Part shown: positions 1-64,000 of the stretch, piece after piece
Position numbering within the stretch: the stretch's first letter is position 1
Layout of the letters: every line of letters starts with the position of its first letter
Origin: Raja brachyura
Lineage: Eukaryota
Assembly: GCA_963514005.1 (NCBI GenBank)
Contig: OY740796.1
Coordinates: 14,198,001 to 14,262,000, forward strand
Reading direction: 5' to 3'
Length of the DNA: 64,000 nucleotides
Notes under the pieces: model-generated
Told to the model about the DNA's origin: nothing
The model's database searches: none
What the model saw: the letters and a program-made list of their open reading frames with translations, nothing else
Position numbers and translations under genes: made by a program

Positions 1-43
1 TATGACCTGGGCATGCGCAGTTGAAATACCGAACTTGCTTATT
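1..43. mobile_element. Terminal inverted repeat (TIR) of a MITE cut by the window edge, same family as 58110-58570
   Basis: tgacctgggcatgcgcagt...accgaacttgcttat is the reverse complement of 58110-58150. Confidence 0.7.
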
Positions 44-3000
44 CGCTCCCCAAATCTCTTCCTTTTTCCATCTTTGCAATCCCCCCCCTCCCCTCCAAGA
101 TGCTTCTTGGACCAAACCTTTGGCCAGCTGGCCTAGTATTTTGTTTTGCAGTTTGGTATTACATTTTCTTTGATAAATTTCCTATCAAACTGTATGGTCC
201 ATTGAACTATTATAAAGCTATATTTAAATGCAAATTGTTTGTTGATGTTTTGGTGGTGAGGTTGTGAGAAGAGGAGAAAATTAATGATGCTTCTGTCCCG
301 GTGGAGGAAGAAAATGATGAGTTTTCATGGTTATAATGATCAAAATACCACATTAACAATGATGGGTTATAATGATAGTTGAATCCACAAAGTTACTGCT
401 AATGTGTGTAATTGCGCCAAATTGTAAAATAAATTGCTTGGATTGGCCCTTTACTTTGGTTGCATTGACGTTGTACTGTTACATTTACATTTCAAATGTA
501 TCTTTGTTCAGGATTTCTTCCTACTTGGACCATTAGTGGATTTTCCCAGTCAGTATTACCCTTTTATTAAAATCCTGACATTGCCCAGGATCATATTTTC
601 CCATGCCAATATTTTTAAAGTGACTGAAAGGAAATTCAACTCTATTCCGGCAGTTCATTTATCCGTATTGCAGTTTGGGGTAGTTAAGCTTGAAGAAGCT
701 GTATGCTAAAGTGGCATTTTGCTTACGCATTGCAGCTTGTATTAATTGGTTTCATTGCTGAGTGGCGGCTATTTGTCTGTTTCGCCAAATCTACTGGAAG
801 TCTAAATTTTGAGTATTACATATGGAGTTAGCTAGGAAATATTACTCCTACATATGTGATGCAGAACAACATTTAGATGCTGATTGATCAGGGCCTTGGT
901 TTTTAAAATCAGTATAGCCAGTGCAATATTAGTCGTCGGAACATGAAGTTGCTGTTGTATTGTCAAAAAGAGATATGATAAGCATAAAGCTTGTCAAGTT
1001 TATGATAAAAAATAGTCTGTGTGGGCCATAGAGACTTGCCTCAGGATAAATTAGTGCTGGTTCAACATATGCACATACTGTAATATCTAAATGTATGCGC
1101 GTGTATTGAGAAACATTGTGAAGTTGTGGAAAAACAGTAGGTGATGTCCTGATTAATGGTCTTTGACATGAAACAATTGTTCTGTTTCCCCCCAAATTTG
1201 TTGCCTGAGCTGCTGAATGTATCCAGCATTTTCTGTTTGTTTACGGTTTCCAGTATCTATAGTTTTTACTTTCATTCACACGTGACGCATGTTTATAATA
1301 TAGATTCTAGCTTTTAACATGCTGGAATGATGGCTCCAAATCATCTTTCTTTTGCAGTTTTGAAAAAAGCTGTGGGGATTCCTCTTGCTTTTACACCCTC
1401 CTCTTTAAGTCAATCAGAACCATACTTGAAGCGTGGCAGTAAAGCTTTTTACTGAAGTGTATTACTGGTGAAAGTTCGGTCTGTCATCTGTTCAGTTAGT
1501 AATGCTCCACCTAGTGACATTTCCTGTTATGGTTTACACTTCCTGTGTCATATTTTGTCACTTAGTTCTCAATTTAAAAAAAAATCATAATGTTGCAGCC
1601 TTGATTCTTTAGTGCGATTTTAATTTACTGGTTAAATTAAATTTAGACATGATATTTTGAGAAGTTAAACAAATGAAATAGTGATTCAAATTAATGGGTG
1701 TAAAAAAATAAAATAAAAAAAAGATTATTTTCCACCTGATATGCAGTGGAAGACGATCAAATTACACCTTCAATTCTTTATAATTTCCCTTCTTTTGAAC
1801 TGCATTTTTCCTATTATAGTTTCCCCAGTGGAAAGACTTGGGGCATTCAGTAGTTTGCTCTGTAGCTCAGGGGTGTGAATAAAAAGAATAAGATTAGGAC
1901 ATACCAAAGTAACTCATAACATTTGTTCATTGTACAAAATCCAGTAGCCGTTTTGTACTTAGTAAACACCTACAAATAGCATTACAAATGTTAAACATAG
2001 AATGTTCTGGTGATTTTGATCGAAAAATGATTATCAACCGAATATCAAGGTTAACTTGCTCTTATAATAGTGCAGTAAGATCCTTCATGTCCTTCTGAGA
2101 ACGGGTGAGACGTTGAACCAGTACAGCAGCTTTGACAATGTACCACTTCTTCACTATATTGAGGTGTCAGTCTAGTTTTTTATAATATCTCTTGACCTTA
2201 CAAGAGAGGAATGGTTGATGCATTTAATACTAAGATGCAGACTCTTAAGCTTCTGAACCTTTAAAATGCTACACTTATCTAGAATTTAAGTTAGGATCTT
2301 CCTGATCTCAACCGAAGTTGATGACAATATTCCTCAACTATTTTTGAAAATTGATCATCTTGCGTCCGGTACGATCTGAAGTTCATTCTAGAGTGCTTTA
2401 TGTTGCCAATACATAAGAGCGTAATTTTAAGGACCTATTATATGCAAAATCTAGCCTGTGTGGTGTTCTTGAAAGCTTTTTATTAACACGTTATGATTTA
2501 GAAGGAAAATCTATGATATCCTCATCAGCTGAACGGAAGGATGAATATAGGGGGCATTTATGAACATGTTTGTAATATCCTTGCATATATTTAATTTACA
2601 TCTTGTGGGTGCAGGGTATTGATATCCAGATACCAGGTATCTGCCATGTGCCAGGTATCTAAAGTGCCATGTGGCGTAAGTTCTTGGCTATATTTGTTCA
2701 AAAAATACTGCTTTGTACATGTCTTAAATTATCTGTAATAAATTTCTGAAACTATACAATGCCATAGATGTTAGAAATCTGAGATAAAAGGCAAAATGCT
2801 GGAAACACTCAATGTCAGGCAACCTCTATGGAAAGAGAACCAAGAATGAATGTTTCAGGTCTAATTAGCTCATCAGAATCTGGAAAGTAAGAAAAATGTT
2901 GTATAACTCTTACGTGATAGGAGTAGAATTAGACCATTCGGCCCATCAAGTCTACTCCGCCATTCAATCATGGCTGATCTAACTCTCCCTCCCAACCTAA

Positions 3001-5278
3001 TAGAGTGAGGACTAACACCAGGACTATTCAACATATCCCAAAGAGTTAGGTTAAGCATGGACCCATCCGAGTTACACATTTCATTTGGAGAAAGTGAATG
3101 GAGTTGGAGAAGTTGATCAATATGAGAATTAGTTCAGCCAGACTAATACGTGTGTTGATGATGGAATGGCCTCTATTCAAGCAAGAAGGGGCATCCTGAT
3201 GTGGAAACTGCTTAAAATGGTGAAGATTATCAGAGGTGTTAGAGATTCTTGTGGGAAGGAAATGGACTAGGATGGGCAGGGGGGTAGTAGGATGAAGTTA
3301 ACATAGAAATAAGGTATAACATAGATCAGTACAGCACAGGAACAGGCCCTTTAGGGCCATATTATCCATGCTGAGTATGATGCCAAGTTAAACTAATTTC
3401 TGCCTGCACATGATCTATATTCCTGTATTCCCTGCAAAACTATGTTATATCTAAAAGCACTCTAAATGTCCCTGTCATATCAGTTCACCACCATTCCTGG
3501 CAGTGAGTTCCAAGCAATCACCACTCCCCATGTTGAAAAAAAAAATGTCCTGCATATCTCTCTTAAACTTGCCCCCTCATCTTCAAGCTATGATTTATAG
3601 AAGTAAGTTTGGTAGGGCTCAAGCATGCTGAAACAATGTGCGTGCTGTTGCAATCCTGCCTGTGGATCTCTTGGAGTAAGTGGAAGTGGGCTAATGACTG
3701 CCTGGGAGATGGTGGCCAGATATTCACTGGTCCAGAGGGTGGTCAGCAATGTGCCTGTGAACGGACATTTAGACTCTGCAAGATAGAGATGCATTTGCTA
3801 AACCACAACAGCTCCACCATTGTAATCTGGTTTGATGATGATCTTGACTTCTTGCTCTTTGTGAGCAGAAAGATGCATGTTCAATTGGACGTAGGTTGAA
3901 GTAGGTAAGTGGGAGTGAGAAATTTTAAATGGGCATAGCTACATCGGCAATTCGTGATTACATTTCTGCCATGTTACAATATATGGAAACACAAAATCTG
4001 GAGTTTGTCGTAGACTTGTTTGACGTAGAGGTTTAGGTGAATAGTGTAATGAAAGAGACAATATGAATATTTTTCAGAAATTTAATGTCATTAAGAATGG
4101 CTGTTTTAAGAAGAACCACCATGATAATGATTTTTTTCACTATGGTAGGATTGTAAACTTTTTTTGATTCTGCTTCTACTGGCTGTAGATATTCAAATGT
4201 GTTGTGTTGTTTTTAAAACAAATATATATGACGTTTCTGCCTGATATTATTGAGCCTCCGTTCATGTAACTATAAGAAGCTACCTGCAGCATATGAAAGT
4301 AATACCGTCTGGATCATTTAGATGAGTTTCCTGAAATCAAGGAATAGTTTTATAAAGAATTATGGATGTGAATCTATATTTTGCCACATGACAGTACTTA
4401 ATGCATTGGTAAATATAAACATGTTCATAAAATATGTGTTCATTAATGCTTGTAACTTTTTGGTGACCAATCCTTTGGTTTAGATGCTTCCAATAAAGAG
4501 GATTGTGAGTTGATCCTTTGAAAACACATTCCAATCAGTCCTACTTCTGTTTGCATTCTTGAATTGTTTTGTTTTAAACCTGTGTTACAATTCTAATCCA
4601 CACCAAAAAAAATACTTGAGGATCAGGCATTGTCAGTGTTCATTTGAAACTTGGAAGAGACACAACCCAATTTGAGACGAATGAGAGAAAAATATTACAG
4701 AACCATGATCATACTGCAGGTACTGTGGGCTTGTTCTGCTGACCACGCCATAGGAAGGATATGTTAATTTTAGAGGAGGTACTTAATGGATTCAACTGCA
4801 CTACCTGAATGCCAAAACTTAAAGTGCAAGGAAAGATTACACAAATGACGATTGCGTGGCCTCGAATTTAGAACTAGGGATGATTTATTTTGAAGTTTTC
4901 ATCAGGCCAAGGGGAAGTGAGAGGGTAGATGGCAAATTTGATTTCACTACAGTATTTACATATTCCAGAATAAGGTGAAATCGCCCAATAGTTCAAGCTT
5001 TCAGGAATGAAGGTAGAAAACAATTGTTCATGCAGAAGGTAGAAGAAATTTGGAATACTATAAAAGAGGCCAATTAATTTTTTTTTTTTTTAATTGGTAC
5101 ATAACAGGAATATAAAATGTGGGAAATGTGCTAAAGAAGTCAGGTCACAGATAAGCCATTTTCCTACAGGCTTGCAGAACTAAATGGCCTATTTTCTTGT
5201 GTTTTTAATTGATGCTTTAAATGTGTTTGAAAGGGACCGCCTTCCCATATTTCTTTGGGGTTTTGGAAATATTGGTTA

Positions 5279-5927
5279 CCATATTTCCCAGCAATGAAGA
5301 CGCACCAGCGGTGAAGACGCACCCCCATTTTGACTTAATTTCTAAAAAAAGACTGGCGGGACATAGAATTTCTCACGCTCAAAAATAAATAAATATCCTG
5401 TTATCCATCGCCCGCTGACCCGCTCCGCTCTATGATCTTTGCTGTTGAATGACACGGACCGGGCAGTGAATGCCATGCAGTGTCACCCAGCGCAGCAAGT
5501 GAGGCCATGTCCTGCTCCCGGCGGCAGTGGGAATTTAAAGATTTGCGGGAAGCGGCGGGAGAGAGGTGTTCAGACAGAGAGCACTGCCAGAGGTGAACGA
5601 GCCGGCAGAAGGCGCTGAGGTGGCGGCCGGTTCCTCTGTCCGGTCCCGGCGGCCGCTCGCAGCTACCCGAGCTACTTCCCTCGCCGGCCACAATGCGGTG
5701 GCTCTGTGCCTGGAGCGCCGCGGCATGACCGCAGAGTGAGTTGCTGGCATGATTCCCGACCCTCTCCTTCTCAACACTCCTGCCCGTGCTGACCCGGGCC
5801 AGATTACCCACACGCTTTGAAAGGAACTATCAGCTGCCAGCAATGAGGGATGGACCATTGTTCTTGGTAAATTTTTGTGCCTCTTTTTTTGGATAAAAAA
5901 TAGCGTTGTCATTGCCGGGGAATGCGG
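5279..5927. mobile_element. Non-autonomous Tc1/mariner-superfamily (pogo/Tc2-like) MITE with GC-rich interior
   Basis: Imperfect TIRs of about 26 bp (CCATATTTCCCAGCAATGAAGACGC / GCGTTGTCATTGCCGGGGAATGCGG) flanked by TA, with repeated GAAGACGCACC subterminal motifs. Confidence 0.7.
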
Positions 5928-6329
5928 TACTTTCCTCATTCCTTTGTTCCTCGTCGTCTTCGATTTCAGCTTGGTGCTGTATCCAGTGAGTTATTTCAAT
6001 CCCAATAGCAATGTGAGGAGTCATTTTTCTGAACTTATTTGGAGAATAGCTGTGGATAATTAAATGTTCTGAGTAATTGAGCAGAAGTTGGATAATGAAT
6101 GCATCTGTGCACCCACAAAGGTGAAGAAGAAGCCTGCTGCTTACCAGTTTATGGCAAGAAGAGAAATTAAAAATAGAACTCATTTTAGATCTGATGGAAT
6201 GACACCTAACACTATAAAATAAATAGTATTTTGGCTCATAGCTGATTATTGATAAGAAATCGCCTAGATTTGCAAAACGGAAAATTTCTACATAATGTTT
6301 TTTGACTAATCCTTTCACAGTAGCAAAGC

Positions 6330-6545
6330 TGGTAGGGCTGGTAAGGTTTCCTCTTTGTGCTCCGGATTCCCCCCACATCCCAAAGATGTACGGGTTTGTA
6401 GGTCACTTGGCCTCTGTAAATTGCCCCATGTGTGTTGGGAATGAATGTGAAAATAGGATAACATGGAACAAGTGAACGAGTGATCGATTGTGGACGTAGA
6501 CTCAATGTACCAAATGGCCTGTTTCCATGTGGTATCTCCAAATTA
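6330..6545 (+). mobile_element. V-SINE (HE1-like) fragment
   Basis: V-domain-like GGTTTCCTC..GTGCTCCGG.TTCC.CCCACATCCCAAAGA followed by a CR1-type 3' tail (AATGGCCTGTTTCC). Confidence 0.65.
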
Positions 6546-6728
6546 AACCAATTAAAATAGAACTGTTTATAAAAGTGTGTGATATGTTTTGCCATTTTGC
6601 ATTGCAGAAGTTGTGGAAAAGCGACCTCATTTTGATTGAATTGCATCCTATTCTTTTTGAAGAGGATACATTTACTTTGTTTATTTTGCCGTTTATAAGT
6701 GATTAGGTTAATGTCCTTTCTCAAATAG

Positions 6729-6784
6729 GCTGGTCTCGTTGGTCTCCATCCTTCCCCAGGACAGATACAGTGACAGATGTGCTG
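6729..6784 (+). other. SETD5: Probable non-coding 5'UTR exon of SETD5 (alternative acceptor would start at 6760)
   Basis: Acceptor gtcctttctcaaatag|GCTGG, second acceptor ccatccttccccag|GAC, strong donor CTG|gtgagt. Unique sequence upstream of the first coding exon. Exon status is inferred from splice signals only. Confidence 0.55.
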
Positions 6785-7158
6785 GTGAGTTGGTTGTGTT
6801 GGTTCCTAATTGTGTCGCCAAAGAGATTGGGTGTATGGGTGGAGTCTGTTCACTAAACTGTTATAAACTAAAGTAAAATGGTAGATCTGGACTGGATCCA
6901 AGATTAAGTCGCATTGTAAGCATTTTGATAACTCCTTTACATTTTGATTCCTTGTAGGTTATGTAAATAATTTCATAATCTGTTGTTGTTTAGATCTTGT
7001 AATGCTTTTGCTTTCTAAAATGGTGTTTGGTTAAAATGAATAAATGCTTGACATAGTTGGTGTATTTTTATGCACTAAAACTATGCTGCTTGTATGTTAG
7101 AAAGGGTTGTTACCCTCATCTTAACCTAGATGCTCCATTGCACCCTCCCACTGTATAT

Positions 7159-7163
7159 ACACA

Positions 7164-7204
<41 letters not shown>

Positions 7205-7214
7205 TCACACACAC
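7159..7214. repeat. (CA)n/(CT)n compound microsatellite
   Basis: Directly visible dinucleotide runs. Confidence 0.95.
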
Positions 7215-7589
7215 GCATATTTGCACATTTTAATTGGCTGTAATTGATATTACAGCCTCCTCTCATGGCAGAAATATGTAACATCATATTTTGATTTACT
7301 CTTTGTGTTTTCTTCATAATGTTTTGCATTGTAAAGAACCTTGCCATATAAACCTTGGATGGTGAAATCTCAAATTCACAGTCTATGTATTTTTGTTATG
7401 TCTTCAAGCCTGTGCATATTCTTTACAAAATAATAACTACATTTTAAAATATCTTGCTTATATCAAAGTCCTTTGCAATGTTAGGAGGATGTGAGAGTAG
7501 CATAGTGTTAATGTGCATTCCTTAGACAGAAACCCCTCATGGAATCATCCTTACTCCTCTCCTGTTTTCCGTCTTGGCAAATTTATGTT

Positions 7590-7930
7590 CATACGTAATA
7601 GGAACAGAATTGGGCCATTCGGCCCATAAAGTCTACTCATGGCTCCCAATTCTATAATGGCTGATCTATCTTTCCCTCTCAAACCCATTGTCCTGCCTTC
7701 TTCCCATGACGCTTGGCACCCGTGCTTATCAAGAATCTATCAATCTCCACCTTAAAAATATCCATGGCCTTCTGTGGCAATGAAATCCACTGTCACTAAA
7801 GAAATTCCACACTATCATTAAAGAAATTCCACTTCATCTCCTTTCTAAAGATATAACCTTTTATTCTGGGGATGTGGCCTCTGGTCCCAGACACTCCCAC
7901 TAGTGGAAACATCCTCTCCACTGCCACTCT
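7590..7930 (-). mobile_element. CR1-type LINE 3' fragment
   Basis: Similar to the minus-strand CR1 3' ends at 19880-20370 and 22423-22952 (GGCCATTCGGCCC...ATGGCTGATC...). Shorter pieces occur near 2915-2995, 3300-3590, 8400-8695, 16575-16735, 24640-24775, 43410-43760 and 49010-49100. Confidence 0.75.
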
Positions 7931-9197
7931 GTGGATTTGTGAAGGAATTTATATAAGCATAATCTCTAAGTTATGGGGAGGAAAATGCATGAATTAAGAG
8001 GAAAATAAATCATTTGCCTTTTATGGGGCATATTATCACATTTTCAGGACCTCAAGGGTTTAATGTCTAATTATTACTGAAGTATTGCAACATCAAGTGT
8101 GTTGTTGGTAAACTCACACACATTTGAAAATTATCATTTTAAACTGTTAAAAAATGATATTGATCCGGGGAAGATGTGCTATTCTGGAAGTTCGGAGAAT
8201 GTCTGATGTCTGTAATACCAAATGATATTTCAATGTAATTTGTAGAGGGATATATAATTCTAAATTTTAAAATAGTTGAGAAATAAAACCTCTAATATGT
8301 CTTAATGTGTCTTAAGAGTATCCATTTAGACATATATCAGGTCTGCATGTACTTGCATGCCCTGTGACAGCAGGAGCTATCAAAACTCAATATTGAATTA
8401 TAGCGTCATACAGTATGGAATTAAATGCTTCGACCCAGCTTGCCCATGCCGACCAAGGTGCCCCATCTACACTAGTCCCACCTGCATGTGTTTGGCCAAT
8501 ATCCCTCTAAACCTTTCCTATCCATGTAAGTGGAGATATATTCCTGAGATAAATATTCAAAAATGTTATGCTGTTGGGATTAGAAACATAGAAACATAGA
8601 AATTAGGTGCAGGAGTAGGCCATTCGGCCCTTCGAGCCTGCACCGCCATTCAATATGATCATGGCTGATCATCCAACTCGGTATCCCATACTCCCATGGA
8701 TATTGTTCTGATAGGATGATGGAGGCATGAGACAGACCCCTAAAATTAGAAAATTGAGATATTAGGGCAGGATTTTTTAAAGAAATGGTGTTGACTACTT
8801 GTAACTTGAGAAATGACAAATTACTTCAAAGATAAATGGAGGTGCAAATCATCAAACACTCCCAAACTGTTTGTGGTCAAACAGAGCACTTATAACATAA
8901 ACTTAATAACTCTAAGTGTGGTTAACACATTCCCAGTAAGAGCCATGGAGAAAAGTATGTTTGAAGTTGTTAAATAATTGAATATCAAGGAATCGAGCAC
9001 ACATTGAATGGACCTCACGCTAGTAATTGGGGCTTAATTTGTCTTCAGGAGAAACATTGGAAAACTTTACATTCCTACAGATCACCATTGATCAATTGTA
9101 TTCGGTCACCATCATTGCTTCCAATGCTTTTTAGAACAATTACTAAAACGTGACCAGATGATATGGAAAATATTCTTAACTTTAAATTGTGTACCTA

Positions 9198-10814
9198 CAG
9201 TGCCCTCCATAATGCTTGGGACAAAGATCCATCATTTATTTATTTGCCTCTTTACTCCACAATTTGAGTTTTGTAATAGAAAAAAATCACATGTGGTTAA
9301 AGTACACATTGTCAGATTTTAATAAAGGCCAGTTTTATACATTTTGGTTTCACCATGTAGAAATTACATTTTTTTTGTTTATACATAGCCCCCCCATTTT
9401 AGGGCACCATAATGTTTGGGACACAGCAATGTAATGTAAATGAAAGTAGTTATGTTTAGTATTTTGTTGCATATCGTTTGCATGCAATGGCTGCTTGAAG
9501 TCTGCGATTCATGGACATCACCAGTTGCTGTGGGTCTTCTCTGGTGATGCTCTGCCAGGCCTGTATTGCAGCCATCTTTAGCTTATGCTTGTTTTGGGGG
9601 CGAGTCCCCTTCAGTTTTCTCTTCTGCACATAAAAGGCATGCTCAATTGGCTTCAGATAGGGTGATTGACTTGGCCACTCAAGAATTTACCATTTTTTAG
9701 CTTTGAAAAACTCCTTTGTTGCTTTAGCAGTATGTTTGGGATCATTGACTTGCTGTAGAATGAACCACCGGACAATGAGTTTTGAGGTATTTGTTTGAAC
9801 TTGAGCGGATAGGATGTGTCCATACACTTCAGAATTCATTATGCAGTTGTATCAGCAATGAAGATACGTGAGCCAGTACCTTCAGCAGCCATACATGTCC
9901 AGGCCATAACACCCCCACCACTGTGTTTCACAGATGAGGTGGTATGCTTTGGATCTTGGGCAGTTCCTTCTCTCCTCCATACTTTGCTCTTGCCATCACT
10001 CATATAAGTTAATCTTCCTCCAGAACTGTGGTTGCTCTTTTAAGTACTTCTTGGCAAACTGTAACCTGGCCATCATATTCTTGCCCCTAACCAGTGGTTT
10101 GCAACTTGCAGTGTAGCCTCTGTATTTCTGTTCATGAAGTCTTCTGCGGACAGTGGTCATTGACAAATCCACTCTTGACAGCGTTTCTGATCCAGCGTTT
10201 CTGATCTGTCGGACAAGTGTTTGGGGATTTTTTTTTATAATAGAGAGAATTCTTCTGTCATCAGCTGTGGAGGTCTTCGTTGGCCTGCCAGTCCCTTTGT
10301 GATTAGTAAGCTCACCGGTGCTCTTTCTTCTTAATGATGTTCCAAACAGTTGATTTTTGTAAGCCTACGGTTTGGCTGATGTCTCTGACAGTTTTATTCT
10401 TGTTTCTCAGTCTCATAATGGCTTCTTTGGTTTTCATTGGCACAACTTTGGTCTTCATGTTGATAAACAGCAATAAAAGTTTCCAAAGGTGATGGAAAGA
10501 CTGGAGGCAATTTAACCTGCATTAAGGTGGCAATTTAACACACCTGAGCAATTACAAATGCCCGTGAAGCCATTTGTCCCAAACATTATGGTGCCCTGAA
10601 ATGGGGGGGGGGGGGGGGGGGGGAAACTATGTATGGACACAGCTGTAATTTCTACATGGTGAAACCAAAATGTATAAAAATACCCTTTCATAAAATCTGA
10701 CAATGCGCACTTTAACCACATGTAGTTTTTTTCTATTACATATCTCAAATTGTGGAGAACAGAGGCAAATAAATAAATTAAGGATCTTTGTCGCAAACAT
10801 TATGGAGGGCACTG
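9198..10814 (-). mobile_element. Tc1-like DNA transposon, IR/DR type, with a decayed transposase
   Basis: TIRs of about 230 bp starting CAGTGCCCTCCATAATG, TA TSD (9196-97, 10815-16), inner direct repeat CCATAATGTTTGGGACA. Minus-strand remnant ...[35 protein letters not shown] contains stops. Confidence 0.92.
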
Positions 10815-11672
10815 TAGGTAAAGCTTAAGAAATGCTATAGTGGTATCCTGAAGAAGTGGTCAGAAAAGAACTGTTTTGCAAAACTTGCATTAGATTATTC
10901 TTTGACTAAAAGTGGAATATGCATTTGAATTAGAATTTCATAACAAATCTAAACACTTTTTTTCCCTTACATTTCATATAGTATAACACATTGTTTAGGA
11001 TCACATGAAAAAATAAATGTTGTATGAAACGGATCATAACCAACCCCACTTGAAAAACGTAATTGAAATGTTGCTCTCCTTTTCTAATAGACACGGTATT
11101 GTAACATTGTTGCTCCCTTTGTTTGATGTGCTTTGATTGTGCGAGTTACAGCACAGCACACCTCCTGTGTTGTCAACAAATGAAAAACTGGACAAATTGT
11201 CCTTAATGGTTCTTTACATGAGCAAAGATTTTCAAATGGGTCTTTTATAATTTGGTTATAAGCTTCTCAGGTGCCTGCTAAAAATGCACATTTTTAATTG
11301 CGATAACTCTTAGAGGACACAAAAAGAAGCTATTGGTGGAACCTCGGCGGGTCAAGCAGCATTTGCAGAGGCAAAGGCATGGTTGGCATTTCATGTATGG
11401 GCCTTCCATAGATGCCACTTGACCTGAGTCCTTCCAGCAGTTTGTTTTTTTGCTCCAGATTCCAGCATGTGATGTATTTTGTGGCTCTTGGAGAACATGC
11501 TAGGCACAAACATTGAAGTAAGTGGTGTGACCATGTCATTGATTTTATTTTTGCCTTGGAGTATTCACATTTTACTCCATGTTGCAAAGCCAGCGTAATA
11601 TGGCTGAGAATATGATCTGTGTAAAATGCTCAAGTTATTGATGTTTATTTTTTGATTTCCTCCTTTTTGCAG

Positions 11673-11780
11673 TTTCCCTCATGTCCATGATCTGCACACG
11701 ACACTGCGGCTGTTCGGCCTCGGTGTGGTCAGGCATATTGCTTCGGACCCCGTGATAAACACAACTTGGTGTTGGACGTC
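11673..11780 (+). other. SETD5: 5'UTR part of the first coding exon of SETD5
   Basis: Strong acceptor tttgatttcctcctttttgcag| at 11672, continuous with the ATG at 11781. Confidence 0.8.
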
Positions 11781-11851
11781 ATGAGCATAGTAATTCCACT
11801 TGGAGTTACCACACCAGATACTTCATACTCTGATATGGCTGCTGGTTCAGA
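11781..11851 (+). CDS. SETD5: SETD5 coding exon 1 ([24 protein letters not shown])
   Basis: Translation matches the recognised SETD5 N-terminus (human [24 protein letters not shown]). Donor GA|gtgagt, 71 nt. Confidence 0.95.
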
Positions 11852-13943
11852 GTGAGTACAATTCAGATCCTGGGGGAAGTGGGTGGAGAGGAGGCAGAGA
11901 GAAATCATTTAAAGTGGATGACTGAAGTGTTGGGCGATTATGGGGTGTTGTGTAAAGCAATGATTTGTGGTGAGCTCTACAACAATGGTGTATTTTTAAT
12001 ATTTAAAATGAGTTTATCGTAGGCTGCATTGTTACCACCAATAATCCTGCTGTATCTCTATCTTAATTACATTTATTAATTTATCATCAAACATCGCTTC
12101 CCTTCTCCAAACAAACTATTTCATTTTTCCAGAGAGTATGGATAGGTGACACTCTGCCTGAAGAAGGGCCCCAAACCGAAAAGTCACCATTAAATGTTCA
12201 CCAGAGATGCTGCTGACCCGCTGAGTTACTTCGGCACTTTTTATTTTGTTAACCCGTATCTGCAGTTTCTTGTATCTATATTTCCTTTTTCCCACTGCCA
12301 AATATTTTACCTCTGTTTGCTAAAGTGTTTGTAATATTTATCTGAATGTACCTTTTTGGCTGCGTTAGTCGCTAAACTCTACAAGCATGCTCCATGGCTC
12401 TGACTTCTTGTAAACTAACACAACTAATTAGCTAATATACAGGAAGTAATAATAGTGCAAACCGGCAAAATATTATTGAACTCGCTTCATCGGCTTTCTG
12501 TCATGATCTCACTTCCTGGAGCTGTTTTGCTTGCTTCAGATGCAGGACTTGGCAGCTCCCCAGTTGGAGGAAATGAAACTGTTCCATTCCTGCTTCAACC
12601 AGGCCATTTGCTTCCACTCAATCTCCCATATCATCCAAGTGCTCTTTTCTATTCTTTGGCCGTATGCTTCAGTTGATTATATAAATCCTTTCCTCCTGCT
12701 CCATTCCTCACCCAACAAAATTTACATGAAGGCCATGCCATCAAAGCTTCTGAATCATTAACAACTAAGATCGATAGTATGTATTTCTTCAAAGCCAATT
12801 TAAGTGCAGTTCGATTTATTTTGCGGGCGTTTTCTTCCCAAAGGTTGTAGTTGGCATAGAGAATCAGCATGCTGTTCTCTTACAAATGTAGTTTGTTTCT
12901 GAACAGCAGAAATGATGTAATAGTCAGTTCCTCATCTTGAGAGAGCACATACCAAATTAAAAATTCCCATTTTTAATTGGTTAATCATTTTGAACCTCTT
13001 GAAAGTGGAAAGTTAATAACCCTATATTAAAATAATTAATTATTCATAGGGGATTAAGGATTTCGTGGGAGGGAGGAACTGAAGGGAATCAACATTAGTT
13101 AGGAAATTGTGTTAGATAAACTGTTGAGACTGATGGCAGATAAATCCCCAGGGCCTGATGGTCTGCATACCAGAGTATTCAAGGAGGTGGCCCTAAAAAT
13201 CGTGGATGCATTTGTGATCATTTTTCAACGTTCTACAGACTCTGGATCAGTTTCTGTGGACTGGTGGGTAGTTAATGTAACTCCACTTTTTAAGAAAGGA
13301 GGAAGAGAGAAAACCGGGAATTATAGACCAATCGGTAGTAGGGAAAATGCTTGTCGAATATTAAAGAAAGCAGCACATTTGGAAAGCAATGACGGGATCG
13401 GTCGAAGTCAGTATGGGTTTATGAAGGGGAAATCATGCTTGATTAATCGTCTGAAATTTTTTGAGAATACAACAAGCAGAATGGATAAGGGAGGGCCACT
13501 GGATGTGGTATATCTGGACTTTCAAAAAGCCTTCCACAGGGTCCCACACAAGAGATTAGTGTGCAAAATGAGAGCACATGGTATTGGGGGTAGGGTATTG
13601 ACATGGATAGAGAACTGGTTGGTAGACAGGAAGCATGGAGTAGGAATTAATGGGTCTTTTCAGAATGGCAGGCAGTGACTGGTGGGGTGCCGCAAGGCTC
13701 AGCACTGGGACCCCAGTTATTTGCAATATATATAAACGATTTAAACGAGGGAATTAAATGTGACATCTCCAAGTTTGCGGATGACACAAAACTGGGTGGC
13801 AGTGTGAGCTGCGAGGAGGATGCTATGAGGCTGCAGGTTGACTTGGATAGGTTTGGCGAGTTGGCAGATGCAGTATCACGTGGATAAATGTGAGTTTATT
13901 CTGGTGGCAAGAACAGGAAGGCAGATTATTATCTGAATGGAAG

Positions 13944-14148
13944 CTAGACAAAAATGCTGGAGAAACTCAACGGGTGAGGCAGCATTTATGGAGCGAAGAA
14001 ATAGGTGACGTTTCGGGTCAAGACCCTTCTTCAGACTGATGTGGGGGGGGGGGGGGGGAGAAGAAAAGAAGAGGCGGAGGCTGTGGGAGAGCCGGGGAGG
14101 GGAAGGAGGGAGAAAGCAAGGACGACCTGAAATTGGAGAAGTCAATGA
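13944..14148 (-). mobile_element. Penelope-like element 3' end with a hammerhead core (14007-14034), nested in CR1
   Basis: Minus strand encodes ...IDFSNFR (PLE ORF end), followed by CTGAAGAAGGGTCTTGACCCGAAACGTC. Confidence 0.8.
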
Positions 14149-14599
14149 TTAGGAAAATGGGAGGTGCACTGATACCCGAGTATGCATGGACATCAGTCAC
14201 TGAAAATAAGCATGCAGGTACACCAGGCAGTGAAGAAAGCTAATGGCATGTTGGCCTTCATTGCAAGAGAATTTTGAGTTTAGGAGCAAGGAAGGCCAAC
14301 TGCAGTTGTACAGGGCCCAGGTGAGACCGCACCTGGAATATTGTGTGTAGTTTTGGTCTCCTAATTTGAGGAAGGACATTATTGCTTTTGAGGGAGTGCA
14401 GCGTAGGTTCACCAGGTTAATTCCCGGGGTGGTGGGATTGACATATGATGAAAGAATGGGTTGACTGGGCTTGTAATCACTGGAATTTAGATGGAGGAGA
14501 GGGGATCTTATAGAAACATATACCATTCTTAAGGAATTGGACAGGCTAGTTGCAGGAAAAATGTTCCCGATGTTGGGGGAAGTCGAGAACAAGGGGTAA

Positions 14600-15405
14600 G
14601 AGATTTGGAGTGTGGCAGCCCCTAACGGCAGCGGTTCTACTGCAGTCCGTCCATCTTTTAAAAAAAATTTGTCCCATTAAGTGTATGTTTTGGGTTTTAA
14701 TTTTTTATTATTTTTTAGCGTGTATATGTGGGAGGGTGGGGGAAACCGTTTAATCTCTTCCCTGTAATGGGACCCGACTTTTCCCTGTCGGGTCTCCGGT
14801 GTCGTTGGGCCTAACATCGTGGAGCCGGCGGCGGCCTCCAACGGGAACCAACCCGAGGGCTCCAGTCGCGGAGCCTGCGGACTCGCCAAAGCGGAGCTGG
14901 CTGACTTCGGAGCGGGGAGAGTTGTGGTCGCGTGCAGCTGCAACCCGACTTCAGAGCTTCGGAGGCTCTGGCCGCAGGCCCGGTGGATAGGAACATCGGG
15001 AGCTCGCAGTTCTCTGGTGAGAGACCGCTTTTCGGAGCTCCCGCAATGGCAACTTCTCCCGCCGGAATCGCGGGGTTTAAATAACTCTGAGAGGGGCCAA
15101 ACATCGCCCCGCGCGGCTTAAATGGCCGTGGGACTTGCCATCGCCCGCCGGGGGCTTTAACATCGTGAGCCCCAGTCACCTCGTTGCTGCAGTTGGACTG
15201 CTGGACCGCGGGAGATGAACAAAGGGAAGAGATAAGACTTTTGCCTTCCATCACAGTGAGGAGGTGTTGGGAGATTCACTGTGATGGATGTCTGTGTAAA
15301 TTCTGTTACGTGTGTGTCTTGGTTTTTTTTGTAATGTCACAACTACAGGAATGAAATTTTGTTCAAACCTTGTCTGTTTGAATGACAATAAAAGGCATTC
15401 TATTC
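14600..15405 (+). mobile_element. Unclassified GC-rich ~800-bp retroposon nested in CR1
   Basis: Interrupts collinear CR1 sequence and ends AATAAAAGGCATTCTATTCT. Related pieces at 28275-28650, 39103-39331 and 42110-42210 (minus). Confidence 0.6.
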
Positions 15406-17532
15406 TAAGAATAAGGGGTAGGCCATTCAGGAATGAGATGAGGAAAAACGTTTTCACCCAGAGAGTTGTCAATATGTGGAATTCTCTGCCACAGATAGCA
15501 GTGGAGGCTAATTCGCTGGATGTGTTCAAGAGAGAGTTAGATTTAGCTCTTAGGGTTAAAGGAATTGAGGGATGTGGGGAAAAAGCTGGAACGGGGTACT
15601 GATTTTAGATGATCAGGCATGATCACATTGAATGGCTTTGTTGGCTCGAAGGGCCAATATGTCTGCACATATTTTCTGTGTTTTAATGCTGCTTGAGATG
15701 GAAGAAGCCTTGTGTGCCACTGCTGAAGTCTGGGTTTCTTTCTAGTGAGGTTTAATACAGTTAACCCTATGGTTGGTACATTCTGCTGTATTCACGGTGG
15801 TGCACCCTGTACCTACAACATAGTCATTTTATCCCCTGTTATTAATAGTCCTATTCAAATGTGTAATCTTGCTGCCTACTCTTCACCTCTAAAGAAGGGA
15901 ATGAGTGTTCCAATTGCAGGATCATGTTTCAACTGGGGGGTGTACTGTAAACAGGAATTAGTACTAAATTTAGATTAATTACTGTAAGGTATGGGCTCAG
16001 ACCAGATTGGCAAGGGGTATACAGTTACAGTATTCAGTAGTATGTGTTGAGTTCATATTGTGAAAGGTTTATCTGCATAAAATGTGTACGTGTCAAATAA
16101 GAAAAGAATGCATATTTATATTAATTAATCTTATGACACCACTGTTCAGTGATATGCACCAAATAAACTCACATTATTGTTTGAAATTTTTAATTAAGCA
16201 AGCCGAAACAGTAAAGGGCACAATGGTGGAATAACTGAACGTGTCAAGGAGGCATCTCTGGAGAACATGGCTAGGTGATGTTTTGGGTTGGGACCCTTCT
16301 TCAGACTGATTGTGTGGGGGAAGGGGATAGGGAGAAATGAAGAGAGGCAAGGCAGGACAAAGTGAGGCAGGTGATAGCAGGACACAGGCTGGGGGGGGGG
16401 TTTATCTGCAGGTGGTTGGAACAAAGGCCAGAGATTAAAACACGAGGTGTGTGATGTAAGCGACCCGTTGCAGTATTCTGTTAACCAACAATTTGGTGCA
16501 AATAAAAACCATTGGCAAAACCTCTGAGTATAAACAGGTGCCCTTTTATTTGGAGAGGAGAACTCGGAAAATTAAAAGTGCAGCACAGCAACAGGCCCTT
16601 CGACCCACTTTGTCTGCGCCAAATATGATGCCAGGTTAAACTAATCTCCTCTGCCTGCACATCATCCATATCCCTCCATTCCCTACATGCCCATGTTTCT
16701 GTCCAAAAGTCTCTTAAATCCCACCATTGGGTGTGCCTTTGACTTAGTATTTGATTTCAATGTTTATGCAACCTCACAGGAAAATATTCTCTTTTATATT
16801 TGAAAATACCTCGCTTTGCTTCCTCCCCTTTTACAGTTTGTGAGAGAGATACAGATCTACGTGGTCAGTTGGCTGTGACCGCAAGCAGAATACCAGGAAC
16901 AAATAGCATGATGCGGACAATGTGAGGGAAAACATGGACCTAAAATTAGATTTTGAATCTTTAGCTGTAGCAAGGTTATGAAATTAATGATAAATGAATG
17001 CAGACTCTTGACAAAAAACTAATTAAGGAAACTCAACCTGAAATGAAATTTCATTCCTATTGACAAAAATTTGATTCTTACATTTTGTGGATTACGCTGT
17101 GTTATTCAGAATGCATAACAATTTGGAGCAACATTTGGTACACAGTGCAGACTTTTAATGATGTTTTATCAAATTTGAATATGGTTGTGAACAAATTTAC
17201 TCCAGTGGTCTAGAGCGACTTATCATTTAAAATCTTTAGCTCTATTGGGATGCCACATACAGTACATTTCCTTTCCGTGCTTCCCATGAGTCATTCCTTC
17301 CCCTTGTGTTCCTTGCTCTAAAGGGCATGTCTAGTTGCTCTGCCCACTTCACACCCTTGTTACTGTACCTGCACATTAGCTTCCTGCATATCATGAAGCT
17401 GAACACTGAAGTTTATTCGTTTCCCACCATTTAAAAGATAAAATGTTTCTATTCTTATCAGCAAAGTGAATAACGTTTTACCGATGCTGTGTTATTCATT
17501 CACCCACTCTCCAATTTTGGATTCTGCAGTTA

Positions 17533-18254
17533 AGGGGCTGTCCGACTGCGGCGACCTAATCTGCGAGTTTAGAAGAGTTTGCCCTCGACTCAAACTCGCA
17601 GCATCGTCGGCACGTAGTCCTAGGGGGTCCTATGAGGTCACTGGAACTCTCCTTCATGCTCGAGGGAAGTTCCCGCATATTCGTGGCCTCAGTTTGGTCG
17701 AGGAAAATTTTTCAGCATCTTGAAAAAATTTCCGAAAGTAAAAATTGGTCGGCATGGTTCTTTTGAACTCGTAGTGGAGTGGGGTCACTATGTAGTTATA
17801 GGCAGTCGAGGGCAGCCGTAGGCAATCTCCTTCGCTGATCGGGCATTTTAATTGGCTCATTGGAGTTTTCAGGACCAAGGAAAACCGACCGGTAAGTTAA
17901 ATGGCCGCTAAACTTTATTAAAAGTTGTCTGACTTCTTAAAAGTCTTCCCCACCCCCTTCTCTCCCCCCCCAATTCTCCTCCCCCTCTCTCCCCCCCCCC
18001 TCCACATGCTCTAAAAGACTACCGTACACTGTGCAGCTGTCTTTTACCTTCCTCTTCATTGCGAGTGTGAATTTCAGTCAACGCTCTCCTGTTTTCCCTG
18101 GCTCCTGCATTTGTGATGTGTGTGTGTGGCCGGTCTATCCAGCTCGCGGTTTCATCGCTGACGGTCGATCCAGCTCGAGGTTTTCCAGGTGAGTGCCCTC
18201 GAGCTTGAAGGTCGAAGGCACTTGCTGTAAAGTCACGTCAGTGGGACAGGCACT
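17533..18254. mobile_element. PIF/Harbinger-type MITE
   Basis: TIRs AGGGGCTGTCCGACTG / CAGTGGGACAGGCACT with 3-bp TTA TSD (17530-32, 18255-57). No coding capacity. Confidence 0.8.
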
Positions 18255-19879
18255 TTATGGAGAAAGAAATAATCATGCACAGTTAGGCAAAGACTCGGGG
18301 GAATTACTGACTTATAAACGCAAACAAGCAGGCAAGTCTGAGAGAGCTTGGTGGCCCATAGTTTTTCTAATAGTTCCAGCATTCAATTTATGCTCTATAT
18401 TATATACTTGTTAGGTTATAGAGATTAGAAAACCAAAATGGAGCATTCGGCCTAAATTAGTGTTTGTTGTATTCATGCAGCAGATAAACCTCCTTCCATT
18501 GATTGCTTAATTCATTTCTAATTTTTTCTCTTGCTTATTTTATCAGCATGCTTTAAGCAAGTCCTTTTTTTAACATTTACAAGTTTCCCTTTCTGATCTC
18601 TCTTGGGATAAGGAGTTTTTCTTGGATGTCTGTTTTGACATGACCATTTTAGATTTATAAGCCCTAGTTTTGTTTTCCTCCACAAGTTAAAATATCTTCC
18701 ATATGTCAATACTATAAAATCCCTTTAGCAGCATTAAAATGGTAGGATTAGGCAAAAAGGGAAACGTTTGTCAGACTCTGAGAAAGAATACCCCAGGAAG
18801 CTTGGAAGAGTATTGAAAGTGTTGGAGTGCAATTGAAAGGAAAGCAAAGAAAGGGTAGGGGAGCTGCCTTGGGAAGATTAGGGTGATTGATGGGCTGCCA
18901 ATTAAGCAAAGGCAGCTTTGTACTGGATGGTGTTGAGCTTCTTGAGAGTTGTTGGTGCTGCACCTGTCCTGGCAAGTAGAGAAGTGGAGCATTTAACAGG
19001 TCACTGATAGTAGGCGAGCAGCAAAGTGTACAATTATGAAATTCCTCTTGAGAAAGGAATTACTGCAAGAAACATGTTTTTTTTCACTGTTTAGGCTAAG
19101 GTTAAAGGCAATCTCGAAGAAATGTAATTAAATCATTCATTCACCATTGCACGCATGCTGCCTGGTTTACCTAGCAGCCGCGAGATAACTTGAATTGCAT
19201 GACAATGTTCTCCTCAATGCAAATCCCTCAATGTGATGTTACAAGCTGAAAACGTTGAATTGTACAAACCTTTTATCATTTCTTCCTCTTGCCACCCGAC
19301 CTGAAAATAAATTTAATGCCTGAAAGAAAGGTTTTCATGTGTTGCTTTGATATTGACCTCTTCTTCATTTGTCCCGCAATACCTTGGGGTTGGGATTTGG
19401 ATTTTGCGAGTGAATGTTTTGCATCCCATTCACTTTCCTTGAGCAGTAATGTGCTTAAAAATGATTGAAGCGTATTCAGGCATGTTTCCATCACATGTGT
19501 GTTATTACAGTGTTTTCATCTTTTGTCAACCTTGCATTTTGTGGCTGTATGTAAGGAGATCCACCTTGGGTATGTGCTGGATTATTATGCCAAAGAAAGA
19601 GTCTCAATTATATTAACATTGCTCTGTCGATATCTGAAGTTCTATTTATTTCTTCACGTCACACTCCTCTTGCAACAGCACAGGAGCTTCAGTTAACTCC
19701 AGCATGTGGTAAATCTAATGGAAGGAATTTAGGTTGAACCCGAAAATGAAGTTTATTTAAAGAACACCAGGTTTCTTTTTGAAACTCTCCAATAAAACGA
19801 TACTTTCATCAACCTTAGAACAGCACAGCAACAGGCCTTTTGGCCAACAATCAAAGCCAACCTTGGTAAATGTACAAAA

Positions 19880-20370
19880 ATAGACAATTAGGTGCAGGAG
19901 TAGGCCATTCGGCCCTTTGAGCCAGCACGGCCATTCAATGTGATCATGGCTGATCATCCCCAATCAGTACCCCGTTCCTGCCTTCTCCCCATATTCCCTG
20001 ACTCTGCTATCTTTAAGAGCCCTATCTAGCTCTCTCTTGAAAGTATCCAGAGAACCGGCCTCCACCACAGAGAATTCCACAGACTCACAACTCTCTGTGA
20101 GAAAAAGTGTTTTCTCGTCTCCGTTCTAAGTGGCTTACCCCTTATTCTTAAACTGTGGCCCCTGGTCCTGGACTCTTCCAACATTGGGAACATATTTCCT
20201 CCAGCGTGTCAAAACCCCCAACAATCTTATATGTTTCAATAAGATCCCCTCTCATGCTACTAAACTCCAGAGTGTACAAGCCCAGCCGCTCCATTCTCTC
20301 AGCATACGACAGTCCCGCCACCCCGGGAATTAACCTTGTAAACCTACGCTGCACTCCCTCAATAGCAAAA
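19880..20370 (-). mobile_element. CR1-type LINE 3' fragment
   Basis: ORF 20148..20411 (AIEGVQRRFTRLIPG...RGDLIETYKI) plus 3' UTR. Confidence 0.9.
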
Positions 20371-21054
20371 ATGTTTCTATTCTTATTGTGTGGAGGTGAA
20401 TGACAGAACACAGATTTTTTTTTATCATTCGAATGAGAATTCTGTAGTGATCATCCTGTGTAAGCAAGGGCTTGAATTTGCCAGCAAGTATATTTACATC
20501 CTTTTGCAAATTATTTGAATCATGGGCTGATTTTGCTATTTTTTCAAATGATGATTTTCTATGTCCACCATATGTTCTTGTATTTTTCTGAAAAGGTATA
20601 AATCTCTCCGAAAGAGTTCTTCTGTTCATTTTTCATTCTCCGGATATTCATTCCAAAGCACAAGCGCCATGTGCCGATGCCTCATTGAAGTCGATCGTAT
20701 AGCCAAAACAACTTCTAACTGCTGTGATGAAGAAGAAATGATACCAATGGGCCTTAGAATATAAAGATTGGGACATCTGAGGACAGGAGAAAGGTGTAAT
20801 TCAGTGATGAAAGCCATTCCCTGGTCCAGGACCAATGTAGCCATGTTTGGAGAGCCGGTGAGAAATGCCATATCGACCAGTTTGTCAAACAACCTGAAAG
20901 GATGACCGCTGGATTTACTCAGCGGGTCAGGCAGCATCTCTGCAGAACGTGGACTGGTGACCTTTGGGGGTCAGGACCCTTCAAATTCCTGAAAGGAAGA
21001 TATTCTGGGGTTGTTTCAGCGACTGTTGTGTTGATTTGCTGCACCCAATTGATG

Positions 21055-21445
21055 GACGATGACATTGCCACAATATATCGAAGTGTTGCAGACACGAGTA
21101 GTGCCAGAGATAGCAAAGACTTTTCCAGATCTGGGATATTCCAACAAGACCTTGCATCAGCGACGCATCAAAGATGGTGACCCAATTTTTCCAGCAAGGG
21201 GATACATGTCTTGGACTGATAACTTGCCTGATCAGAATCAGATTGCAAATTTGTAGTCATTTATCAAGGAGAGACTACAAGAAAGGACTGTTCCATGAGA
21301 CAGAAGTTCATTGAGGCCATAATTCAGCTGTGGTATTGAGATGAAAAAATTCCCGCGGAATCGCAAACTCTCAGAATTTGGTCGATTCCATGCCAAATCG
21401 TGTCAAGGTCTTGATAAAAACCGTGATGGACATATGATGTACTAA
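21055..21445 (+). mobile_element. Old Tc1/mariner-like transposase remnant (C-terminal catalytic region)
   Basis: Frameshifted pieces QYIEVLQTRVVPE, GIFQQDLA, NLPDQNQIANL, and LVDSMPNRVKVLIK resemble Tc1-type C-termini. Confidence 0.6.
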
Positions 21446-21526
21446 AGATATAATGGTGCGGTGATAATGAATAAAAGGTAGCAATGCAACGTGTATTTTG
21501 GCGTGTTATTCTTGATTCAATTAATT

Positions 21527-21528
<2 letters not shown>

Positions 21529-21558
<30 letters not shown>
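21529..21558. repeat. (TA)n microsatellite
   Basis: Directly visible. Confidence 0.95.
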
Positions 21559-21560
<2 letters not shown>

Positions 21561-22422
21561 CTGAAATCTTTAGCAAGCTAAAAATTGATTAATCTTTAGC
21601 TTTTATGTGGATTATGTAGTGTTTTGCAGAAGAAATTATCTTTGCATTTGGCATGTGTGATGATGAAGTTTGTTTTATCTCAACTGGTGTCTATCTGTTT
21701 CTGTGGTGAGCATTTATCTTTTGACAAATCCATTGTGCAGACATCCTGAAAGTTGTTACAAAACAATTTGGCTGGATAAAACCTAGATATCCCTGCTTAC
21801 ACTGTTCATACAAACAAGTCTTTTGGTGTATATAATTAGCTATGAGGTTTTTAAAGTGATTGGATATCTTGTAAATGGAACAACTTACTTTCTATCTTCT
21901 CACCATTACAAAAAATGGCTGCATTTAACATTTTGTGGTGACGTTATGGTACTTGCGGCCTTTTTTTACAGAGCTGAATCAAATACTGCATTATTCTATC
22001 CATGCACGGCATGTTAACAACTAAACCTTTTAGATTATTTTGCTAATGGAATCAGAATTTCAAAGGATGTTGGTAATAGTAATGGATAACGCTCCTTGTG
22101 AATTTCATTAAATATTAACCGTTCATAGAATTGGTAAAGGTTGAGAGGCAGCTTGAAAGATTTGAGGGAGAATAGGCATGCATCATCATGTTCCTAACTG
22201 ATAATTTAAGGCATTAGTGCTTAAGTTCTTTTTGTGACTTTGGTTGAGGAATTACTATCGTCCAAGACATGACTGCTCTGCTTTTCGCAAGAGCCTTCCC
22301 ATCTTTTATTCCAGCCTTAGAAAAAACCTTTCTACATCATTCTCATCCGAAATACTGCTTGCTCCTTTTATTTTAAATATGTACTTTGGAAGGTGTGTGT
22401 ACATGACGGGATTATGGGGTAA

Positions 22423-22952
22423 ACATAGAAACATAGAAATTAGGTGCAGGAGTAGGCCATTCGGCCCTTCGAGCCTGCACCGCCATTCAATATGATCATG
22501 GCTGATCATCCAACTCAGTATCCCGTACCTGCCTTCTCTCCATACCCTCTGATCCCCTTAGCCACAAGGGCCGCATCTAACTCCCTCTTAAATATAGCCA
22601 ATGAACTGGCCTCAACTACCCTCTGTGGCAGAGAGTTCCAGAGACCCACCACTCTCTGTGTGAAAAAAGTCCTTCTCATCTCGGTCCTAAAGGATTTCCC
22701 CCTTATCCTTAAGCTGTGACCCCTTCTCCTGGACCTCCCCAACATCGGGAACAATCTTCCTGCATCTAGCCTGTCCAACCCCTTAAGAATTTTGTAAGTT
22801 TCTATAAGATCCCCTCTCAATCTCCTAAATTCTAGAGAGTATAAACCGAGTCTATCCAGTCTTTCTTCATAAGACAGTCCTGACATCCCAGGAATCAGTC
22901 TGGTGAACCTTCTCTGCACTCCCTCTATGGCAATAATGTCCTTCCTCAGATT
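22423..22952 (-). mobile_element. Young CR1-type LINE 3' end with an uninterrupted ORF2 C-terminus
   Basis: ORF 22515..23012 (PNLRKDIIAIEGVQRRFTRLIPG...GYGEKAGTGY*) has no stops. (CTATGTTT)n tail. Confidence 0.93.
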
Positions 22953-25900
22953 TGGTGGTGGGAAGGGTTGATAAGAGCTGAGGTTATTGAAACGAAGAGT
23001 GTGTGAGAGCAAGTTGGTGGATCAGAAGAAGAGAGAAAGGATCAACAAAAGCAGGTTAGCGGAAATCAGAGGTGATATTCATGCCATTGGTTTGTAGACT
23101 ACTCGGGCAGAATATGAGGTGTTATTCCTCCAGCTTAGAATTAATTATTTTAATTGAACACACGTGGAAATAAATTTGTTTCACCTGGAAGAATGTGTTG
23201 ATAACTGTATGCCTCTCTCATTTATGATTTATTAGATATTTTCACTCATCAAGCTCCCCTGCCTTATTATAGTGCACTCAGTGGTGCAGGTTACCAGATT
23301 ACTTGCTGCCATCTACTGGTGGTTCATAATAAATCATGCAGTTGAATGACCCAGAAGAAACAAGGAAAGGTTGGTTTACAAAAAAAAAGGGACACAAAGT
23401 GTTGGTGTAGTTCAGAACGGTGGGTGGAATTAAGTTTAATAGTCACTTTTCAAAAGGGAATTGGATATATTTAAAAAGGAGGGGAAAAAAGCAAATTTAT
23501 CAGGAACGAGGAAAGGGACAGATTCTGAGATGAATACTTATGTCAGAAAGCCAACATGATGGGTCAAACATTACGCCTTTTATGACTTCTACCATTACAT
23601 AGGAATTGAGAGGAAAGTCATTACCCAGTTAGTGATATAATAGCACTTGTTATCTTGGAGAATGATTGAAGTAAGTAATAAAGATGCATCTAAGGCGAGG
23701 CTGGACAAGATGCAGGAAAAAATGAAATGAAGGGTTTACATTGGGTGAAAGGAAAGACTTTGCTCTGCAGAACTTAAACTAAGTGAGGCATCCGTAGGTT
23801 TAATGCGATCAAGGCGAGCTTGGAGACTTTTCAAGCAAAAGGATTTTTTTTTTTTAAAGCATTTTTCTCAATTTTGAATTGTTTCCTGTGGAATTGCAAG
23901 CTTGGCATCGAGGCAACCACAGCCAAATGGAGAAGTAGGGAGGTGGGGGGGGGGGGTAGGACGGTCTGGCTCACACCAGTGTGACATTTTAGACTGCTTG
24001 TGGGAAGTAAATTGTCCTTGGTGTGTCAGACAGTGCTGGTCGGTGCAGACTCGGTGGGCTGAAGGGCCTATTTCTGTGCTGTATCTCTAAAGTAAATTAA
24101 GCCTCCCTTTGCCAGAGAGTCCCATAAAGGCATTAATTAAACTGTTGCATTGGCCTGAACTTGGAAAGTAGTGGTTCTGTAATGTTGTATACTTCCTAGT
24201 TCCATTTATTGATTTATTTATTTATTGTGCTAGGCAGATATTTTCACATAGATAATGTCTTGATTCTGTACCAGTAAGGCTATGGACACTTCAATACTAC
24301 GCATATTGCACAAGCAGGACTGCAAACAGTGGTTGAAATTCCAATTTGTAATAGAATGGAAATGGTATGAAGCAATTTTAGTGATGGAAAAGATATTGTG
24401 TCCAAACTTCAGTTTAGGTTTCTTGTGTAAATGTTGGAGAGCAGTTGGGTTTAGAATTAGCCACTGATCATAAGTTCACAAGACACACAAAATGCGGGAG
24501 TAACTCAGCGGGTCAGGCAGCATCTCTGGAGAGAAAGAATGGGTGTCATTTCGGGTTGAGACCCTGCTTCAGACTGTTCCGCTGAGTCACTCCAGCATTT
24601 TGTGTCTATCTTTGGTTCCTTCCTACACATAAGATAACAAGACATTAGGGCAGAATTAGGCCATTCGGCCCATCAAGTCTGCTCCGCTATTCGATTGTGG
24701 CTAATCTATTTTTCCCGCTCAACCCTATTCTGCCTTCTCCCTGTAACATTTGACACTTACTAATCAAGAAGCTATAATTTTCCGATAGTATTTGATAAAG
24801 TGTTTGGAACTGGTTTGTAAGATTTGGAAGATTTGATGTTTTTTGTGGAGGTTGAATAAATGGCTTCAGCTTTAACTGGTCCCCCTCCTCCGGATGGCAC
24901 TCTACCCTCTTTACACCTTTTTATTTCCAACTGTTGGCGGGACATCAACCGTCTTAAAAAAAGAAGGGTCTCGACCCGAAACGTCACCCATTCCTTCTCT
25001 CCAGAGATGCTGCCTATCCAGCTGAGTTACGACAACATTTTGTGTCTACCTTCGATTTAAACCAGCATCTGCAGTTCTTTCCGACATGGCTTGAGCTTTA
25101 AGTTGAGTGGAAAAATGTCTTGCTCTCCCAGTGGTGCGTGTTGGACAGTCGTTGTGACAGATTAGCAGCAGTGGAATAATTGGCAGATGCGATAATCAGG
25201 TGGAGTTGGATATTCGTGGGGAATCTAACTGTCCAGACTATGCTGGTAAGTGCTTGAGTCCCGAACATTTACCTATTTAGAAATCAGCAGTCTGGTGTCT
25301 TTCATGCACATCAATTCATTACACCAGTCCCTTCTGCTGCTTGTTTTGATGTGGCACTAAGTCGTGTAGAATCCTGCTGAGATTCCCCCAGCTTTTACTC
25401 TGAAGAATTGAACAGTTGGAATGCAAATAAGAAATAATGTTAAATTATTTATAAGCCAATGGGTGCTTTTAATTTTTTTTTAATATTGTAAAGCCATGCA
25501 TGTCATTTTTTATATTTCTGAATGTCAGAAACATTGACCTTTGCAGAACCTGTTAGCTTTTACTGCCGGCAGAATTTTAAGGGGCAGTTTGAGGCGCTGC
25601 CTCAGTGCACTGCTGAAGGTCCTACTGCTACTTAAGCCACAACCATGGATTCTAGGACACTCTGAGCCTGCCGCATTAGGACAGGGTTGGGGCTGTGTGT
25701 GTGGGGGATGGTGGTGATGTTAGGGCAGTAGCTGAATGCAGGAAACATGACGATGATCTCAGGGTATTCATCTATGAGGTCCTGAAGTGGCAGCTTCTGA
25801 CAATTACAGATCTGTACAGCCTAATGTTAAAATAGACCACTACCCCTGCATGTATTGACACAAAGGTGTTGTGGTGGGTAACAGGCTGCAAGGTGAAGAA

Positions 25901-27190
25901 ACCTTCATTGAAATGGGATATTGTGCTCGGTATGGAAAAGGGGGCATTTCTTTGTAATGTTATTGCCCTCTGGTGGTGTGATATAGAAATTGTTTTTGAA
26001 AGCAATGAAATGTTTTCTATTTTATCACTCTGTTCTTGCTGTACAGTATGCAGCAAATAATGTGTTATTTTGTGTACCTTTTAATAATTGACCATTGTCA
26101 TTCTGTGCTCTATAATCAATGCAATTCTGTGCCTTTTCATCATTTTATGTAATTCCACAAACAAATGACAGACATAAAATACTTTTAAATGTAGGCCCCA
26201 TTGTAATATTCTCAAGCTCTTATCTCCAATGTGTGTGTGTGTGCAGTCAAGTCCAGATTGTTTTTTATGGTTCTATTGCTTTGATAAATATTGTCCTGGA
26301 CTAGTTTGAGTGGTTACATGGCTTTCGCAAAACTAAACCGATATATTACCCCAAAGATAGACACAAAGTGCTGGAGTAACTCAGCGGGTCAGGCAGCATC
26401 TCTGGAGAAAAAGGATCGGTGACGTTTCAGGTCAAGACCCTTCTTCAGACTGAAGCCCGAAATGTCACCCATCTTTTTTTCTCCAGAGATGGTGCATGTT
26501 AATCAGTCGTTGTGACAGATTGTTGGCAAAGGAGTAATTGATAGGTGTGATGGTCAGGTAGAGTTGCAAATCTTTGGTATATCTATGGAATCTAGTTGCC
26601 CAGACCCTGTAGGTAAGTCCTCGATTCCCAAACATTTGCCTGTTTTAACATCACCAGCCTGGGGTCTTTCACGCACATCAAATCATTATACCCGTCCCTT
26701 CCGCTGCTTGTTTTGATGGCACCAAGTCATATAGATGAATCTTGCTGAGACTTCCCCAGCATTGACTTCATTTTATATTATCTCATTTTATTCGTGTCCG
26801 TTCAAAGAGGACAGTTCCAATAGCATAATGCTCCCTCGACACTACATTGTGATATTCGGCTAAAGTGTATGGCTGTCTGATATTTTAACCCGGAAACAAG
26901 GTACCAATACTAAATAAAGACTAAAAAAGTTGCACATTAGTGTGACTTTGCAGGAAGATAGACACAAAATGCTGGAGTAACTCAGCAGGTCAGGCAGCAT
27001 CTCTGGAGAAAAGGAATAGGTGATGTTTCGGGTCGAGACCCATGGTACAGTTTGATACTAAAAGGAAGAAGAGAGCATTTTATTTGATTTGTAAAAGATC
27101 CAAGAATCAGTAAACAAAACAGAACTTTAAAGCCACATCAGTAAAACTAAAGAACTAATTTTGTTTTGGCTTTGGCTTCGTTTTTTTTAG

Positions 27191-27296
27191 CCCAGAGTCA
27201 GTGGAAGCTAGCCCTGCGGTTGCTGAGAAGAACAGCTACGCAAATCACAACTATGGAAGTGCACAACATCATGGATACCGAGGTCTGCCATATGCA
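27191..27296 (+). CDS. SETD5: SETD5 coding exon 2 ([35 protein letters not shown])
   Basis: tttttag| acceptor, GCA|gtgagt donor, 106 nt. Phase continues exon 1; [10 protein letters not shown] and GLPYA are family motifs. Confidence 0.95.
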
Positions 27297-27589
27297 GTGA
27301 GTAATCAAGCCCTGTTTCACCAGCAACTATGCTATGTGTACATTCTGTTCTGGCAGGTTTAAATCAAAATGGCATGCACCTGAAAGAGTAATTTCCTCCA
27401 AATAACCATATTGGTCCTTGAACTTACACATATGATGTAGTTAACCTTGTGTGAGATTACTGGAAAGATTTACGGGTATAAACCAGCCATGTAGATTTAA
27501 CAAAAAAAGAAAATGAGTAGAAATTAAGGCCAGCTTGTGGGCACCAATATTTGGTAAGATACTGTTTTAGTATCTTTGTCTGTTTCTGT

Positions 27590-28275
27590 TTGCTATGTAT
27601 AGCAATGTCACAAAATTTTTGAGATTAAAAAAATCAAGTCTGCAATTTATCCCATCAGATAAAGCATACAAAGAAGTTTAATTTGACACCTAATTCACTT
27701 TCATATCTTCAGTCCGAAATTAGCATCTTGTTCCCCATTGCCTTTCCATTGACTTAACACAAAAGTTGTGATCGAGGACAGTCAAAAGCCCATAACTTTC
27801 TTAAAAATTAAGAGAACTGAAAGAAATTTTCAGTTATTATAGATTGAAGCATTCTGAAACTAATGTGAAACAATCTTACTTGGATGACCTGAAATTAAAG
27901 CATATGATCAGTTAGTTACCCAATTGTAGCTAATTACAACATTCAATTACTAGATCCAAACATCTATCCATTCCTTAAGAAGATATTAACTTTTTTAAAA
28001 AAGCCTACGTGTCCAAATAACATTCGCACAATAATTCACAATATAACATGATTTTTTAATCTCATTGTTATGAATTTATAGGCCAAATTGAAAGAATTTA
28101 GTGTTTAATGCGCATAAATTAATGGGCATTTTAAACAGCATGCGAGTGGGATTTCTGGAACGCGATGTATTGGAATGTTGCGGTTGTGGTGAATTTAAAC
28201 CCAATATCGGCAGGAAAACATTTGCCGGTTCATATGGGGACTAAATCACCGTTTCGCAACATGAAATATTGAAAC
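27590..28275. mobile_element. Probable non-autonomous DNA-transposon remnant, unclassified
   Basis: AT-rich block with transposon-like subterminal wording, abutting another repeat. Ends were not resolved. Confidence 0.3.
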
Positions 28276-29067
28276 TCCGCAGACCGCGGCTTCAGGATGT
28301 AACAGTCCGCGGGCTAGCGATCGGAACACTCACTTCTGCGACCCCCGGCAAGGGCTTGCCTGCACCGCAATGAAAAGTCCACGCTGTGCCCGCTGCTGAA
28401 ACTCCGGGCTCGACTCCGCTCCAATCCATGGTGTTAGGCCGCGAGGGAGGCGACATGGAAAAAGTCACCTCTCAGTGGAGGAGGCGACCAAAAGCGGTTC
28501 CCCCCTTTTCCCCACCTCAACACCCTCCACACAAGACACACCGAGAGACACTAAAACAAACGTTTGGACACATTAAAAACATTTTTTTTTTAAAGTAGAA
28601 ATAACGAACACGCTGCTGGCAGGGCAGCCGTCTTGCAGTGCCATCACCGACCAAAGAACTGCAGATGCTGGTTTAAATCGAAGGTAGACACAAATTGCTG
28701 GAGTAATTCAGCAGGACAGGCAGCATCTCTGGAGAAGGAGTGGGTGACGTTTTGTGTTGAGAACCTTCTTCAGTCTGAAGAAGGGTCTCGACCAGAAACG
28801 TCACCCATTCCTTTGGGTCTTCTTTTGGAGGAATAAAGCTAGCTAAATAGCTTGGAAACGTGGAGGAATTTGTAAATTCATATTCACAAGACATTAAAAA
28901 TAATGCCTCAGTGTGGATTTTGTCAGATGAAAGCGGAAGGAATATTGTGATTTATGGTAAGAGTTATTTAATATTAAAGTTGATTTGTAACGATGTCAGT
29001 GTAAAACATAAATAAAACGTATAGTGAGTATTTTGTGTGGCTTTGGGATGTGAGCATATTGTACCTT

Positions 29068-30887
29068 TGTGGCGTCAGCTGATGGTCAGACCACTTACGG
29101 TCGGACCCTTGTCAGTGGTTAATTGCTCACCATTGCTCACCAGTGGTTAATTGCTACATTGGTGACCTGCGACGATCCAAATTGGGATTTTGGATTTCTC
29201 CCGACGCAAGCAGCCTCGGGAGATCTGGTGTCTGCAGCCGACAACCCGGCCCTACCATAAGGTATGCCGCAGGCCGTCCAGATCGATGGGCACTGTCCGG
29301 GCCTTGTTTGACAGCCGCCAATCTCTCCCTCCCGGATCCGACCACTGGAGCTGAGAGGCCGCGGCTGCCGCCGCTCCACACCAGCTACTGCCCACCGGAG
29401 CTGAGAAGCCGCGGCTGCCATCGCTCCCCCACCAGCCGCTGTTCCCCCACAAGCTGCTGCAGGATCTCCGAATTTAGCAGCCCCCCGCCCCCAGCATCAT
29501 CGCCGCCCACCCCGGGAGCGGAGAGAGAGCGGGCCCGCCCATTACACCGCCGGCCGTTGCTCAAGGCCTAGCCTCCCGATCGAACGGGCCCACCTGCCCT
29601 TCTGCTCCTCACTGGCGCGAATTTCAAACATCCCCTGGCCGCTGGCTGCCCATCCGGTCGGGCTGTGGTCGGCCCAGGAGCAGGGTGGAGCCTCCCTCAG
29701 GCATGAGTCGGCGGTCCTGCGACGGATTCCCCTGCAGGTTCCAGTGCAGCCGGTCTCCGATGACACCGGCAACGGTGGGTGGAGTCCATACCTGCAGCGG
29801 TGGGTTGAGTCTCTTCATTGCCAGCCGCCTCAGCCTGCCACCAAAATGGCCGCCGCAATGACTGCAAAATGGCCGCCATGGCCAGCCAGAAGTGACGCTG
29901 GATCTGCAGTGCGGCCGTCGTCAACAGCGCCACCTCAGATCGGATGATGTCTCTACATCCTGACCGCCGGCAACAGCGCCACTTTAGGTCGGATGGTGTC
30001 ACTGCAACCTCCTGTTTTCCAGCACAGCTTCTCATCGAACATTGGATTCCTGAGCCATCCTGCACCATGGGCTATTTGCACTTCTAGTTTCCTACCACTA
30101 TTGGAATTGTTTGCTCACTGTAGTTTTTTTTTCTCTTCACTTTTTAGGGTTTAGCTATTAGTTCATTCTGTAATTTTTTTTTTTCTCTTCACTTTTCTGG
30201 GTTTAGCTATTAGTTTATACTTATTTCTTGGTTGTAATTTATTTGGTTTGCTTTGTTGCCGATGTCTCCCAGCTGTTGCTGGGTGCCGTATTTTTCGGGA
30301 CACTATCCACTGCTGGTCGATGAGATGCGACTGTCTCGTCCATCCTGTGGCTTTTGCATTGGTCTCCTCGCAGCCCTCAGCATACGGCAGAGATGGCACA
30401 CAGCCGGAGCGTCGACTGCGCCCGTGGGCCCACCATCCCGACCCACGGCCAGGGTGCCCCTGACCTATAGCAGGAGCTGCCCTCGACCATGCTTTCGCAC
30501 CTTGTAGAAGATTAGCGCGTTCTATTCCTTTTCGCCTGTGCATTTACGAGTTTTGGCTGCCGCATTTTGTTGGCCTGCTCGTTTTCCTTCCTCTGGTTCT
30601 GGTGGGGTCCTGTGGTGTCACTTGATGGTCACACCACTTGTGGTCGAACTCTCGTCAGTGGCTACGAGGGCTGTCACGTGATGTCATGGGTTAAGGGGAG
30701 TGTCCTGCTACATAAGCAAATCTCACCTTGAGATAGGGATTCGACAGGTAGCTGAGCTCAAGCCAACACCCTCGCTCAGCAGCAGCAACAATAACTGAAT
30801 ATGTTAGAGGACCAAACTTGCATGTACACCAACCATGTAACGTCTAAATTACTCAACTGTTTGTTCACCACGTTTGGTACCGCTACA
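29068..30887 (+). mobile_element. Non-autonomous LTR retroelement (Gypsy-like) with 91-bp 5' LTR and 277-bp 3' LTR
   Basis: TG...CA ends, 4-bp TSD CCTT (29064-67, 30888-91). Both LTRs start TGTGG and end GCTACA. PBS TGGTGACC..CGACG at 29160 and a G-rich PPT-like tract before 30611. Confidence 0.8.
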
Positions 30888-32344
30888 CCTTCAATGTAAA
30901 AGTGCAAAAGCATGTTGGTTAACTGATATTAAATCAGAAAATACTGCAGACACTCAGCACGCCAGGCAGCATCTGTGAGAAAAGAGAGTTAATGTTTGAA
31001 GTCAAAGATTTTTTCCAGAGCTTGGAAAGAGAAAATATGTTGATTTTTGACAAGACCTTGATCGAAAATGTTAACTCCATTTTTACTTTCATAGATGCTG
31101 CCTGACTGGCTAAGTGTTTTATTTCAGAGTTTTTCTCGTTCAACTGAGGTATCCATTCAAATTGTAGAGAAATATTTGGTATAAATGTTTAAAACAAAGG
31201 TATAGGAGAATTGGTAGTTTGTGGAGTTTAGGATGAAGAGGAAGGTGCTTCCACCACCAATAAGTACTAATGCACATTGGATAGTTAAATGTTACAAGTT
31301 CTACAGATGCCTTCTGTTTGATGTGATTGCTAGATATTTTCTTGTATAACCAAACAAAACAATAACAGCTCAAATAGATTTTTTTTTTAAGAGTAGGAGG
31401 AATTCCTCAAATATATTCATCATCCAGTATTCTGTATAATCTAGATCTATACCCCTAATTTTCTTCTGTTGTTCAGATTTTATTGAGGAATACCATGCAC
31501 ATTTTCCATTATTAGATCTGTTATTAGAATATAAACATTCTATCATTTATATTTTGTGCACTAATAATTAAAATAATGCTTCCTTTCCACTGAAGAGTTA
31601 AAATAATTAGCGATGGCATTTGAGTGAGTAGTTGAATGTTTTGGACCTCCAGAGTATGAGGTGGGGCTCTAATGTATTGATATTGATGCTGATCGGACAA
31701 TATGAATTTGTAATTTGGGAACTGAAATCAATTTTTAAATAAATCTGGAAATAAAAAGCACTGTTTCTGCTCCTGCATGTTACTGTGGTTCCTGTTTTAT
31801 AATGTTTTTTGGAGAACAAAAATGAGGAGCAAAAGGAGATGTGTGGGGCAACTCTTTTTTGCACAGGGTGGTGAGTGCCTGGAACACATTGTTAGGGTTT
31901 GTGATTGAGGCAGATACAATAGTGGTATTAAAGAGGCTTTTGGATAGGTATATGGTATATCAAAATGGATATATGGCAGGGAAAGGAGGGAAATGGATTA
32001 TGCGCAGATGATGGTTTTGGCATCATGTTTGGCACAGACATTGTGGACGAAGGGCGTGTTCTTTTGCTCACTCTTCTTGTGCTGCATTGTTCTATGTTCA
32101 ATAGCAGGACTCCTGCATTAAAAAGTGCAGTTTGGTTGTTGGGAAACTATCCAGGCAAAAGAAGGTAATTGCCATAAGCAAATTAGTAAGTACGGCATTC
32201 ATTCACTGTCACAAATAAAATAACTATGTGAACTACTATACAGACTAAAAATAGAGTCTTAACTTAAACCCCTTTCATTTTTATAAACTTTTGTTTGAGA
32301 AATATTGCAGATGCTAGAGAATGTACTGAAAATACTATGCAAGT

Positions 32345-32730
32345 CGACCTCATCCACGTCCGAGTCCAAGTCTACTTCCACGTCCATGTCCCCGCCGACC
32401 AGCAATCACCCCGCACACTAACACTATCCTCTGCACTAGGGACAATTTCCAATTGTTACCAAAGCCAGTTATTCTACAAACTGATACGTCTTTAGAATGT
32501 GGGAGGAAACCGGAGCACCCTGGTGAAACCTCGCGTGGTCACGGGGAGAATGTACAAACTCCGTACAGACAGCACCCGTAGTTGGGATTGAACCCAGGTC
32601 TCTGGTGCTATAAGGCAGCAACTTTAGTTTAGAGATACAGAGCGGAAACAACCCCTTTGGCGCACCTAGTCAGCACCGACCAGCACTGTAAGGCAGCAAA
32701 TCTACCTCTGCTTCACCGTGCCGCCCTATA
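32345..32730 (-). mobile_element. V-SINE (HE1-like); another copy at about 35750-35950
   Basis: GGGAGGAAACCGGAGCACCC V-domain on the + strand. tRNA B-box-like GGGTTCAATCCC on the minus strand. Confidence 0.75.
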
Positions 32731-35245
32731 AGCGTTTTTTTTGCATGTAACCTAGTTAAACCTTGTTGAAACTTCATCAGATATAAATTATGTTTTCCAC
32801 TGGAGATTTGCATTTACAAAAACTTGTTTTGCAAAGATGTCTACTCTGTACACAGATTTAATTAGAATTGATCCTATGGGTTTTAGCAACTCAATACACC
32901 ATAGCCTTCTGCAGGAAAGAATTCAACTTGATTAAATTGGTGTACCATGCTCAAGTATACATTTTCCTTTCCCTTCCAATTTCGCTGTATTATAACCATC
33001 AATAACATTGTTAAAAACAATATTTTTTGTTCTAATTCAAAGCAATCAGTTATGTTCCATTAGATTTAAGTGTGACTATGCCCAAAACATACTTATTATT
33101 CTTGGTAAATGCAGTTAAAATCCTTACGTAATGGTAGATATATACTACCACCACTGCGGTGTGGGGGGGGGGGGAAGGGAGGGGAGATAATTGTTCTTGA
33201 AAAGGTTTTCTCTGCCCGGGTTCAACCGGAACAAAATTCATTTAATTTTGATTACCGTATCATACGTTTTGCATTCATTTCAATACTTACTGCCTGTTGA
33301 AAAATGCAGCCTTATTTGAACTTTTCTCTGTTTTCTTTGCATTCTGGTTTCTTTTCTCTGCTTTTCTCTTATTCAGAAAAGCATAGAATTTTATGCATAG
33401 AAGGTTTGTCATGTTTACGACCATGCAGGGATTTCTACTCAACCTTCTTAACGCCATATCTCTTGCCTTTCTGTTTTTTGTTTTTTTTTTACTCACTGAT
33501 ATTTGTGAAACACTATTCTCCAGATAATGTAATTAAGTTGACTTGGAGCTTTCTATTTTACTAAAAAAACCATATTTAGCTTTTCTGACTAATCATTTAC
33601 AGCCTGATAAACAAATGGGTGTTATCTTTCACCTGCTACATTTCCATTTGTTAGGGGTTCTCTGTTCTTTGTGATCTGAGATCTGCCATATTGTATTCAC
33701 AAACATTTCAGTAGAAATTGAATAGTCATTAAATCATTTTCTAAAATCCTTTTAACTGCTTGTGTCAGTGGCTTCTATTGTTGGTGCAGCAGCTCCATAA
33801 TTCCATAACTAGCTGAGAGGATTCCTATACCTTTTGCCTTGTATCTTTGGGATCTATCCCCATAGGTAGTTTCCATAAGTACTAAATTAAGATGAGTGTT
33901 AAAGAAGGAACTGCAGATGCTGGAGAATCGAGGGTTACACAAAAAGCTGGAGAAACTCAGCGGGTGCAGCAGCATCTAAGGAGCGAAGGAGATGAGTGTT
34001 TGCTGGTGGAAAAAGACCCACCCTGCAGGGTTTTAAAGAGCTGATTTCCTCAAAATTGTTTATACTTTTTACCTGGATCTTAAAATAAAGGTCAGATTTC
34101 TGAATTCTTGCACCTCTCTACAGTTTCCATATGTTTGGTCAGAGAGGTATTTTTGGCTATTTCTCTTCATTATGAGAAAAAAAGCACGATTGAAATGAGA
34201 TATTTTCTGGAAGGAAATATCCCTCTTCTTGGTATATCATTTCAGTGCTGCATTCAGAGCACAGTTTAATAAGAAAACCTGGGTGGTTTGTTAGGTTTTG
34301 TAACCAGCTTTAATTTTAGTTAACAAATATGCTTAAAACTATTGCCTCAGAATATGGTGTTCTCTTCATGGTGAGTTTGTGTCTTGGCTCCAATATTTCC
34401 TCATGTTTCTTGGTGCCCAATTGCATATAGTCTCTACCCTGGGAACATTGTCTACATTTAGGAAATGATGAGCAGTTATTGGCTATAAAACACTTTAAAG
34501 GGGAAATAAAAAAATTCCAAAGAAATTGGATCAAACTAAAGTTAATGCATTAACATTAGATCAAAAGAAACATCTTGAGATAGAAAAATATTCAAATCTT
34601 GTAAATCTTCTTAAAATTAATTTTCTCTAACTTCAGAATATGCTGCAAAAAGCTTAGTTTATTACTTTTAAGGTGTCTCCCTGACCAACACTTCTGATCA
34701 CCAAGAAACTACACTCTAGTTATGTGTATTGGAACCATTATTTAGATTGATTGAATTGAAGGGAAAAAAATCAATCAAGTACATTTTTTCTTAAGGTTCT
34801 GTTCCTTTGTTTGGGCTTGCATAAAACCTATTTTCTTGATGAGATGGCTGATATTAGGAATGGTATATGTGGGGATTCCATCCACAATATTTATTTCTGA
34901 AAAAAGGAAGAAGGGAATTTTTTTTCCTACCAGTAATAAATGTTTGGAATATTTTGAAAAGAAATTGGTAACAATCATATATTGACTGCTACATGCAAAT
35001 AAGGAGTTTGTTTATACTGTTGTTGGAATTAGAATTTTTTATCACTGGATTGAAAAGCCAAAGGCAGGAGTAGCTAACTCATTGATACTTTATTTTCTGT
35101 TGTTTTTTTAAACTTATTTAATTTCCTAAAGATTGTAAATGTTCATGTGTGTGTGTATATGTATCTATCTATATATATATATATGTATCGATGTATTTAT
35201 ATATAATATTTGTTTAAAAGGACCATAATTTTGTTTTGTTTAAAG

Positions 35246-35457
35246 GACCATAACTATGGTGCTCCTCCTCCTCCTACACCCCCAGCTTCACCACCCGCAC
35301 AGACAATAATCGCCCGAGTTGAGTTGAATCGATTGCGTTGCCAGCGATATGATGACAATTCCGAGGATAGCGACAGTTCATCTGAGGACGAGAACCTTCC
35401 CTGGTGTCATTGTAGCTTAACCCAGGATGGTTTTATTATCACATGCGAGAACTGCAG
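35246..35457 (+). CDS. SETD5: SETD5 coding exon 3 (DHNYGAPPPPTPPASPPAQ...WCHCSLTQDGFIITCENCR): HCF-1-binding motif and half PHD
   Basis: In-frame translation inside ORF 35210..35473, donor CAG|gtacga, 212 nt. Confidence 0.93.
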
Positions 35458-36170
35458 GTACGAAATAAACTGAATGAACAGAATCATGTTTGGTGGCGCA
35501 CCAATTGAGTAGCATTAAATGCCAAGGTCAGCAACAGTTTGATTGAAGTTATTGCAATTTGTCTACCTGTGTTTGGAAATGGAATTCAGCATAATCCACA
35601 AGATGTGTTCATGATAACATTGAAAACAATTTCAAAATAATTCCTTTAATTTTAATATTTCCTCATGACGCAGAAGGAAGCTATTCAGCCCATTATCTAT
35701 GCCAACTCACAGACCTATTGTTTTTCACTAATTTTCCTTTTAACTTACCCCCGAATTCCCATCAACTCTACTCTCCTCCATAGGCCAATTAGACTCTTGG
35801 CTCACACGTCTTTGGGGTGTGGGAGGAAACCGGAGCACCCAGAGGAAAATCCTGTGGTTACATTGCATGCAAATGTATCAATGACAGCATTGGATGTTTG
35901 GATCGAACCCAGCTGCTTAAGCTGTGAGACAGCCGCTCTATTACATGCACTTATCGTATTATCCTAAATTTCCCAATGAAAATTTTAGCAATATTTAACA
36001 ATCCCATTTTATGTCTTTGATTTAGATTTTCAGGGTAACGTCTTAAAAATGTTTAAATGGTTTCTCATGAGCCTTTCGCAGATGCTATATTTATGCTGGT
36101 TTTAAGATACTCTGTCACAACTTTGGTTGTCAGTTACTCATTGTGTTGCTGTCTGCATTGACAATCACAG

Positions 36171-36229
36171 GGGCCTAGACAGGCGAAAGGTTATCAGACT
36201 CCAGCGCAGGAAGCAGGAGAATGTGTCTG
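36171..36229 (+). CDS. SETD5: SETD5 coding exon 4 (GLDRRKVIRLQRRKQENVS)
   Basis: cacag| acceptor, G|gtaagt donor, 59 nt, phase consistent. Resembles human KVIRLHRRKQDNIS. Confidence 0.93.
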
Positions 36230-37445
36230 GTAAGTAGAAAAAAGTTAATTTAGAAATTTACTTTAGCCCATATTTTCTTTTATTGATACTAACTGACATC
36301 AAGGAAAATAATTATTTGACATAACTGTTATGATGTTTTTTCTGTTCCATTTGTATTTTGTATTTTAAAGAACTATTAATGATTTCACTGACCAGCTTGG
36401 AGTTTTTCCCTGTATATCATTGTGAAAGTCAAATACATATTATGAATCGGTTAACATTCAGCTGAAGTGCATTTAAATTTCCCTACACTATTGATGGTTC
36501 CATTCTTCCACGATTGTACATGTGTTTCTTATATTTTTAAAAAGCAAGAAATTTCACAGAAATATGAATCATTGACATTGTGATGCATTGTATACTTCAG
36601 CTGTTGAATATTTTAAAAGCTTGCAGTGCTGTTACATTTTTTACAATTGTTTTATTGTTCATGAGCTATTCTTTTTAAAAAAAGCACTTGCCCACTACCA
36701 CACTGCGGCACCTTTTGCAGGTCAAAGTTGGACAAGCCTAGTGTTTAAAGGTTTGCTTAGTTCTGTGTTGTAGCTCCCATTTAGTTTAGATTCATTATTG
36801 TCCTGTGGACCAAGGAAGATTGAAAAGCCTTGTCAGACATGCTATCTAAGCAAATTAGATAATAAAGATAAATCCAATCAAGCCAAACTCAAGTACAATA
36901 GGTAGAGTGAAAAATACCGAGTGTAGAATGTAGTTATCAACATTGTAGCGCAACAGTTCCTGAAACGGGTCTAATGTCCGCTCTGAGGCAGAGGAGAATC
37001 AGACTGTGCCCAAGCTTATGGAAGGACGGTTCAGAGGCTTGATAATAGAGGAGATGAACCTGTTCCTGAGTCTGGTGGTACGCGCTTTCAAGCTTCTGTA
37101 TCTTCTGCCCGATGATTTTCCTGTGTTAAGAGAGCTAATCACAATAGTCAGTAAATTTTGAAGTCCAACATAGATATTTGAAGTTGGAAGTATAAAACTT
37201 CAGGAAAAAATCTAAATCGTGTATCTCGCAACTTGATAGCTTTCAGAGGCACTATGTACAGCACCAAAATATTGAAGTCTTACAATGTATACATTTTTGT
37301 ACTGGTACATTTTTGTCCGAGCAAATGGATTTTAAAAAAAAATTAAAAGTGGAAATAAAGTCAATTTTTTTTGTAATACATCTAACAGAGCAGAAAAAGG
37401 AGTTGAAATGTGTACTAGTGGACATAGGGTGTAACAGAGGACATA

Positions 37446-39455
37446 GGGTTACAGAGGGACTGAAGGAAATTAACATTAAGCAGGAAATTGTGTTGGGTAG
37501 ACTGATGGGACTGAAGGCTGATAAATCCCCAGGGCCTGATAGTCTGCATCCCAGGGTACTTAAGGAAGTGGCTCTAGTAATTGTGGATGCATTGGTGATC
37601 ACTTTCCAATGTTCTTTAGATTCAGGATCAGTTCCTGTGGATTGGAGGGTTGCTAATGTTATCTCACTTTTTAAGAAGGGCGGCACAGAGAAAACACAGA
37701 ATTATAGACCAGTTTGACATTGGTGGTTGGGAAGATAGACAACAGACAATAGGTGCAGGAGTAGCTCATTTGACCCTTTGAGCCAGCACCGCCATTCAAT
37801 GTGATCATGGCTGATCATCCCAAATCAGTACCCCGTTCCTGCCTTCTCCCCATATCCCCTGACTCTGCTATTTTTAAGAGCCCGATCTAGCTCTCTCTTG
37901 AAAGCATCCAGAGAACCTGCCTCCACCGCCCTCAAGATGCTGGAGTCAATAATAAAACATGAAATAGTAGCAGTAGCAGGATCGGTCCGAGTCAGCATGG
38001 ATTCACGAAGGGCAAATCATGTTTGACTAAACGTCTGGAATTTTGTGAGGATGTAACCAGGATAATGGACAAGAGAGAGCATGTAGTGTACATGGACTTT
38101 TGATAATTTGATTATGTCCAACATAGGAGATTAGTGGGCAGAATTAGAGCACATGGTATTGCGGGTAGAGTGCTGACATGGATAGAAAATTGGTTGTCAG
38201 ACAGGAAACAAAGAGTGGGAATTAACGGCTCTTTCATAATGGCAGGCAGTGACTAGAGGGGTACCGCAAGGCATGGTGCTGGGACCGCAGCTATTTACAA
38301 TATGTATTAATGATTTGGAAGAAGGGATTAAAAGTAACATTAGCAAATGTAGATGACACAAAGCTGGGTGGCAGTGTGAACTGTGAGGAGGATATTATGA
38401 GGATTCAGGGTGACTTGGACAGGTTGGGTGAGTGGGCAGATGCAGTTTAATGTGGATAAATGTGAGGTTATCCACTTTGGTGGCAAAAACAGGGAGGCAG
38501 ATTATTATCTAAATGGTGTCAAGTTGGGGAAAAGGGGAAGTACAACGTGATCTGGGGGTCCTTGTTCATCATTCACTGAAAGTAAGCATGCAGGTACAGC
38601 AGGGAGTGAAGAAAGCGAATGGCATGTTGGCCTTCATAACAAGAGAAGTTGAGTGTAGGTGCAAAGAGGTCCTCCTGCATTTGTAAACGGCCCTGGTGAG
38701 ACCGCACCTGGAGTATTGTGTGCAGCTTTGGTCTCCAAACTTGAGGAAGGACATTCTTGCAATTGAGGGAGTGCAGCGTAAGTTCACCAGGTTAATTCCC
38801 GGGATGGCGGGACTGTCATATGTTGATAGATTGGAGCGGCTGGGCTTGTATACTCTGGAATTTAGGATGAGAGGGAATCTTATTGAAACATAAGATTATT
38901 AAGGGTTTGGATATGCTAGACGCAGGAAACATGTTCCCAATGTTGGGGAGTCCAGAACCAGGGGCAATAGTTTAAGAATAAGTGGTAAGCCATTTAGAAC
39001 GGATATGAGGAAAAACTTTTTCACACAGTTGTGAGTGTGTGGAATTCTCTGCCTCAAAGTGCGGTGGAGGCTGGTTCTCTGGATGCTTTCAAGAGAGAGT
39101 TAAAGTAGAGTAAATTTTATTTATATAGCATGTTTAAATCAACTCGCGTTCAAACCAAAGTGCTTTACATAAAAAGAAATAAAGTTTCCGTACATCCATA
39201 GAAAAATCAAAAATAACATTAATTTTATAGATTATAGAATTCAACATGAACGTTCCCCCCACAACAGAAACAAAATTTTCCACTGTGGGGAAAGGCATCA
39301 AAAAGTTAAGTGCTCTTCCTCTGTGAATCACCAGTTAAGGGATATGGGGAGAAGGCAGGAACAGAGTACTGATTGTGGATGATCAGCCATGATCACATTG
39401 AATGGCAGTGCTTGCTCGAAGGGCCGAATGGCCTATTCCTGTACCTATTGTCTAT
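37446..39455 (+). mobile_element. CR1-type LINE, decayed RT, with an antisense CR1 3' piece (37736-37933) and another insert (39103-39331) nested inside
   Basis: ORF pieces KADKSPGPDSLHPRVLKE and RPHLEYCVQLWSPNLRKD. Same family as 13048-15670. Confidence 0.92.
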
Positions 39456-40041
39456 TGAAACATGTAATCCTATTGTATTCCTTAGCTCCTCCAAAGAAAA
39501 AGAAGTGGAGTTTAAAATAGAGCAAGGAGTAAATTTGTTTTTCAGCCCTTGTTCATGAGGGGACGAATTTAGAAAAAGCAGAACATTGGATTAAATAGTA
39601 ACAATGAAGAAACATAATCAGCTATTAACGTAAGGGACTAATGTCAGTCAGGGAAGTCAGGTGAAGTAATTTGGTTTGTGAACAAATGCAGCGCATTGGA
39701 CATGCTGGCAATTCATTTCCTTGCATTTAGTTATTTTGGGTTCTAAATCCATGAACTACACATTTAACCTATTTTAGGAAAAGTAATCTTTGTTATCAGA
39801 AGGAATAAGCAATATAATGTATGTTTGGTGTTAAAATCTTAAGTGGCAGGTACTTTTGCAATTAGATGATGCAACTAATTGATGCAACTTGTGGCTCTCT
39901 TGCATGATTGAGTGCTGGTGAATTTTATTGACCTTCTGTCTCCAGCACTGGAGCACACCAAGTTTAAGGTAATTCTGCAGGCCAATCGAAGGAAATTAAC
40001 TACATAAAAAAAATATATCATGTGATTCCTTTACCTTATAG

Positions 40042-40229
40042 TTGGAGATAGCAGTGCAACCGAGAGTGGGGATGAGGAGGTGTCACCATCAACTGTGTCA
40101 TACACAGCAACGCAACACACGCCGACTAGCATCACACTCACAGTCAACCGTGTGAAGAGAACCAAGGCAAAGAAGAGGAAGAGAAGTACAGAAAAATCAA
40201 AAAATGCCCCCAAAGCCAAAAAAATAAAG
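40042..40229 (+). CDS. SETD5: SETD5 coding exon 5 ([34 protein letters not shown]...KAKKIK), includes a basic NLS-like stretch
   Basis: ttatag| acceptor, AAG|gtgagt donor, 188 nt, conserved [14 protein letters not shown] motif. Confidence 0.95.
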
Positions 40230-40884
40230 GTGAGTGTTTCAAAAAACACTTGTGCACTTTTGTCAGTACCTTTTTTTTCCCCGGGATTGCACCCACAATA
40301 TCTGAAAAGCGATGATTTATGAAGAAAATATCAAACATCTAATTTAATCAAATGAGCAGAGCCTGCATTGTCAGCACGTAGTCAAATAAATAACCAATGC
40401 AAGGCTTGTCATCATGAGTTTTTTTTTAATTTACTAGAGAGAAGGAGATAGTGCTTTTGGAAGACTTGCTCTGTAATATGCAGTTATTGAAACAGTTGGT
40501 GAAACAATCATATATGTGTAGTATACATAAGTCACAGAAGCATATTAGAAATAAAACTGATATATATCAGTGAATGGCAGTGCTGGCTTGAAGGGCCGAA
40601 TGGCCTACTCCTGCACCTATTGTCTATTGGTCTGTTAAATGGAATTCAACTTGGACAAGTTCAAGATGTTGCATTTTGTTAAGTTATTGTGTCTCAAGAG
40701 ATTGAATACGTTTTTTTAAAGAGGTGACGAAGAAGATTGAGGGCTATGCAATAGACATTGTCTTCATGGACTTTAGCAAGGCCTTGTAACTTGGTTTGGA
40801 AAGTTGTAATTCATGAGATTCGGGATAAGCTAGCCAATTGAATACAATATTGGCTAGGTTGTAATCAGAGGGTGGCAGTGAATA

Positions 40885-41243
40885 TAGCGGTATGAACATT
40901 GACTTCTCTAACTTCAAATAATCCTTGCTTTCCCCCTCTCTCCAGCCTTCACCTTCCCAGTTCTCCGACCAGTCTTACTGGCTCCAACTTTTTATCTCTA
41001 TTTGCTTTATTGGTATCTTCTCCCAGCTAACAATGATCTATTCTACATTTTCCTTGATCTCCATTTCCTTTGACCTGTTTTCGCACCTTCACACTTCCTT
41101 ATCTGTGTATTTCCCTCCCCCCCCCCCCCCCCACCCCGCACATCAGTCTGAAGAAGAGTCTCGACCCGAAACGTCAACCATTCCTTCTCTCCAGAGATAC
41201 TGCCTGTCCCACTGAGTTACTCCAGCATTTTGTGCCTATCTTC
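40885..41243 (+). mobile_element. Penelope-like element 3' end with a hammerhead core (41148-41175)
   Basis: MNIDFSNFK* ORF end, CTGAAGAAGAGTCTCGACCCGAAACGTC, 14-bp TSD GGTGGCAGTGAATA (40871-84, 41244-57). Confidence 0.85.
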
Positions 41244-41439
41244 GGTGGCAGTGAATAATTATTTTTCAGATTGGATGCTGTGATCAGTGGTATGCCGCAG
41301 GGATTGTCGCTGGATCCACTCATGTTTGTAATTATGTTAATAATTTGGATGAGAATATAGACGGCATGCTTTCTCAGCCTGCAGATGACACCAAAACCAG
41401 TGGTATAGTGGACAGAAGAATTTACAATAGGATCTAGAG

Positions 41440-42547
41440 CAGGGGTCGGCAACCTCGTGCGTAGGGGCTGGATCCCATGTCTGTGAGCGGTTGGAGGGCC
41501 GCATCAAATAAAGTTTATTTAATAAAACTTGACATATATATATATTTTTATTAATACAATGCGCTGTGAGGTTCAGGTCTGAGTGATGGGGACTTCCTGG
41601 CTCAGGGAGATCACATAATGGGGAGAGGGAGAGAGAGAGAGAGAGCCTGGGACGGAGCAGCCAGCCTTCCGCCAGTAGCTATCCGCCAACCACCACCTCC
41701 ACTGGAGGAACGCTCCCCCCCCCCCCCCCAGCGGTGCTGTCCTTTTACAGCCGCTTCCCAGTTGCAGGGTTGAAGGTGTGCCGGGTTCCGCGGAGCAGTC
41801 GCTACGAGGGTGGCATTGCTCGGCCAACTCCACTCCAGTGGACAGCCACTGTCCCTGCTGCCCCGGCGGAAAGCTGCTCCGTCTTCCCGCCCTGGGGACC
41901 GGACCAGAGTCCTGGTAGAATGTCGCCATCAGCAAACTGGACCTAGCCACCCAGCCAGAGAATGTAAATCAGCTGCCAGCAATGAAGGATAGACTTGGCT
42001 ATCCCTCAGTACATCGTTCTTGATGTTGCTGTACTGAGGGATAGCCAAGTCTATCTTTCTTGGCTAACAATCTAACCTTTGGCCTCCAAGACGCTGATAA
42101 ATACGCCCCATACAGCCAAACTAAGTGCAAAAACAACGATTTAATTTAACACATCCATTAACACAATTTAACATAAGCATCCACTACAGTGGAATCAACA
42201 TTACTCACTGACGGCGGTCCGATGTTCAGGCTAAGCATAGTTTTGACACACTCACTGTCTGCGCTTGTTCAAGGTCCACCTTTGGCTAATACAAAAAAAT
42301 AGTGGAACCGTACCCACCAATGTAGGTGCGGGGGAAAAACACTCCTGCTAGCCGGAATTGTTCCAGGGTGCGCTGAGCAGCAGGCACTGCAGCCGCTGCA
42401 AATGCAACTTCACTTTTAGATCATAGGTGCGGGAAAAAAAGTATATGACCATGGGCCGGATGACTGCGAAAAAAAACCGTCGGCGGGCCGGATGATATCC
42501 AGTTATGGGGCACATGCGACCTGGGGGCTGTAGGTTGCCGACTGCTG
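41440..42547. mobile_element. Non-autonomous hAT (Charlie-like) element
   Basis: TIRs CAGGGGTCGGCAACCT / AGGTTGCCGACTGCTG. 8-bp TSD ATCTAGAG / ATCTGGAG matches the nTCTAGAn Charlie target preference. Confidence 0.88.
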
Positions 42548-43956
42548 ATCTGGAGCAACTGAAAGTGGGCCAAGGAATAGCAGAAATTAACTCCAACAAG
42601 TGCAAACTGTTGCATTTTAGTAAGATAGACCAGAGTAGGATTTGCACAATAAATGCAGTGCTCTGGCGAGCTTGTTGTAGGTACATATAAGTATGTAGAC
42701 CTCTGCAAGGGGCAACAAAGACAAATGGTGGTGAAGATGGCATTTGCCATGTTTGTCTTCATTGGTTAGGGCATTAATTATAAAAGTCGGGAAGTCATGT
42801 TACAACTGAATAAGTCAGAGGTGAAAACAAACGTAGAATATCTTGTGCAGTACTGGTCACCGAACTGTTGGAAGAATGTCATTGAATTGGAAAGGTTGTA
42901 GGAAAGATTCACAAGGATGTTACTAGGACTAGAAGGCTTGGATTACTAGGATAGACAGGGTATGAGCGGTATTGATAAATTGAATGGCCAGAGTCCCTTT
43001 CCCAGCGTAGGGGAGACTAAAACGAGAGCCCATAAGGTTATGGTGAGAAGGGAAAATTTTAAAAGGAACGTGAGGAGCTAATTTTATTTTTCACAAACTG
43101 GGTGTGGGTATGAGGAACAAGCTGCCAGAGGAAGTCGTAGAGGCATTTGAGCAGCTACGCGAGAAGGAAAGGGATATGGGCCAAGCACAGACAATGGAAC
43201 TTGGTCAGGTAAGCAACTTTGTTTGCATGATGAGTTTTTCATGCTATATAGCCCTTTGACTCTGTTAAATTCCACCTGAATGTTTTAATGGTGCCCTGAT
43301 AGGTGCTACAATTGCTAATGTAAGCAATAGTTTAGCAGAATATTAATTAAACTTTACACAGATACTGCCTGATCTGAATGTTTCCAATATTTTTTGTTTT
43401 TCTTTTTGTCGCAACTTGTCCATGCAAACAAAGATGCCCCGTCTAAGCGAGTCCCATTTGAACGCATTTGGTTCTTAACCTTTCCTGTCCATGTTGCTAT
43501 CCATCCACCTCCTCTGGCAGCTCGTACCATATACCCTCCACCCTCTGAGTGAAAATGTTTCCCCCTTCAGGTTCCTATTACATCTTGCCCTTCTCGCCTT
43601 AATCCTATGTCCTCTGGTTCTTGAATCCCGTACTGCGTGCAAAAGAGTCTCTGCATTCATTCTATCTATTCCCCTCATGATTTTATACACATCTAGAAGA
43701 TCACCCCTCAGTCTCCTGCGCTCCAAGGAGTAAAGTCCTAGCCTGCTCAACCTTTCCTGAAACCTAATTTTTACTCCAAAAGTGGCCTCACCAACATCGA
43801 CGAGAAAAAGCAATGAAGCCACAGTTTGTATTAAAAGGTTTTTCATCATTTCCAAAATTCCTGTGTGTGAGCAGATTAGATGGATAATTAATGAAGGATG
43901 ATTGATTAATTAAATACACAATTCCACAATAACTGCACTGATTTTGTTGTTCATAG

Positions 43957-43995
43957 GCCTTTCGAGAAGGGTCCAGAAGATCTATGAGGATGAAG
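43957..43995 (+). CDS. SETD5: SETD5 39-nt small exon (AFREGSRRSMRMK), probably a cassette exon
   Basis: ttttgttgttcatag| acceptor, AAG|gtaagg donor, phase 0-0. AFREGSR is a KMT2E/SETD5 family motif. Confidence 0.85.
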
Positions 43996-44218
43996 GTAAG
44001 GCTCGAGAGGTTTATAATGTTAATGTTATCTCTAGAGTGAGCAATTTTAACTGAGTAATTGCCAGATTTAGTTGTTGTTTCAGCAGGAGTACTGGTCCAC
44101 TACTGTTCACATATTTAGCATGCCGTTTTATACTACCCACTCAGATACCTATTTTACAGTGTGTTTTAAACAGGTTTGGAATATAAAGTTATTATGCCAC
44201 TGAATACTGCCACAGCTA

Positions 44219-44341
44219 CAATGCCCTCCATAATGTTTGGGACAAAGACCCATCATTTATTTATTACAAATCTCGATTGTGGAGTACAGAGGCAAATAAA
44301 TAAATGATGGGTATTTGTCCCAAACATTATGGAGGGCACTC
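44219..44341. mobile_element. 123-bp internally deleted derivative of the Tc1 element at 9198-10814
   Basis: Both ends match that element's TIR (TGCCCTCCATAATGTTTGGGACAAA...TTTGTCCCAAACATTATGGAGGGCA). Confidence 0.9.
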
Positions 44342-45110
44342 TGATTTTCAAAGGCAATCCTTTTTATAAATGTTATACTCCCATCTGAGATGTATTAGGC
44401 ATCTATGCTTGGTGTTGCAGCAATACATTAAGCAGAAGAAAGGCTAGGAAAATTCATTTGGCTTTTAAAGAATGGATAGCTTAATTACAAAGAATGATTT
44501 GAAGCACAGAATTTTACATTTTATTTCAATGAATAAACATTAAAAACAAAAGAACATGCAAGTCCATGGAGAGGGATTTGGGCAGTTGCTTTAGTTAAGG
44601 ATGATCTAGCAAAGATAAAAGAGCCAAGTGTATAGGAAGGAACTGCAGAAGCTGGTTTACATTGAAGATAAAATGCTGGAGTAACTCAGTGGATTGCTGA
44701 GTAGAAGGATCTGTCTGAAGAAGGGTCTCGACCCAAAACATCACCTGTTCCTTTTCTCCAGAAATGCTGTCTGACCCGCTGAGCTCCATCAGCATTCTGT
44801 GTCTATCTAAAAGAGTCAAGTGATCTTTCTAATCCTCTGAACTATTTAGATTTATTCCCGCTCTTTCAATGAGCAAGAAGATTTAGTTGAAGCTTGTCGG
44901 CCTTTCCATAATGGAAGAGTCCTCAAGAAATGACTTGTGCTGCAACGTATAGTGAAAATAACTTTTGGAGGGGAAAATGTAAAGAATGATTTTACTGAGA
45001 AACTGCCACAATTCTGCAGATTAAAAGGACATATTCCAAAAGCAGCTATAAGGTATTGGAAGAGTTTTAAAGCAGGTGATTGAGTTTGATCAGTTTTCTT
45101 TTTAAATTAG

Positions 45111-45353
45111 AACTCATTGTCAGAAGCTCATGCATTGGATGAAAATACTGCAGAAGGTTGGGAGAACAGGATTCGACTCTGGACAGATCAATTTGAAGAA
45201 TCTTTTGCAAATCAGTACAGTGCAGATGTACAGAACCTCCTGGAACTGCATCGGTTAACCATGAAAGACTCTGTGGGCAAAGATGTTGTGTTGGACACTA
45301 TTAATAAAACGGAACTAGCCTGTAACAACACAGTTCTTGGCTCTCAGATGCAG
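45111..45353 (+). CDS. SETD5: SETD5 exon ([30 protein letters not shown]...[15 protein letters not shown])
   Basis: ORF 45117..45371, ttag| acceptor, CAG|gtaaga donor, 243 nt. Confidence 0.96.
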
Positions 45354-45603
45354 GTAAGAACAGAGGACTGACAAAGTATTAGAAATGTTCGTCAAGCGAC
45401 TGCAACTAGTATATAATTCTGATAGTATGTTTTCAATTTTAACATGTTATACTGCCTTGTATGCACTTTTTCAAAATAAATGTAATTTACTTTAATTTAT
45501 TTTCTTTCACATGTGTTTTGTGCTATTAAGCCATCAGACATGTCAGTATAAACAGGAAAATAATAATGGTGTGGCTTCAATGTTATGTTCCTCCTGTTGA
45601 CAG

Positions 45604-45752
45604 CTACAACTTGGTAAAGTCACGAGAGTTCAGCGGCATCGCAAAATTTTGAGAGCAGCCAGAGACCTAACACCAGACATGCTCATTATTGAATACCGCG
45701 GGAAGGTGATGCTGCGGCAACAGTTTGAAGTCAATGGCCATTTCTTTAAAAG
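45604..45752 (+). CDS. SETD5: SETD5 exon, SET domain N-terminal part ([49 protein letters not shown])
   Basis: gacag| acceptor, AG|gtagga donor, 149 nt, IIEYRG SET motif. Confidence 0.96.
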
Positions 45753-46036
45753 GTAGGACAGTGTCAAGTGCGAGTAACACGCTGCTAACATAATGGTAAC
45801 TGGAGGCTTGCCCTTCCTGGCTTAGTCAGTTTGGAGGAATGCTACATTAATTTATGCTAGCTAATAAGTGTATTTCCAAGATCTAATTAACCATGCCCCC
45901 TCAATTTGCCAGTCAAATGATTACATTGTTGGGTTTGCGCGTTGGTTGACATGATTTACTATCTGCTCTATGTCAAGTTAGTTTCTCAGTTTCAAATTTC
46001 CGTCATACAAACACTAAAATTGATTCTATATCTTCA

Positions 46037-46445
46037 GTAGACAAAAATGCTGGAGAAACTCAGTGGATGAGGCAGCATCTATGGAGGGAAGGAGTAGGCA
46101 ACGTTTCACGTCAAGACCCTTCTCCTGACATGTGGGCGGGGGGGGAGAGAAAAGAGGCGGAGACAGTAGACTTGTGGGAGAACTGGGTAGGGGAATGAGG
46201 GAGAAAGCAAGGACTATCTGAAATTGGAGAAGTCAATGTTCATACCACTGGGGTGTAAACTACCCAAACGAAATATGAGGTGCTGTTCCTCCAAATTGCA
46301 CTTTGGATCGGTATGGGAGGGGGAGTTGAATTGCTGAGCCACCGGGAGATTAAGTTGGTTATTGCGATTGAACAAAGGTGTTGGGCGAGGCGATCGCCAA
46401 GCCTGCGCTTGGTCTCGCCGATGTAGAGAAGTTGACACCTTTCTC
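46037..46445 (-). mobile_element. Penelope-like element fragment (GIY-YIG endonuclease C-terminus and 3' end)
   Basis: LLYIGETKRRLGDRLAQHL and LEEQHLIFRLGSLHPSGMNIDFSNFR* appear in the ORF track. Confidence 0.88.
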
Positions 46446-46684
46446 CCTCCTTCCCCTCCCCTGTGACAACAACTACCACTGTGCCACCTGTTCGGATCGA
46501 TAGCCAGGCCATATGTGATAATGGATGCCAGATCAGATTTGGATGTTTTAACTATTCCCTCCCCCTCTGATTGAATATACTATCGATATTCATTATGTGG
46601 TCTTGCATATAAAAAACACTCTTAGATAAGTAGAGCTCTTATTCAGAGAATTAAGAGGATTGCATTTGTCACTTTGGTTTCCAG

Positions 46685-46802
46685 ACCCTATCCCTTTGTG
46701 CTCTTCTACTCAAAATTCAATGAGGTGGAGATTTGTGTTGATGCCCGGACGTTCGGGAATGATGCTCGGTTCATTAGAAGGTCGTGTGCCCCCAATGCAG
46801 AG
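46685..46802 (+). CDS. SETD5: SETD5 exon, SET domain core ([39 protein letters not shown])
   Basis: ORF 46674..46880, tttccag| acceptor, GAG|gttagt donor, 118 nt. Confidence 0.96.
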
Positions 46803-47087
46803 GTTAGTCTTTTCTATTTATGTGTAAATTTATTTACTTTAACTTTATACTTGTATGATGATTGGCAAAATATCATTTAGGTGTAGTTAAAAATTATCCT
46901 TGGCCGTTATAATATATGGATCGCACTTCTAATAAAGCATTGTATTAAATTTACAACACATAAGATCTATTGCTGCTACTTCACATAAATGTTGTATTAA
47001 TGTCAGGGTTTGACCCAAACAGTGATTCAGTCAATTAGTATTTATGATGAGTTTACATAATTTAATTATGCACTGAATTGACAAGTA

Positions 47088-48660
47088 ACGGGGAACTGCA
47101 GATGCTGGTTTTCCAAAAATTAGACACAAAGTGCTGGAGTAACTCAGCAGGTCAGGTGGCATCTCTGGAGAACATGGATAGGTGATGTTTTTAGGTCGGG
47201 CCCTTCTTCAGACTGATTGTAAGAACGGGGGAAGAAAGCTGCAAGAAAGGAGGGGCAGGACAAAGCCTGACAAGTAAAGTGGATACAGGTAAGGGGGTGC
47301 TATGATAGCCAGGTGGTTGGGCAAAGGCCAGAGATGAGAAGACAGAGAGTGTGAGACGAAAGGTTTGAAGAGTTGCAAAATATGAAGCTGGAGGAGTGGA
47401 AGAGGAGGGGGAAATGGGTGCGTGTCCTGGTGGGGTTAGTGTGGTGGGACGAATGTTGTTTTTTTGTTGTTACCTAAAATGGGAGATTTCAATGTTCATA
47501 CTGTTGGGGTGTAAGCTACCCAAGCAGAATATGAGGTGCATGTCCTCCAGTTTGCATGTGGCCTCACTCTGGCAATGGAGGAGGCCCAGGAAAGAAAGGT
47601 CAGTATGGGAATTGGAGGAGGAGTTAAAATTGTTAGCAACCGGAAGATCCCGTAGACCTTGGTGGGCCTTAGGCATGCGTTCAGTGAAACTGTCACTAAG
47701 TCTGCGCTTGGTCTCACTAATGTACAGGAGGCCACAACAGGAACTACATATGCAATAAATGAGGTTAATGGAGGTGAGTGTGAACGTCTGTCTCATCTGT
47801 AAGGATTGCTGTGGTCCCTGGATTGAGATGAGGTAGGAGGTGTGGGGACTAGTGTTACATCCTGGAGTTGCAATGGAATGTAGCTGGGGAGATGGTGGTT
47901 TGGGTGGGAAGGGATGAGTGAACCAAGGAGTTGTAGAGGGAGCGGTCTCTGCGGAAGGTGGGAAGGGGTGTGACAGGAAGATATGGCTGATGGTGGGATC
48001 GCATTGGAGGTGACAGAAATGTTAGAGGATGATGTGTTGGATGCGGAGGCTGGTGAGGCAAAATGTAAATATCAGGGGAGCTCTATCCTTGTTCCATCTA
48101 GGAGGACGGGGAACAAGAGCAGGACTATGTGACGCAGATAAAACACAGGTGAGGGATTCATCTACAATAGCAAGGGAGAGCCATGTTTACTAAAGAAAGA
48201 CGACTTTAGATGTCCTACAATGAAAGCCTCATCTTGAGAGCTAATGTGACGGAAACATTGAGAGTAGGGAATAGTATCTTTGCAAGAGGCAGAGTGGGAG
48301 GAGGTGTAGTTCAGGTAATTGTGGGAGTCGATAGTAGATGTCATTTAATAGTCTGTCTCTTATGGTGGAGACAGAGATTAAGAAAGGGGAGAGAGGTGTC
48401 AGATAGTCCAAGTGAATTTTCCGGCAGGATGGAAGTAAGTGGTAAAGTTAATTTAATCAATTACTTCTGCACGGGTGTAGAGAGTTGGGGATGGTGCCAG
48501 TATACGTTTGGACAAGGGCATTTCGACGTAACCAACAAAAAGGCAGTCATAGCTGGGGCCCATGAGAGTGCCCATTGCTGCACTTTAACGAAGAAAGTGA
48601 GAGGAGTCAAAAGATAAGTTGTTGTGGGTCTGGACAAGTTTCGCAAGGTGGAGAAGAGTG
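47088..48660 (-). mobile_element. Penelope-like element, decayed RT and GIY-YIG endonuclease
   Basis: NLIYCICSSCCGLLYISETKRRL (GIY-YIG), HNYLNYTSSHSASCKDTIPYSQ, and an AMGT.MGPSY.CLFVGY-like RT motif near 48520-48580. Frameshifted. Confidence 0.9.
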
Positions 48661-51394
48661 TTAGTAGAAATTAATTGGGTCTCTGTTCTGAGAATGCATA
48701 TAAAATGCTGCCAGTTTGCAGCCTAAGGTCTTTGTCGAAGATCACAATTGTAAATGAACTCTACAGGATCAGTCCACTGATTTCCACTGTTGAAAATCCA
48801 TGCGCAAGGTTATTAGTAACAGCTCCTTATTTGCAGTGTTTTATAGTGTTTGCATGTTCACATGATCAATTATAGAGGCTAAGTACCATAAATAGACAAC
48901 TTTGATAGTTCCATAAAATTGGCGCACTTAAATTTTTAAAAAATGGTGCTGTGGAATGCATTTCCATTCTGAGCTAAGTATTGTATTCTCTAGTTCAAAA
49001 ATGAGACAATATGATAGACAATAGGTGCAGGAGTAGGCCATTCGGCCCTTCGAACCACCACCACCACCATTCAATGTGATCATGGCTGATCATCCACAAT
49101 CAATGTGGCAATGCCTTGCAGCTAAAAAAAATATCCTCCTCTTCCACCTGCTTCATTTTATTTATTTGCTTAGGCAGTCCTTAAGCAACACCAATTTAAT
49201 TGCTCAGAGATCCATAAGTATGTACATAAACTTTATCTTGATTTTAGTCTTCCTGAATAGTTTAATTATTTTGGGCAGATTGGCACAACCAGTTCTGTTT
49301 TCCAACTGCAGCCTCAGAAATGTAATGTAAATAAATAAAACTATGCCTTTCAAGAGATTTAATTCAATCAGTCTTTTAAACGTCACAGACTCAAGGTTTA
49401 CAATTTGGCCTGCCTTAGACCAGGTTTCCTCCCCTACCTTGCTAGCTAGCCAGCTGGCTGGCTGACTGACTTGCTCCAATCTTAAGTGTTCACAGGAAAT
49501 GGAATGCAGCACCTATGATTGTTTTTTACCATACGGCAGGCCAAACAATGACCCTGTCTTCCAAGAGTTGATTCTTGGCAAGGCACCACGTGCTGGGTTC
49601 ATATCAATGCTTCTCTACAGTTTTCTGGAGTCTCCACACTAATATTCATCATGTAAAGAATTCTGATTTCAACTCATTTGGATTCCTGGGTGTACTGAAG
49701 TTACGTATGTGGAGAAGAAGATGGAGCATAATGCAATGAAATATGAGCTTCAATTTGCAAGGACAAATATAAAATATTTTTGTTATAGCTGGTGGGTGGT
49801 AAACGTATGTGTGCAGAAGGCTCTTAGTCCGTTGGTTCACGAAATACAAGTAAACGTGTAGGTATATCAAGAAATTAGGATGTTAAATTGGTTTGTTTGC
49901 CTTAATTCCAGGACCAAATGTATAGAAAGACCCGCTGTAGTTATAAAGAAGTTTGCTGACAAAACAAAAGTTTTGTGTGCAATTTTGGTCTTCATATTTA
50001 TGTAATAATGTTTGTCTTGGAATTGTTAATTGTTGGAATCACTGGATTGTGTCTTGACATGAGCTAGTTGAGTTGTTGAATAAATTTGACCTATGCATGG
50101 TGTAATTTAGAAGAATATGAGGTGACCGTGTTCCGACAGTGGGATTTGAGAAAGGTTGGCAGTATGAATGCTGAGAGACACAATAGACTACAGGTGCTTT
50201 AGCTTTGAGCAAAAAACAAATTACCGGAGGAACTCAAGCAGCAGATTGAGGAAAATGGACAGTCAACATTTCGGGATGTGGCCTACAATATGGACTCGGT
50301 CCATTTTCCTCCACAGATGCTGCCTGACCCCCCCCCCCCCCGAGTTCTTCCAGCAGTGTGCTAGATGCTCAGAAACTGTTTCCTGCAGCGAGGTGTCATA
50401 ACCTAGTCACTGGATTCAAAGTTTGAATTGAGAGATCTGAAATTAGGACTTTCTTTACTCAGTGTGTTGTGAGGCTTGCCATTCTCTACCCCAGAGTTGT
50501 TATGCTTAGTTGTTGAATATATACAAGTGTTTGATAGACTTTTAGACACTAATGGAATCTACTAATATGGGATTCAGTAACAAATAAACAGGATTAATCA
50601 AAATCTTCTTGAAAAACAAAGGTAGATTGAGCAGTCACATGGTTTTCACCTTACTTGATACTTACATTCTTATCTGAAACCTATGCTACATTTCATGCCC
50701 GCTGTTCTGTGAACTTAACCCTTGGAGATCCACAATAACGTTTTTAGTACGAAATGTATTAAAGATCGTGTAGGTTCAAAGCCAAAAATCCACTTCCTCT
50801 CGGAAGAAGTATCTCTCATTAGTGTACAAGCCTACCCGTGTTAACATTAATTTTTATTCTTAGTAAAAAGAAGACTGAGTGCCATTCTGACTCTTTCCCA
50901 ATGAGAAATAAGTTTAGTTGCGTGAGATCTCTCTTGATATTTAAGAAGCTGCAAGTTTTGAATTACTTTTATTCCACTTTAGCTGTCAACTGATGTATTA
51001 GGGAAACATCCATACCAGCTTGTAAACCTTTTATGTTAAGTCGTAGACATTAACCTCTTCAGTGGAATAAGAATTTTGGAATAAATAGTCTCTTCAGAAG
51101 TAAAATGTTTCATTTGGGCTCATCTGCCTTAAGTTTAAAGACACAGCATGGAAACTGGCCTAGTTTAAACATAATTTAATCATGTATTTTGTATGTTCCT
51201 TTGCTTTTATCAGCTGTTAACAAGAATATGCATAGGTAATGTAGTCAATTATAGTGCAGCCGCATATGTTTGATCACCGAAACCAAAAATTGCGGTGTGG
51301 TTGAAAAATCTGAATGGACATGTGAAATACTTAAAATGGGTTTAACCTATTTAAGAATCTGAAAAGATAAAAGCTTACGTACTATATCCCCCAG

Positions 51395-51504
51395 GTACGG
51401 CACATGATTGCTGATGGAATGATTCACCTTTGTATATATGCCATCACAAACATCCCAAAGGACAATGAGGTGACGATTGGATTTGACTATGAATACAGTA
51501 GCTG
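51395..51504 (+). CDS. SETD5: SETD5 exon, SET domain C-terminal part ([37 protein letters not shown])
   Basis: cccccag| acceptor, TG|gtaagt donor, 110 nt, EVTIxFDY motif. Confidence 0.95.
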
Positions 51505-51595
51505 GTAAGTGTGATCAGGAATATATAGATTTATTAAAATGTTTAAAATAAAAATTAGAAACAAAATTATAGAAAAAAATATTATTGCAAGGACT

Positions 51596-51816
51596 GACAC
51601 AAAATGCAGGACAGGCAGCATCTCTGGAGAGAAGAAATGGGTGACGTTTCGGGTCGAGACCCTTCTTCAGACCCGAATCTTCAGATCTGAAGAAGGGTCT
51701 TGACCCAAAACGTCACCCATTCCTTCTCTCCAGAGATGCTGCCTGTCCCGCTGAGTTATTGTAGCATTTGTGTCTAACCTTCGATTTAAACCACCATCTG
51801 CAGTTCTTTCCTACAC
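51596..51816. mobile_element. Palindromic Penelope-derived short element with hammerhead cores on both strands
   Basis: Inverted arms, cores at 51643-51670 (minus, intact) and 51687-51714 (plus, G12 mutated), 15-bp TSD ATTATTGCAAGGACT (51581-95, 51817-31). Confidence 0.85.
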
Positions 51817-52200
51817 ATTATTGCAAGGACTTGCAGCCCAGAGACTGTAGTGAGACTATCTAATTCCCTCATCACCACTCACTCATAAACAGTGCAAATA
51901 TGGAGTTAATGACGATATTTAAATCAAACGATGTTTGTGTGCAGAAGAGTTAGTGGACTGGGTGTGGGATGGAGTCGGAGGCAAGGAAGATCAGAGGGAG
52001 CAACAAATTGCATCCTGCGTGTCCAAGAAAGAATAGTTTGCCAACTGGAGAAGGAAGATAATGAATAAACTGCAGATGCTGGTTTACCAAGGGAAAACAG
52101 AAAATGCTGGAGTAACTCAGCGGGTCTGGCAGTATCTCTGGAGAACATGGATAGGCCACGTTTTGCGTCGGGACCTTTATTCAAATTGAAGTCCATCAGT

Positions 52201-52228
52201 CTGATGAAGGGTCCCGACCCGAAACGTC
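52201..52228 (+). ncRNA. Minimal hammerhead ribozyme core (Penelope type)
   Basis: CUGAUGA-A-GGGUC(CC)GACCC-GAAAC-GUC has both conserved boxes and a 5-bp stem II. Stem III is reduced to the palindrome ACGU and stem I is weak. Confidence 0.6.
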
Positions 52229-52870
52229 GCCTATCCATGTTCTCCAGGGATGCTGCCTGACCTGCTGAATTAATCCAGCATTTAGTGCCTTTGCTGAGGA
52301 TAATGAGGAAGTACTTTTCAGCAGCATATCTGACAAAAGGGCAACATTTCTATATGGGTAGTAGAAGAGTAGAAGAACATTTTGCGACTAGAACTACAAT
52401 AATCCAGCATCCATTCATCTGGTTCCGCATCTGGCTCGCGCTAACGCCCAGAATGCGAGCCAGAGGTCAACAGTGTAAGATGGTTGTGTATCCAGAGCCA
52501 GGATCCAGCAAGGACCAGTGCAGAGATTCCTGTGCCTTTAAAGTTCAGCCATGTTCTTATCAAATGGTGGAGCTGGCTAGAGGAGGCATGTGACCTACTC
52601 CAGCTACTACTTGGCAGCTGGAATTCCTCAAACCTTTCTGTGGCTGTGAAGTCTTCTATTTTTGTGACACCTCTCTCAAACTTGTAACTTACTTAACATC
52701 CCCGATTAATACAGAGAACTTATGCATCTTCATTGGAGTAGTACAACTTTTATGTGAAATATGTGCAGGAAAAAATGGTTAAGTATATTCAATTGTCAAT
52801 GATTTGCACCTCAAAATGAACCGGATAGATTAATTTATTTATTTTGTTTTAATCTTTCACTTCATAATAG

Positions 52871-53120
52871 TAAATATAAGGTTGACTGTGCCTGTCACAA
52901 GGGGAACCAGAATTGTCCTGTACAGAAACATAACCAGGGATCGATGGAGCCCCCAGTAGGCGCAGAGACACGGCGGAGAAAAGCCAGGCGGAAAGAATGG
53001 GAGATGGAGTCTGAGCTCAATCAGGGCTCTGATGAAAATAGCAGTCAGCAACAGGAGGAAGCGGCAGAACCTAAAGACCAACAGGAGTTACCTGCACAAA
53101 ATCCAGCAAGTGACAGTGAG
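52871..53120 (+). CDS. SETD5: SETD5 exon, post-SET region ([21 protein letters not shown]...[13 protein letters not shown]...ASDSE)
   Basis: aatag| acceptor, GAG|gtatgg donor, 250 nt, CxCxxxxxxC post-SET motif and [11 protein letters not shown]. Confidence 0.95.
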
Positions 53121-54324
53121 GTATGGACACACATGCTAAGGAAAGTAACTGGTGCAGTAGAGTTTGTCCAGATATATGTGAAGTACATTTGATCATTTTT
53201 ATCTATCTGCATCTAAAACAGTGACAAACTACCTTTGTTTTTCTTTACTAATTTTGTGTAACAATTGAAAACGAAAAGGGAGATACCAACAAAATTACAG
53301 ACTAGAAGAGGGGATAAGTATATCAAGGCAAAAACATTTTTGAAATACATTTGTGCAAAATTAGTCTAATGTAAAAAGCACTGACTAGTTTTCTGTTGAT
53401 TCAATTGCTGAACATCAAGTCAGACTTCTTAAACTTTGTAGAATAGTTTGATTCTACAACCATTTTTTCCCCCCTTTCCCATGATGCAAATGCCATAGGC
53501 AATGCCAGCATTATTGCTCATTCCTAATTGGACCTTAACTAAGGAGACTGTTATGAATCAGAATATTTGTCTCCTTTGCATGTAATCATCCAGCAATACA
53601 GATTCTGGCAGCTTGGTAAGGTTGAGTTATTAGCCCAGGGTTCATGAACTTAAAGTATAGGATAGTAATAGTTAGTGGAGTTACGCCCAATAGCCATGAC
53701 GATATTTATTCCTCGGAAAGTATTGGAAGTAATCGTGCTGCTTTCTGTAATAACTTGACGTTTCTTGTTGCTATACCTTGGAAATCCTTAATAATTAGCA
53801 TTTAGAGCAGGTTTTTTGTGACAAATATGGTGTGTGTAGTTACACTACATTAACTTTATTAAGAATCCACTAGATGAATAATAAAATTCTTCTGATTTCA
53901 TGAATTAAATCAATCCAATCAATAATTAATGTATCTATACTGTATGTACTATGCAGAAAGAGATAACTACGGTTGTATAGGTTTAACTAAATGGTTATAA
54001 AACAGTGCAAAACTTTGACAACTTCCACTCAAGATGACTTCAACTCAAAAACTAACAGGTTTATGAGTTGCTGCTTGTTTTTAAAAAAATGTGAGGAGGA
54101 GAAAAAGGTAAATAATTCAAGCAAAAGCTAACAATTTAGTGGTTGGGTTCTTTTATGATGTCACAAGGCTGGGCTGTGACATAAGTAATATCATTATGGG
54201 AGTAAAATATTAGTTTATATTTTACTGATAGCGTTGAGAAACATCACATTAGTTTTGCAATTGTGTTGCTGGCAGTTTTTAAGTGCAGTACAACTCACTG
54301 TGTCGCCTAATCCTCTGTAAATAG

Positions 54325-54420
54325 GAAGGTCCTGGAGAAGGAGATCAAATAAAAGTTGAAGAAGAAAACGAAGAGTCAGAAATGGATGAACAACTCCGTG
54401 CCTTAGCACAGAATAAACTG
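54325..54420 (+). CDS. SETD5: SETD5 acidic exon (EGPGEGDQIKVEEENEESEMDEQLRALAQNKL)
   Basis: aaatag| acceptor, CTG|gtaagg donor, 96 nt, phase 0-0. Acidic composition at the expected position. Confidence 0.82.
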
Positions 54421-54718
54421 GTAAGGGACATTCGGAGAAAAATAAATTTGAGAGGTGAAGAATTTCTCAGCAACTGGAGCTCTTGCAACCATATCATACG
54501 CCTAGCAAGCAGTGCCATGGCACCTACGGGTGTAGGGAAAATAATTTGTTCATTTAGAAGGAATAATGTTTTCAAAAAACATAATGATCATTTGATATGG
54601 AGGAAAAAGATCACCTATGCAGGCTACTGTATTTGGCAAAGCGAAACGTATAACAATAAGATGCTTTTGCATCGGACAAAATGTGTGACCGGAAAATAAT
54701 AGCTTGTAAAATCATATA

Positions 54719-55124
54719 CAGGTCCACCACCGATTTTCCGGCGCCCTTTGTTCCAGAGCCTTTCTGGATTATCTGTTTTGATGGGCCAACAGAGGTTATG
54801 GCCTCCATGAGGAGACCAACGATACTGGAACGGTCCTCCTAGGCCGCTGTGGGGCCGAGATACTGGCCCGCAAATTCTGCCTCCGAAGTCAACTTTGGGA
54901 ACGGATCTGCCGGCTTCATCGGGCTGGAGTTCCAGAGCCCGGGCAAATCGCCGATCGGCGTGGAAGTCCCAATGAGATTGAAATCGGCCTCCGTACCTGG
55001 CAAATGCGGTAGATTTACGGGGGTCATCTGGGGGGGGGGGGAATTTCAATTGTGCTCTCATGATTTGTTATGGACTAAAGGAGATTTTTGCAGAGTTGCT
55101 GGTGAATCGGTGGTGGGCCGGCTG
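54719..55124. mobile_element. Tigger/pogo-like MITE
   Basis: TA-CAGGTCCACCACCGATT ... AATCGGTGGTGGGCCGGCTG-TA imperfect TIRs with TA flanks. Confidence 0.65.
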
Positions 55125-56685
55125 TATAATGACTCTTAACATTACTGAAAACAGTCACTGCTGGCTATACTGCTGTAAATGATGGGAGTGTTTTAACTCG
55201 GCCAGAACTATTTCTGTGACAAGGAAACTGTGCACTTGCACAGTGTTCTACAAATTAGGTCCACATACATTTGAAATACAGAGTGCTGACTATAACTTGA
55301 AGGTAGACAAAAATGCTGGAGAAACTCAGTGGGTGAGGCAACATCTATGGAGCAAAGGAAATGGGCAATGTTTTGGGTCAAGACTCTTCTTCAGACTCAA
55401 GGCTGACTATAACTTAGTGTTTTCCTGTGTATATGTTAATACGGCATTACCAATCTGACTGCTGTTATAAATCAGGTTTTTTGTTAGAAATGAGCAGTGA
55501 TGTACAGTCCTCATGATCCATTGATTTGCTATTTATAGATCGGTGTACTTGTGAGTTTGGTCGGTCTTGCTCAAATCTTTTGATGAAAAATATCTTTTAT
55601 ACAAATGCAAATTGAGGAACCAATCAATGCCTGTATAAATATCATGATCAGTTTCTAGACTTTTGTGTCATTTGGCCTCCTGTTGAGTACAGTTCTCTAA
55701 CACAGCTCCACTTCTATGTTTCAAATGTTTACGCTACTTTTAGATTTCAATACAAATCACATTTTCTATTGCTGGATGATATATTTTGCATTTAGGTAGT
55801 TCTATACTTATTAAAGTATAGAACTACCTAAATGTTTAGTAATGCATTCTGATGATTTTAGGACATGGAGTGTATTACAGGGTACGGAGGAGAGGATCAT
55901 AGTGACATCCATGTTTTTTGTGATCTGTGGGAAGCCTCAGCCCTTTCTCTTTCAGATCATGAAGACATGGTGAAAACAGTTTATAACGGCTCCAATTTAA
56001 TGCTGGTAATACATCCGATATTTTTTCTAAGAATTATTCCACTTCAAAATAGATTTTGCAGTTGGTTATTTATTGATCTTAGTAAAGCAAATATGTGAAT
56101 GGTATATTATGCTCATTACCACCAATCAGTCAATGGTGATGTACCTTTTCTGGTTTGTTGACCTCGATTGAAGGCTGAAGTGTGTTGATGATGCAATTTG
56201 GGTATCTCCATTCCTAAGTCTATCTCTTACTCCAAAAGGCAACGGCCGCATCTAGTTATCCTGAGAAGGAAATAGATGCTTGTCAGCCTAGTCTGAGAAC
56301 ATTAACATACAATTGTTGAAGTTGCATATCGGTTCTGAAGGATTGTGCTAAGGATGTTAGAAACAGTTCATGAGCTTTTGTCTCCTCCTCGTGATAGACC
56401 ACATCTCAGGTTTATTGAATTCATTTTCACATCCTACCATGGTGGCATTTGAACACTCAAACTCCAGTCTGCTGTTTAAGGACCTGGCCATCATTTTACT
56501 GACTGTGTTTAGCAAGCTTTGTCTAATCAAGACTTACCTTCTACTTTTTGCAATAAAGGGAGCTGTTGCTATGGTCAGAATACATTAGTTGTATATAGCA
56601 TTATCCAAACGTTTGTTGTGTTGGAATCCGTCTACATCGAATAATTATTCAGCCCATCTAGACCCTGGCAACAGAGCCTTGCTGC

Positions 56686-56822
56686 TGCTTCTTGCGTATG
56701 GCGTGCACAGCCTAAAGTTGTAGAACAACCTGTTCTATTTGATCTTATTTGATTGTGCACGCCAGGTTGATTGCATTCGTTGAAACAGGGCGGACCATGT
56801 GAAGGTTGCAATCTCCCACCCC
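56686..56822 (-). mobile_element. 137-nt ribozyme-headed SINE-like retroposon
   Basis: 13-bp TSD AGAGCCTTGCTGC (56673-85, 56823-35), 5' HDV-like fold, 3' stem-loop and CCATACGCAAGAAG tail. Confidence 0.8.
56769..56822 (-). ncRNA. Minimal HDV-like (delta-like) ribozyme
   Basis: GGGGUGG(P1) GA GAUUGCA(P2) ACC(P3) UUCACAU(L3) GGU(P3') CCGCCCU(P1') G UUUCAA(P4 remnant) C GAA UGCAAUC(P2'). All helices pair in the nested double-pseudoknot order. Confidence 0.78.
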
Positions 56823-57095
56823 AGAGCCTTGCTGCATAGGTGTCGGCATGTGATGGCATTTCTTTCTGCTGATGAATACAAAAAAAATGTGCTGAAATTG
56901 TGATTGTACAGAAGCGAAGTACATCCTCACGTGTTGACATACCATTTCATTGCAATTATTATGCATTGTTGTGTGCTGTTATTAAACTTTCCAAGAACTC
57001 ATTCCAAAATAGTTTTAGCAGAATTAAACTGATTTGCCGGAAGGTAAAATGCCGTAGATACTGAAAATATTTGAGGAAAAACAGCTGTCTACATG

Positions 57096-57896
57096 AGTGA
57101 CAACATCCATCGCAAGACCACAGATTCCTATAGCTACCCTGACTATATCTCTTCCCACTCTTTCTTCCACATGGACTCTATTCCATTCGCTCAGTTCCCC
57201 TGTCTCTGACATATCTGCTCCAATGATGAGTTTTGCCACACAAATGCTTTGCAGTGTTTTTCTTCATCTTAATACATTGCTTCCATTCTGCCATAGTTGT
57301 CTATGCCCTTGACCACATCGCTTCCATTTCCCGCACCCTCCAGAAGCAATTCTCCTGCTTCTGTATTTAACAAACCATGAAGTGTAATTTATACTGCCTT
57401 CAACGAGATTCTAGTACCAAATACACATTTTCTGTCCCACACCGTTCCACGTGCAGAAAGGATTTTTCTCTTTGCAACTCCCTGGTCACTCTTCCTTTTC
57501 CTCAAACCAGTCTCACCTCACATCACTTTTCCATACAACCATAGGAGATGGAATACCTTCCCTTTTACTTCTTCCCTTCCTATCGTCCAAGGACCCAAAT
57601 ATCCTTTCCAGGTGAGGCAGCGATTTGTTTGCACTTCCAGTCTAGTGCTGTTCACTATTTGATGTTCACTGAGTAGCCTCCTTTACATTAGAGAATCAAG
57701 CACAGTTTGGGTGACCACGATTTGGCGCACCTGCTTTCAATCTGCAGTGATAAACCAAGATCATATTCTCTGCCACTTTAAATCTATGAACTGATATATC
57801 AAGGTGCAATGTAAACTTGTGAAATAGCACATTATCCTCTGTCTGGCCACACTGCAGCCTTCCAGACTTAAAATTGAATTCTGTTACTTCAGATAA
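57096..57896 (+). mobile_element. Old Penelope-like element fragment
   Basis: Collinear, in opposite orientation, with 47470-48340. Ends with a degenerate ...IEFCYFR* equivalent of the PLE ORF end. Confidence 0.65.
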
Positions 57897-58109
57897 CTTC
57901 CACTTTCTGTATTCTGTCTCTACATTTCCCTCATCAACCTGTCAACCACAAGACTCATTTACAGCTAATCCTTAGGACAGCCCTGGTCTTATCCCGCAGT
58001 CCTTGTGAATTCTGGGCTCATCCTATTGGAGATGTGCACTATGCCATATTCATCCCTCCTTAACCCACTCTGCAATCTAAAGCAAACTTGTTTTCTTTCT
58101 TGCTTTGTT

Positions 58110-58279
58110 ATAAGCGAGTTCGGTATGCCGACTGCGCATGCCCAGGTCAAAGGTCACTGTGCTGAATCCGTCCCCGTCACCTCCACCTCATGGGCGTCTC
58201 GTCCCTGTCTGGGGCCGGCCGGAGGAGGCCGAGTTACTGCTTTGTGTCTATGGCTGGTGCTCGGCTTTCACCGGCACCA

Positions 58280-58314
<35 letters not shown>

Positions 58315-58570
58315 GGTTGGCCGCTGGTCGTCCCCGGCCTGTCGGGGAGCGGGTTTGGGCTGCCACTTCTTAATACGACAAAATAATCTTAGCTTTTAAC
58401 ATAGGGACAATAAATACATCTATTTCATAGTTTGAAAGCGGTATTTTCTAACCTAGAAGGATCAAGGATGGAAAAAACGGAAGAAATGAAGGTCCACTGC
58501 TTTCCAGGGGTGTTTATGCATAGTGACCTTTGACCCAGGCATGCACAGTCGGAATAACGAACTCGCTTAT
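58110..58570. mobile_element. Unclassified MITE with ~49-bp TIRs and an internal poly-G run
   Basis: ATAAGCGAGTTCGGTATGCCGACTGCGCATGCCCAGGTCAAAGGTCACT and its imperfect reverse complement at 58522-58570. A second copy's end lies at 1-43. Confidence 0.78.
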
Positions 58571-60570
58571 TGATGAAGGAATTCCCATTCAAAGCAGTAA
58601 TTCTGTTCTTCTATCAGCAATGCTACTTGACCTGCTGAATGTCTTATTTTCTGATTTTACACCAGACTTCCAGAAATGCAGGTTTCTGATTTTCAGAACT
58701 TTTAGGTTAAAAGCTCTTTTGCTTGAAGAACACAAACGTAATAAATGATGTGGTACTGTGCAGGGCAGCTAGAGCGACACCATTTCTCTTGATGAAGTCC
58801 GAAAGATAATTGTCCACTTTCTATGTAAGATTACAAACTTATTTTGAATTCCTTACAAATATGTTTATCCCTAGAATGAAGAAGTGGCTGAGTAAACTAA
58901 TCTGAATTGTTTACTGATTACCTGCCCTTTGGTAAAGCATGGTTAAGATGTTCTTACCTATGAGGGATTACTTCCTTGCATTACTACATCAAATGTTTGT
59001 ATTCACAATGGTGATTTGCCTTGGGCAAGATGAATCTGCTGGATATTGCATATATTCAGTTATGTTGCACCTTTACTGCACTGTATTATTGCATAATTTA
59101 TATAGGATGATATTACTTAAAATTGAGTATGACATACTCCTCCAACTAGTAATGTAGTAAATGTGTAAAATACTAATGGTTCTGTAAAACTCAAATTATT
59201 TCCTCATATTCTTGTAATTCGATACCAGCTCAGTTAGGCAACTTGGTTGGTATGTACAATTTGGGATGACTGAGCTCTTTCTGTGCCCCATAGCGCAGAT
59301 CAGGAATCATGATGAAAAATGCCACTTCAAAATATGTATTAAGACTATGATATAGCACATAATGCTCTATATAGAAGAGATAGCAATTCAAATATGTTGG
59401 AAATGCGCTGATGGGTGTGGCCTCTTTGTAAAGTTTGGCCGTATCAACTTTATGAGATCCTTGGAATTAGGAGGACTTACAAGACTTTATAAGGACTTTC
59501 AAAAGTTTGTTCTGAGGTATAAATTCTTGCAAGGTTTATTTGAAACCTGTGTACAATGCAGCTTTTTAACATCTCAGCCATCACCTCTTTTTTATATATA
59601 TGTGTGTTTGTGTAAAATTCTTTAGATCAGGGCCTTTGGGTAGTCTAATTATAAATGCCTACTTTAAGATTATCCCATGTCTTTCCACACTTATTTTCCC
59701 AGCTCCCTCCATCCTTTCAACTCCAATAAAATCAGTTCCAAGGGCACTGTTGTTATATTATCTCTAGTCCACATATCAAATGGGAAACATTTAATTATTT
59801 GATCATTTATAATGTGCTCGACTCTTAAGTTCATCAATATTACCTGCATTGAAAAATTGTAGGGAGTGCCTTTAAATGTCTGGAATTCAGTGTTCAGTAT
59901 ACCCTTGAGGGATTGAGTGTCTCTCAATTTTAGTGTTAAAGTATTGGTGTGGATAGATCAATTTACAAACTGCAAATGCCAACATGGACAACACAGTGTG
60001 CTTTCAGCTTGGGTGCGCTGGCGTAGAAAGACCACAGTGTGTCTTCTTGGGATTGCCTGTCTGGACAGATATTGCTGTTAATTATTTGTAGTGGGCAGAC
60101 GCTAGAGCTTTCACTGTTTGGCGAGTTTGTTGTACATCAATATTAACACAACTCGACTTATTGATGTCCAAAATGTACTATTTTTCAGATAGCTGAACCA
60201 GAATGACTCTGCAATGGATGGGCATGCTGGGTGTTAAGGGTTGCAATGTTTTCTTTTTAATCAGCTGTGAGCATATTTTGTTTCCGTTGCCGCTATGATA
60301 ATTTGGTATTGGTGTAGTGATTTATAAAAGCATAACGATAGAAAGTAACAACAAAAAAGAAATAGAAAGAGCACTAAGAATTATAGTATTAATCCAACGC
60401 GTACAATAGTTCTATCAAAACTAGTGACCCAGAAAAGCCACTCACCCTTCAGGAAATGAGCAATACGTTTGCATATCTTGAGCCATGAAAGAAAGTTGTT
60501 GAGGATAAGATTTTGATCCTGTAAGTGGATTGTTTATTGTTTTGTTTTCTTTGACGCTCATTGTTCACAG

Positions 60571-60822
60571 TCACGAGAGCAGCGGAAGATGGAAGCCATC
60601 ATGCAGGTTTTTGAGAACTTAGAGAAGAGAAAGAAAAGGCGTGAACAAGTGGTTGAGCGCAGTACTAGTCACCCAGGCGTCGATGGCGATCCGGAGACTC
60701 CGACCACAGATGTGGAGGAGGTGAAACTGGAACCTGCAGCAGAAGAGCCACTGCCCAGTGAGGCAAGAACACCACAGCCTGTGCTTGCTGGGGTAAGCAC
60801 ACGGCGAACTTCACAGCTAGGG
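60571..60822 (+). CDS. SETD5: SETD5 exon (SREQRKMEAIMQVFENLEKRKKRRE...GVSTRRTSQLG); gene continues beyond the window
   Basis: ttcacag| acceptor, GGG|gtaagc donor, 252 nt. RKxEAIMxxFENLEKRKKRR is a family motif. Confidence 0.93.
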
Positions 60823-63800
60823 GTAAGCAGAGCATTTAATTGGCAAATGGGCCGGTGCAGCATGATAACACATATTGGTGTCAGTGGCATAATTTGAGTA
60901 GTGAAGGTTTGGATTTTCCTGGTATTAATTGTCTTATAGTCCTCTGTGCTTTATTGGGCTTGGATACTTTGCTGAGCAGCCCAACTTTTGTTCTGTAGTT
61001 TGTTGTTTGGGGTATAAACAGTTAAAAACCAAGATGGCATTGTGAGATGATCAGAAGACCTTGTACCTCATGTCTTAACAAAATGTAAGACTAATTCCAT
61101 CAATCGGTCTAACACTAAGAGGGAACGAAACTCACTGTCAGGCTCTTGTGATTGGACATATTTTTGGTTCCATTGTTTGCTGGACTACCATAAAGGTAGT
61201 GTGATTTGTGGGCAAAAGTTAAGCGTGAGGTTATTAAGCCCTGATGTATTATATGTACTACTTATATGACTGGAAATGGCTGAGAAGGTGTTCCATTTTC
61301 CCAGTTGAGAAATATCATCTCACACCCTCGACTGAAGTAGCATTGGGTTGAAAAGCATCCCAGTGTCAGTACACTTTACACCTTGTGATCGGTGGATGTA
61401 TGTTTGAAAAATGCTGGTGAATCCAGAGGGCATGGTTATCTTTTGTATAAAACAAATGCACAAAATTAGGAAAGACAATACAGAACATATTGGATATTTT
61501 TTCATATCTAGGGACATCCTTTTCCTCATGCTTATGGTTCAGTTTTATCATTTTTCATAATAAGTGATGTGTCTGCCTGCACTTAACAAAAATATTCACA
61601 ATGGTAAATCTGGTGCACCAATAACTTGGGCATTCTGAAGCATCAAAATATGTAACTAACTTGTGATAAATCCATGGGAAACAAATCTGCTAGCACATCG
61701 TTTACCAACTCTCAAATCTATTGAAAGAAAATAGAAAATGCTGGTAATACTTCTCAACCTGAAATGTTAAGTATGTTTTTTTTTCTCCACACGTGTATTC
61801 TGATCTGTTGAGTATTTCCAGGGTTTATTGTTTTTATTTCAGTTTTCTAACATGCCGTTATCTTTTTTCCTTTCCATACAAATAAATATATGGGGTATTA
61901 CTAAATGTATCTATTAAATATGTAACTTCTATATAGAATATTAAGATTTATACCACAAATAATTTCAAAGTAGTAAAAGGTTTGTACACTGCCTAACCAA
62001 GTATCTTTGTGTCTTAATCGTATTTAACACGATCTGGCATCCCTCGGATTTCAACCAAAAGTGAGAATAAACTAACCGACAGAAAAAACAGCTTACAGTT
62101 TGTAATTGTTTAACAGGTGACATTAACACATTCCATCCAACATAATGTCATGTACAAACTAGGCATAACATTGATAAAACTTTTATCTAACTGTTGAATC
62201 ACATACACTTCTATTTTTTGACAACAATTGTATTTTTATTAGCATTTAATCAGTACAATAATACTGTGATATTTAAATGGCAACTTTTTTTAAATCTCCC
62301 TTCCACCCACTTTAGCTCCCCCTGCAGGCTTCAAAATCCTTATTTTTGTTTAATTTCTCTCACTAGTCTGAATTTGCAAATGTACATGCAATTAGGAAGC
62401 TGAGTTGTCACTTGGCAGTCATAGGATTAGAGAATTACAGTAAGATGGCAGCCATTAGCAATTCAACAGTGTGATGGTGCATCACAGTTGTTAGTCCCAA
62501 GGAACAATTATTCTCCCTCAAAGGAAAATATCGAACCGGTGCATTTTATTTGTGTATAAGAAAACCTCTTATTTTCAAGCCTCAAAGAAGCATAAATTGC
62601 AAGTGAATGCATTGCAAAACTTGGCTATGTAAAATCACATCTTGCCATCTTACAATTTCTTGCGGACATTTTCTTGTGATCTTCAAGAGCATGCTCCGTG
62701 ATTTTTCAGTGGAAGGAAAGTAAGATTGGTTGAGTGCTGGCAAAGGATAGTAATATATACATCTGCTGGTAGACGGTTGCAGAATGGGATGTGTTACATC
62801 CCCTTTTCATTGGATTATATTTGATCTTTTGGAGAAGCAAAAACTTCACCGAATATTTTCCATAAGAACTTGCTAGAACAACTAAAGTTAATTTTGAAAT
62901 GAGCTAACTAGATAGTGCGTGAGGAAAAGAAAAAAAAATCTATGCTTTCTTAAAGCATAGGAGAAGTAATCATAAGGAGCCATGTGAATGTGATTTTGTT
63001 TCAATCTGCAAAACAAACCACTGTTGAAGTGATTGTCAATGGCAATTTTCAAATAATAACGTTCAGAATGTAATCTCTCTTCATGAATTATAGACCCTTA
63101 AATAGAACGCTTATGCAATATTGACTAACAAGCATTGGTTGTTGCTTCTTCGTGTTCCTAAAGAAAATATTAAGGGAACTCTGGTGGTACACAAAAGAAC
63201 CTCAAAGAAATATGCTTAATTTGCAATACTGGCATAAACCAGAAAGGATAATTGGAGAGCATGGGTGAGACATGAATCATGCCATTTAGAATCAAATGAC
63301 TGAGAATTTTAACTGAGGGTGTTCTCATCAGGTTTTATAGGCATGCTTGTGTATATAATGCCAACTGACTGGTTCAGTTGAACACTTTGAGATTATCTGG
63401 CAAACGGGTCAACGGGAACGGACTGATCTTAAATTTGTATTTGTGTACCAATGAAGACCAGAAATGTAGGAAGACATTCTTGACAGTTTGTCTCCAGTTC
63501 AGTATTTTTATACACTAAATATAATTGGGGAGAATTAACTTGATTTTTACAAAGGGATGATCAAAGGATCAATCCCAGTGGTCCATTTGTTACTTAACCG
63601 TTAAAAGAGGTTTAAAATAATTGAAGATTGTATCCTCAAATTCTTCCGAACGAGAGATGTTCAGAAGTAACCGATCGTGTCCATCTCTTATTATCTGATC
63701 ACAGATATTTCTTCCCATTATGTATCTGTTGCCTTTTGAACATGATAGTACTTTAAATTAATAGGATTTGTGCATGCATGCAGGCGAGGTTAAGATATGC

Positions 63801-64000
63801 ATATATCTTTCTTAATCAAATTTAACTCTGCGGTGCGGAAATCTGAATTCCAGAAGTTACTATTTTCTGGTGGACGTACAGGACACTATCTTTCAGCAGT
63901 ATAGCAAAGTGCATTGAAACTTCTGGGACAAAAACTTAATTTCCCCAATCTTTATGTGTTTCTGACTTGATGCACTGAAGTAAGAAATCGGGTAACTTTA

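What the first reader, a model, noticed from the sequence alone, without database searches (positions are those of the whole stretch)
56686..56822. Tiny retroposon headed by a minimal HDV-like self-cleaving ribozyme
Seen: a 137-nt insert between 13-bp direct repeats (AGAGCCTTGCTGC). Its first 54 nt on the minus strand fold into the HDV topology: 7-bp P1 opening with a G1-U wobble, 7-bp perfect P2, 3-bp P3, 7-nt L3 (UUCACAU), one G available for P1.1, a vestigial P4, and C-GAA (C75 equivalent) before P2'. The predicted cleavage site (5' of G1, 56822) coincides with the element's 5' boundary. The rest is an 11-bp stem (56699-56709 / 56754-56764) enclosing a 7-bp hairpin, then a CCAUACGCAAGAAG tail. 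Established: HDV-like ribozymes define the 5' ends of R2, RTE and ingi/L1Tc-type LINEs and of trypanosomatid SIDERs. Inference: this is a SINE with no Pol III head, released from host transcripts by self-cleavage and copied by an ingi/Vingi-like LINE (tail resemblance recalled, not searched). The L3 A where G is usual may be CpG decay (CACGU to CACAU) that weakens this copy. Being antisense to SETD5, it would not cut the pre-mRNA.
Basis: partly seen in the sequence, partly recalled or inferred. Interest (0 to 1): 0.92.

Follow-up and report, generated by a model that had tools for sequence, protein, structure and literature searches.

The report
Ribozyme-headed 135-base jumping element
This is one of more than ten thousand copies of a 135-base parasite made from the two ends of a larger jumping gene; it begins with an unusually small RNA fold that probably cuts it free from longer transcripts, though cutting has not been shown and this particular copy is probably damaged.

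Summary
Observation confirmed. The insert, its 13-bp target duplication and the 54-nt HDV-like fold are at the stated coordinates. It belongs to a family of over 10,000 copies; 22 of 28 position-ordered copies start exactly at G1 and 26 of 28 within 2 nt. I found the parent: a 3.1-kb single-ORF APE+RT LINE with no RNase H hit (Vingi-like), which starts with the same head and ends with the same last 41 nt. The element is therefore a bipartite internal-deletion derivative (SIDE/NARTc/RIME type), not a SINE in the strict sense. Three other Vingi-like lineages carry the same pseudoknot just upstream of their ORF, with compensatory changes in P1, P2, P3 and three different P1.1 pairs; one scores against Rfam HDV models. 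This copy has lost G25 by CpG decay and is probably weak; 11 of 30 sampled copies look intact. Cleavage was not shown, and one RNA run showed no pile-up of ends at G1. The architecture is known. I did not find in print a ribozyme in Vingi-type LINEs, or a P4-less one in a eukaryote; Repbase/Dfam and three key papers were unavailable.

The parts
56823..56835 (.). Target-site duplication, copy at the element's 5' side (13 bp)
   Evidence: Exact repeat with 56673-56685; variable-length duplications flank most other copies
56769..56822 (-). 54-nt HDV-like ribozyme fold lacking P4; predicted cleavage 5' of G1 (56822); C75 equivalent at 56779; G25 replaced by A at 56798 and a second CpG change at 56781 in this copy
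   Evidence: Descriptor hit; column counts over 89 short copies; same head on near-full-length LINE copies; covarying homologues
56745..56768 (-). Rest of the part taken from the LINE 5' UTR (element nt 55 to about 78); holds the 5' arm of the 11-bp stem (56754-56764)
   Evidence: Alignment with LINE copies L155 and L157
56729..56744 (-). Junction segment of about 16 nt, including a local 8-nt duplication of the A-rich UTR stretch; replaces about 2.95 kb of the LINE
   Evidence: Alignment A2
56688..56728 (-). Last 41 nt of the LINE: end of the ORF with its stop codon, short 3' UTR with the 3' arm of the stem (56699-56709), start of the GAA-repeat tail; presumed recognition site for the LINE protein
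   Evidence: Element nt 95-135 match LINE 3' ends at about 86-98%
56686..56687 (-). Two extra bases at the tail/target junction, specific to this copy
   Evidence: Other copies match only query 1-135
56673..56685 (.). Target-site duplication, copy at the element's 3' side

Best explanation
The element is a non-autonomous retroposon formed by internal deletion of a Vingi-like LINE: LINE nt 1 to about 78, a short junction, and the LINE's last 41 nt (shown). It has no Pol III head (shown for tRNA; the head is the LINE's own 5' end). Copies are transcribed as passengers in longer Pol II transcripts (inferred). The first 54 nt fold into an HDV-like nested double pseudoknot without P4 and cleave 5' of G1 using C44 as general acid and a G25-linked Mg2+ site (fold supported by covariation; catalysis inferred from HDV-like ribozymes). 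That sets the RNA's 5' end at G1 whatever lies upstream. The LINE's endonuclease/reverse transcriptase binds the 3' end and GAA tail and inserts it by target-primed reverse transcription, leaving target duplications of about 8-14 bp (duplications shown; enzymology from knowledge of non-LTR elements). Because it is short and needs no promoter of its own, any intact sense copy inside a transcription unit could be a source, which would explain why it far outnumbers its parent (inferred). The window copy has G25A and is antisense to the host gene, so it is probably a passive, weak or dead copy.
For: Copy number: 11,781 exact hits of a 12-nt P2' motif versus 42 for the reversed control, 92 of the first 100 listed being family members by eye; 364 exact copies of one intact 54-nt head, control 0. 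5' ends: 22 of 28 at G1, 26 of 28 within nt 1-3; loose ends at the same two positions in all four runs laid, from three organism labels. Parent: L158 runs about 3.1 kb from head to tail, with Pfam Exo_endo_phos_2 and RVT_1 and no RNase H hit; six near-full copies begin at head nt 2-10. Same age: LINE copies 5.2% from their majority sequence (n=90), short copies 4.5% (n=15) and 5.2% (n=13). Covariation: L192/L193, L199-L201 (and partial L194), and a second LINE family of the same genome (L248) all have the pseudoknot 117-291 nt upstream of the protein match, sense strand, with different P1, P2 and P3 pairs; P1.1 is C-G, G-C or U-A; U20, C24, G25 and the catalytic C are kept. L192's copy scores 41.6 bits (E 5.3e-5) on Rfam HDV-F-prausnitzii and 32.6 bits on HDV_ribozyme, both below gathering. 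5'-inverted LINE copies stop at the head: 10 of 16 inversions among 81 copies reach nt 3-30; 14 of 30 copies of the second family have an inverted 3' piece joined within 25 nt of G1. G25A abolished visible cleavage in a nematode HDV-like ribozyme, and that ribozyme is fast with only one Watson-Crick P1.1 pair (PMC13635239, passages).
Against: No cleavage assay. In the one raw RNA run (840 reads, about 6% of the run read) no place showed many molecules beginning or ending, and 253 reads ran on upstream of G1 into unrelated sequence (not split by strand, poly(A) library, another individual). J1/2 is only 2 nt; in an engineered HDV-like ribozyme 0 nt gave no activity and 1 nt little (PMC4908430, passage), though the second LINE family also parses with 2 nt. 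The minimal head does not reach any Rfam model. The long LINE copies start raggedly at nt 2-10, not at G1. Of 25 metagenome loci scanned upstream of the ORF, only 6 showed the fold; L196, an intact close relative (47% identity), showed none in the 277 nt available, and L197, L198 and L203 are 5'-truncated relatives of L199. The homologues were found with a descriptor that demands pairing, so their pairing is partly by construction; the evidence lies in position, strand and the Rfam score.
Confidence: 0.75

Rival explanations
1. Same origin, but the 5' end is set by an internal promoter that starts transcription at +1, as shown for the Pr77 hallmark of L1Tc; the ribozyme is secondary or works alongside it.
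For: Pr77 is both an internal promoter and an HDV-like ribozyme (PMC4035085, passages). No cleavage ends were seen in RNA.
Against: Sequence of the head is not conserved among the four lineages while the pairing and catalytic residues are; a DNA promoter would conserve sequence, not pairs.
Confidence: 0.12
2. The pseudoknot is kept as a structural module (protection of the uncapped 5' end, binding of the LINE protein, or translation start in the LINE), and the P4-less version cleaves too slowly to matter.
For: Short J1/2, single P1.1 pair, no P4; roles in end protection, protein binding and translation start are described for R2 ribozymes (PMC13708176 and PMC6765202, passages).
Against: The catalytic C, U20 and G25 are kept in all four lineages; something must still create the end at G1; P4-less ribozymes of phages cleave in vitro (10.1101/2023.06.13.544163, passages).
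Confidence: 0.1
3. The fold in the short element is only an inherited relic of the LINE's end, and its success owes nothing to it.
For: The short element and LINE are close in sequence, so there has been little time to test constraint; within the family only one-sided or unpaired changes were seen (P1 U-A versus U-G, J1/2, J4/2 second base).
Against: Both short subfamilies keep every pair and core residue in their majority sequence, and short copies start at G1 more precisely than the LINE copies do.
Confidence: 0.03

Closest known systems
NARTc, RIME and SIDER1/2 of trypanosomatids (L1Tc/ingi clade)
   Same: Short non-autonomous elements that share the 5' hallmark and 3' end of an APE-type LINE; the hallmark is an HDV-like ribozyme, active in vitro for NARTco and several SIDERs (PMC4035085, passages).
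   Different: Parent here lacks an RNase H hit and lies in an animal genome; head is 54 nt without P4 versus a 77-nt hallmark with P4; over 10,000 copies.
R2 SIDEs and R2/R1 hybrid SIDEs of Drosophila
   Same: 5' ribozyme joined to a LINE 3' end by internal deletion, copied in trans (PMC3414825, abstract and outline).
   Different: R2 SIDEs are rare and confined to rDNA; this family is dispersed and abundant, and its parent is an APE-type LINE.
Non-autonomous derivatives of Vingi-1_EE (hedgehog) and other bipartite LINEs
   Same: Bipartite elements made by internal deletion of a Vingi LINE (PMC5786205, passages, citing Kojima 2011, which was not held).
   Different: [quoted passage not shown]
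Minimal HDV-like and theta ribozymes
   Same: Lack P4; G1 cleavage site, catalytic C at the start of J4/2 (10.1101/2023.06.13.544163, passages and section 5).
   Different: Reported there almost only from gut phages, beside tRNA genes, with none in the human, mouse and protist genomes searched; here it heads a retroposon in an animal genome. Probably an independent reduction, since the related LINEs have P4 of 18-80 nt.

Membership tests
Bipartite non-autonomous LINE (SIDE type) | 5' part equals the 5' end of an autonomous LINE | tested here: met
   Element nt 1-78 match the starts of six near-full LINE copies at 82-89%
Bipartite non-autonomous LINE (SIDE type) | 3' part equals the 3' end of the same LINE | tested here: met
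   Element nt 95-135 match LINE 3' ends; L151 and L158 carry both ends
Bipartite non-autonomous LINE (SIDE type) | Amplified as a unit by retrotransposition (many copies, target duplications, tail) | tested here: met
SINE in the strict sense | Head derived from tRNA, 7SL, 5S or snRNA | tested here: not met
   No tRNA in four loci, no Rfam match at the element; head is the LINE's own 5' end
HDV-like ribozyme | Nested double pseudoknot P1, P2, P3, P1.1 supported by covariation | tested here: met
   Four lineages with different pairs in every helix; P1.1 C-G, G-C, U-A; descriptor background 16 hits in 1.92 Mb
HDV-like ribozyme | Core residues U20, G25, catalytic C, J4/2 adenine | tested here: met
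   Met by the family (U20 87, G25 60, catalytic C 84 of 89 short copies) and by homologues; G25 is lost in the window copy
HDV-like ribozyme | Score against Rfam HDV models | tested here: inconclusive
   No hit for the P4-less head or for L248; homologue L192 scores 41.6 bits against a gathering score of 44
HDV-like ribozyme | Mg2+- and C75-dependent self-cleavage 5' of position 1 | not testable with these tools
   Needs an in vitro assay
Minimal (P4-less) HDV-like ribozyme | P4 replaced by a short loop | tested here: met
   6 nt between G37 and C44; total 54 nt versus 68, 85 and 131 nt in the homologues
Vingi clade (parent LINE) | Single ORF, APE plus RT, no RNase H, about 3 kb | tested here: met
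   definition from PMC13708176 (passage). The copies are frameshifted, so the single ORF is inferred from intact relatives P0001 and L196
Vingi clade (parent LINE) | RT phylogeny with named Vingi elements, sister to Ingi | not testable with these tools
   No named Vingi or Ingi sequence was returned by any search; the label rests on architecture and on recalled terminal motifs

The most novel reading that the evidence does not exclude
Vingi-type LINEs as a clade begin with HDV-like ribozymes, and this lineage has cut its ribozyme to a 54-nt P4-less form, a form so far reported mainly from phages. It then gave rise to a 135-nt promoterless retroposon that left thousands of still-active ribozymes in a vertebrate genome, where sense copies in introns and UTRs would cut host transcripts.
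Probability: 0.45. Interest if true: 0.75.

Novelty: new variant of a known kind. Interest (0 to 1): 0.58.

Why it matters
First, it bears on a stated open question: only RTE, Ingi, Vingi and R2 LINEs are reported to make bipartite non-autonomous elements, three of them have 5' ribozymes, and it was left open whether that link is causal or a sampling effect (PMC5786205, passage). A ribozyme in Vingi-like LINEs would complete the set and supports the idea that self-cleavage is what lets a promoterless 135-nt RNA spread. Second, it gives the P4-less HDV fold a eukaryotic setting and a concrete job. Third, 11 of 30 sampled copies keep every pair and core residue (the sample required an intact P2' motif, so this is biased upward), which suggests thousands of candidate ribozymes in one genome and a natural mutational series. 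Fourth, Vingi-1 elements are used for RNA-based gene insertion with their native UTRs kept (PMC13708176, passages); whether those UTRs hold such a ribozyme was not tested here but is now an obvious check.

Tried and rejected
Rfam at E up to 10 over 55500-58000: nothing at the element. PDB search with the LINE's C-terminal part: no relevant hit. RNA lay for cleavage ends: no pile-up; a poly(A), fragmented library is poorly suited, so this is neither support nor refutation. Long-range pairing between the LINE's two ends: the 5' UTR against the last 45 nt was marginal (17 of 300 shuffles as good); one window of the second family beat all 300 shuffles, but a whole-length scan ranked the best 5' window 2nd, 3rd, 3rd, 11th, 13th and 16th of about 300 in six tests, which chance does not exclude; left as unproven. 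Pol III or tRNA origin: rejected. RTE or R2 as partner: rejected, since the partner found shares both ends. L199's extra length as an RNase H domain: rejected, no Pfam hit, it is an insertion. One row of alignment A2 (L174) was given on the wrong strand and is ignored. Literature: nine searches listed no paper describing this family, a Vingi ribozyme or a P4-less ribozyme in a retrotransposon; most hits were seen only as listings. Kojima 2011, Ruminski 2011 and Webb 2009 were not held, and no supplements were read; Ruminski's 'Ingi' examples could include elements now classed as Vingi. Earlier findings of this scan: none returned.

Full report
What is there. The minus strand at 56822-56688 holds a 135-nt element plus two junction bases, between exact 13-bp direct repeats. 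Its first 54 nt parse as an HDV-like ribozyme: P1 nt 1-7/30-36 opening with G-U, J1/2 of 2 nt, P2 nt 10-16/48-54, P3 nt 17-19/27-29, a 7-nt L3, G37 facing C22 for a single P1.1 pair, a 6-nt loop where P4 would be, and C44 (56779) opening J4/2. A strict descriptor finds only this site on both strands of the window; a looser one has a background of 16 hits in 1.92 Mb, so the fold alone, under the loose pattern, would not be decisive in 128 kb. Its position at the exact element boundary and the evidence below are what make it more than chance. Rfam does not see it.

It is an abundant family. A DNA search of the window's genome gave 1,883 candidates; the 40 scored are 96-100% identical and essentially full length. 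A 12-nt motif from P2' has 11,781 exact hits against 42 for the reversed control; by eye 92 of the first 100 listed are family members, 28 of them being two copies repeated within one local duplication. That is a floor of roughly 10,000 copies. Among 30 loci taken in genome order, 28 are family members; 22 start at G1, 26 within nt 1-3, and two at nt 13 and 16. Copies end in a GAA repeat and most have short target duplications. One intact 54-nt head occurs 364 times exactly. Four public runs from three organism labels show the same boundaries; one may be the source of this assembly.

The parent LINE. A tail-anchored pattern that excluded ordinary short copies exposed longer elements with the same tail. 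Walking upstream gave near-full copies; L158 runs about 3.1 kb from head to tail. Pfam finds an APE endonuclease and a reverse transcriptase but no RNase H in two copies, and intact relatives have the same layout, which is the stated architecture of Vingi (PMC13708176, passage). No named Vingi sequence was available, so the clade label is by architecture only. Six copies begin at head nt 2-10. The short element is LINE nt 1 to about 78, about 16 junction bases, and the LINE's last 41 nt. LINE and short copies are equally diverged, about 5%. The two LINE copies translated in full are frameshifted. The short element is therefore a bipartite non-autonomous LINE, and its head is the LINE's own 5' end, with no tRNA origin.

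The fold is conserved where the sequence is not. Within the family there is little to covary: P1 has U-A in the LINE and U-G in most short copies, and the other fixed differences are unpaired. Relatives supply the test. Eight homologous proteins were used to fetch 50 metagenome loci. Of 25 scanned upstream of the ORF (12,171 nt), L192, L193 and L199-L201 (one element seen three times) have the full pseudoknot 117-289 nt upstream in sense, and L194 has it without the first P1 strand; none was found antisense there, and all 50 loci on both strands (466 kb) gave two unrelated hits. A second LINE family in the window's own genome has it too (L248), and 19 of its 30 best heads align from position 1. 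Across the four lineages P1, P2 and P3 use different base pairs, L192 and L193 differ by one compensated P2 pair, P1.1 is C-G, G-C or U-A, and U20, C24, G25 and the catalytic C are constant. P4 regions are 18, 38 and 80 nt in the relatives and absent here. L192's copy scores on two Rfam HDV models. Against this: L196, an intact close relative, shows no such fold in its 277 upstream bases, and the descriptor demands pairing by construction.

Signs that the RNA ends at G1. Sixteen of 81 LINE copies with a visible 5' junction carry an inverted piece; ten of these run down to head nt 3-30 and seven begin at nt 72-80. In the second family 14 of 30 copies have an inverted 3' piece joined within 25 nt of G1 (three may be duplicates). 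This is the pattern expected from twin priming (recalled mechanism) on an RNA whose first base is at or near G1. It locates the end but not how it is made. The one raw RNA run gave no pile-up of ends and 253 of 840 reads continued upstream of G1; these may be antisense or mutated passengers, and the library would miss a short RNA without poly(A).

This copy. Position 25 is G in 60 and A in 24 of 89 short copies, and position 42 behaves alike, as expected for CpG decay (the sample over-represents copies like the window's). G25A removed visible cleavage in a nematode HDV-like ribozyme (PMC13635239, passage), so the window copy is probably weak. It lies antisense to a plus-strand SETD5/KMT2E-family gene and would not cut that pre-mRNA. 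In genome order, 11 of 30 copies keep all 18 pairs and the core residues.

The 3' stem. The 11-bp stem joins the 5'-derived and 3'-derived halves. The LINE offers 9 of the 11 pairs, 8 of them in one unbroken run (read); short subfamilies carry one or two substitutions in the 5' arm that complete it, and 38 of 57 copies form 10 or 11 pairs. This hints at selection for a compact RNA, but one change is at a CpG and end-to-end pairing in the LINEs was not significant.

Mechanism, with status. Shown: origin, copy number, boundaries, partner LINE, conserved fold. Inferred: read-through transcription, self-cleavage at G1, recognition of the 3' end and target-primed insertion. I put 0.95 on the origin, 0.9 on the fold being a true HDV-like motif, 0.75 on cleavage being what defines the 5' end, and 0.15 on this copy being active. 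A 2-nt J1/2 is the main structural doubt (PMC4908430, passage).

Comparison with what is known. It works like NARTc, RIME, SIDERs and R2 SIDEs, and meets the definition of a bipartite non-autonomous LINE; it is not a SINE in the strict sense. What I did not find in nine literature searches is a ribozyme in Vingi-type LINEs (PMC5786205 lists six other clades) or a P4-less HDV-like ribozyme in a eukaryote (the theta preprint reports them from phages). Three key papers were not held, no supplements were read, and Repbase/Dfam could not be searched, so a prior annotation of the family is quite possible. Papers seen: PMC5786205, PMC13708176, PMC6765202, PMC4035085, PMC5753468 and PMC4908430 as passages; PMC13635239 as passages and introduction; 10.1101/2023.06.13.544163 as passages and section 5; PMC3414825 and PMC1874588 as abstract and outline.

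Verdict. Real, well explained, and a new variant of a known kind. Interest 0.58.

Noticed in passing
L248 (minus strand, head at 3527) and L272-L301: A second Vingi-like LINE family in the same genome, with a GAA tail and its own 85-nt HDV-like head (U-A in P1.1); 60 candidates. Two further Vingi-like families appear among L242-L271; their 5' ends were not recovered.
   Followed up: partly
L047, L050, L064, L078, L128, L132, L136; L273-L301: 5' inversions are frequent in both LINE families and usually take the extreme 5' end, starting at an A-rich site (nt 72-80 in the first family, mostly about nt 190-245 in the second). This may mean the two RNA ends are held together during insertion.
   Followed up: partly
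70 short copies that start at G1: The base before G1 is T in 40 of 70 copies against a background of 28% (p 2e-7). It belongs to the target duplication, so it reflects target choice; U at -1 is also the best context for the genomic HDV ribozyme (PMC1874588, abstract).
   Followed up: partly
L088, L288, L031, L049, L056: Other, independent head-plus-tail deletion products of both LINE families, showing that such elements arise repeatedly.
   Followed up: no
L160:629-761: A short-element copy inserted inside a copy of its own parent LINE.
   Followed up: no
G000:C1:14.56-14.95 Mb: Two copies of the element repeated about 14 times each within a local tandem duplication.
   Followed up: no
Run X24 laid on L166: Reads with the first mate on the plus strand are 1.5 to 2.4 times deeper than the others; if the library is stranded in the usual way, antisense passengers outnumber sense ones in poly(A) RNA.
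   Followed up: no
window 55788-55835: A near-perfect AT-rich hairpin of about 20 bp that draws weak microRNA-model hits; possibly a remnant of an inverted-repeat element.
   Followed up: no
window 56653-56672: The flank just beyond the target duplication resembles, from memory, part of the L1Tc hallmark; probably coincidence.
   Followed up: no
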